DNA of 64,000 nt from Auanema rhodensis (GCA_964057225.1 OZ059895.1:14942001-15006000), one strand, 5' to 3'; shown: positions 1 through 64,000, counted from the stretch's first letter. The notes: generated from the letters alone by a model not told the origin. Numbers and translations: made by a program.

Positions 1-21
1 TTATAAACATTTTAACTTTAG

Positions 22-2895
22 GTTGTAGATGGAATTTTCGCTTATATTAATAGACATTGGATCAAAAGAGAAGTTGAAGAAGGAAATAGAGACATATTTC
101 GTTGCTATACGGTTTTTTTTTTCATTTTAAAATTATTTTTATTGATATCTTAATTAGCTTACTCTTGCTATTTGGAAGCAACATCTATTTTTGACACTAA
201 AAGATAGAATCGTTGATGCTGCTCTCGAGCAGATATACAGAGAACGGTCTGGTCAACCTATTCCTAATCAATTAATCAAGGGTGTAGTGGATTCATATGG
301 TAATTTTCAAGTTTTCAAATTTTGCTATATTTTTTGTTGTTCTAGTTGAGTTGGGAATTGAAAATGATCTTAGCGATGCTGATTTCCTTACTGGTGGAGC
401 TCCCAAAGTACCTGATAGTGAAGAAGGAAGATTAACTGTGTATAAGGTTATTTTATTGTTTTCACTTTATATTATTTAAAGATTTTTTCAGACCAAATTC
501 GAAGTAAAATTCTTGCAAGCAACTCGAGATTTTTATGCCCAAGAAGCTTCGCAACATTTCCAAGAAGAAAGACCAGATCAAATCGTAGCATATATGAAAA
601 AGGTTATTTTTTTTTTTTGGTTAATGTTTCACCTTTCTGTTAAGGTTGAGAATAGATTGCTCGAAGAGGAGCAGCGTTGCAATTTATACTTACATCAGTC
701 TACACAGAATAAGCTTGCTAAATGTTTAGAAAAGGTTTGCTTTATCGATTTGTAACGGTTATGAGTTTTTTGTTTTGAAATTTTAGGTTTTAATTGAAAG
801 TCATTTGGATGCGTTCAAGTATGAGTTCCCTATTCTTCTTGAAAACAGACGAGATTCAGATTTAGCAAGAATGTACAAAGTAAAATAACAAATATTTTTA
901 TAATAATTGTTATTTATATCTTTTCTTACAGTTATGCGATCGTGTAGATAATGGTTTGAATGATTTACGGTTGTCTCTGGAACAACATATTGCTAAAGAG
1001 GGATTGAATGCAATTTCTCAAGTTGCTGATGCAGCATCTTCCGTGAGTGTCTGAAACTTTATGATTTTAATGATTATATTATTGTAGGATGCGAAATTGT
1101 ATATATCTACTATTTTGCATGTCCATAAGAGATATGTTGATCTTGTAAGTCATGCTTTCAAAAATGAACCCGGCTTTATTCAAGCTCTTGATAAGGTAAT
1201 TCATCTATTTGCGAAAGAATATAATTCTTTGTGCTTCTAGGCTGCAACCACATTTATCAATAAGAATGCTGTTACCACAAAGGATTGTCCCAACGGAATG
1301 AATGTAAACTCGAATAAAAGTCCTGAATTATTGGCAAAGTGAGTGTTTACTTATTTATTTTCTTAATTGCTATTGTTATCAGATATTGTGATCAGCTTTT
1401 GCGTAAAAGTAGCAAGATGCCAGATGAAATGGAGCTTGAAACTATGCTTGTTGATGTGGTATTTTTATTTTATTTTGTAAACAGGAATTTTAAATTCGTT
1501 TCAGATGGTTGTTTTCAAATATATCGAAGACAAAGATATTTTCTCCAAGTTTTATACAAAGATGTTCAGTAAAAGGTATAACATGACGATCATGTGATAT
1601 TATAATATTTTCTTTCGATAGATTGATAAATGAGATATCAGCAAGTGAAGATGCTGAAATGAGTTTAATTAATAAGCTTAAGCAATCGTGTGGTTTTGAA
1701 TACACTAACCGCATGTCTAAGATGATAAGTGACATTCAACTTAGTAAGGTATCAGTTTCCTTGTTCTGAAATAAACAGTAAACTAATGATCTTAAAGACC
1801 ACTTGTATGGATTTCCGCTGCTCGATGACCGGTGTTGAGCATTTAGATCTTAATATACTTATTTTGAGGTATGATATTTACCAAGTATTTTTAATTTTCC
1901 AATACCTTATAGCACTGGTTCTTGGCCTACTATGAATCCAACATCTTTTCTACTACCTCAGAAACTAAATCAATCAATGGAAGAGTTTAAAAAGTTTTAT
2001 GACGGAAAGCATAATGGCAGAAAACTAACTTGGGTTTGTACTTAGAGCTATAGATTTAATTTAAATATTATATTTTTCAAGATCCTTTCTGTCTCACGCG
2101 GAGAATTATCATGCTCAGCCTTTGGAGCCAAAAAGATTTTCACAGTATGTTGATTTGTTTTAATTTATAGCTCTCGTTCAATGTTTTTTAGTGCACAACG
2201 GCCCAAATGGCAGTTTTAATGTTATTTAATGAATCACTCGAATATACAGTTGGTGCTCTAGTCAAACACTTAAACATGGATCGTAAAGCCCTCTCCATCA
2301 CTTTAAATTCTTTGACAAAGGTAAGATATTCCTTCTATATTAACTTGGTAAAAGGCAAAAATATTTCAGACCGATATTTTGAAAGGATGCGAACCTGGAA
2401 CAAATACAGATTATGAAGACGATCGGGTAGTCTCACTTAATATGGGTTATACTAACAAAAAAATAAAGGTATCTCTCTATTAACTGAGAATAGTGTGCAT
2501 GTTATTTTCACTTTCAGGTCGATATATCCAAATTCGCTATGCGTGTTGATACCAAGCAAGAAAATGAACAAGTTCAAAAGACTGTAGATGAAGATAGGAA
2601 GAGTATAATTTGCGTAAGTTTAACTGATGTTACTCCAGATATTCTTCAATTATGGTTTAGGCGTGCATTGTCCGTATTATGAAGACGAGAAAGACATTAG
2701 TTCATCAGCAGTTAATGACTGAGGTTTTACCTTTTCATAGTTGCTTTTAATGTTTTTTTTCAGGTTTTGCAACAGCTCTCAGTTAGGTTTAAACCTAAGG
2801 TCGAGCTTGTTAAGCGATGTATCGGACAAATGATCGAGAAGGAATACATGCGCAGAAGTGATGGACAACGTGATGTCTACGAATATATCTCATAA
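22..2895 (+). CDS. cul-1: Cullin-1, multi-exon; the 5' end lies outside the window
   Basis: Spliced translation gives FAYINRHWIKRE, KSPELLAKYCDQLLRK, VFKYIEDKDIFSKFYTKMFSKRLI, the neddylation motif ACIVRIMKTRK and the end ...IEKEYMRRSDGQRDVYEYIS*. Stop TAA at 2893-2895. Confidence 0.93.
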
Positions 2896-3255
2896 ACTTG
2901 CAATATTAATTAATTTATCGAGTTTAAGCTTTTAATGCGGTTTTTAATATGTGAACGGTTATGCTCATTGTACAATCAGTTTGGCAATGTGTGAATCTCT
3001 TATTCAAGGAAAGCTATTCCTCACCATAGTACCTTTCCACATAGCAAATTTGTTTTGAACGCATGATTTTCATCCTGACCGGTGTTTTTTTTATATTTTT
3101 TTCTGTTATATCAAATAATTTGTATATTTTAAGCCTAAAAGCATTGTATGTGCACGACATGATATAACATAATATTGTAATCAATATTTATATATTCTCG
3201 GCGGTTATGTCATACCAAAAATTACCGTTAGCTTCTAATTATTGTATGATCAGTT

Positions 3256-3256
<1 letters not shown>

Positions 3257-3289
<33 letters not shown>

Positions 3290-3293
3290 TATA
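3257..3293. repeat. (TA)n microsatellite, interrupted
   Basis: Read directly from the sequence. Confidence 0.9.
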
Positions 3294-3905
3294 AACATGT
3301 TGGACTATCTTCTGCTTCAATTGTACTTTTTTATCTCGTTCTATTTCCTAGTAGCTTGCACCGCATCTGGCCATGTGGTACATCTGCTGACCCCAAAGGA
3401 AGTATTCTGATCAACAATTCTACATCTGTTCCCGTTTATTTTGATTTTTTTTGGCCCTACAATCAAATTTTTTTGATAATTTGTATCATTTCATGAGCTA
3501 GATGTATATCGCATAATCATTATTCATTTTAGTTTTACGTGTACTGTTCCTTTCGAACTTAATGTCATCTGTGTGTGTGTGTGTTCTACTACTGTGACTT
3601 ATGAAAATTTTGAATTTATTCATCTTTTTTTTATTGAAATACATATATGCAAGCAGTGTCTATATTTCTGATACTTTATTTCATTTTTTATGATTTAAAA
3701 GTGTAAATCTTTATTTTGAGATTGCTGTCATTACACTGCCTTCACGTATATTTCACGTCATTTTCGTTTCGAACAGTTGCGCGTCCCGGTTGTGTTCGGC
3801 AGCAGAGCAATGTTGCACTATTTAAAATATCGGAATAAGACCTATTCAATTGTTCTTGCTTCGTTTTAATTATTTTTTACGTAAATTTATGCAACAATCT
3901 TCAGA

Positions 3906-6138
3906 ATGCTGCTGTTGCTGCTGCTGGTGGGAAATTTAATCAGTAGCTCAAATTGTCTTTTCCCGGGAGCACAACCCGATGAAGGTGATGTAAGGCATCT
4001 CTATCCATTGCGACAGATAGTGGTAAGTTTTGATGTTTTTCCTCTATAGGTATCTTTATAATAGAAAGGTTTATAAAAGTTTTCGTTTTTGTTTGAATTG
4101 ATTTGAATTTTTATCTAAAATTGAGTATTTGAATATGATTACTCTTTATATTCAACACATTTTAGATTGGATTAAAAGATCATGCTTATTCATTGCCATA
4201 TATGCTAGGATGGCTCGAAAACATAGATTATCCGAAGCAAAGACTAAATGTTGAATTCTACTTATCTGGATCAGTGGAAGCTGCATCAAACCAACTTTCA
4301 TGGTAAAACTTGAATTTTAATATTTGTATAAAAATAAATTTGTTTTTTCAGGTGGCAAGAATCTGTTAAAGGCTTATTCAGATCTATAGTAATAAAGATT
4401 GATGAGGAAGATTGGCTAGAGAGTGGTTTACGCTCAGCTCGAATGAAAAAGATGGCTTCCATTTTGATCCTATCTGGTAATACTATCCCTCGTGAATTCA
4501 AACTTCTCCAGGTTTGTCATCGCTTTTAGTTTTTAATATCATTCTTTGCGTGATTCCAGCATTTAAGTTTGAATAAAACTGATGTAATCCTTTGTCCTTT
4601 GTTTTCTCCATCAATAGAGGGAGAGATATGGAATAATCCTATTGTTACGCAAGATAATATAGCAAAGCTTGAAAACATTCAACAGGTACATTTTTGTTTA
4701 TCTTAGATTTCTCAAAAGTTGTTAAATGCTTTGATCTTTTTCAGATTGACAAGGTTTCTCTGCCATTATTTATGAATTTGCAAACAATCGATGCCTCATA
4801 TTTAACTTTTGATTCAAATAATATTCCCAACTATAGTGGAAGTAATGATTATGTGGACGTATTGCTTTATTTATATTTCAAATTAAAAAGCGTATCTTTT
4901 AGGTTTTTCATGCATCGGCTTCAAAGATGGGAATTAAAATCCTTCTTGATAGCGCTAAGTATTATGGGGTTTTCATTGACGACAATTTAGGAATTGAAGA
5001 ACAGGCGATAATTGTCACTTTTCTTTATACTCTAGAGTATTTACTTATGAATTTTAGCTAAAGTATCATCTGTGTGACTTAGTAGCAAGTAGCCTTCCCC
5101 TTCCTCCTGTTTCACATTCAGTTAGACCTTGGACTCCAGAACCACAATTGCCTAAGAATATTGACAAGTGACTCCTGTTGCTAGGTTATAGATATACATT
5201 CATTTTTAGAGTTTACTTGATAAATCTGAAACGTAGAGAAGATCGTTTTAAACGAATGGACCAGATATTTAGTATTTTGGGTTAGTCTCCATGCAGATGA
5301 AAATAATATTTTAGTTAAATTTTTTATAGGCATTGAATATTCTTTGTTAGAAGCTTCTGATGGAAAAAACTTAGGAGACGATTTCAGTTATAACATTCTT
5401 CCCGGCTATTTAGATCCATTCCATAAGCGTCCAATAAAGTCTGGTGAAGTGGGCTGTTTCTTGAGCCATTATAGGTTTGTTTGTTTTTTCAATTTCTCTC
5501 ATCTATTCAAATAAATTAAATATTTTCAGAATTTGGCAAAATGTTGTAGATCAGGGATTGAAACAAGTACTGGTATTCGAAGACGATCTTCGCTTCTCAT
5601 TGAACGGAATTGAACATGTACGGCTTCGTTATATCCTTCTTCATTAATCCCAACCGTTGTTAGATTGTGGAGGTACTGGAGGATCTGGAGGCTTCTAAGC
5701 TAGAATGGGATTTAATATATGTTGGAAGGAAGAAGCAGTCGATCGATGAACAAGAGCTGTGGGTACCAGAACACCGCCACCTCAGCACTGTAGAATACTC
5801 GTATTGGACTTTGGGCTATCTGTTATCACAATCCGGAGCCAAAAAATTACTTGAGGCTAAGCCCCTGGCTAATCTTCTTCCTGTGGACGAATACATCCCC
5901 ATCATGTTCGATAGACATCCAAATGAGGTTTGTGATTTTGCTTAAGAACTATTATCCCTGACGTCTTATCTTTTAGGAATGGAAATCTTTCTTTCCACAA
6001 AGAAATCTCAAGGCTTATACATTATTTCCTTTGTCAGTTACTCCTCAGCGTTATACAACGGATGTAGGATATGTTAGTGATACAGAAGATTCTGTAATTA
6101 TTTCAACTGAATTGCCAACAACTAGGGACGAACTCTAA
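3906..6138 (+). CDS. Glycosyltransferase family 25 (procollagen galactosyltransferase COLGALT-like), multi-exon
   Basis: Signal-like start MLLLLLLVG after ttcag. Motifs LGWLENIDYPK, YLINLKRREDR, GYLDPFHKRPIKSGEVGCFLSHY, VFEDDLRF, WDLIYVGRK, YSYWTLGY, LLPVDEYIPIM. Ends in TRDEL* (ER-retrieval signal). Confidence 0.9.
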
Positions 6139-6740
6139 TTTATTATTTCTTGATGTTCAACATCTATTGTTAATTGATTCCTACTTAAATTTGTTACTGT
6201 ATTCTCACTCTCCAATTAATGTTGATGCTTTACTATGCCATAATTTGATATCTTTATTAGATTGTAATCTCCATAATTTTGATCTTTTCTATACACGCAA
6301 TGGTGCACGCTTCATTCTACATTGGGTTTTATACTTGCCTTAATATAAACTTGTGATTTTGCTTTAATAATAGTATCGTTTTAAGTTTATAAACATCTAA
6401 AGATTTCGTTTATTGAAATTTATGACGTGCAGGTTTAACAGCCTACTTATTTAGAATGTCATAGCAACTGGTATATACTTGGTTAACATAACATAATTCT
6501 TTTTATTCGGAATTAAGCGTATATAATGTATATATGGCTTTGTAGTTTGGATTGCGTGTTATTGTTGTTATGCTTTCGTTTTGTTTTTTATTAATTTGTT
6601 TTGAAAGATTTGTTTTGAGTTTTTTTAATCTTTAGCGCGCTTACATTACATGCAATATCTACGGTCTCGTTTTGAACCCTCTCTTGAGTTTATATTAAGC
6701 CTTTGTCGATATCTTACAATTTTCCTTCAGATTGTTCTGT

Positions 6741-9475
6741 ATGGGTGGGTGTGTTTCCAGGCCGTTAATCGAAATACAAGTAGGGAATGTTCATTTTTAC
6801 ACCAAAAGTATTATAAATGAAGGAGGATTTGGAATAGTATGTTTAACATATTTACAACTTTTTTCATAACTAAGTTTGTTTAGGTTTATCATGTGGAAGA
6901 GAGGAAAACATCAGAAAGTTTAGCAGTTAAAGTTATATCAACTAAAAATGATGAAAACTTAATTAGCAAGGTTAGGTATGAGGTATGTACAATTATTTAT
7001 ATAAAGAAGATGACATTGTCTTTCAGATAGGAATGTTAAAAAATTTTAGACATACAAAAGAGATAATTCATTTGATAGCTGTTGATTATAATGCTGACGG
7101 AGATTACTTCCTCGTTTTCCCCTATTTCCCTCGTGGCTCTTTAGCTGATCTATTGATAGACTTTCGTAAGTTCAATCTAAGACTAACCACAGAAAGAGTA
7201 TGTTATGAGGTTCGTGAGGTAATGGTTTGTAATTGTTTTTCAGATTATATTCTTCCTCAGTCATATCATTAACGGACTTATATGGCTACACACACTGGGC
7301 TATATTCATCGTGATCTTAAGCCTGCTAACTTTGTACTAAATGAGAAAGATCATGTTGTGATTATAGACTTAGGTTCTGTGATGAGGTTAATTCTTACTT
7401 GTTCATCTTCAACTGTTTTTTTGTATTTTAGAAAAAATATTATTATTGGAAATAATAAGGAACGTGACCGACTAATCGATGAATGTAATGAAAAATGCTC
7501 TTTGTTGTATAGGTATTTAAAGTTTCCCACAACACAGTTCTTGTGTTCGTTTAGGCCCCCAGAGTTATTTACATGTGAATTAGGATCCTATATAACGGAA
7601 AAGGTTGACATCTGGGTATGTTTTCCATTTATATATTAAAATATATAATTATATGTTGTAGATGCTTGGTTGTTGTATATATGAATTCATTTACAATCGC
7701 AGTCCTATGGAAGCCGTTCACGCATCTGGTAATAGTGTTGCTCTAGCTGCATTAAGTCCAGAGCGTTTTCCATATTCAAATGATCATTGGTGTGTTTCCT
7801 CTAGGTTTTTTGCTTAATATTTTGTTTTTTAAGTACGGATGATACAATGCTGGACATTGTTAGGCGAATGCTAAAATCTGAACCTGGAAAACGAATGTCT
7901 CTGCGACAGTTGAGAGACACTGTGAATAATATTCAACGATTTGAGCCTGAAGAACAAACTCTTCATTGTTTGCGTGGTGATGGTCCGGTATCGGATTTCA
8001 AGGAACCTGCTCCATTTATTAACGAAGATGGCAGTTTTCTGCCATCGGTTCCTGAGCAGGAAGAAGGCACTCCCAGTGAAGTGTCTAGTGATAGCTTTGG
8101 AGATTACGTTTATTCTTACGAATCAAAACATAACGTAACTGGCTGTGAAATTGGAGAAGATGAAGATTCTGATAATGGAAGTGATGGCGAGAAGGAACCA
8201 CCGCCACCCATAACACCTCGAGGACCTGTGCCATTTAATCCCATGCGATTTTATATCAAACAAGCTGCGGATCGTTGCCGTAATAAATACAAAAAAAAAT
8301 TTGCCAATGCTCAAAAAATGGGCATTGTCAAGGAGGAACCGGAAGATTCTTCGAAAACTCCAACATCCGTTGGTTCTCCTATGTCTGTTCCAAGAACGTC
8401 GTATGACCCAGATGATTTCAAGCCATGCTCGCGGGGATCTGGCCGTGATTTTGACTACTTTTATCTTCCTCCACGGGGTAAACCGACTTTGTCAAATACT
8501 GTTCCAGAAAAAGGTCAGTTGCAATCCAAACAGTCACGAAGCTTAGATACTGAACCACAAGTTCAGTTTTCTGCTCGTTTTATTGAGAACTATTTGTATT
8601 TCAAACAAAATGGCTTCTGTATTCCTATGGACAACCTACCTTGTACAGCACATTCTCCAGAGCCTGAAGACTCACCAAATGATACTTATCAGAATTTACA
8701 TTCAACTTCTCCGATTGGTTCATCTCCTAAAGGTCGAAGAAGCTCAAATCCCGATGCTTCCTCTCCACAAAGAATCCAATCAACATCTCCTAACAATTCT
8801 AGTCCTAATTCTCCTAACCCTCGGAAGAAGTACACTGAGCCTCGACCTTCACCATATCATTACTTGCCTTTCGAGCCATGGTCCACTGGAACAGTCTCCC
8901 CTAGTGAACAGAAAGCTTACTTCGATGCACATTCAGAAACATTTGAAGTTACTTCACCTATTGGGAATAGAACAGAGCAAAGTCGACCGAATCGAGAGGC
9001 AAGCAAACAACAGAAAAAGGAGCATAAAGGCTATCATGATCCATTCTTAATGCTGGAACCTCCACCCAGAAAACCAGATCCTGAAATTCCGTTGATCTGT
9101 AACATCCGAGAAGTTATTGATAGACCTGATTCTCCGTTTGTTCTTTGGCGTCAATGTCGCGCAGACAAAACACGGATGACAAAACGTAAAGTTGATGAAA
9201 CTTTACGGCAAGTACTTTCACCAGTAACTAATCGGGACGATAAAGCATCTCCGAAACCTTCACCACGTCGAGCTACTCCTTCGAAAACGAACAATGAAAC
9301 TACTTACTCTTCTAAGAAGGGTAACATATCAATAGATCCTAAGGATCATCTATCAGAGATACCTGATACACTGCCCGGTCTGTATGAGGATAGTGATGAT
9401 GATGACATCTCAACTGATTCCGATTCATCAACGTTTAAACCGAGAGAAGGCGGTAGCAATGTACCTTATGCATGA
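6741..9475 (+). CDS. NAK-family Ser/Thr kinase (STK16/MPSK-like) with a ~500-aa low-complexity C-terminal extension
   Basis: N-terminus MGGCVS (myristoylation/palmitoylation-like), then EGGFG, AVK, HRDLKPAN, DLGS, NEKCSLLYRPPEL, KVDIWMLGC. The last exon is the 542-aa ORF at 7847-9475. Confidence 0.85.
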
Positions 9476-12307
9476 TTACTAATCCATTTTTACTAACATA
9501 TGCCACATAGAAACAATCTGTTTTATCCGTATTTATAAATGTAAATATGTTCTTATATATTTATCATTTTTTTTCTTCGGTCGTGATGTACATTAACGAG
9601 GTATTTTAACTATAATTCACTTAATTATATTAATTGTAAGTATTTATAATAACTAATTTGTAATTATTTCATTATACTTGTATATTTCGTTATAAGACTC
9701 ATTTGTTTTATAAACATAGTTTCATAACATTATCATGTTATCTATAAACAATTTACATTTTACCACTTGAATATAATACGAATAATTGACAACTATTAAG
9801 TATGCCAAAAACCGCAATATTTACAGTCCTAATTTTGAATATCATGCCTAATAAACTAAAAGGGTTAGATTAGGGATCGCACCTAAGGGTTCTTCCATTT
9901 TTCTGATCAGCCACATATAGGACCCTTTCCCGCATTTTTTTTTTTTTGGAATAGCTAATCTAGAGGATTAGCAATACGTACGAGAACTGAACTTGTTGAA
10001 ACATAATTTCTTTTTTTTTTCAATCACGCCTGTTTTATTTTTCATTCTCTCTATACTGAGATGAATTCAGAAAAAGAGAAATTGAAAATGAGAAAATGAT
10101 TACAGAAATAGTTATCTAAACATAACATTTTTATTCTCTTACACTTAAGTCTGTTGACGTAGGTATGAACTTGTATATGCAAAAATTATACTTGGGCTTG
10201 GAGTTAAACTGAAAAAAAGCGATTAAAAATTAAAGAAAATTGATTAAAACACAAAAAAAAATTTTAGACAACTAAATAACTAAAAACGGTCAGATTTATT
10301 CAACTCACAATTTTACTCGAACTTAAATATTTCCGCTAAAAATTAAAAAAAAAAGAGGGAAAGCACTATATTCTACCACTCCGTATAGTGGAATCGGAAG
10401 ATTTCCAAAATTGTTGTAAAAGCAGCTACGTCATTCCGAGCTGTAAGAAGCTGGCAACGTTATTATCAAGATGAACAAAAATTGGAAGACATTATAGTTA
10501 GAAGCATACTACTTAACTTATAATATTATATATTAATTATTAATTATATTTATAATTCTGTTTACGTTGCATCAATTTGCATTCAGATGTGGTTTATGGG
10601 AATTTCAAAATTAAAATGTGATTACGTGAAATTCACGTGAATTTCACGTGAAACTTACCTCTCTCACGCATTAAAATGATCGCGATGTGTTGTTTACAGC
10701 TTTCTACATTATTCTATTTATTGTTTACAAAATTTACAAACTTGTATTATGTCTTTGTTTATTATTAAAATATATAAAAGTTACTTTTCGAAATATATTT
10801 TGTATTCCTTTGATAATATATCAAATTAAATATGTTATTTATAATAAAAATTAAAATACAATGTTAATTTTCACATTCAATATTTCTTTTTGTATTTCTG
10901 TAATATGAACAGAAAACAAAACGAACAAGTAGGCGGAGCTAGTGTAGAAGAAGAAAGCATAGTTATTTAATATTCTTCTTCTCACATGGCACCAAAGTAC
11001 ATATTTGAACAGGTTCATCTCATATAGTTAGCTATGCAATTTTATATAAATTACTGACGATTATAGCTTTTTTTTATTTTAAAAGTTGTCATCAATGTCC
11101 ACCTGTTCATTCAACCTGTTACTACAACTGGAAATTTCGTCCTCTGGGTATAACATCAAACTATATACGTATAATATATAAATAATAATTTAAAGTTACA
11201 TATATTATCAATATGTTATCATTTTCTATCCATGGAGTACAAAATAAAATAGCTTAAAACACCCAGATTATAGATTACTTTCTTTGAAATGACTGAAAAG
11301 ATTCTGTTCAGTTTTAACTATAGGAATCTCTCAGATTTTCTAATCAACTTTGAACGTTCCAAGTGCTCAAATGCCAATTGTGATACCTTTAACAACTTCA
11401 ACAACACATAGTTAATTCGATATAAGATTATGATTAATGAATAAATTTGAAATATATACCTTGTCATATCATAATGCTGTCCATCGAGCATTTTTGATAT
11501 TTGTTCGTAAACCAAATGAATGAAAGATGCTGCAGAAGTTAATGACTTCAAATTAATCGCATTTCTAATCATTAATCAAGAATCAGAATAACATCAGAAT
11601 ACTGTATTGATGTAAGTTTCTGTTCACAAAATAGAAGTGATAATCATAGAAATAATAGCTCATTTACATTCAAACACCCTGTGACAAATGGTAAAGTTTC
11701 ATGATATGACGGTTATAAACGATCGAGTTTGCATTCTATAAGCAGCTTTCTCGGGTTGATTTCAATGTTGGCTTAACCTTCAGAAGTTAACTCAGTAATC
11801 ACCAACAAAAAAAGATTTATTTAAACGATAATAATGATATGAAATACTTTGATTTGAATGAAGAGAGGTGGAAGAAAACTGATAAGAAACGTTTGTTCTT
11901 AAAAATTATTCAAATAATATAATAAATATAATAAACATGAACATGATCATGATCATAAACATAATATTCATATCATTATTATTATTATAAACTATAATTT
12001 GTTTTTTTCTTTATTATTAGCTATCAAAGCATGAATACAATTCGAAAATTTTAACGAATGTATTGTTTTTTCGGTTTAAATGTATTATATAATATATAAT
12101 TTGTTTATTTTTACAATTATAATTATAATTATTGGGTTTTTTGTTTTAATTATTGAAAGAAAATCTAAGATTCAGTGATTATGAACTGTTTATACTATAA
12201 GTTTTTCAATAGAACTCATTTTTTGCTTTGATCTTTGCCGATATCACATTCCAGCCTTTTTTTTTTAAATTGAAACTATTTCAGTTAAGTTTTATTATAT
12301 TACTGAT

Positions 12308-14155
12308 ATGTGTATAACATTGGAAATGGGAAATGCGAACCTATATGTATTTTTACAATATTTAATATTTTCCATAAACTTTCTTTTATCTATGTTATCA
12401 TTATATATAATAATTTACTATTCACCATCTCTATTATCTTCTTACAAAAAGTTTTTAATTTGTCATCTCATATGGTTAGTTTATTATACAAATTATTCCT
12501 TTTAAAATCCATATAATCATGATTTTAAGCTTTATACTCCAAGATTTTGTCATTGGAGTTTGTATAGCTTTTGTTTTTTATCCTGATATTCACGGTCTCC
12601 GTCAGACAGGGCTGGCATCATTTTTGGGAATTAATGTTAAACATATCTTTTATGTGGGAGCAAGCTTGACATTAGGTATATGAAATATGGTCAAGTTGCT
12701 CTTAAGCTTAACGAATTGTTACAGAAGTTATAGGTATATACACGCATATGCTAATATTTCGAACCAGAGCTATTATCACACACTCACATCCATTATATTT
12801 CAATAAATTTGGTCATTATATGACAATAGCATTTGCACATAGTCTTTGGATAATCGTTTGTGCTTATGTTCATTATGTGTTAACTACTGGATTTCAAGAA
12901 CGATATATACAGTTAAAAGTAAATTTATATATTAAAGTTGTTAAATTTACTTTGGTGTATCTCATATTTTCGATTTTTGACTAAAATCAACTTAAGCAAT
13001 ATGATAATTTATCGATTTTTGACTAAAATCAACTTGAGCAATATGATAATTTATCGATTTTTGACTAAAATCAACTTAAGCAATATGATAATTTATCGAT
13101 TTTTGACTAAAATCAACTTAAGCAATATGATAATTTATCGATTTTTGACTAAAATCAACTTAAGCAATATGATAATTTATCGATTTTTGACTAAAATCAA
13201 CTTAAGCAATATGATAATTTATCGATTTTTGACTAAAATCAACTTAAGCAATATGATAATTTATCGATTTTTGACTAAAATCAACTTAAGCAATATGATA
13301 ATTTATCGATTTTTGACTAAAATCAACTTAAGCAATATGATAATTTATCGATTTTTGACTAAAATCCTGAACTGAAATTCACTTAGTATGAAAAAAAGCA
13401 GAATAGTTTCAATTTTTTTCTTGAACCATTCTTGAAATATTCGATTTCTGACTGAGTCGACTTGAGCAATAGCACTGATTTATCAAATCTGTCTAAATCT
13501 ATATTCGGTAGTGACCAACTTTAATATATATCAAATCATCCGAATACATAATTTATGTAAAATTTTAGAATGATAACATATGTCAGCATAGTTATGCTTC
13601 AATACTAATGAATAATGATGTTATGATTGTACCTAAGAATCTCAGTGGCTTTGTAAGAATACGTTATATAATGGCATTTTTCGTTATCGCACAATGGATA
13701 ATTATATTTGCTGTCTCCTTACAGTCACTGTATTCATCTCGCACTGCTCTATCAGCTCGAACACGCAAACTTCAGAAATCTCTGCTATGGATCCTGTTCT
13801 TTCAAGTTTTCTAACATTCTCAATATTCTCTTCAATTCAAGCAGCACATTCTTCAGATTATGATACCGTTGCAGTTAATGGTTGTACCTATTGTCACACT
13901 ATTTCTTATCAGATCAGCTATCTATGGAATCGTTGCTATGCTTGTGTTTTCCACGCATGGCATAGCCAATACTCTTGTTCTGCTGTTAGGACACCGTGAA
14001 TACAGAAAAGCTCTTCTTAAACTAGTTAACAGTTACTTCAAAAAGCCAAGTTCATATTATTTAGAAATGTTTTTATTTACAAAAATTATTATTTAGATTT
14101 AATAGTAATTCCGAATGAAAATACTCTTAAGCCATCACTGAATCTTCAATTATGA
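12308..14155 (+). CDS. Serpentine chemoreceptor, Srh/Sri-like 7TM GPCR, multi-exon
   Basis: Hydrophobic exons with FRTRAI, SARTRKLQKSLLWILFFQ and HGIANTLVLLLGHREYRK, typical of the Srh family. The last exon is inferred. Confidence 0.8.
12971..13366. repeat. 42-bp tandem minisatellite (9 full copies plus a partial) in the chemoreceptor intron
   Basis: Unit cgatttttgactaaaatcaacttaagcaatatgataatttat. It produces the spurious (RFLTKINLSNMIIY)n ORF. A degenerate extra copy lies at ~13441-13485. Confidence 0.97.
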
Positions 14156-15007
14156 CAGACAAATGGCTAAAAAGCGATCTGAGTGTTTTCTCTCTCTGGA
14201 TTAAGTTTGAATACAAACAGTCCTTGGTGCTTAGTATTGTAATATAAGCATGTTGATGTTAAATTATAATTGTAAAAAATAATTTTTTTTATGTGTAAAT
14301 AATATGCTTTTATATACAAATATGGGTTAAATATCAACGAGGTTCTCCGGAAACGTATTGTTTTTAAATGAAGCATATAATGAATACAACATTAATAGGA
14401 AAAACAACATAATCGCTTTTTTTCAATTTATTTAATAAATGGAAATAATTTTTATATACTTACATGTTCTAACCTAACTGTGGCATTATTCATCAAGTTG
14501 AAATGATCAAATCAAGTTGATTTGAATTTCTTTAGATTCGTTAATAAAAAAACTTTTAATTTTTAATATGTACAGTCCTGTGCGATGAAGGTTGTACACC
14601 CACTAGAAACCGTAATTCTAATAAATAAACTTATTTAAAATTAATATTAAAATTATTCTTTTCTTTCTTTTTTTAAATATATTACAAAATAGAAATCATA
14701 ATTTGCCTAAAATATGAATAATTTCCAAAATAATTATATATTAAACTTGTAAGTCATGCTGAAACTATAAAAGCTTGCATGTAAAATAGCAAAAAATTTA
14801 AATATTTAAATAATACGTAAATTGAGCGGGAAAATTTTATTTTTACTTCAACATTTATGTTGAGTGGCTGGTTTTTTCTGCAGCTGTAACATAATCAGCG
14901 ATATGTTTGTGAAAATGTTCCAAATTTTTGATAAAATCCTTTCATCACTTCACCAATTCTTTAAATAAACTTCGAAGCTTCAGATTTCATCTCAGTGTCA
15001 TCATCAA

Positions 15008-15897
15008 ATGTGTACATCTCTAGTTTCTGAAAATTTTGATCTTTATGTTTTATCACAAGAGTTGATATATCTGGCTTTTTTTATTATTTCTTTGTTGACT
15101 ATATATATAGTGATTAATTATTCTTCATCTCCGATGGTTCCGTATAAGTACATTTTACTGCTACACCTCATATGGTTAAATATATAGTGCTTATTAATTT
15201 TAATTATATATTTATAGTTTTACTTTTCAAGAATTTTTTGTCAATATATGGTTATCCTTAATATCTTATCCCGAAATTTGGGGTATTCGTCAGTTGGGTT
15301 TATCATCTAAATTGGGAATACCTATTCAATACGCTTCATATGTTACAGCATTTTTCGTGTCGGGTGAGGATTATTGGCTAATCTGAGCTATGTAAAACAT
15401 AGAATCATTCAAATTTTTAGAAGTTATTTTATCGAACACGAGCGATTTTTTAATTTTTTTTTAAAACAGATGGTGTCATATTTGTAAAATATAAGGTGAA
15501 AAATTTAATTTGTGTCTCTTATATCTTTACAAGCCTCCTGATCACAGGAATCTGCATTTGCTTATTCATGGCCTGTCTACATGCTCTGAGATCGCCTACC
15601 TTTTCTCTATCTGAGCTGACTCGGAACCTTCACTTCAGGTTATCTGCAGAAATTTATTTTGAAGGGGATGATACCTATGTTCATGATGGTGCCTGTATAT
15701 AGTCATGTTCGCTAAGTCATTCGATAGATTTCCAGCTGTGTGAATTATTAAGGAAATTATTTTAGTTATTATCATAGTGGGATCCAAAAATTATTTGGAC
15801 CTTTGAGTATACAAACTTTCATAAAAGATTAAATTTTCTCTTAGGAATAAAACATCCATGAAAGAAAGAAATAATAAAAAAAGTACACAAAAATAAT
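15008..15897 (+). pseudogene. Srh-like chemoreceptor pseudogene (left palindrome arm)
   Basis: Starts MCTSLVSENFDLY like the minus-strand gene but lacks most of exon 3 and has several other deletions and stop codons after 15425. Confidence 0.85.
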
Positions 15898-16587
15898 AAA
15901 TAAAGCATAGTTTGATACTTTAAATTTAATAAATATATGTTGTGTTTCAATGAATAAGTCTGCTCAAATGATAATGCTCTTAATATGAAATCCTGTAGAA
16001 GCTTAAATAATGAATATTGAATTTACATATAAAAAGACTTTGGAAGAAATTAATACATACTCACAATTGAATGCTATCTGTAGGAACTTCATGGTGTAAA
16101 AGGAGATAAAAAAAGTGTCTTGTCTCAACTGCATAACATATGATTCGAAGTACAACAAGCAAGTCCTTACAATAAAAAACGTGTAGCGTGCTGTTGATCA
16201 CATTAATTTGTTTTGTTTAAATCATATAAAAGCATAGTTTTTGTGGTTTTCGTACGGGTCATTCAAGATTAATTGTCAACCGTCTGAATTCAGGCATATT
16301 TGGCATAGTATTATATACAGTTGAGACAATACACTTCATTTATCTCTTACAAAACATGTTAGTCTTTTTCTGAATATAATCCTTTAACACCATGAAGTTC
16401 CTACAGATAGCATTCAATTGTGAGTATGTATTAATTTCTTCCAAAGTCTTTTTATATGTAAATTCAATATTCATTATTTAAGCTTCTACAGGATTTCATA
16501 TTAAGAGCATTATCATTTGAGCAGACTTATTCATTGAAACACAACATATATTTATTAAATTTAAAATATCAAACTATGCTTTATTTA

Positions 16588-17909
16588 TTATTTTTGTGTA
16601 CTTTTTTTATTATTTCTTTCTTTCAACATGCTAGACTGAGCAATAGATGGACTAATACTACTTGGGACTTTAGTCGGATGTTTTATTCCTAAAAGAAAAT
16701 TAACATAAAATCTTTTATGAAAGTTTGTACACTACTCAAAGGTCCAAATACTTTTTGTATCCATTTTAATAGAATTCTCCTGTAATCTGTATGTCCTAAG
16801 AGTAAAATAGCAGCGTTAACTATTCCATGAAATGAAAAGACTAACGATGCCATCAGAACAATAACTAAAATAATTTCCTTGATAGTAATTAACACAGCTG
16901 AAAATCTACCTCTTGATTCAACAAATAAAAAAATGTACATAGGTACCATCATCATAAACATTGGTACCATCGCCTTTAAAATAAATTTTAATTCAGATTT
17001 AGATTTTCTGTAGATAACCTGAACTGCTAAAGTCCTTAAAAGGGATTTTTGAAGGTTCCGAGTCCTCTCAGATAAAGAAGAGTTCGGTGAATTGAGGACT
17101 TGTTTGCATGTTGCAAACAGTACGATGCAATTGACAATGATTACAGCGTTAGCAAAAACATAAGAGACACAAACAAAATTTTTATCCTTATATTTTACTA
17201 GTATGACATCATCTGTTCTTAAAATTAGATCGTAGCTATCACGACATATATTATTAGCCTGAAATATATAGGAATTAGAGATGTAAAAATTCCATAATGA
17301 ACTTCTAATTGACTATATTTGAACTGAAAATCGGTTGAAAGATATAAATACATATAAAAGAACAAAGGAATCCATAAATTATAACAGATAAGCACTAAGA
17401 ATGTATTTACACGATTACTCAGATATAATGGATGACTATATGGTAATATTGCTCGTGTTCGATAAAAGATCATATGTATATAAATTCCTCCAACTTCTAA
17501 AAATTTGAATGATTCTAAGTTTTACATAGCTCACATTAGCCAATAATCCTCACCCGACACGAAAAATGCTGTAACATATGAAGCGTATTGAATAGGTATT
17601 CCCAATTTAGATGATAAACCCAACTGACGAATACCCCAAATTTCAGGATAAGATATTAAGGATAACCATACATTGACAAAAAATTCTTGAAAAGTAAAAC
17701 TATAAATATATAATTAAAATTAATAAGCACTATATATTTAACCATATGAGGTGTAGCAGTAAAATGTACTTATACGGAACCATCGGAGATGAAGAATAAT
17801 TAATCACTATATATATAGTCAACAAAGAAATAATAAAAAAAGCCAGATATATCAACTCTTGTGATAAAACATAAAGATCAAAATTTTCAGAAACTAGAGA
17901 TGTACACAT
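16588..17909 (-). CDS. Serpentine chemoreceptor, Srh-like 7TM GPCR, multi-exon; paralog of the gene at 12308
   Basis: MCTSLVSENFDLYVLSQELI...LHLIW, YRTRAILPYSHPLY, SERTRNLQKSLLRTLAVQ, HGIVNAAILLLGHTDYRR. Same exon layout as the 12308 gene; the last exon is inferred. Confidence 0.82.
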
Positions 17910-18673
17910 TTGATGATGACACTGAGCTGAAATCTGAAGCTTCGAAGTTTATTTAAAGAATTGGTGAAGTGATGAAAGGATTTTATCAAAAATTTGGAAC
18001 ATTTTCACAAACATATCGCTGATTATGTTACAGCTGCAGAAAAAACCAGCCACTCAACATAAATGTTGAAGTAAAAATAAAATTTTCCCGCTCAATTTAC
18101 GTATTATTTAAATATTTAAATTTTTTGCTATTTTACATGCAAGCTTTTATAGTTTCAGCATGACTTACAAGTTTAATATATAATTATTTTGGAAATTATT
18201 CATATTTTAGGCAAATTATGATTTCTATTTTGTAATATATTTAAAAAAAGAAAGAAAAGAATAAAAACGGTACAGCATCTGTATCTACATACTTCTTAGA
18301 ATTATAGGAAAACATGGTGAAGGAATCAGATACTGCTAACGTCAATCTATTTCAATGTATAAAAGCTGAATACATAAGCAGATTCCTAAGAATAATGTTA
18401 CAACTTGTTTTGGTATTTTTGTCAATTCAAAAATTGCAGAAGATTCTGTTTGAAATATAAATAACAGTTATAAATATTTTTATAAATGGCGTTGATAAAC
18501 AATACGAATTCAATTAAATGTTTAACTTTAAAATTATATATTACAGTAAAATTACAAAATCGTACTGGCAAAATGATAGTGAGTGGAAAATCTATCGAAT
18601 AGTTCAAAACACGAGGAGATAAATTCTAGAAAGCAATCTACAAGCAATCTATATACGTTTGTCTCCTGACAAG

Positions 18674-21600
18674 TTAGAGCTCTTCAGACTCAATGAAACC
18701 ATTCGTGTATACTCGGAGCATGAAATCAGCCTCCTCATTGGGTTCAAAAGTGGATGGAACAATAACATAGTTACCAGGTGGAACACGGAACCTTCCAGTC
18801 ATCTTAAAGTTCATAGTAATAAAACCGTACACTTATGAACTTACTTCTCGGAGATTGATGAAAGCAGAACTTCTCATGGCAGACTTGTTACCCTGGAAGA
18901 ATTGCTTTGGAAGACGACCTCGTTGACCACCAGCCTAAAACGAAAGCATTACGAAGCAGTAATGTGCTGATGATTATGAGGGCATGGATAACAACCACAC
19001 ACAAACATCATTGTATAATAAAAGTGAGTTAGTTCAAGCTAAATAACAAAAATAAAGCAAATGCATGTTATATATAACTAGCTAAATCAGCAAAGCTAAT
19101 CTAGTTTACCGCATTTTAGAAGATAGTAATTAATGCTTACATTGATCTGTAATAGTATATTGAATATATATTAAAATATGTTCTAATAAATTAAAAATTA
19201 TAGAGAACATAGTTGCAAAAAAAAATAAAACTGAATATAAAGTCTTACATCATATACTGCGAATCCAATTGGCACATTGTCCAATCCTTCTGCTTTAAGA
19301 TTACGTCTAAAGATGTTGTAGGTGAGAAAAGAAAAGCATCAGAATTGAAAACCTATATTTCTGCATAACAGCGAAAATAACGGTACACAAATCGTCGTCA
19401 TCATCTGGATCAGAATCAGTAAGCTGGACGCGGAATTGAGGATTGTTGGCAAATGTGTCTGAAATTTTCATTTCTTATAAGCTTACTATTGGCAAACATA
19501 CTTATGTAATTACGACATCCTCCAGCAGTCTGGTTTGCAACCCAAGCACCATCGTGTGTATTGGTAGCCCAGACTTGTCCAGCAGAACGTACTCCTGTCA
19601 TCTGTAATGACAATGTTGTGTGAGCATGAAGCATACAAGTAGTCGTAGTACCTGATAGACTTCATCCATAACGTCAGGTCCCAAATTACAAATTTCCATT
19701 TTCTCGAAATGGCGAACAAAGTCTTCGTAGCTCATCCAGAATTCTCCATCGTGATCAAATCGAAGACCCATGTCCTTCTTGACACTGTCATCAATAGATT
19801 TCCATTCACGGGATCCATCAGACCAAGCACCATTCCATTCCTTTAAACAAATCATAACAATAGAAACTTCTGACTATTTCTTACTTGCTCGTTACCCCAA
19901 GGGTTGCGAATACGTAAGATGCAAACTTGTCCTTCTGGACCGTCAACAAGTCTCATACCAGTAATAGAATAAGCATGTCCCTATAATACTATTCTTTGTT
20001 AATAGTTTTCAAAACGAAGAACATACTCGTACAAGACCATTAGGTAGCTTAGCTTCCCACATGTTTGGATCAGCTTCAATGGAGCAACCAAAGAGAGATC
20101 CCATTTCGAATCTTAAAAAAAATAAAAAATGTATGTAAACATATAATCAATTATTTACCCTCTCATCATCATTTGCATCAGATTACGTGGTGGTTGTTTC
20201 AAATCAATAAACTCAGTCAAACCTCCGGTCATATCCTCTAAAGCTTCAGAAGTAGTACCTCCCTTTAATGCTTCGTAAGAACCGTGAAGCCTAAAATAGG
20301 AAATAATACCACATTCATGTCGCAAAACTCATTAGATTAATCAGATCTTTAAAAACTTACTTAGCGTAAGCTTTCTCGAGTAAAGCACTCCAGAATTCAT
20401 TGTTGGAAGCTGAGTGCATGTAGACCAATTCACCATTGGATGTTGGCAAACGATCATCAATTACAACATCAACCCATTTTCCGTATTGCCAGAATTGGAA
20501 ATGGAAAATTCCTGAAATAGTTATTCAATTAGTTGATACAAAAAAAGCATCTGAATCATACCAGCGTAGTTTTCAGTGAAAGATTGATCAGGAGGAACAA
20601 CACGATAGAAAAGTTCATCCTTCAAAGTAAGATTGGCAGCAGCAGCCAAAAGCCAGCAGTCTCCCAATTCTCCCTTTAAAATTCAAATAATTAGGAAACT
20701 TTAATTCATTAATACAATACCTGAATGACATCAAAACGAGATTGTCCTTCACAAATCAACTGTGGTTCAGACACAATTTCCTGAAATATATCATATGCAA
20801 AACGATATAATACGGTTTTCTCTTTATTTACAACAGAATGCAAACGATCTGTGAGCAACGTAATTTCAAAATTAAAATCAACTTCAATGATGAAATGAAA
20901 ATGACAAACTTACTCCTGGACGACGCCATTCAATGCGTTTTGGTGGACTCTTTGAAAAGTACAAAGAACTATCATCAGCTCCAAAGTATGGATCTTCGAA
21001 TAATCTCTTCTCCTATATCAATTAAATCAATTAAAATACTTTGAGTCACATATAACATACAGCAAGACACTTGTCTCTTTCTTCGTAGAAGTCGATTGGA
21101 TCATGGGCCTTTCCTGGAGAAAGTGGACTTGGTCCCCCACCTCCACGGCTAGGATCTGGGCGAACAAATGGATCAACCTACAAGTTTCGAAATAGGTTTT
21201 CTATATAAAAATAAAGCATACATCTCTGTGGAATTTTCCGGAAATAATGTTATCAAGAACAATTTTACCGATGTTGCCAAGAGAGTTATCTTTTCCTCCC
21301 AGTCCCATGATAACGTTACCAGCAACTGCACCTGAAGACGGAAGCAAAATTAAAATCAAGTCATTGACCGATGACTAACCAATAATACGTCCGGTGCTAG
21401 GGTCAACACCCAAGAAACGATGAGCAGCTTCACCAATGAGGTTTCCAAGCATATTAGCCATACCTCCATTAAGGCGATTAGGATTGATATTTCCTCCTAA
21501 AATTTATTTTGCTTACAAAACGAGAAAAGATAAAAAGTATTACCTCCACCGCCATACTGTCCACCACCGCCTCCGCCAATAAGACTTCCAATACCTCCGA

Positions 21601-22919
21601 GGATAGATCCAAAATCAGGACCTCCTCCTCCACCTCCGCGGCCTCCACCGCCATTAAGCAAGCCTCCGATGTCGAAGCCTCCGCCTCCACCTCCACGGTT
21701 GCCTCCTGAAATAAGTTGAAGATAAGATATTGAAATAGAACGAACCTCCACCGCCGCCGCCACCTCCGCCGATCAATCCTCCGATAATATTTCCAAAATC
21801 AGGACCTTAACAGAAGATAATCATTTAGAACAGAGTAACCACAAAAAATCGCTACGAAAAGATAGTTTGTGTATTTAATTTGTATGTGTATGTGTATGTG
21901 AAGTAAGAGAAGGCAAAGGGAAAAGGCGGTATGTCTGTACAACCTTTAGTACGATAAAGCAGCAGATGATTTGAAAGGCGCACAGCAGTAAAGACACATA
22001 AGGCACTAACTATATGATATTTCAACACAAAAACACGCATTTGTCACAACTACAACAAGAAATACTTCGCGTAACGTAACTCCAGTGTTGCTGCCCAATA
22101 GATTTGTTTCAATATGAATGGTTACCTCCAGATGGATTAGGATTATGACTATTTCCTCTATTATCGTCAGAATCTCGTCCTTTTCGATTTACAAGTGCTC
22201 CGATCAGATCGTTTGCTGCTCCACTAGAAATCAAACCGCCAATAAGATCCATAGCTTGATCTCGCTTTCTTCGTGGTTCTGATGGAGACGGACCTTGTCC
22301 TCCTCCTCCTCCTCCAAAGTTATTAAAGCCACCTGAACCATAGCTAAGCAACAGTGAAAACCAACTACAAAGCATGCAAGAAATAACAACAAAGGTAAAT
22401 TGTGATAAAAAATCATCTTAATGAGTCTATATCGTTGACTTACTGGAAACTAAAAGCTGCATTTGCGGCATGATATAAGCTATAGCCTAAGGGCAATCAA
22501 AAGCAAAAAATAACTAGCTAATTCAGTTGTGCACGAAACAAAAAAGAAAATATGCTAAAGCTTTCAAAATAAGTACAAAAGTTCCATTCCCAGAAAAAAA
22601 TGTAATCTTACCTCCACCGTGTCCTCCTCCTCCTCCTCCGAAGCCACCGCCGCCACCGCCGAAGCCTCCGCCGCCTCCGCTGCCTCCTCCACCTAAGAAG
22701 TTTCCAGCTAGACCGGCGAGAATATCGCCACCTGGTCCACCGACCTTATCACGGAGAAGGTTACCGGCGAGATTCCCGATAAGTCCACTGAACTCATCAG
22801 GGTTCACTTTCACCTGAAAGACGAACATGGATAATGCAGCATAGTAGAAACCTTTCAAGTAATAAATATCAAAGGTAAATGTTAAATACCTGTTGCATAA
22901 CTTCTTCTTCGTCTCCCAT
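18674..22919 (-). CDS. clp-1: Calpain CLP-1 (Gly-rich N-terminus, CysPc catalytic domain, domain III), multi-exon with alternative exons
   Basis: [27 protein letters not shown] with Gly-rich repeats. Catalytic motifs [26 protein letters not shown]. End ...[29 protein letters not shown] possible upstream exon would extend the gene to 25590. Confidence 0.93.
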
Positions 22920-25302
22920 GTTTGCTTGTTGATTCTCCTGCTCGGTCACCTTCTTTTGGTATGGAGCTTGTTCCGGAGAAACGGCACGGTCAGCGTCTAA
23001 AACAATTCAAATAAAAATGAAAAAGGAAACTGCAAAAACACATAATAACAGTAAAGCTGCTACATATTATGTATATTCAAAAAACAATGTTTTCAGTTGT
23101 ATGAACTGGAATATGCAGCAGAAGTAACCGATTATTTCATGAAAAATGTTGAAAAATGTGATTTGAAGTATGATTCACGTTGCGCGTGAACGAAAATTAG
23201 TACATTATGCTAATCAATAAATAATAATATTTACAATCTAGTTTTAGAAAATCACAGCAAACATAGGATATGCATAGATGATACATGTGAAATAAGTAAG
23301 AAATGTTTTCTTAAAAGGGAAAAGGAAAAGGAAGTTGATTTACATGGGTTACTCAATTATCCTGATGAAAGACAGACAGAGAAAAAGCAATTGAAAGCAA
23401 AAAAAGAATAATAGAAATGAAGGAAGAAAGAGTTGTCTTTGAAAATAGACGATCTCGACATCACACATACACATATGTATGTATTAAATGTGAAAAAACA
23501 TAAGCAAAACAATGAGAAACTAGTTGGTCGATCAAAAAAGAAATTACAGCCTAAGGCCTAATTGTATTTTTTTTCTGAATTGATACAAAAAATAACAGTA
23601 AATAAAGAGTTATTGATAAAGTGATAGTTTAATTAAAGTAAAAGGAGTGCCAAAAATTAATTCGAAACATAGAAAACTAGTGTTCTCAAGAATTTGCAGA
23701 GAAAGAGAGTAAGAGAGAAGAAGAAGGGAATTGAATGAAGAAAAATAACAAAAGTTTGTGACTTGAAGAGATGATTGTTAGTTAGAAGGGTGAGTTTCCA
23801 AATACAAAAATGTAGACAAGTGATTCGATTTTGAATTGAATATATCATACTAGGAATTACTGAAGAAAAACAAAGTACAAAGCGAAGAGAATATATGAAT
23901 TTCACAATAGTTAGGAAGACAGAACCATTGCTAATCAGAGAATGGGAGAAAAATGAGGAAATGTGGCTGAAAGATGCTTATAAGCATGAATACAAGACTA
24001 AGGTGTTGTTATAGTTGTATACTCACTGATTGGTCAACATGTTGAGATAAGGCAATTGAGCTGATAGACAAGAAATTTGAGTCGTCGGTTTCGAAAGAGA
24101 AGATGGGGCAGAACCAACTCAGAAGAAAATGGATGATTTCGTCATTTTGCAGGCTAAACAAAAATTGTTGTGAGTAAGCAGCATGGAGTACTAGGATGCA
24201 CAACATCACAACATAGAAGGACAGACCAAATTTCGCAACTTTTAATGTTGCTGAGGACAAACTTATATCTAACTATCAGGAAATTGCCGCTTGGAGCTCA
24301 GTTAATTGATGTATGAAATCATGAATGCGGAAAATATGTTGATCGGATATTATGAAATACATGTAGAAACATTGTTGAAAAGTTCTTTTGCCAATTCTCG
24401 TATTCTCTCTATCGTTGAGAATCTGTGGCTGTCTCTCTCTCTCTTTCTCTCTCTCTCTCTCCATATCTCTCTCTATCTCTTTCTCTCTCTTCATTCAAAT
24501 ATCTTTTTTCTTGCAATATACGTTGTTTTTTACGATGCATGGCTTTGCCTGGTAATCGATTGGAGCCATGGGGCAAGTAGACAAACATAACACAATGAAA
24601 TACATATTTTCTTATATCTATATGTATAGAATCAGTAGAATCAGAAGTCGAACAAGATGAAGAAGAAGAAGAAGAAGAAGAAGTAGATGTAGTTGACAAA
24701 AGAGAAAGAAATCCTGTATTATCAATCATTTTGCGGATTCGTTACACTAAATTAGTTAGTTTTTAGAAAGATAAATAACGAGACTTAAGAGAATTCAGTG
24801 AAAGGAACAACATGAGCTTTCAACTTCGTCGCATGGAACATGCTCACTAGTTCCAGCACATGACACTAACTGTTGTGTATGTGTATATGGGAAAAACAGT
24901 GAAACTTCCTCAATGAGCATTGAATGAGCAACAAATGAGGAAACTGCTCTGTTCAGCTCGTTGTTGCCAGAAGTTATTTAAAGGCGAATAAAGCAGAAAA
25001 GGTCTCCTCCGCAAAAACAAAAATATGATGATTGATTGGTGTTTGAAACGAAACTAACAGCCTAAAGGAGGAAGAAGAATGAATTCAATTCAGAATATAC
25101 AATAGTTGACATTTGAAACATGAATATATATGAAATACATGTTAGGAAGAAGAGTTAGTGAAGAAAAGAAAGAAGAAAATGGTGTTTTCAATATCCATAC
25201 ATAAACTCCGTTACAGAAAAAATGCCAATAAAACGCAAATATATGTACAAATACACATGCGTTTGGCATAAAGGTACTTGGCATGTAAAGATACATAAAG
25301 AG

Positions 25303-25306
<4 letters not shown>

Positions 25307-25356
<50 letters not shown>
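25307..25356. repeat. (GA)n microsatellite
   Basis: Read directly. Similar GA/CT tracts at ~24431-24490, 25982-26018, 26492-26529, 47601-47656, 53320-53354, 54415-54454, 59370-59389 and 62065-62084. Confidence 0.95.
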
Positions 25357-25360
<4 letters not shown>

Positions 25361-25978
25361 AATTAAAGAAAGAGAAAATACAGGAAACAATTTGAAAACT
25401 GTCATGAAAACGCGGTGTGACTGAAGAAACGTGTGGAAAACTAAATAAACTTCAAACGATAACTTTTGTGCTCATGCTCTTTATCAATTATGAGACGATT
25501 CACTCAACTGATAATCAAAATAATTTTATTCAGAATATAAAAATAAAATAGAAGTTACTTACCCATCATACAGCATTGAAATAAGCTCATTATGATGATA
25601 TGAGAAATATACAAATAGTGCCAGCAGCTGAGTTCTAATTTAGATTTGAGCGATTCTTGCTAGCCCAACTGGCTCGTCGTGATGATGCCGCGTTGCTTTG
25701 CTTGTTTCTGCGATCGTTATGTCTTTCTCAGACTCAATTTCCCCAAAAAGGCAGTTAGGCGATCTCGCTGGTCAGCTATCTAGTAGACCGCTTGCCAGGG
25801 CAACGAAAAAAAGAAAGAGGACAAGGATCAGACGTAAGCTGGGGTCTCACCCGGCAGCTTTTAACCAAAATTGCCCTCAAGCTGTTTGTCTGACACTGGG
25901 TGGAGAACAGAGACACACAGCTGAGTGGCCAGTTGTTGGATGGACAGATACAACAAAACCCTCGTATATAGAATAAGG

Positions 25979-26022
<44 letters not shown>

Positions 26023-26461
26023 GGAATAAGAATGTGAGGGAGATAATTTAAAATAGTTATATATGGTGCATTAATGGCATCGAAAACATCTCATAGGCTA
26101 GACAAAATACATTAAGATCTGATAGAATATTGCCAAGATTCAAAGAGACACAATTGACGACAAAAACAATCCTAACTTTGTACAACTAAACCAATCAGAT
26201 GATCATTTATCTGTTTTACTTTTCGAATTTTAATCTCGGACTTCTAGGCCAGGTGACATCTTTCGCGAGAAAATGTTTGAGGCAAGGAGCAAATCCAATT
26301 GTTTTTTGGAGGAATATTTCAAAGGATGGCTCAATAAACTGAGTTATTTATAGAAAATACATTGCTGTACTTCGTTTTTGATGCGAAAAAAACGGTAAAG
26401 AAGAGGTTAAACCATTATTGAAGTTTGTCTCGTTGATAATGTTCACAGAAAAGTGCAGACA

Positions 26462-26537
<76 letters not shown>

Positions 26538-28858
26538 TGGGAAAAAATAGAAAAATAATTAAAACTTAATAAGTTATCGAAAAGAACGATAATGAACAAA
26601 CATCATAACGATTAAAATGAAATGAAATGAAATTATTACAAAACAGTTTGCCAGTTGAGTTTCAGTGATTTCTCATGTTACATACTCGATCATAAACTCG
26701 TAACCAATAGTAAGTTGTCGAGAAACTTCATTCATGTTTATATGTGTGAATGACTAAAAAGAGGAGATCAACTGACTCTAGCTCATTAGATGCAGAACTA
26801 CAAAGGATTTTCGGTCAAAAAGGCTTTGAAAGATCGGTATAACTCATATTCTATGTGGGATAACAACATCATGAAACTTCTAAACAATTCACATCGTATG
26901 CAAAAGTTAAAGATTGCTTATGAAACACAAAGAGATAACAAAAGCGTTTTTCTTGCCAAGAAATAGTTTTTGCATATGATAAGGCTTGAAGCTTACGCGA
27001 TTACACCAACCAATCACAACAGACAATCATCGTAGCTTGTGCTCTTATCACAACAATTTAAGGAAAATCTTGGCATACACATAACAAACACGTAATGTCT
27101 CCGGAGAGTTTGACACCAGAAAACAAACCAAAATAAGTGTAAGTAGTTTATGTCCCGAGATATGTTGATGATCACATGTATAAAACGTGTAAAAAGGGGG
27201 AAAACGGAAAAAAGGCTATGCTGAAAAAGCGGAAGAAATTGAAGAAAAGAGAAGAACGATCGGAACGATCAGACTCCACCAAACAGAATGACTATTGATC
27301 CTTCCGGCCTCCAACAAACATATACACACTACATAACGAAGAGAGACAACAGAGAAACATTGCTATTCATCACGTTTCTTCTTCTTCAGCTTCTCACATC
27401 ACCTTAAGTTTGAACTGATTGTGCTTCGCAATAGAGGAAGATAACTCAAAGGACATTTGTTATGTTGCTTAGGCGGCGGCGACAAGACAACAAAGACGTA
27501 TAAACCCATCAAAGAAGCTTTATCCTTTTCCTTCTTCTTTAGAATAAATATACTACTGATATGATTGCGATATAAAGATAGTGTGACAGTTTAAGAACGA
27601 GCGAGTGAGAGACAGAGAGAGGGAGAGAGATAAAGAGAGTGAGGGAGAGAGAGATATATACAAGAAGACAGGTAGTTTCCTTCTTTATGGCAAGCTTCAT
27701 GAGTATGTACAATTGTTGAATATAAAAAACAGGTTATGCAGAATTTGAAGGCACAGTTTGATCGAAAAATTCATGTCGGAAAACCTGGGTGATGTGCCTG
27801 TTAAGCAAACTTAATTCACAGTTCCACCATCGATTTAAAGAGGGGGAAAAGAAAACACAATCATAACATCATGTCAAAAAACCAACAGCACTTAAGCACT
27901 GTCAGGAAGTAGTATGAAGGATTAGATTATTGAAGTCATCAAGTATAATTGGGGATGTCAATGGCAAAAAAATGGTATAAGGGTGAGAATAAACCGGTTA
28001 CTCTAATAGTTCAATCAATGCCCTTGTCATTTTCCTGTGATGTATAGATGAAAAATAAAAGAGTGGTGAACATATGAGAAGAAAAAGTTGAAGATTGGAG
28101 AGGTAAGAGATAGAGTTAGAGAAAAGAAATAATGCATCCGTCTTGTGCGTCCATAAGAAATATTCTCAATGGAAATAACTCAAGTGAATTTCACATATAA
28201 ATTGAAGGTTATAACTGAAAAGATATTCTACGAATAGGAAATACCAGAAGGTCAAGACCGTTACGCACGTAATGGCTTTGATAATATCAGCAGATTGGCC
28301 TGGACAACAAAAAACGGAGGAGAAAATTATAAAAATTGATTAGCTTCCTTACATGATAAGAGAAACGAAAAACAAACAAAGTGATCTAAAGAAGAGAAAG
28401 TATGTTAGGCAAAGTAGTTGAGCAGAATAAGATACCAACAATGAGAATGTGACCGCAAACTCGGATACAAGCATAGGTTGTTTATTTTGAAAATTTTTAT
28501 TCTAAAACGTACTTCATAAAATCAAATTTAATGCTACCAATCGAGATTTTGATACTTAATGGCTGTAATAAAACAATATGAATTGCTAATAAAGTGAAAA
28601 ATGCTGCAAACAATAAATATTAATACATGGTTCTTACAAACTACGAGGTGACAATTACTTTATAATAGCTCACCTAGCCTTCTCATCTCTTACTATAACA
28701 GTAAACAACATATACACTATCATAGTTTTACACTTGAAATCCGGTTTAGTCTCAGTTTGATGAGAAAAAATTACTTATAATAGCTGTAGCTATCGAAATT
28801 TTAAATTGCATGAAAGCTATTTCATGATAATGACATACAACGTGTACGAATAGTATGT

Positions 28859-31800
28859 CTACTCTGCTCTAGCATGTTTAGCATTTTGACTTTCCCACAT
28901 ATGATAATATACACCTTTAGCTGCTAGAAGTGTTTTGTGGCTGGAAACACAAGGAATAATATATGTTCGAGTTAAGCTGTAACTTACTTTCCACTTTCTA
29001 CAACATGTCCTTTCTCTAATACGAGAATACAATGGGCATTCACGATTGTACTCAAACGATGAGCTACAACTACACCCGTTCTTGTGGTACATAGCTCTTC
29101 TAGACACTTCTGAATTGCTCTTTCAGTATTAGTGTCTAAAGCTGATGTTGCCTGAAACGATTTTGATAATAATTAATTTTTCAAGAAATAGATTACTTCG
29201 TCTAAGAAAATAAATTGAGGTTGTTTAAGAATAGTTCTGGCGATGGCAACACGTTGCTTCTCTCCACCAGACAACTTCAATCCACGTTCACCGACCATAG
29301 TATTGTACCCTGGTAAAGATAAGAAGAATGCTAAGTTGATCTATTGACCAATATACCTTCAGGTAGTGATATAATCTTGTCATGAATCATGGCCGCTTTG
29401 GCAGCAGACATTACTTCTTCATCTGATGCACTGGGATTTCCAAAACGAATGTTATACCTGACATGAGAAAATAAATAAAAAACAGGTGTCACTAATGTAA
29501 AACATACATGATTGTGTCATTAAATAGAACAGTGTCCTGTGGAACAATTCCAATAGTTTTTCTAAGTGATTTCAATTTGATATCCTTGATATTATGACCA
29601 TCAAATGATATACTTCCATCATTTGATTCAAATAATCGGAAGAGTAAACGAATAATAGTACTCTTTCCACTTCCGGATGCTCCAACCTTGAATCAAAATA
29701 TAATGAGTCTAGGTGCTCAAAATAAAGTTTGTTACCAATGCAATAGTTTGTCCACTCGAAACTTCAAAGGAAATATTATCAAGAACAACATTGTTCTCAT
29801 TATAAGAGAAAGACAAGTTCTTCACGCTAATGGTTCCGTTCTCTGGTTTGTAGTCAATAGCTCCTACAGTGTCTTGGACCTCCACATCTTCATTCATTAA
29901 ATCGAACATATTCTCCATATCAATAAAGGATTTTTGAATAGTTCTATAGAAATATAATCATGCCAAACGATTGAAACGAATGATATACTCACCTGTATAC
30001 AGTTCCGAAAAAGTTCAATGGAGAGTAAAGTTGCAAAATATAAGTAGAGAATAAGACATAATCTCCAACCTGAAACAAAAAAACAAAAACTAGGAACATC
30101 TATAGGCATTCTTACGGTTAAGTTATTATCGACAGTAATCAAGTAAGCAACTAATAGAGATCCAGCCAATAATCCAGCTCCAATAATTCCATTTTGGCAA
30201 AAATTGAGGAACGCTAAAGATGCTGCTGCTCTCCATTCAGCGATTTGGAAACTTGAAATCAAAATTAATTATATATACAATTACAAATTAGAGAAACCTT
30301 TCAATCGATTGCTTGAAGCGGTGTACTTCGTAGTCTTCGTTTCCATAATATTTAACAGTTTCATAATTCAGAAGTGAATCAGTTCCTACGATGATAAATA
30401 TATTACTGTGAGCAAAATAGACCAAAAATCCCTACCAATGGCACTGCTGGCATTTTCTTTCTCATTCATCTCTCTTCTAAATTGAGTTCTCCATTCGGTT
30501 ACGTAGATGGTTACAACTGCAAAATAAGAATTTCACTTGACTCTTCTTCATATGCTTTGATAAAGGACTTACCCAAATATAGTACCATCGTTACGAACAC
30601 AATTAATCCGAAATAGCTGTTAAAAGTGGAAAAGAAGAATACTACAGCAATACCAATATCAGCAATGGTTGGCACGATGTTGAACAGTACATAGCTGTAA
30701 AGTAAAATATTTCAATGAGCTTTTAGAAAACAGAAATATAATGAAATAATCCGTAACAATATACAATGAAATTCTGACGATGATAAAAAACGATTACGGT
30801 AGCGTAATTTAAAAATTATGCTAATTAGATTAAAATGATAGCATGTTCATTTTTAAAGTTAGCAAACTCGCAAACGGTTGCATTTGTATTTCATTCGCTA
30901 TTCTCCCAAAAAAATTTGAAATTTTTGAATAAGTTTTTAAATGCAGTATACTAACTTCAAAATACTATTAACTGATCCAGTTCCTCTGTCCATAACTCTC
31001 AAAACTAAACCAGTTTTTCTTGACAAATGCCATCTTAAGGAAAGAGAGTGGAGATGCGCAAACAGCTCGACCTAATCACTTCTTTAACAGATCTTTCTAA
31101 GTTATTATAGGAACCTCTAATTCTTTGGTAGTATATTGCTGAATAGGGGTCCATAAGTACGTTCTTACAGTATTCAAAAATCCTCCCATGGCACCTCCAT
31201 TTCCTTGTAAAAACTTTAAAAATGTAGAAATATAAATTAGTGAAAACTGGAAATTGTCAGGATGTGCCAAACCATCAACTAGAAAACGAGAGCATAAAAT
31301 TCAGACTATAACATCTGTACCGACCGATCCATTTACTATACAATGGCAAAACCACGTTGATAAGACGTCCGATAAGCAGCAAAAACAGACAGAAAACTAC
31401 ACGAAGCTGGAGTGGAACGGATTTTCTAGGCCATATATAAGGAAGAATCAGTGAAACTTTTCGTGAAAAACCATTCCAAGTCTAAAACTCGAATCATTTC
31501 AAATAATTAAAGTAGAGGTAAGATATACAGAATCTGGGTTTGATTTAAACAAAAATGAGCACATTGTAGTGAAAAAGAGCAGTGCAATCAAGCAAGATTC
31601 CACGATATAAAAAGTCAGTTCACCATGCTTAAAGAATCTGAAAACAAATTTTGATTAAGAGAGAAAAAGCTAAGTTATGGTTTCTGACTTGGCGGCAGAA
31701 AATGCGCTCCAAGCTGACAGAGGTATCATCTGCATTAGACAAACTCCAGAGTAGGAAAGAGCTAGAGCCAGATGGAGATGTGGTTCCTTCCGATACTTGA

Positions 31801-32207
31801 CATACACAGCAAAAGCCGTAATCCAGAAGGCCTATTCATAGTTCAATTGACTATATGGATATGGGAAGTAAGCTCACCTCTTTAGCTGCTAGTAATGCTA
31901 TCAAAACATAGGTACATTTATGAACATAAAAAGCATAGAAGATGTAGGAAATAGTCAGAGCAATGAGAAGAACTTTAGTTAATGCTGCGGTATAAAAGGA
32001 GGCAGGAAAGCCACCTGAGAAGAAAAAAAATAATCAAAAGGGACGACTTCTGAACGAACCAAGTCTTCTATATGTAGAAGTATACGGAAGGAAGATGATA
32101 ATTCCATTGACCACACCGACTAGGCCATAGAACAAAAATTCTAAAACTTGAGCACACTGTGGTTCCAATGGCCACCCTCTTTTACAGGATTCCAAGACAG
32201 GATCCAT
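28859..32207 (-). CDS. hmt-1: ABCB6-type half ABC transporter HMT-1 (heavy-metal tolerance), multi-exon
   Basis: [30 protein letters not shown], Walker [55 protein letters not shown] directly follows ttttag. Confidence 0.93.
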
Positions 32208-32507
32208 CTAAAATCACATTCAAACCAAAAGCATTCAATAGATTTTAAGAAAATGAATGCCACAGTATGCTCAAACAAATGAGATAATTAGAAAAAAATA
32301 AATTTTTCATCACATGAATAATAACAACATAACAATAAGGGTCAAAATGTCAAATAAAACTCAACAAAATAACAAAAATCTTTTACACGATAACGTTGAA
32401 AATTCAACATGTTATAACGTATAGAAGCTATATTCTGATGATAAGACCAGATAACAAATTGATAAACTATGAAACTGATATTACGAAAGGTGTGGGGCAT
32501 AAATTCA

Positions 32508-34020
32508 TCACCTAATCCAAGCAGTAGCTTTATGAATCCTTTCACATTTCCGTAAACTAGCTGCTTTCTTCACACCATTCCATGCTGAATTAATTTTTCG
32601 ATTGAAATCATCAACTATGAATGAATTTGGCTGATTTTCAACAGTACGCCCAATCTAAAAACGAAAAGATTAAGTATCAACAAGAAGTAAAACTAACTGA
32701 TTCCAGAATGGAGATAGTGAGAGCCAAAAAAGCTCCACCTTTATCTTCAATGATAACTGTTGCTAAAACAAAAAGAGTAATAAAGTAGGGCAACAGTGGT
32801 AGCTTGCCTATAATGGGTGCAAGTACTGTGCTGAGTGATAAAATAGATTCTGGTAATTCAAATGGAGAAGCATTAGCAGTGATGGAAGTACTTACAACGG
32901 GGAAATCGAATGGATTACCCTGAAACATGACGGTTAGTTTATATTAAATACGGATAGTTAATTTACGCTTTTGAAAATGCTGGTCAGGCTCAATTCGGGC
33001 TCAACAGTTTCCTTTTCATACGAAAGCTTTACATCCTGTATAGCAATATCGTTTCCTAAGTTACTGCAATCGAAAACCTGGAAGCGATATTCATATAAAC
33101 ACAGAAAAGATTATAAAAAAACCTTAATGAATATTTGAATTGTTTCTAAAAACTTTGGTGAATTCCATGACGGTTTTCTTGGACTGGCAAGAAATTTTAC
33201 AAATCTTCATGAAGAATAAATAAACAGAGAAGAAAAGAGTAAAAGAAACTAACGATTGAAAAAGATCCATACTACTTCTACTAAGTTTTGGATAGGATGA
33301 CATAAGTGTGGATAGAACAGACAGAGCTACTACGCGAATACTGAATCAGAGATGTAGGCAAAATGATGATATATGGAGAAGCCATACCTCATTTCCATGT
33401 GCGTAAGCGCACGTAGAATGTGTGCAACAAAAAGAGTGAAATGAGCACTCATGGCATGAGAGGGTGCTGTGCAAACAACAACCAGCAATGCTTTCAAATG
33501 AGAAGAAAGTTGTGGATCATTTATCTAAATAAATTTAAAAACATGATGAGAAACAGAAAATTTACGAATTACCTCACTAAGTAAACGAGCAACAGAAGGA
33601 ATTAGAGTTCTTAGATGAGAAGCTATCAAATCTGGTCGAGATGTTAGAAGTTGCTTGGTGCCCACCAAAGCCTCTTTCCGAATACTCTAAACATTGCGAA
33701 ATGGACAAATTGCGAAATACTACTGAGAGATATACTATCATACCTTGTTGAAATGTCCTAATTGCTTACATAGTTCGTCTAAGGAATGGCCTCTATATGA
33801 CAATGGCACGTCAGCAGTTTCATGTTTCTCATCAAATTGTGATGTCAGTACTAATTTTTTGCCTGGAAAGATACGTCATGAATAAAACTGGACTGAAGCG
33901 TATTAACAAACTCTGAATTGTCGTATCAGTGGTGGCAGTTTTTTTCAATTTTTTTCCAACTTTTAGCTTAACTTTTTGAAAGTCAGCTATTTTCTTTTGT
34001 TTTTGCTTTTTGGTAACCAT
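32508..34020 (-). CDS. TEX10/Ipi1-like pre-rRNA processing (Rix1 complex) protein, multi-exon
   Basis: N-terminus MVTKKQKQKKIADFQKVKLKVGKKLKK...TDT followed by LDELCKQLGHFNKSIRKEALVG, the characteristic Ipi1_N region. Confidence 0.85.
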
Positions 34021-34526
34021 CTGAAAAATCATATTTTCAAAATTAAATTCATGCCCATGATATGAAAAAGAATATATAGAATGAAAGCAACCATTATAGC
34101 AAATATAGAAAGTAAGAATGATGTTTCACGTAAAACTTCACGTAAATTATTGAAAAAAGACAATTATATTTCATTTAGCTCTTTGAAAAGAGCGGTCGTG
34201 CTTTAATAGGGAGTTACATCTTAAACAATTAAATAAGGGTAGCAGTAGAATATTGGCAGAATAAGAGATATTGTATTGAACTCTCATATAAAACCCTCAG
34301 GTATTTAATATGTGCCTTTTATAATTTTATATTATTATATTCTATCTAATCATCAACTTTAACTTAATTAGTATATGAAGAAAATATATTTATGTGAGCT
34401 TGAAAATAGGTACGCATAAACTTTGGTTAGCGCGAAGACAAAATTATTATTAGTAGCAAGGGGACAGACAAGAATATTATTTTAACTTCTCAGAAAGTAA
34501 CAACATTTTCTTAATGAATTTTCTCA
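34021..34526. promoter_or_regulatory. Probable bidirectional promoter between TEX10-like (-) and helq-1 (+)
   Basis: Head-to-head starts ~500 bp apart; contains paired ttcacgta motifs at 34125-34144. Confidence 0.5.
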
Positions 34527-37500
34527 ATGGATGATTCTTTTGATCTTGTCGCTCCTCTTCAAATAAAATCGGACAATAATAGAAGGAAATCAGGTAAAAA
34601 TCGAGATAGTTCTTAAATGTAAAACACCTTTTGTCTTAAGATATACTACATCTAACTCCTAGAGGCAAAAATAAATATAAAAATCCGGTTATTGAATGTA
34701 ATTGAAATAGTTGCGAACGTGCAAAATCCTACTTTTCTTTTCAGTTAGTCAGAGTCAGGGAGAGGAGTGTTCATCACGCAAAAGAAAATTAGATAAAATT
34801 GTTACGCCAAAAATAAAGAAAACTACAGATAGTCCAAAGCCAAAGGTAAGACGGCAAAATTGAATACTTTTCTCAAAAACAATGGTTGAAAATGCAATAT
34901 AGCTTTAATGGCAACAATCTAAGTCTTAAGAATGAAAGAAAACACTTTGAGTTGACTTATGAAGATGTGAAAATCTGCAAAACTAATTCTGAACAAATAT
35001 ATTTGATCAAAAAATATCTTGATAGGATGGTAAACTAAATAAGAAAAAGTTTAATTTTTGTGGAATTGCTGAAAGTGTTCAGACTTCATACCGTACAAGA
35101 AAGAAGATAACACAACTTTACGGTAAATGATGCCGGAAGTGCATTTCATAATTTCTGTTACATGTAGAATGGCAAGAAGACTGTTTATCTGATAATAGAC
35201 TCCTAAGAGGGCAGAATCTAATTGTTTCCCTCCCGACCGGAGCAGGAAAGACATTAGTGGCTGAGGTAATTCAATCCTAAATATATTTCTAGTGATTCTT
35301 GAATTTTATAAGATTTTGATGCTGCGTGAAGCAACGGTGAAGAGAAAATCTTCTATTCTAATTTTACCGTATGTGGCTATCGTTCAAGAGAAAATCAGCT
35401 CGTTACATTTTTTTGAGGAAGATTTCAAGGTTCATATAGAAGAGTATGCTTCTTCCAAGGGTATTTATATCATATAGAATTAAATTTAAAAACAAATTTC
35501 ACATTTCTAGGACGTATACCACCCATAAAACGAAGAAATGGTGTTTCTATTTATATTGCTACCATTGAAAAAGCAAATATGCTGATGAATTCCCTTATTG
35601 AAAAAAATCAACTAGACAAAATCGGATTAGTCGTAGTTGATGAAGTAAGCTATAAAAAATAATTTAATATTTTGGTTTAATTTTCAGCTGCATATGTTAG
35701 GCGATGGTAGACGAGGAGCCCTTCTGGAACAGATGCTTTCCAAATACTTGAAAGAAGGTAATAATTAACTGAATCTAATAAAAATATGATCAAGTTGTTA
35801 AGGAATTGGTCAAATTGTTGGAATGTCAGCTACTCTCTCTAATATGCCTCAATTATCTCAATTTTTAAGAGCTTACGTGTATACAACTGAATTTCGCCCG
35901 GTTTGTGAGAGAATTTTGAATAAGTTAAATCATATTTTAAGGTTAAATTGAACGAGTTTATGAAGTTGAATAGTACGTTGTATAGGGTAATGCCAGGGGG
36001 TCGTACTGTTGTCGAGAAAACATTTGCACCGTATGTATGTTAAGCTTCGTCGTTAGAATATGTGCATTTTAATATGACTTTTAGAAGTTAGAGAAGAAAG
36101 ACCCTGATGGAATTACTCAAATCTTGCAAAGACTTGTCCCGCACAAGTCTGCTCTGATTTTTTGTCCGACGAAAAAGAATTGTGAGAATGCAGCTTACAT
36201 GATAGCCAAAATTTTCCCAAAGTGATATTTTGATAATATCACATGCCATAATTGGATGTCTTTCAGATCTGTTCGTGATCATAGGTTAGATGAAAAGAAA
36301 CAGCTTGTTGAAGCTATCAAGAGCGATAACGAAGGAAAAGTATGATACAGCTACCTTTCTCATTTATTTATGGTCATATATAGATAGATGAAGTTATGGA
36401 AAATTGCTTGTTGGCTGGAATAGGTTTTCATCATTCAGGGTTAACGCACGAGGAGAGAAAACATATTGAAGCAGCGTATTGCGTAAGTGATGTATCTCTG
36501 TTTCTCTGGTAATGTTCTGAAAATTAGGACGGTGTTATCTGCGTGATATGTGCAACATCTACGTTAGCGGCGGGAGTAAATTTACCAGCAAGAGTTGTTA
36601 TTATAAAGGTTTGATCGTATCATTTGATCAAGATATATAATATAAGTGCAGTCACCTTATGTTGGACAAGAATTTATCAAAAAATCTCAATATCTTCAAA
36701 TGATTGGAAGATCCGGTCGTGCTGGATTTGATGACGAAGGTGACAGTATAACCATTGTAAAACCGGGAAATGATGAACGAAAAGTAAGCTCTATCATTGA
36801 TATTAAGTCGTATAGCTCGAACGTTTCAGTTCCGTGATCTTCTACTAAGTAGCATTCCTTGCTGCAACAGTCCTTTAGCTGATGTATCCCTTTTGTCTGC
36901 CTTTGTTCTAGATATTATCACCTTGAAGGTTGAAATACTGTGATTCTTTTCTTAATATTTTCTTAGATGGCGAATTCAAGAGAAAGTTTAGCTGAAGTCA
37001 TCAACAATACCTTATTGTGGGTTCAAAAAGGGGAAGTGGAATGCAACGATTTAGTATATGAAGCTGTGGAATTATTGGTCAAACAGAACCTAATAAGTAT
37101 AACAGAAGAGGTGTTCGATGTGGTATAGTAACTGAAATTAACTGCTATGTCTTTAGAACCTCATACAACCAACTTCTCTTGGCTTGTCCGCTTATCGAGC
37201 AAACTTCCAACCAGAAGAAGTTGGTCAACTTGTAGGATATTTGAGTGACACCTTGGACAAGGTACACATCAATTCACTTATTCAGCGTCATTTATTTTTC
37301 TGCAGGGTGTTGTCTTTTCTTCATGTTTCCATCTGTTGTATGTTATTTCTCCATATGACGTTGAATGTGCTATAGACTGGGATCTCTTTTATCGAGAGGT
37401 TTCTTTTATATATTTACTAATATTTTTAATACTACAAACATTCCAGTATAAGGCTTTATCTAGTTCTGAGAAAGATCTTTTGGCTTCATCAGGCCTTCCT

Positions 37501-38219
37501 GAGCATACAATACTGATGAGAATTCAAAGAAAAGAGAAAATGGTGATTTCTCTATTTGTAAAAGCCTAATTTAGCTCATTTCAGAAAGCTGGTGAACCTT
37601 CAATGAGATTATACATCGGCTTAATGCTCCAGAAGATTTGGCTTCAGGTTCCTGCCTGGGAAGTAGCGAAAATTTTCGGTGTTGACAGAGGCTGGCTAAG
37701 TAACACGCTTCAAAGTTCAATTTGTCAGGCCGCAGCTATTTCAAGATTTTCAGAAGTAAGTCTACATCGGACATAACTTTATATTTTTCGTATTTCAAGG
37801 ATCAGAAACCATTGTGGCCCCTTAAATTTTTACTCCCTGAGCTCGTGAAAAAACTATCCGATTGTACTAAAGTAGAACTTGTTCCGTTGTTATCAATTAA
37901 TGGAATAAAACGAGCAAGAGCACAACATCTTTATTCAGCAGGCTTTAAAACAGTTAAAGATGTAATGTGATATGCTGAAAGAAAAGAGACTTATTGACCC
38001 GTTTAGGTAGCCAACATGGATTATGCACAGCTATCCTCAGCTTTAGGAATTTTCTTACGTAAACATGATGCACAGAAAATAATAAATAGTGCAAAGGTGA
38101 TTTGTCAAATTATAAAAGCAAATGTAGTTTCCTAATTTTAGGCTCTTCTCCGTGATCACATAGACGAAAAGTTTGAGGAATTGGAAGAATACGGTATAAC
38201 ATCTGAAGATGTAAAATGA
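34527..38219 (+). CDS. helq-1: HELQ/HEL308 Ski2-like DNA helicase, multi-exon
   Basis: [78 protein letters not shown]. No polymerase domain follows. The start is approximate. Confidence 0.92.
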
Positions 38220-38319
38220 TATTTTTTCTCGGATTGTCGTATTAGCTTACAATTAGAATTATACTCATTGTATTTACCACAATTTTTATATTCTCTATGT
38301 ATAATTTATGGTTGTATGT

Positions 38320-38578
38320 TTACTTGTCAGCCAGTTCAGGGTTCATGGCTTCCATAATTTGATCAAGTTTTTCTTCTAATATGGGTACAATTTCTTTGTC
38401 AATGAATAGATGGGTTTCATCTAACTCCTGTAATAATCTGCTATAACTTATTTCTATATCTTTTGTTAACCTTGATAATAAATTTACTTCCCAAAGTTCT
38501 TGATTCGTCTAAATGAATAAGAAGTTGCCGCATGGCCGGATCACAAGTAACTAAAAGGCCTTTCTTTACATTAACCAT
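38320..38578 (-). CDS. gtf-2H5: TFIIH subunit p8/TTDA (Tfb5), two exons
   Basis: [36 protein letters not shown]|[35 protein letters not shown]. Confidence 0.95.
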
Positions 38579-38731
38579 TTCCTGAATAGGATGACAATAA
38601 TAATAATAAACACAGTGACAAAAATTGGAAATAAAGAACCAAACAAGGTATGAAATCACACAAAGTACAGTACAATATCAGAGATTTATGTAATAACAAG
38701 TAACAACTAAAGCCTATTAACAAAAAATATT

Positions 38732-39948
38732 TTAGATGCTATACTTCTTTGAACGAGATCTCAAATGCTCATAATATTCCTCCATTTTATCCCATCCTGT
38801 CATAGGTTTGAATCGTCCCTTAAAGCCTGGAGCTGGTCCCTGAAAACTTGATGATTCAAGAGGGATATCAACTCAGATATGCATACCTCTTCTAAGCGAA
38901 CAAAAATATGAATATATCTATATCGAATGGTATTCCAATTTTCATGAGCATGTCTTCTAGCTCCTTTTATAATGTTACTTTGTACCGGGAAGGCATCAGC
39001 CACATACATTTCTCCGGGGAATTCAATGTGAAATTCATTTGTGGCTCTTTCTTTAGCTTCAATTAGAAGCTCACGTAGGATAGATGAACCCTGAATATTA
39101 TATCATTTAGAATAGCCCTCTCTAAGGTGTCATCTTTACTTTCATTTGTTGGAACTCTAATTGAACAATAGCTTCATCAACATTCATTTTCCAAGCAAAT
39201 TGACATGCTTGCCACATTCTCTTTGGGGAGAAGTGTACCTGAAAAGAAAAGCATAACAAATCTATATAAATAAACAAAATTCTTATTAAGCCCATTTTGT
39301 ACTTGTTGTTGTGATAGTTTGAAATAATTTTATATTATAAACTATGAAGCAGAAAGCAACCGTTCCATAACAATTCGACTTCAAATGAAAACTTCACGTA
39401 TACGTCAAATGCAAAATGATTATTCTAATTTTCAAGAGTCATGTTGTTTATAGAAATTATAAAACTTAAAACCACTTACAGATTCTCTGCAATGATATAC
39501 TTCTTTCTTCTTTGGTAAATTAGTTTCAGGGACGACATAGTTTCTTGGCCAAACTACTTTGTTATAGTATTCCCATTTTTCAGGGGTCATTCCATATCCT
39601 TTCAAAGGATCGGGAAAATCATCATCTTTGTTAGCTTTTCTATCCAAGTCCCATTCTGGCGCATAATAAACCTGAAGAGTCAAAAGGAAATGTATAATTT
39701 CCGTTATTTCACGAAAAAACAAAACCTTTGGGGCCAGTGTTTCCTCGGATTGTAGTTTTGGCTTTCTCAAGTTCACCCGACGATCCCACTCCTAGAAGTT
39801 AGCGGTCCCCGATAGAAAAATAATAAAATTATGAAACCTTTTCCGCTGAAGATTTAGAAAAACTTGCTGCTCTATATGCGGCTCTACTAGCTGCAGCTTC
39901 ACTATGGGCTAAACGAACACAGGAGGTCCATAACCGCATCATCTTCAT
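38732..39948 (-). CDS. mrpl-22: Mitochondrial ribosomal protein uL22m, multi-exon
   Basis: WEYYNKVVWP, VYHCRESVHFSPKRMWQACQFAWKMNVDEAIVQL, IIKGARRHAHENWNTIRYRYIHIFVRLEEG. Confidence 0.92.
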
Positions 39949-40603
39949 CTTGAAGACTTTTGTTACACATAGATTTTTTGAAAACTTTTATACTCCTGAT
40001 ATCTATTAAGGTGAGAACCTTCTACTTCTTTATAAATTAATAAAATATACAACCCGTTTATTTGGAATAATTAAATCATAATTACACATTATACATATTG
40101 AACAAAAATAGCGGAATTTGTAAGAATATTTGAAAAATCATAGTTTCTCCTAATTTTCAGGCAGATTGGGGTTGAACTTCAGAAGAGAAATTACTTTACA
40201 GAAAAAAAGCAAGTCAATTCCATTCAGCTCTTTCAAAACTGATCATGCCTAAAAAATTTAATTAAGACGATTCAAAATCTAAAAAAAAACATGCATTGCA
40301 GTCCCCATCCACCACTTTAGAAAGGTTCTGTTGTAAAAAAACAGAGTTCACATCTAGCATTCTATAGTCCATTCTTCTTTGAAAAAAGGCTGAAAAGAAA
40401 AGGACTTTTAGTTTATTAATTCGTACACATATAACAAACCTTGAAAAGAAGTTGGAACGTTAGTTATGCTATCCAAATAGAGTTAGAGCAAAAAATTAGA
40501 AAAATCATGTAAATACATGATAATTTAGTTAAAGAATTAGAAAAAATGACTAGAATGTAGTAAAACGTGAAAATACATATTGGCAAGTTATTGCGTACGT
40601 AAT

Positions 40604-43567
40604 TAATCTTCCCCACTTGTATTGCTTGCCTTTTCTGAAAAAATAATAATAAAACTTAGTTAAGAATGATGAATAAATTGCCTAATGATACGCCCTCATC
40701 TTCGGTTTCTCGACTTGAACGACTAGATGTTAATGAACACACTTTCTTGGTTTCTTTTTCTTTAAGAATAATCTGAAAACAAATAACAAATAGTTAGAAC
40801 AAACTTGAAACAACAAGCTTAACCTCTTCTAAAATAGTATTATATGTGTCACTGGGATAGATAGACTTCAATGACTTTATTTCCTGATCCAAATCTGTCT
40901 TCTCCCTGGAAATACAAGTAAACTTCCAATAAAAATCAGGTTTTAGTCTCACAAAGAAAGTTTGTACTCTATCTCTTCAAGCTTTGAAGACAGCAAGGTT
41001 TGTTGTTGTATCAAGTCCCGAACACGTTGTAAAGATCTCTCCATTGAGCCCAAGGCCTTGAAAGAAATGAATAAAGGAGGCCACGACAAATGGGCTTACT
41101 TGATTGCAACCACAATTCATAATATTAAGTGGCGGAACTAGATCACCGGATGTATAAGCTTCGAACTCTAAGCGATCCATTTTCAAACTTTCATGATTCA
41201 TGTCTTGAACAAATTGGAGAGCACATGACAGATTCGTGAAAAAATATCCTGAAACACCAAAAAAAATTTAAAAACAATTGGAAAACCGAATTTTACCTGA
41301 TTCACCACTCATAACTCGTGATGCTAAAGCAAAGCGACTAATAAATTTTAAATTAGATTGAATAAGCGGAGGATTTCCTTTAAGGAGCACATAAATTAAC
41401 ACCGGGAGAAATTCATCAGCACTAGTAGGAGCATCTAGAAATAGAACATATTTTATGAGCAAACTCGGAAATGTTGAACTCACTTGATTCTTTTAAAGCT
41501 TCGAAAATTTTATGAGAACAGCTGACCAGGCAATCGAGTTTTTCTCGAACTGCACGTTTACTATTAATATCAATCATCTCTGATATGGCATCATCCAAGT
41601 GATCACGGACCTATAAAAATCAAAAAATTGTCTGGAAGACAGGAAAACACTATGATGTACCTTTTGCATGGAGAAATCAAGCTTTGTCTCCAGAAAACCG
41701 GCAGTAACCCAGTTCAAGGATCTGATTCGGTCCTGCAAAGACAGGTCCGCAACTTCTTCATCGGAACTGCAAAAAAAGTAATGGAAAAACTGAGTTCAAA
41801 TATTACTTACCTAGCACAGAAAAGATGATTATAACAACAGATGCATACATAGGTCTCAACTTCTTCGATGACATCCTGAGCTTTAATCGACGATTCTATA
41901 AAAGTTAGATAAGATGACACCAGCCATCATATATTCCTACTCTCTTGGCGAAAATATGGAGTATTGTTGAGTTTCTCCAACAGATATTGATAAAACTGCT
42001 GAACCAATTCAGATATATCGTCTGGCGAAAATCGCAGCTAAAAACAATTAAAAATGAGAAAAACACTGAAAATCATATCCGACCTCGTGAATTTTATTAA
42101 CAGCTTGTTTTGTTTGTCGTGTAACTTCCTGAACAATAGCTGTAGGCAACTTCGTTACCAAATAATCTGCCAATTTTTCTCGTGCTGCTTTACTATCAGG
42201 ACTCAGCTGTCTAACTCTGAAACAAATTCAGATATGTTTCTCAAGGTTGGTCTCTGATTTCCAAAGGTTTTTGCGGCAGGCAGTCCCCAAAAATACATAT
42301 ATACAACTCGCCACTCAAGCCAAATATATATATATATGTGTGATTAACTAGTAATTCTTACTAAACACAATGAGTAGGTCAGATAATTAAAAAATTGTTA
42401 GAAAGAGAAAAATTTTAATTAGCAGCTTGCGCTGTATTAACTTATCAAAAAAATTAATTTTTGCTCGCTATACAAATCGAATAAGACACTTTCAATTGTA
42501 TGAGTTGATCTCACTTCCCTCTTCGCACTGGAAATTAAAGTATTTCTCAGTAGTTGAAGAACTCTAGTACTATGCCAATTACGAAGATAAACGGATAATT
42601 TATTTATAAAATCCGCTATCACGTGACTTCAGTGATAGAAAGAGAAAGAGAGAGTAAGAGATACAGAGTATGCGTAAGCTATTCGCTTATTCATAATGCT
42701 GACGCTTGGGTTTTGGTTATGGTTGACCAAGAAAAACAGAAATTCACGAGACAAGCGAGTGCCATCTCGCACGAAAAACTTGAGAAAAAGCCCAATGTAT
42801 CTCGGAAAACTTTGAAAAAAGTGCAAGCGTGAACTATGACAACAACCACGACAAAACAAAGAAAATTAGAGAGTGAATATATTAGGAATATTTCAAATTG
42901 CTTTTTTTTGTTAAGAGTGGTAAAGATTAAAAAAGAAATGTAGAGAGAGAGAGAAAGATTAAACTTACGAAAATTGCTATAAACGAATGATTGTCAAGTG
43001 AATAAGCAATTAGACATTAGCAATTATCTTACTTTCAAGTTCTAACGTTCAGTTTTTAATCACAGGTTACGAATGAACAAGTAGTTTATACTATAAACAC
43101 TAACCTTGAAGGAGAAACTTGAGGTACTGATTGCTGAGCAGAATCAACTGATGGTGAGGATGTTAAAGTAGGAGATTTCCAAATTTTCTTAAACGTGAGT
43201 GAACGGCTCTCGGTTGAAAGTTTTCGCCTTTCTTGAAAGCTATCAAAGCTTAACAAAGTCCTATGAAAAAAAACAGGTAAATGAGTTACTTTGAAAAACA
43301 AAAAAACCTATTTTTAGCAAAATCCAAATTTCTCTTTTCAAGAATTTGATGATGTCTCCAACATTTTGAGCATCTATTTCCCCATTGGGGAGTTCCAAAA
43401 AATCCGCAGCCATTTACACAAAGCTGGAAAGCAATCAAAGATAAGAAGAAAAATATAGAAGTTACCAAGTCTTTCTCGCTGATTTGAACCCTAATTCTCT
43501 TATTCTCGTCTGGCTCTTCTACTTCAGTTGAAGCAGAAGCATGGCTTTCTTCTCTGTACACAGACAT
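40604..43567 (-). CDS. rabx-5: Rabex-5 (A20 zinc finger plus VPS9 Rab5 GEF), multi-exon
   Basis: A20 Zn[26 protein letters not shown]9 motifs [44 protein letters not shown]. The 3' end is approximate. Confidence 0.92.
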
Positions 43568-44580
43568 GGCGCTGAAACACAATGGAATAAATTCAATTGA
43601 TATGAAAGTAATAGGTTCAGAAAGATATTGGTGGGGGGAAACAAGAACGAGAACTAGATGATCTTCACTAATATTCGGCAAGAGCACACAGCTCAAACTA
43701 GACGAAGAAATGGCAAGAGAAGTGGAGTCGTTGGCTCCAAAAGTCCATGAGGCGGCATTGTATAAAAGGACATATGTCCTCTAAGTACGTGCAAGAGCAG
43801 AAATTTCAAATAAACTGAGCAAAAGACCAAGAATAGAAAGGTAAAAACGGTAAATGAAGGTTCGATGAATTCAATTTCACAATTTCTGATCATTAATTTA
43901 GTATAGAGAGAATCAGCATAAACGCCAAAAAGCAAAAAACTAATGTAAACGAAAAACAAATTCTGAGGGAGCAAAACAAGAACGAGTGGCAAGACAAACT
44001 AAAGGAGGCCTGTCCGGCTATCAGCCAGGGACACGCCCAAAACAAAAATAAGCCTAGTATAGAGGATACACAAAAAGAAACGGATGAGACAATGAAGCAG
44101 AGATAAGCGGTCTCGGGTAACGGTAATAAAGTGACAAGTATAATTGATTTTATCAATAAAAACTCACTTAACACAATCCGATGGCAGGATATCTATGCAA
44201 GGCACATCTAAATTGAAAATTGATTGATTAAGCGATGAAAAACAGTATAAGCGATAAGAAGTGTCTCGAACACGCAGTGTGATATCGATTACAAACTAAG
44301 AAATAAAAAAAATCTTTAATATTCTCTAACAACCTACTTAGACGTATATCACAAAACATTAATAATAAAGATATACGAGAGAGATAATTCACCTGAAAAT
44401 CCATAGAAGGCACAAGAAATAATGAGCAAACTAGGATTACGGCAGATAGAACCGCCACAAATACCGGCAAGTTAACAAGTTCTTTATATGTACAATGGGA
44501 TTTGAAAACAGAAATTACTATCTAACCAAAAACCCAAGGAAATGCAGAATACGATTCATAATCATACTAAAAAACATCTT

Positions 44581-45770
44581 CTAATTTCCCAAAACTCTGG
44601 CAATTACTTCAGAGCAATCATCGGATAAACATTTATCACTCAGCCAGGAGTGAAGCTCTTTCTTATACTCCTCCTTCTTGCAAGCAGTTGCGATGAAGGC
44701 ACGTGCTTCATTAGGCTGTTCAAGACGCATGTAATGAACAATCATGTAGAAAGCTGCATCACTGTCGGCTGAAATTAATGCAACTCATGAATATCTCAAC
44801 CTTGTGCTGAAAGTAAGTTTTCAACCTCGTTTAGCCGCCTCTTTCATCCACTTTAGGGATAATTCCTCGTCTTTCTCTGTTCCTTCCCCTCTCAAATAGC
44901 AGAGAGCCAATGAATACATGGAAGCAGCATGACCGAGCTCAGCAGCGTCAGCCCAATTATAAAAGGCCTGCAAATAAAAAGTATGAGATAGGTTTAGCTG
45001 GAGAAAAAAACTACAAACCTCAAGCTTGTTCGATGTTATTCCAATCCCGTAGAACAGACAATCACCGTAGTTGTACATGGCCTCAACGTTTCCATGTTCG
45101 GCAGCATTTTTGAATCTAAAATATTGACCTTTTGTTTGGTTTGATGGAGGAATGTTTGCCTTCGAACAGCTTCAGTTCGCATGCCAGTCTCCATCAACTC
45201 CTCGCCAATTTTATTCTCTAGGTCCCAAGCGAGTTCATCTAATCGACCCACCCCATCCGAGCTTTTACCATCACCTGTGACATCTGTTTGACAAGACACC
45301 TTCAAGAAAGAATATTACATTTTAATTCAAATTGCTTGGTTCTTACTTCCGCTGATTTGCAGAGAGTTTTACTAACTTTTCTTAGATTCTTGGAACAAAC
45401 AGAACCATTTGATATTGGCTTCAACGAATTATCAAGAACCTCGAACGAATACTGTAAAAAAGCCGTACAATTACGAAAAAAAAACAAAGAAACAAACCAA
45501 ATATGGATTCGAGAGATTTGGATTGAAATGAGTCGCTTGATTATTAGGATTGAGTAAATTGAATAGAGGGATCACAGCATCAATCAAACGGCTAAAACTA
45601 TTATTAAAAATAAACAGAAAAAAATGATAAAAAGTTGCTAACCTGGTAGGGGTAGAGGAAGGGTTCTCCTCTTCGTTTTCGTTTTGGGAAGTTGTAACTT
45701 GGTGAGGAAGAGTAACCAAACGAGGACTGTTTCTAAGGATATTTGAGAGTGCTAAACGTTGAACACTCAT
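44581..45770 (-). CDS. Sel1-repeat protein with a mitochondrial presequence-like N-terminus (DELE1-like), multi-exon with one GC-AG intron
   Basis: MSVQRLALSNILRNSPRLV..., then Sel1 repeats ENKIGEELMETGMRTEAVRRFKNAAEHGNVEAMYNYGDCLFYGIG and WADAAELGHAASMYSLALCYLRGEGTEKDEELSLKWMKEAAKR. The Sel1 call is secure; DELE1 orthology is tentative. Confidence 0.75.
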
Positions 45771-47608
45771 GCTACGTTTCTAAGCAGTCATATCTCGTCT
45801 AAACTACTTCTACCTAGGATCAAAATTATATTAAAATAATAACTGTCAATAAAATATAAAACGACGAAAAAGCGAATTAAAGCTGACCATTAACAGTGAA
45901 TAGAGAAAACGAATAAATAACTACTGGTGAAAAAAATATTATCGGAAAAAAGAGATGTATGACAAAAAGCAAAGTCACACGACACATTATCAATGATACC
46001 GTTAGGTTCAAAGATCAATAAAGAACAAAACATTTAATTCAATACAATATTATCTTATAGATGCATTCGTGACATCCTAAAATTAAAGAAGTTTATTTTT
46101 CTAACACAATTAAGACAAAACGAATCGAAATAAGAAGACGTTGCATAGTATAAGCTGGAACACTCCAGGCCAGGGTTTCGCGATGTAGCAGACAAAATTG
46201 TCATTGGAGCGATCCTTAGTTTGTTCAAACTGAGTAATGACTAAGCATTAAACATTTATGACTTTTGTGCATATACTGCGAAAGAAATAATTAATTTCGT
46301 AAGAAGAAAAAGGAAGAAGAAGTTTTTGTGCGAAAGTCCAGACACTTCTACTCTTACATGAGTCAAAATTGAAAATTTTAAAGAAAATGAAAACGACAGC
46401 ATTACTGATAACGCTACTGATCAGACACTGCGGCTCCGTAAATATTGCTTGGCTGTTTGTAAAGTTCATTTTGATCGGTAAAACCAACAATATGAAACTG
46501 AACTCTCGACTTTCTCGCAACAATCATATCAAATCGAAGGTTTTAATCTCGTTTTAGCGTGTTCTATCATATCACTGATCTCCTCGTCATCAGCTGGCTG
46601 CAGCTTCATCATCATCATCAACATTATGGTCATCTCAACATCTCTCAGCAACATCGGTCTCTAGCTTTTCAGATACAACCAAACACGGTATTGCAATCCG
46701 GTCCATGAAAACATCTTCGTGATGAAGTCAGCCTTTCTTCAGCTTTCATCCATATCTTTGAAGTCTATCTTACCGACCTTGAGGCTTCATCTCCTTATCA
46801 AGCAGCTTCTCGCATCGTATAACACCTTCAATATCAGTCGTACAGAATGCTTGAAGCTGATGAAGTCACAACAATTCTTGTCTCCATGAATAGTCGCCAG
46901 TTAGCTTTCTTCTACTAACTAGATGATCTAATTCAGTTGATGAATTCTAGCTTATTCAGTCTTTTTATAGATTTTAATCTTGTTTTTAATTTTCTATCTA
47001 AATATTTTTATATGATTTGAAGAAATTTATACTGTAACTTTAACCCTTCCGCATATAATATTCCATTTTCATCATATAATTTGCATTTTCAAGCTTTTTT
47101 TCCAACTTTCCCATATGTCACATGAGCTTTTCCGGTCTATTCTTCTTCAGTCCTTTCATCTCCTTTCACCTCCTCATTGCAACTTCTATGGATTTATAAT
47201 TTCTCATTCTCAAGGTCATTTTAACTGGAAATGTTTGATTTTAAGTTTCAAGACAATTGAATGCAAATTTGAGTTTCAAAAAAAAAAAAAAAAGGAAAAA
47301 ATTTAAAAGCTAGTGAGGCTGTCTCATAAAAATGTACATTTACATGAGTTAGGTTGACATACAATACGACATGTTTTTCAAAAATGGCCCCAATAATACT
47401 TGAGCACGCATGCTCTTCAGTTGTCCTTTTTTCCTCTTTTCCAATTGGAATTTATAAAAATTATGCCTTACACCAGTGTTTCGGATAAGGAGTTAGACGC
47501 ACTTTTGAGGAACATGTCAACTATTTCTATGAAACAACAAGAGCAATCTCTTTCATATACTCTTTCTCCACCTTCTCACTCTCTTTATCTTCTACTCATT
47601 CTCTCTCT

Positions 47609-47660
<52 letters not shown>

Positions 47661-50600
47661 TCTCTTTCTGTGAGATGTTTGCAAGATTAGATCTACTGAG
47701 GCAGCTGGAAAGATGTTTTTGAAAGCAAAAAAGAGATAACTGGGGGGAAAATAAGCAACCTTGGCATAGCTGAACGCAATTTTTGTTGGAAGTTTTCTTC
47801 GTTTTGACGGAAATCCTTGATCAGTCTCGTGACCATCCAAGACCTTCCGTGGAGTGAGGAAAGGGATCAAAGATTTCCATAAAAAGCTGGAAAAGCTGGA
47901 TGACGGACGACAAAAGGAAATACGAAATTGTCACCAAATCGAGCTTTTTTTCATGAAAAACGTTTAACCGGCAGATCTCAGACTTACAGCAGAGATGGAC
48001 AGTTTGTCCCGTCCTTGAGCTTGTCATCAACAAGAAGCATCAGCATGTGCAGAGATAGTAGCTAGGCTATCTATGATTGCAATAGATACTACAGGAGGCC
48101 AGGCAGACTGCTGAGAGACATTTCATCAGATCATATATATGGACACAGAAACAGGGACGATTTCCATACGTAGTCTTCATTCCCATCTTCCTCTACTACG
48201 CTATTCGTCAGTTTCTGTCTTACCCTGTTCGATTGCTAATCATTCAAGTTCTTCCAATATAGGGTGGTCGAGGCTGCATCATCACAACTCTCCCCCCCCC
48301 CTTTTCTTATTGCGTTTTCCAACCTATTCGTTATCGTTTCTGTTACGTAACTGATCAAGCAGGCCATATAGCAAAAAACCGGAAGATTATACTACAGATA
48401 ACCGGCTTGTTATGACTTTTTCCATTTCGTGTGACACAACTAGCTCTTTCCTAATATCCTATATGGGTGCTATCACGCTCACATGTGTATGTGTTTATGT
48501 ATATTGGATGTACATATGTGTGTATGTCTGTATCGGGATATATGTACATATATGGAGAAGAGAACACAATATTGAGTAATATTCTTTGATCCGTAAAAGA
48601 CCGTTCACACTTACAATGCTACTACAAGGCTTATTGCCCATACACAACTAGGTTAACAGATGCTTAGTGTCATATAAAGACACACATTTACAGGCTTCTA
48701 GAGCTAATTTGATGTCTTTTTTAAAGGAAAAACGTAATGTTATTTCCAATCAACTGCACATTTTACGTGGAAAGCAATGCTTTAGACAGTTTTCTGAAAA
48801 TGAAAAACACAATCTTATTCTGAGTCATGCTCTTGCTCATTGGCTATAGGCAATTGTACTGCTTCGTTTGTCTGTTTTTCATATTTTTCTGACCACAGGC
48901 TAGTTAGTTAGCTGCAAACGGCTACAGCCCAGCTCCAACAACACACCTCTACATGTGGAGCGAATAATCAGAAACAAGAGCCTTCAGGCAAGCAGTAACA
49001 GCACCAGTATCTATACCCATAAACAAAGCTTCAAATACAATTTATTTCCCATACAAAGTTCTTGAAATGAACTGAATAGCAGCAGGCAAGTAAATTGAGC
49101 TGAAAAGAATTCATTTCTATTGGAAATAGGTGGAGGGGTTAAAACTGTCTCTTTTCAAAATTCACGCCCTAATATCGTCGATATGTTTGTACAGCTTATG
49201 AGAGTGTTCCTGTGATCATTAAAATCAGAAAACAAACATTTTTAGCTCATTTTGGATAACATATCACCTGATATATGTATCAGAAACATGTAATTTATAT
49301 TTTAGTTGGCTAAAAATCTCAATTCTCAACTACGTTTCCGCCGAAAACAAATAGAAAAAAAAAAGAGATGGGGACAACTATATTTCATAATCCATCATAT
49401 TATACCGATCGATCTATTGTATGTCTTTCTTTACATACCTGAACACATCAGCTTATACATCTAGCTCAAAGCTTCATCTATATTGAATTAGCTTTTTGCG
49501 TTTTTTTGCATTTTGTGAAATCTTACAAGATTACGAGAATGAAATACAATGTTCATTACAAGTATCGTATTGTGGTCAGATGTTGAGAGAATATGTGTAT
49601 GTATATGTACATATAAGTAAGAAAAACTAAGAATAGTATATCCGAAAAACAAGAATACGATCATGGCGACACTATGCTATCCTGCCTGCCTGCATGCCTG
49701 CCTGCTTGCCTGCTTCCAAACAAGAGAGAGCTAAACAGCCCTGTATTTTTTAGACCAATGGTCAGATGGCTATTGGTGAACCAAAAAAGTGAAACTGAAG
49801 CACGCTTCAAAGCTTCTCTTCGGCCATAACACGTCGTATGTAGTATTATGAATGAATAATAATAATAATAAGATATATGGATAAAATAAAGGAAAGGAAA
49901 GGAAGGGGGGGGGGGGGTTGAGAACAACCTATGCATGAACATATATGGGTAAATAGAAATAATAGATGTATAAATGAATTATATATATATAATATATATA
50001 TATATAGTTAGATGTTTTTCTTTGAATAATAATAATAATAATTAAATATATATGTATAATCCATTATATCTTTTGTTATTATGTTTATATATTTATTCAA
50101 ATAATCTTAATTGGCGCGTTATTCGTGTTTTTTCTTATTCCACGTAATCACGTGAAAAAGTAAACATAAAGCTAACTGATGTCATCAATTGCAATTGCAC
50201 TTTAAGCATCAAACGTTTGTTTTATCTTCAGAAAAATAAACTCGTATGTATGTATTTCCATTTAAAATAGTAGGAAGTAATTGAAAAAAGTAAACAGAGG
50301 AAGATAATATGCTTTTATGCTGTCTGCAATATTGTGGCATGCTTAAAGTTCAAATGTTGTACTTGTGGTAGCTGATAGACTATAGAGAGAAGATGTATAC
50401 ATACACAACACAATCTCCTCTCAAAAATTTTTGTCCTTTTTTATCAAAAAGAAAAGAAAAAAAAGCTGTAATTTGATGTCATGTGAGTGTATGTTATTCA
50501 GCATCATTATGCTTTCTTCCAAGCCTATACAGCTTATTCAGTCATAATAAGCTGTAAGCATTTTGGTTTTAATATCAATTATATATTTAGAAAATATAGA

Positions 50601-51157
50601 TTGATATTGCAATTTCAAAAACTTTAAATAATATAATAAACGGGAGAAAAATGGGAAAAACAATATATATAGATAACTAGAAAATAGTTAAAAGATAAAA
50701 GTAATACTGTAAACTGAAAGTGATGGATCTCTTTCTATGTATAAAGAATGAATTTTATACATTTTTATAATCTAATTCTTATTTTTAATATTATTAAAAT
50801 ATTTTAAAATTAATAATAAAAATAAAGATGATAATAATATTTCTAAAAAAGGGGAGAAAGAGAGAGAGTTGATTATGGTAATATAAACTTAAATGATTGT
50901 CTACTATTGTAAATATTGATAAGATTACTTGTGTGATTCTATTTTTAACTTTGAAAACTTTCTTAATTCTTATCCAAATTTTATTCTTATTATTTTCTAA
51001 AAACAAATGAGAAAAAGAGATTAAAAATATTAAAAAAAGACTGATTGGAATCAATCAACAATCAATGTATGTGATATACATAGAGGTCTACACCAAAATT
51101 TGCACAGTTTTTGTGATAATTTTTAGTTGAACGACACATTGTTGTTTTGCTCGGTTA

Positions 51158-51315
51158 CAGTTGAACTTTTTTTCATTTATTTGTATAAGCTTATACATAA
51201 TGATTAGAAAAGTACAAATAAAAAGAAAAATGAGTAGCAGATATATAAGAGTTATTCTAAATTTGGATATTTAATAGCACAAAGTACTAAAAGCTGTGAG
51301 AAAAAAGTTCAACTG
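51158..51315. mobile_element. Candidate ~158-bp MITE remnant
   Basis: Perfect 15-bp inverted repeats cagttgaactttttt / aaaaaagttcaactg. A TA precedes the left end but not the right. Confidence 0.4.
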
Positions 51316-51641
51316 ACAGAAGATGCGGGAAGGCACAGTAGATGAGAAGGACCGCCGAGAGAGGGAGATATGAAAAATGGAAACGTGAAAAAGAAAAAAA
51401 TTAATAAAAGAAGAAATATTTGATCAAAAGTTAGCTGTGAATCAATTCATAATAACAAAAAATATGAAAATGGCATTTTAATGGAGAAAAGATCAAACTT
51501 TAAATGTTAGCCGACATTAACCTGTCCAACTTTTTGCTCTTTTTTTTCTATAAATTTTTGATGAAAACTCGGGAATAGCATTAGAACTAGAGAGATTAAC
51601 TCGTAAAAATAAAAATAAAAGCTTTTCCTCTTCATACTTTT

Positions 51642-51642
<1 letters not shown>

Positions 51643-51700
<58 letters not shown>
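51643..51700. repeat. (CT)n microsatellite, ~29 units
   Basis: Read directly from the sequence. Confidence 0.95.
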
Positions 51701-51702
<2 letters not shown>

Positions 51703-53316
51703 CTCCCTTTTTGCCTTATATTCTTTATATAAATCTCTTAGTACATTCAGAATTGTTGTGCTTTAACCATTGTGATCACCTTAAGTACAGATTCTGATTT
51801 AACGCCAACGTATGTATAACTCTATGACTTATCATAGTTGTAAATTGAAAAGACTGGTCAACTAGTACGTTCGCCCTTAGGACATCTATCTTTCCAATTT
51901 CGGAGGAAAAACAGGTCCATAGATTAGTTGAGACGGCTTAACACACCTAGGTTTTCTTGTATTCAACTAGACGAGAATTGCGTAACATTCGATTTTCCTA
52001 TTTTTAGTCATTAGATGAAGAAGACAACGACACTGATGTGAGTGACAGAAAGAACAAGATATTGAAAGGGAAAGAGAGAGAGAAACAGAGAGAGAAAGAG
52101 GAAGAAAAGAAGAGAGAAGAGATGAATAAGAATGAATTGAGACTATGTTGATAAGAGAAGGATACAAAAGAATAATGATGATGTAAGAACAAGATATCAT
52201 ATCTCATATCAAGCTTTTACGATTTTCAAAATAATTTCAAATTAAGCAATTCGTTAGGCCCGACTACTCCCGAAGGAGAAATTTTAACAATAAAAAAAAT
52301 CGAAAATAATTTTACAAATTAATCAAAATTACCCCATTACTATTTTATTTTTCAATTGCAAATTTGATCAATTAGTCATGTTATGAGTCTAAATGTGTTT
52401 ACTATACCTTTTGAGCAATTTTGAATGGTTTTTTTTCATTCTCTCCAACAACATTTGAGATGAAATCGTGATTTTTAACACAACAAAAGCTCTAATCTCA
52501 ATATAAGCTATGTAAATCTGAAAAGGTTTAACAAGGTCATTTCTAATTCGAACGAATCAAAGTTTAGTTTGTTTTACAACCGGTCTTTGCTTATGCACAT
52601 GTGAAAAATGAAATAATACACTCGCTTATACACACACATACACGTACAGTCGCACGTCTACATACATATCACGTATAAGGCCATATACACGTGTGTGTTT
52701 TCACGTAATACCACGTGGTAGTATCATATCATGCTAATTAGTTCAAGTGAAAAGATTCAAAAGGAGCATGCTGGTAAACAAATTTCATTAAAAAATAAAT
52801 AAGAAATATTGTTCATCTAAATCTATCATGAGGGATTTACATACATAGCATATGCATGTGTAATTTTCTTTTCTTTTTTTTTTTGAAATTTTTTGGAACA
52901 AACACTGCTACAAGGCCAATCATCCAGTTAAACAAGATGCCCATGTATTGTATTATGACGATTCAGAAGATGACTTTATCGTCGTCGTTGTCGTTCACAC
53001 CGTGCATCCTCAGCCGGTCTTGCTTTTCGACGGACAGAATGATTGCTTGTTGATCGGTTGTCGTTTATGGCCAGTAACTTGTACAGGCTTTTCCATAAAA
53101 GAGATTTCATTCCTCCTCTTGAACGCATTGTAGTTGCTGCCTTGCCTTGTTCACAATTGCAAATCCAGAACGAGGCAGCTTCATCAGTATGTATCTTTCC
53201 CCCTTTCTTCACCATCTCACAACGGCCAGCTTCCTTTTTCGTATTTCTGCATTACTCTACATGGTTAATACCATCATCCTAATCTTCTGTTGTACTGTCC
53301 TTATCATTGCTTCTCC

Positions 53317-53353
<37 letters not shown>

Positions 53354-56300
53354 ACTCTCTCTATCTCTCTCTCTCGCTTACTATCCCTCCTTTTTTAATT
53401 TTTGTTAGCATCACTATTCAGTCATAACTGACCGGATGAATCTCGTTTTTGTCCAGCTTTCCAACAATGTTACAACATTCTTCTTTAACACAAGCACGAT
53501 GATTACACGTTTCTATCGTATTCTTCCCTTCTTTTCATATTTCTTAATTTTCTTGTAATTTTAATGAAAACGAAGTAATTTCTTCATAAGTCAGCTGATG
53601 AATGCCGCTGTACGTTCATCGTCACAAATATAGTCATCATTTCTTCAGCCTATATCATCTCATAAGATCAAGCTTCTCAATCGTATCGCACATGTCTCAC
53701 CTCAATCACCGAAAAACGGGAGAAGCTTTGAAAAGGAAATGAAATTGATATATTTAGCTTATGTTCAGTCAACTTCAAATGTTCACACCACTGCAAACTT
53801 TTGGTCGAAAACTCAAAAGATTAGTCTGACATTCTGAGATTTGAAGACAAAAAACTTTGCGATTTTTTTCACTTTCGTTTACTTGTTTCCTCGATCTCCT
53901 AACGTCAGCATTAATATAGCTGCTGCTTCATAGAACTTTAGCTTAACCAAGAGAGAGAGAGAGATAGAGAGGGAGAGAGCAGAAGGAGTTACAGAGGGTT
54001 TGGATGACAGAGATATAGAGAATCAGTGGTATGCCCTTGGGCAATTCTTGGTAGACCGTAGAACAGGTTTAGCCAATCGGATTAGTCTGTCTTGTTGTAT
54101 TGCCTTCGTGTGCCTTATATGAGAATCTATTTGATGAGAAGTATACAAGCTTAACGACTCTTCTTATCTCACAGATATATGCGACCTTGTGAGTTCTTGA
54201 AATATCATTTGAACTAATCGACTACCTTTGCCCTTCTTCATTAGATATCATCATCTTTAGTATTGCAACAAGGACATGCTTTATCTATCTAGCTTTTCCT
54301 AGATAACAGGTTCAACCAATCATATGCGATCTCTGACTGTTGACAACGTGGTGAACGCCATTTGAAATAGCCTACCTTGAGAAGTGGAGAAAAGAGGGTG
54401 AGAGAGATATAGAAATAGAGAGAGAGAGATAGAGAGAGAGAGAGAAAGAGAGAGACTAAGAGACATGAACAAGAGAGCTAGAAGCTGTCGACTGATATAT
54501 TATCTTCAAATAAACATCTGTTAAGCAATATTTTAGACAACTATTCTCTCAGTCATATCGTCAGACAGACAACAGTCTCATCTAGTTTTGAAGCTTTTTC
54601 AAGTATCGAAACATTTAAAGTTTCATCGTAACTTCAGCATATGACTCATTAACATCTCCGTACAAGGCTTGATCTCAAGTTCTTCGCTCATTTCATCTGT
54701 TTCATCTAGAAGCTATGTCGCTGCGTTCATTGTTAATCCCCCTGGATACACACTGTACTCTCATATAGCCTTAAGCTCATACGTAGACCAAACCAACATT
54801 CCAGCTTATGCTGCACGAAATAAGCGTGACGACGACGACAACGATAACCAGGACCACATGGAGGAGATGAAGTAGAAGAGAATAATAGATGAGAAGAACA
54901 ACATCAGGGAGATGGAAGAGGCGGTCAACGTCTACAGACCGTCTGTCAGTGTATCTGTTGTCGACGGTCAAACAGAAAAGTTCAGAATATTCAACGATGA
55001 ATTGTTTCTCACTCCGCTCGCTTATTCATTCAATCTCCCCCCCCCCCTCTCACTCTCTATTTCGTATCTCTTAGCTGTCTCACCATTTATGTTATGACAA
55101 TTTTTCTATAGTTAAGTGTGTGTGTCTGTGTGTGAATTGAGTGAGTCAGTCAGTTCATCTCTATCTCTTTCCTGCTAGTAGATCTGTCTCTCACGGAATT
55201 TATATATATATATATATTCAAATGAAAGGTGGTGAATCAGAAGAAGACTATGACAACGACGACGATGTTGATGAATCTGTAGAAACGACGTCAATGAAGA
55301 AGACGACAACAACAACGACGCCGTTGTCGTCGTTGTTGCTGAAGAGGAGAAGGATGGTGATGATGACGATGAAGGGCTAACTGTGTGAGAGAGACTGAAC
55401 ACATACAACAGCTTATTGTTTGTTTGTAGTTTGTTGACCGTTGAAGAAGCGAATTGCCCTTAGGGCATGAATAGCCATAGACAACAGGCGTTTATTTGCT
55501 CACATCTTCAGCCTTGATGCTATTCTCAGGTTGTCCTGAACCCCTGATGTTCGGATAAGCATCTCTCATTCAACAATCTAAAAAGCTTTCACGCACATCT
55601 TGGGACCTTGTTCTTTTGCCTTTTTTGGTTAAATATTGGAGAAATGCGCTCAGTCGCTCGTGAGCTCGGTGCTGAGCACAGTTCGTTCAGATCGAATGCT
55701 GCAGCTAAAACGACACGATCAGTCTTGTCGTTTGTTGCACGACGACAACAACGACAACGACACTCAGTCTCAGTCGTTAGGTCAACGACAGCAGTGCTAC
55801 TTTCTTCATAAGCGCCATAGATGAAGTAGATCTGATTACGACGACTGTCTTTTCCATCGATGGTGCAAGCCATATACGAGCTATCATCCATACGTATTAT
55901 CCTTCTCACTTCTCAATTACAATGTCTGCATCTTCTTCTCCTCCTTTTTACATCTTCTGGTTCCAGCCCTTCATCCTCAACTAGTAGTTGGACTGTTTCA
56001 TCATGGCCACCAGTACACCAACAATGCCTCTTTTCGTCTTTTCTTTCATCTGTCTAGTTGATTCTCCTCATATCCACTGATCTCTACTTCTCTCTTCCTT
56101 TCATAGCATTCTTTTCAAAACACATAGCTAATCTTCTTCTTTTCTCTACTTACTTTATCTAAGACATCCATTCTAGCTCGTTATCTGATGCTGACAGGGA
56201 AAAGCCAGTGACGATGAAGCTGCCACAAACCATATCATCGTCGTACATCCCATATTCATCGTTCGTGTAAACCATTAACGGCCATTCATAGTTTTTCTTT

Positions 56301-56823
56301 CCATAAAACTGCTTTCACCTTCATCGAACATGATCTACAAGCTTTACGATACTTCGCCATCTGATTTCGTCAACGCCTATCACGACCACAAGGCATTCAA
56401 GCCTGCCGACAGACAGTCGCATTCCTCCGACTGTTCGTCGTATCCAAATTCCTGAATGCCAATGACCTAGGATGCATGAATTGTCTGGTTCAAGACATGC
56501 CATGATCCACAATGTATCATCCTCTTCTCAAGCCACTTTATTCACCTTACCTCTGTCGTTGTCGCTTTCTCCTCCCACCTCTGCTACAAACCATCTTCCG
56601 CCTCTTTTCACTGCCACTATCGAAGGGCGACATCATTCACTTTCAGCTTCCTGCTTGAAGCTAGCTGTAACTTTTCATTTCTCAGCGATCTCAACTAGTT
56701 CATATTCAATATATATTTTCATTTATTTTTATAAATAATTTTATGTTTGGATATTCGTATTTGAAATTTCTTAATCTACTTGTAGTTGCTTAATCAGTGC
56801 TAATTCCATATATTCAGATCCAG

Positions 56824-58783
<1,960 letters not shown>

Positions 58784-59634
58784 GTATTGACGACAACGAC
58801 AACGTAGATAGGACCAGCTGTTTCAAAAGGATTCGCGGGTTACCTGAAGATAATTTCTTATCTAGAAATATGCATTTAAGAGTTTTCCTTCACACTACTA
58901 TCTGTCTGTATATTGAGTCCTTCGTTTATCTCTCGTACGTTTATGTATGTCTGTATATAGAGATTTTTGAAATCTCTATTAGATCTCCTGTTTAAGCCAG
59001 TTACCCGGTTAGCTTTTCACTTTGCTTTTAGCTTAGGCTTCTTGCTTCTTCGTATTAAAGGACGGGTATTCCATTTTTGTTTAAAAAAAATTGGCCAATT
59101 GCTTGTATATATATGTTGGAAATAAATTGAATTCGATGTTTATCTGTGAATCACATCGTCATATAAGAATAGAAAATTATGAAGACGACGAGGAACCGTA
59201 CTGAGCCAACATGTGGACTAAGTATTAATATTAAGTAAGCTCAAACATAATGGGTACAGAGACAAATATTATATAAATATCAAGGGTGAAACAGTCAGGA
59301 TACTTGCTTCGGCTACGAGAAAAATAGAAAAAAGAAGAAAAGATAAAAATTAGAGAAAAGGAAGATAGCGAGAGAGAGAGAGAGAGAGAAAAAGAGATGA
59401 AAGTGGGTGCACCCTCAAAAACCATGATACAAGTACAACAAATGACTAAGGTACGAGATTGTGTTAGTTGCTGAGTTAAATTACGCAGAGAATGAGATAA
59501 TTTAGGACAAATAATTAAAACCTCGTAAAGTTGAGAAGCATTATGCGATTACAACTATGTTGCATATATTAAAGTAAAAATTATTCAAAAATATGCAAAA
59601 ATAACCTAAAAAATATGGCAAAACTTCGAGATGT

Positions 59635-61645
59635 TTATATGTGTAGCGAAGAAGACGCGCTATATCTAACATGACCATTGGGTACGTGCCAGCGTGAAGG
59701 ACGATACTAAAGTTGAACATGTATTATTGGAGAGCTGGCTAAGATTCAAAACTTACTTTAATTAAAAGTTGCCCGCTTGTTGTATGAGGATTATAATAAG
59801 CATATGTTAGCCAACCAGTGATACAGAGCGCTAATCCCAGGAAAAATACCAGACCAGCTACACCATTGTTTTGCGTTTGAGCTGAGAAAATTGAATTTTT
59901 TACTTTGTAATATCAATAATATAAACAATTCAGTAAAGCAAAGACAAAAAACAATTCTTACCTGTTTTCGTTTTGCGAAAATTTGATGCGACTGGTGCAC
60001 CATGTGTATCAATACCTCTAGAAGTGGAAGAAGGACTGAATAATTTTGGAACACTACTACTACGAATACATGACGACAACTTACCGCTTAGTGCTAGAGT
60101 CCTCCAAAGTACAAACCTGAGCTTTACCCTTTATTTGGCATTTACCTTCAATCCAATCTTGACGACGGCGATGAAGACTGAAATAAGCAGATGAGAATAG
60201 GATAATGAGGGAAGTTCTAACCCAGCTTCATCAGTGCAGAAGGAACCTCCTTCATTTCTACACCATGAACAAGAAAAATATTTTAAAGTAGAATTAACAC
60301 ACGTTTCACAAGTAGTCATTCCAATGCAAGCTGAAACTCAAATGTATTCAGGTTGTAACTTTAATGTAGCTTACTAGGCTGAGCTTCAAGGAAAATGACG
60401 ATATTGGATTTGATTTCAGATGCAGGAATTTCAATTCTGTGATATTCATATATAACTTGTTTTGGATTAGCTGAAAGATTCCATTCACAAAGATTCTAGA
60501 ACGTCCGACTTACAAGTAGATCCAGCTGGTACAATGTGCTTGAATAGATAAGCATCACTTATGCCAACCTTAACAGGATGATTGGCATCACTTATGTTGC
60601 CAATGTGTTCTATTGGGATCTGCAAAATACGGGAAAAGTTATAAATTCAATCACAGAAATAGATTATTACATCTTTATAAGCATAGACGATGTCCCCATT
60701 CTTGTGTAAAACAGCTTGGAAAGTAAATTGCCCTTCTAAAACGAAAAAAATTAAGAAATTAATCTGTTTTTCAACAAATATTTAACAGAAACATACCTTC
60801 AGTTTGTTCTCTCAACTGAACATTCCGCCATTCAACCACAAACTTTTCTCCATCATCAGCAAAAATAATGTTTGAACCCTATAAATATTCGTTAAATATA
60901 AAAAATATGGAAATTCAATTGTTACCGTGACATTAGTATCGAAATTGGCCATAAGTGGAGCAATGTATTGAGTAGCAGCTAGCCAATTATGTGTTCTATC
61001 ACCAATATAAATAAAACCTGGAAGTTATACTTAAATTTCAGAAACATCTTCTGAAAGTCCATACCACCAGTAGCAATAGTTAAGTTATTCATGTAATGAC
61101 CATAGAAGGGGAAAGGAAAAGTCAATTTAGCACCCTGAAACACAAAAGGATGAAATTAGAGGTTTTGACCAAAGAAGGATACCACAGCTCTGCGATAACT
61201 TCCAGATAGCAATGGATGACTGCTGTTTCCAACAACTCCCTTCTTCTTAAGCATTTCATCGATGTTTACGAAATACTTGTCAGCATCTCCAGTACCATTA
61301 AATACTTTTTTGATGTAATAAGTGTGATCTGTCTGAAATGTAACAATGTAATAAAGAGTGAACGTACAGAATCAACTTACAGAATCTTCTTCCACTTCAT
61401 AATCTGGAGGAATAGTATAATTTGGTACTTCATCAGGATCGGTATCTCTTCTCTGTCTTCTTGACGACAAAGGGACAAAGTTGTCTAAGGCTGGATTTTC
61501 TGTTTCATATCGTAGAATTAATGGCAATAAATCAGTTGAGGATGTCACTAAAAATAAAAATGTATTGGAAACCAAAAAAAAACGGATTACCTTGTGATTC
61601 TATCCAAACTGATTGTAGTATTAGGAATACTGCTATCAGTAGCAT
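59635..61645 (-). CDS. pxd-1: Plexin-domain-containing type I membrane protein (PLXDC/TEM7-like), multi-exon
   Basis: Signal peptide, HPLLSGSYRRAV, FPFPFYGH, ATQYIAPLMANFDT, FTFQAVLHKNGDIVYAYK, HPVKVGISDAY, PSI domain CETCV...CSWC, TM segment and tail HPHTTSGQLLIKYRPSRW. Confidence 0.88.
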
Positions 61646-62302
61646 GTCAGTTTCTGGAAAAACTGACAACTCTTTCTCTGTAAAAACATGAATGTAACGG
61701 TACAAAAAAGTATGACATAATATGATTAAGATATGAATCAGCATGAGAACTGAACAAAGGTTGAAAAAACATAAAGCTCGTAATATATTTTAGTAGAAAA
61801 AAATAAAACCAATCTAATAAAACTTATCACAGAATCAACTGGTCTTGTTTCAACATACACACACGCACATACCAACAGATATACATACAAAACCTCTTTC
61901 TCTCTCTCTCTTTCTCTCACACTTTTTTCAGTTTCTCTTTTTAACTCTAAGAATCTCTAATCTATCCAGTTTCTCTCCATCTCTCTTTCTTTCTCTCCCT
62001 CTTACTGTATATTGTCGGCATAATTTGCAACCTTGAAACTTTCGGGAGCAAAAAAAGTCAGCAAAGAGAGAGAGAGAGAGAGAGAAAGATAAGGAGGAAA
62101 AATGAACAAAATAAAATACAAAAAGATAAAACTAACAAACGTATGCTAATGAACAATAAATACAGAGACAAAAAGTAGGTCAAAAACTAGTGAAATCTGC
62201 AAACGTCATCGGAAATTTGTCAAAAAAAACATATATAATGAATGTGGTGCACCGTTTCAGTATTCGGAATGTATAATGATATATAACGACCAAAGGACAT
62301 TT

Positions 62303-63089
62303 CTAGTATATTTGGCCAGCTTGCTTTTTATATGTTGCCCGTTCAACTTTCACTTCATCGTTAACCAGGCGATATTTATAAATAACAATACTGTCAGATT
62401 GAACGTCCATTAAAGAGAATGAAGGCTCTACATCACTGAAATTCCAAAAAATACAAAAAAAAACCTTCGAAACATCATACCCGTCCTTGTACACTGAAAA
62501 AGCTCCGGTTGCGCTGCCAGGGTCAACAAAGAAGCGGCCACCTCTTTCGACAGCAGAACATTCATGGGAATGTCCAGTGACAAGCACATCAACATCCAAT
62601 TGGCGGGCAAGTTGATCAAGCATCTGAACATATATCGCATGCCTGCTTGCAATTCGAAAACGTTGTTTTACCCTATTGTTGTTCCACGGAACAATCTGGT
62701 GACCATGGCAGAGACCAATACGAAATTGTCCAACGGTTACAACTTTGGTATATGGGTAATTGAGATTCTCATCGTCAAAATCGCCTTTTACAACATGGAC
62801 ATCAGAAGATAGAGATCTGAAAAAACCAGTCAAAAACAAACAAATAAACAACCAATTGGGAGACAAACGGGAGAAAAAGTATTAGCATCGCACCTGAGAT
62901 AATCTACCGTTTCTCTTGTACATAAGTTTCCTGTACAGAGAATATGTTGCATTTTATTAGGAACTAGAAGTTTCCTGAACTTCAGAGGAATGTTAGACTG
63001 CCTGTGAGGCAGAAAAAAGTCTCCAATAACAAGAACCAACTGAAATAAAAAAGATTTTACAACAATATAGAAAAAAGGGGACAAACCAT
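62303..63089 (-). CDS. vps-29: Retromer subunit VPS29, multi-exon; first coding exon is only ATG
   Basis: M|[13 protein letters not shown]...[59 protein letters not shown]. Confidence 0.95.
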
Positions 63090-64000
63090 GTTTGAGCTGA
63101 ATGCAACACAACTTCTGCTTCTATTTAAACTGCAAAAAAAGTTTAAACAATTGAAAAAAGAAATATAAGAGAAAGTAATAAATCGAGCAAACGACATGAT
63201 GAAGATTTAGAACTGCATCTAGAGAGCCTTGTCTAATTTTCATTCGATTGCTAATTTTTTTCGGACATTTAAGGCAGATAAAGGATCGAGAGATCGAAAA
63301 TTGCATACAATTAGCAAGCAATGGGCAATATAAAACATAAAAACAAGAGAATGCCGAATTATCACCTAATTGAAGAAATAATTCATGCGAACAATGTTTT
63401 AAAAACTTATGATGATTCACTCTTCCATCAAAGTGAATAGTAACACAGTATATTAAACAATGTATAGCGCTTAGTAGTATCAGACAGTTCAACTCTCACA
63501 TAATGGAGCATTTTAAAACAAATATAATGATCATAGAAGTAAAAAAACAGACAACAAATCATAAGGGAGATTGACAAACTCCAAATAACAACAAGTTATA
63601 ACAAGATAATAGAAATTGAAATAGTAATCCACTCTTTCTTCCTTTCGTTATTGCTCTAGTTCTCTCTCTCTTACACACACACACACTTATACTCACAATC
63701 TATACCTCTCGGTATAATTTATCTTTATAATACTAATTTTATTTCTCACTCCCTCTCTCTCTCCCCTCTAACTTTTTTCCACAGTTATTATGTTCACTTC
63801 TTATTTCATTTAAAACTATCAAGACCAGAGATGAATAACAATCGCTGTTCTTTTATTCCGAACAATCAGAAGCAACAGCATTAGTTTCACTGAGTTCCTC
63901 ATTACTGCGAGGTATTATGGGATTCTGCAAATCGTCAGCAAAGACCTAATTCTAAAAGCAAAGCTGGCGTACCGATAAGAAAGTTCCCATGTATCCTCTA

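What the first reader, a model, noticed from the sequence alone, without database searches (positions are those of the whole stretch)
44581..45770. DELE1-like mitochondrial stress-relay candidate in a nematode
Seen: the first ~29 aa (MSVQRLALSNILRNSPRLVTLPHQVTTSQ) are Arg/Ser/Leu-rich with no acidic residues, like a mitochondrial presequence. A poorly structured middle is followed by C-terminal Sel1 repeats. The first repeat (N.IGEELM.TG....A...FKNAA..G...AMYNYG.C...G.G) follows the pattern I recall for the first repeat of human DELE1 (N.LG.ENMKSG....A...FQKAA..G...AQYNAG.C...G.G). Established: mammalian DELE1 is imported into mitochondria, cleaved by OMA1 and activates the eIF2-alpha kinase HRI. 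The characterised C. elegans eIF2-alpha kinases are GCN-2 and PEK-1, and its mitochondrial stress signalling is described mainly through ATFS-1. Inference: this could be an overlooked HRI-independent mitochondria-to-cytosol relay. It heads a co-oriented cluster that includes mrpl-22.
Basis: partly seen in the sequence, partly recalled or inferred. Interest (0 to 1): 0.78.

Follow-up and report, generated by a model that had tools for sequence, protein, structure and literature searches.

The report
Diverged DELE1-like mitochondrial Sel1 protein
This worm expresses a small gene for a protein with a mitochondrial-type address tag, a floppy middle and a helical-repeat binding domain; it is laid out like the human stress messenger DELE1 and may be a distant relative, but kinship and any signalling role are unproven.

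Summary
RNA contigs from four runs (one study) define a minus-strand, seven-exon gene (44314-45815) that encodes 297 aa.

What the protein looks like:
- Residues 1-30 carry net charge +3, no acidic residue, and form an amphipathic stretch conserved in five nematode orthologues.
- Residues ~31-118 are disordered in the model of the Auanema orthologue.
- Residues ~120-297 form a ten-helix Sel1/TPR solenoid that opens with a long first helix.

The DELE1 reading is partly supported.
- For: the nearest protein-language-model clusters are chordate and arthropod DELE families. A family profile matches human DELE1 C-terminal domain (8D9X) in one collinear stretch (E 1.6e-16). The structural alignment starts at DELE1's first helix (Z 15.6, 22% identity).
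- Against: generic bacterial Sel1 proteins and SEL1L score higher. The first-repeat region alone does not find DELE1. Fold comparison cannot separate Sel1 families. No reciprocal search or tree could be run.

The genome shows no OMA1-type peptidase (only the ZMPSTE24/FCE-1 locus) and no HRI-specific domain; both are weak negatives. The family was found only in a few clade V nematodes, and none returned was Caenorhabditis.

Best reading (about 0.5): a diverged, C-terminally shortened DELE1-type mitochondrial protein. A stress-relay function is untested. The scan's notes on this genome (the only one they cover) held nothing on this gene.

The parts
45643..45815 (-). Exon 1. The 5' UTR runs 45771-45813/15 and the CDS starts at the ATG at 45770. 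It encodes residues 1-42 plus two bases of codon 43. The 5' end carries an SL1-like leader remnant.
   Evidence: RNA contigs of four runs. The loose end CAAACTTG, whose reverse complement is CAAGTTTG, lies beyond 45815 in run X2. Translation.
45681..45770 (-). Coding for the first 30 residues, a presequence-like amphipathic basic stretch. It has 3 Arg and no Asp or Glu, and is conserved as MS.(Q/H)RL(A/S)(L/I)....(I/L)R...R in five species.
45780..45791 (-). Three-codon upstream ORF (ATG ACT GCT TAG) in the 5' UTR. It is in frame with the main ATG and closed by a stop, so the main ORF cannot extend further upstream.
   Evidence: Read directly from the sequence. It lies inside the transcribed exon 1.
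45498..45591 (-). Exon 2. Linker containing a short conserved hydrophobic helix (RLIDAVIPLFNLL).
   Evidence: (helix 41-50 in the orthologue model).
45347..45451 (-). Exon 3. Poorly conserved, disordered linker.
45160..45299 (-). Exon 4. Carries the conserved EVS(C/V)QT(D/E) motif, the long first helix (RL..L.W.LEN.IGEELM) and helix A of the first degenerate repeat.
45116..45159 (-). 44-nt GC-AG intron between exons 4 and 5.
   Evidence: The joint 45115/45160 with ends CT..GC on the + strand appears in all four runs.
45019..45115 (-). Exon 5. End of the first repeat and helix A of the first canonical Sel1 repeat (FKNAAEHGNVEAMYNYGDCLFYGIGITSNKLE).
   Evidence: Pfam Sel1 23.5 bits.
44826..44967 (-). 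Exon 6. Canonical Sel1 repeat.
   Evidence: Pfam Sel1 37.2 bits, over the gathering score.
44314..44768 (-). Exon 7. Contains the last degenerate repeat and the C-terminal capping helices. The CDS ends at 44584 and the stop TAG is 44581-44583. The 3' UTR extends to about 44314-44337.
   Evidence: The tail has only nematode relatives.

Best explanation
This is a single-copy, expressed nematode gene for a 297-aa protein of the DELE1 type.

Shown:
- The transcript is spliced from seven exons and probably SL1 trans-spliced.
- The protein has a conserved, basic, amphipathic N-terminus without acidic residues.
- It has a linker of about 90 residues that is predicted to be disordered and holds one short hydrophobic helix.
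- It has a confidently folded C-terminal solenoid of ten helices. This consists of a long first helix, two canonical and two degenerate Sel1 repeats, and capping helices.

Inferred:
- The N-terminus is a matrix-type presequence that sends the protein into the mitochondrial import pathway.
- The solenoid is a protein-binding module.
- The gene is a diverged DELE1 homologue, shortened at the C-terminus. It is kept in some clade V nematodes (this species, Auanema, Heterorhabditis and two unnamed transcriptomes) and was not returned from any Caenorhabditis.

Speculative:
- By analogy, failed import or cleavage in the linker could leave the solenoid in the cytosol, where it would bind an effector.
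- No HRI-specific domain and no OMA1-type protease were detected here. Any such relay would therefore need other partners. A constitutive role inside mitochondria is at least as likely.
For: Gene model and expression. Frame and length. Single copy in the genome.

N-terminus: net +3, no acidic residue before position 30-35, and hydrophobic moment 0.77-0.84, in the top 0-2% of windows within each protein. This holds in all five orthologues.

Architecture: in the AlphaFold model of orthologue P0001, residues 1-118 have pLDDT below 50 with one helix at 41-50, and residues 122-296 have pLDDT above 90 with ten helices. The first helix spans 122-145. Published DELE1 has an N-terminus that is mostly unstructured except for one hydrophobic helix, and a C-terminal domain of 11 helices with a long first helix at 225-260.

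Kinship leads:
- The top three ESM Atlas feature hits are DELE clusters from two phyla. They share 186-196 features, above the tool's same-family mark of 170. Bacterial Sel1 clusters share 154-158.
- Single-sequence HMMER against 8D9X gives 41 bits, E 1.3e-9.
- The family profile gives 63.7 bits, E 1.6e-16. Its best stretch covers profile 112-260 against chain 368-517. This is the only target whose best alignment reaches in front of the repeats.
- Foldseek ranks 8D9X as the best eukaryotic hit, with 195 aligned columns and TM by target of 0.64.
- VIA-align gives Z 15.6, rmsd 3.0, 165 residues and 22% identity, aligning model 117-288 to DELE1 228-402.

Elimination: only two Sel1 loci were detected in the 181-Mb genome, this gene and one on contig 1. 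COA7 scores 16 bits and LRP2BP 49 bits.
Against: - Sel1 repeats resemble each other across families. Bacterial Sel1 proteins (up to 172 bits) and SEL1L (119 bits) outscore DELE1.
- With single exons, LRP2BP (35.9 bits) and SEL1L (32.5) beat DELE1 (27.2).
- A profile of the pre-repeat region plus the first helix pair finds no DELE1 at E up to 10. The forward extension of the alignment therefore has no independent support.
- The N-terminal half alone gives no feature hit.
- Structure-based Atlas searches return only bacterial Sel1 clusters.
- VIA Z-scores for HcpC, SEL1L and bacterial Sel1 proteins (16-17.7) tie with or exceed DELE1's.
- The solenoid ends near DELE1 position 402-410, so the helices that form DELE1's second oligomer interface (R403, L405, L409, F431, S432) have no counterpart.
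- No OMA1-like M48 peptidase and no HRI2_3H domain were found in the genome.
- Mitochondrial targeting rests on simple composition measures only. No dedicated predictor was available.
Confidence: 0.5

Rival explanations
1. It is a lineage-restricted, generic Sel1-repeat adaptor with no specific relationship to DELE1. The resemblance comes from the shared repeat consensus plus a common layout of targeting peptide, linker and repeat domain. The protein would act as a constitutive scaffold or assembly factor in mitochondria or elsewhere.
For: - The highest sequence and fold scores go to bacterial Sel1 proteins, HcpC and SEL1L.
- No DELE1 signal exists outside the canonical repeats.
- The C-terminal exon has only two real relatives among 1.84 billion representatives.
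- Word and profile searches return only four nematode relatives.
Against: - The feature search ranks DELE clusters from two phyla above all other Sel1 clusters, including the eukaryotic ones. Shared-feature counts are in the tool's same-family range.
- The match to DELE1 is collinear from the first helix onward.
- Among the animal Sel1 families compared here (DELE1, COA7, LRP2BP, SEL1L), only DELE1 is reported to carry a mitochondrial targeting sequence; that COA7 lacks a presequence is from my own knowledge.
Confidence: 0.35
2. It is the nematode orthologue of another animal Sel1 family: COA7 (an intermembrane-space assembly factor), LRP2BP (an axonemal protein) or SEL1L (an ER-associated degradation adaptor).
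For: LRP2BP gives the best single-stretch score with exon 6 (35.9 bits). SEL1L gives high summed scores.
Against: - COA7 (7MQZ) scores only 16-22 bits, with 14-16% identity in fold alignments.
- LRP2BP aligns over two repeats only and falls below DELE1 with the full profile.
- SEL1L's score is a sum over four stretches of an 11-repeat protein.
- A second Sel1 locus on contig 1 is available to be the sel-1 orthologue, though it was not examined.
- No signal peptide or membrane anchor is present. The maximum Kyte-Doolittle value over 19 residues is 1.2 or less.
Confidence: 0.07
3. It is a Sel1 gene acquired from bacteria by an ancestor of clade V nematodes and later fitted with introns and a targeting peptide.
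For: Bacterial Sel1 proteins are the top sequence and fold hits. The taxonomic range seen is narrow.
Against: - The gene has six spliceosomal introns and a trans-spliced leader.
- Bacterial hits cover only the consensus repeats, at 19-23% identity in structure alignments.
- Orthologues diverge to 34% identity, which indicates an old nematode gene.
- The feature search prefers animal DELE clusters.
Confidence: 0.03

Closest known systems
DELE1 (DAP3-binding cell death enhancer 1; human structure PDB 8D9X; functional orthologue in Hydra, PMC13600944)
   Same: - Both have an N-terminal targeting-type sequence, a long disordered region with one short hydrophobic helix, and a C-terminal all-helical Sel1-like TPR domain that opens with a long helix.
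- HMM and structural alignments are collinear from that first helix.
- DELE clusters are the nearest by protein-language-model features.
   Different: - 297 aa against 515 aa. The linker is about 90 residues against about 200. The domain has ten helices against eleven.
- There is no counterpart of DELE1 residues from about 403 to 515. That region holds the second oligomer interface, the end of the second HRI-contact bundle (about 330-415), and the C-terminal tail.
- No significant similarity exists outside the repeats.
- OMA1 and an HRI-specific domain were not detected in this genome.
- Cleavage, release and kinase activation are untested.
Bacterial Sel1-repeat proteins (for example Oxalobacter 6OK3, E. 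coli c5321 4BWR, Legionella LceB 8SXQ, Helicobacter HcpC 1OUV)
   Same: They share the repeat fold and give the highest raw scores.
   Different: They are longer arrays of consensus repeats and are secreted or periplasmic. They lack the presequence, the disordered linker and the long leading helix. Their alignments start only at the canonical repeats, at profile position 145-157.
SEL1L / SEL-1 (ER-associated degradation adaptor)
   Same: It carries Sel1 repeats and gives a summed score of 119 bits.
   Different: It has eleven repeats, an ER signal sequence and a membrane anchor. The score comes from four separate stretches. A separate Sel1 locus exists on contig 1.
LRP2BP and COA7
   Same: Both are small animal Sel1 proteins. 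LRP2BP gives the best single-repeat score with exon 6. COA7 is mitochondrial.
   Different: LRP2BP matches two repeats only and in the solved structure is an axonemal protein of sperm (title). COA7 scores near noise (E 0.04). By my own knowledge, COA7 is a cysteine-rich intermembrane-space protein without a presequence.

Membership tests
Sel1 repeat proteins (Pfam PF08238) | At least one Sel1 repeat scoring over Pfam's gathering score | tested here: met
   Exon 6 scores 37.2 bits against a cut-off of 30.7. The genome scan of this locus gives 39.2 bits. Orthologues score 55-66 bits with two stretches.
DELE1 | N-terminal mitochondrial targeting sequence | tested here: inconclusive
   Composition and amphipathicity fit: net +3, no acidic residue in the first 30, moment in the top 0-2% of windows, and conserved in five species. 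No dedicated predictor and no experiment were available.
DELE1 | Long, mostly unstructured N-terminal half with one hydrophobic helix, followed by a C-terminal all-helical TPR/Sel1-like domain that opens with a long helix | tested here: met
   In the orthologue model, residues 1-118 have pLDDT below 50 with a helix at 41-50, and ten helices span 122-296 with the first at 122-145. The model is of P0001, not of the window protein itself (67% identity).
DELE1 | Specific sequence kinship: reciprocal best hit or a supported clade with DELE1 rather than other Sel1 families | tested here: inconclusive
   Forward tests are mixed. The profile gives E 1.6e-16 to 8D9X in a collinear alignment, and DELE clusters come first by features. 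However, other Sel1 proteins score higher and the non-canonical region alone finds nothing. No reverse search or tree was possible because no DELE sequence could be fetched.
DELE1 | Full C-terminal domain including helices 10-11 (second oligomer interface) | tested here: not met
   The structural alignment ends at DELE1 residue 402 for model residue 288 of 296. The interface residues R403, L405, L409, F431 and S432 lie beyond it.
DELE1 | Self-assembly through the first helix | tested here: inconclusive
   Hydrophobic positions in the first helix are conserved: L/F/I at 128, L/I at 131 and I at 139 in P0001 numbering. The four-copy complex prediction gave no answer.
OMA1-DELE1-HRI pathway | OMA1 (M48 peptidase) present in the same genome | tested here: not met
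   PF01435 hits only the locus that also carries Peptidase_M48_N, which is the ZMPSTE24/FCE-1 type. Two weak hits are M1-type aminopeptidase motifs. The scan is exon by exon in six frames, so this is a weak negative.
OMA1-DELE1-HRI pathway | HRI (EIF2AK1) present in the same genome | tested here: inconclusive
   The best hit of the HRI-specific Pfam domain HRI2_3H is 20.9 bits, below the 27-bit cut-off. It contains a stop and has no kinase nearby. Motif and exon searches for eIF2-alpha kinases found only gcn-2 and missed even PEK-1, so they are not sensitive enough.
OMA1-DELE1-HRI pathway | Stress-dependent cleavage, release to the cytosol and kinase activation | not testable with these tools
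   Needs experiments.
COA7 | Specific similarity to COA7 | tested here: not met
   7MQZ gives 21.7 bits with exon 6 and 16.4 bits, E 0.04, with the family profile. Identity in fold alignments is 14-16%.
LRP2BP | Collinear similarity over the whole repeat domain | tested here: not met
   9FQR aligns only to profile 189-254, about two repeats, at 49 bits. Foldseek ranks it 20th with 17% identity.

The most novel reading that the evidence does not exclude
Some non-Caenorhabditis rhabditid nematodes keep a trimmed DELE1-type sensor of mitochondrial import that works without OMA1 and HRI. When import fails, its Sel1 solenoid would stay in the cytosol and engage a different effector, for example GCN-2, PEK-1 or another partner. 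Alternatively it preserves an ancestral role inside mitochondria, such as binding the mitoribosomal protein DAP3, after which DELE1 is named. Either way it would show what DELE1 did before, or apart from, HRI.
Probability: 0.12. Interest if true: 0.8.

Novelty: new variant of a known kind. Interest (0 to 1): 0.5.

Why it matters
[quoted passage not shown] A DELE1-type gene in culturable rhabditid nematodes such as Auanema would have three consequences. It would show that absence in C. elegans reflects lineage-specific loss, not absence from the whole phylum. It would offer a natural case of a DELE1-like protein in a genome where its two known partners are not detectable. It would also give a small, tractable protein for asking what the DELE1 fold does apart from HRI. 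If the kinship fails, this is simply one more lineage-restricted Sel1 protein with a probable mitochondrial address.

Tried and rejected
1. Joined protein. Exons were searched by reference and the 67%-identical orthologue P0001 stood in for the whole protein. The joined translation was computed only inside scripts, for frame, length, composition and alignment to fetched orthologues.
2. Fetching DELE sequences for a reciprocal search and a tree. All three word-index searches and the one exhaustive search (spent on the C-terminal exon) returned only nematode relatives and generic Sel1 proteins. No DELE, LRP2BP, COA7 or SEL1L sequence became available, so there was no hhalign and no phylogeny.
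3. PDB search with exon 4, exon 7 and a profile of the pre-repeat region. No DELE1 match was found.
4. Atlas feature search with residues 1-135 alone. No usable hit.
5. Atlas searches by shape. Only bacterial Sel1 clusters came back.
6. Four-copy complex prediction of the C-terminal domain. The verdict was 'no answer' (score 0.00), which is evidence neither for nor against self-assembly.
7. Hunt for HRI.
   - The degenerate pattern for the eIF2-alpha-kinase hinge motif found gcn-2 plus two chance sites.
   - Patterns for HRDLKPxNIF and GTxxY(M/A)SPEQ found nothing, not even PEK-1.
   - The gcn-2 exon used as a query returned STE20, CDK, MAPK and MELK-type kinases.
   - These searches are too insensitive to show absence.
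8. Weak M48 hits on contigs 4 and 6 were rejected as M1 aminopeptidase motifs.
9. The scan's earlier notes held nothing on eIF2 kinases, OMA1 or Sel1 in this genome.
10. A membrane anchor in the linker was rejected. The maximum Kyte-Doolittle value over 19 residues is 1.2 or less.
11. A conserved C-terminal disulphide was rejected. The Cys pair is absent in P0006.

Full report
**1. Is the thing there?**

Yes. The region 44581-45770 holds no long ORF, because the gene is split.

Contigs from four runs of one study lie on it with six clean joints. They give these minus-strand exons:
- 45643-45815
- 45498-45591
- 45347-45451
- 45160-45299
- 45019-45115
- 44826-44967
- 44314-44768

Five introns are GT-AG. 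The 44-nt intron 45116-45159 is GC-AG in all four runs. The runs are only guessed to be RNA, but spliced contigs with short nematode-type introns can hardly be anything else.

One contig carries eight extra letters beyond 45815. Their reverse complement, CAAGTTTG, is the end of the nematode SL1 leader (the SL1 identification is from my own knowledge).

The joined CDS is 894 nt, giving 297 aa with one terminal stop. A three-codon upstream ORF at 45780-45791 is in frame and closed, so the ATG at 45770 is the start.

Exons were searched by reference, and the joined translation was used only inside scripts.

**2. What the protein looks like**

- The first 30 residues have three Arg and no Asp or Glu. 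They also have the strongest amphipathic moment in the protein.
- Exons 5 and 6 carry Sel1 repeats.
- The exhaustive search with the C-terminal exon found just two real relatives among 1.84 billion representatives. They are P0001 (296 aa, Auanema sp. JU1783) and P0002 (a transcript assembly).
- A profile search added P0006 and a Heterorhabditis bacteriophora fragment, P0007.
- Identities to the window protein are 67, 46, 34 and 43%.
- The most conserved parts are the N-terminal 30 residues, a QN(D/E) motif, a short hydrophobic helix, an EVS(V/C)QT(D/E) motif, the helix RL..L.W.LEN.IG.ELM, and the repeats.
- The AlphaFold model of P0001 is disordered up to residue 118, apart from a helix at 41-50. 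It then forms ten confident helices, the first of them long (122-145).
- Pfam recognises two canonical Sel1 repeats in each orthologue.
- There is no membrane segment.
- The gene is single-copy in a 181-Mb assembly, so the organism is not C. elegans.

**3. Is it DELE1?**

Evidence for:
- The Atlas feature search with P0001 lists three DELE clusters first: 'DELE protein' from Chordata, 'Death ligand signal enhancer family protein' from Arthropoda, and a further arthropod cluster. They share 186-196 features, above the tool's stated same-family mark of 170. Bacterial Sel1 clusters share about 155.
- HMMER finds human DELE1 (8D9X) at E 1.3e-9 with P0001 and at E 1.6e-16 with the family profile. 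The best stretch (profile 112-260) is the only one that begins in front of the canonical repeats.
- Foldseek makes 8D9X the best eukaryotic hit and aligns 195 columns of its 210 resolved residues.
- VIA-align lays model 117-288 on DELE1 228-402 with Z 15.6, rmsd 3.0 and 22% identity. The two domains therefore start together at the long first helix.
- The published description of DELE1 matches the layout. Its N-terminus is unstructured with one hydrophobic helix, and its C-terminal domain has 11 helices with a long first helix at 225-260 that serves both oligomerisation and HRI activation.

Evidence against:
- Every search is topped by bacterial Sel1 proteins, and SEL1L outscores DELE1.
- For single repeats, LRP2BP and SEL1L beat DELE1.
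- A profile limited to the pre-repeat region and the first helix pair finds no DELE1. Neither do exon 4 or exon 7 alone.
- The N-terminal half gives no feature hit.
- Z-scores of 16-17.7 for HcpC, SEL1L and bacterial proteins show that fold alone cannot separate Sel1 families.
- The nematode domain stops where DELE1's helices 10-11 begin.

I could not fetch any DELE, LRP2BP, COA7 or SEL1L sequence, so no reciprocal search or tree was made. I put kinship with DELE1 at a little over one half. COA7 and LRP2BP orthology are unlikely.

**4. The pathway partners**

- PF01435 (M48 peptidase) hits only one real locus. That locus also carries Peptidase_M48_N, so it is the ZMPSTE24/FCE-1 type and not OMA1. 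The two weak hits are M1 aminopeptidase motifs.
- The HRI-specific Pfam domain HRI2_3H has no hit over its cut-off. The best site contains a stop and lies in non-coding-looking DNA with no kinase nearby.
- My motif and exon searches for eIF2-alpha kinases found gcn-2 but not PEK-1. They therefore cannot show that HRI is absent.
- The literature states that DELE1 and HRI seem absent from C. elegans. One review cites a phylogeny that places the origin of HRI among flatworms and nematodes. The question is open for this lineage.

**5. How it most likely works**

- Shown: the gene is expressed and spliced, and the three-part architecture is conserved.
- Inferred: the protein is imported through a presequence, and the solenoid is a binding module.
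- Speculative: the protein acts as an import- or cleavage-dependent relay.

The four-copy complex prediction gave no answer.

**6. Surroundings**

Downstream on the same strand lie three genes:
- a zf-A20 plus VPS9 gene (rabx-5-like)
- a Ribosomal_L22 gene (mrpl-22-like)
- Tfb5

The gap from the 3' end of this transcript (about 44314) to the start of the A20-finger ORF piece (43696) is about 600 nt. Operon status was not tested.

**7. Verdict**

This is a moderately interesting new variant of a known kind. It is worth a proper phylogeny and a localisation experiment in Auanema.

Noticed in passing
window 45116-45159 (minus strand): A GC-AG intron of 44 nt, used in all four runs. Gene finders that allow only GT donors would break this gene here.
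   Followed up: yes
window 45780-45791 (minus strand): A three-codon upstream ORF (M-T-A-stop) sits 9 nt before the main ATG, inside the transcribed 5' UTR. Whether it is conserved or regulatory was not checked.
   Followed up: no
window 45813-45815 and beyond (minus strand 5' end): An SL1-like leader remnant (CAAGTTTG) is joined at an AG acceptor in one contig. This suggests the gene is trans-spliced to SL1, as expected for a first or stand-alone gene.
   Followed up: partly
window 38441-43696 (minus strand): Three co-oriented downstream genes: zf-A20 plus VPS9 (rabx-5-like), Ribosomal_L22 (mrpl-22-like) and TFIIH subunit Tfb5. This may be an operon, but no SL2 evidence was sought.
   Followed up: partly
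L009:1483-1760 (G000 contig 6, about 11754891-11755170): The gcn-2-like kinase exon reads LYIQMEFCE...IHRDITP. After a short intron it continues ANILIDG...DFG. The catalytic loop is therefore HRDITPAN where the usual motif is HRDLKPxN, with Thr in place of the usual Lys. Not compared with other nematodes.
   Followed up: no
window 47400-47870: A long (CT)n/(GA)n low-complexity tract, translating as LSLSLS and RERERE runs on opposite strands, lies upstream of the gene.
   Followed up: no
G000 contig 1, 16743135-16743233 (minus strand): The only other Sel1-repeat hit in the genome scan (30.5 bits). It is presumably the sel-1/SEL1L orthologue but was not examined.
   Followed up: no
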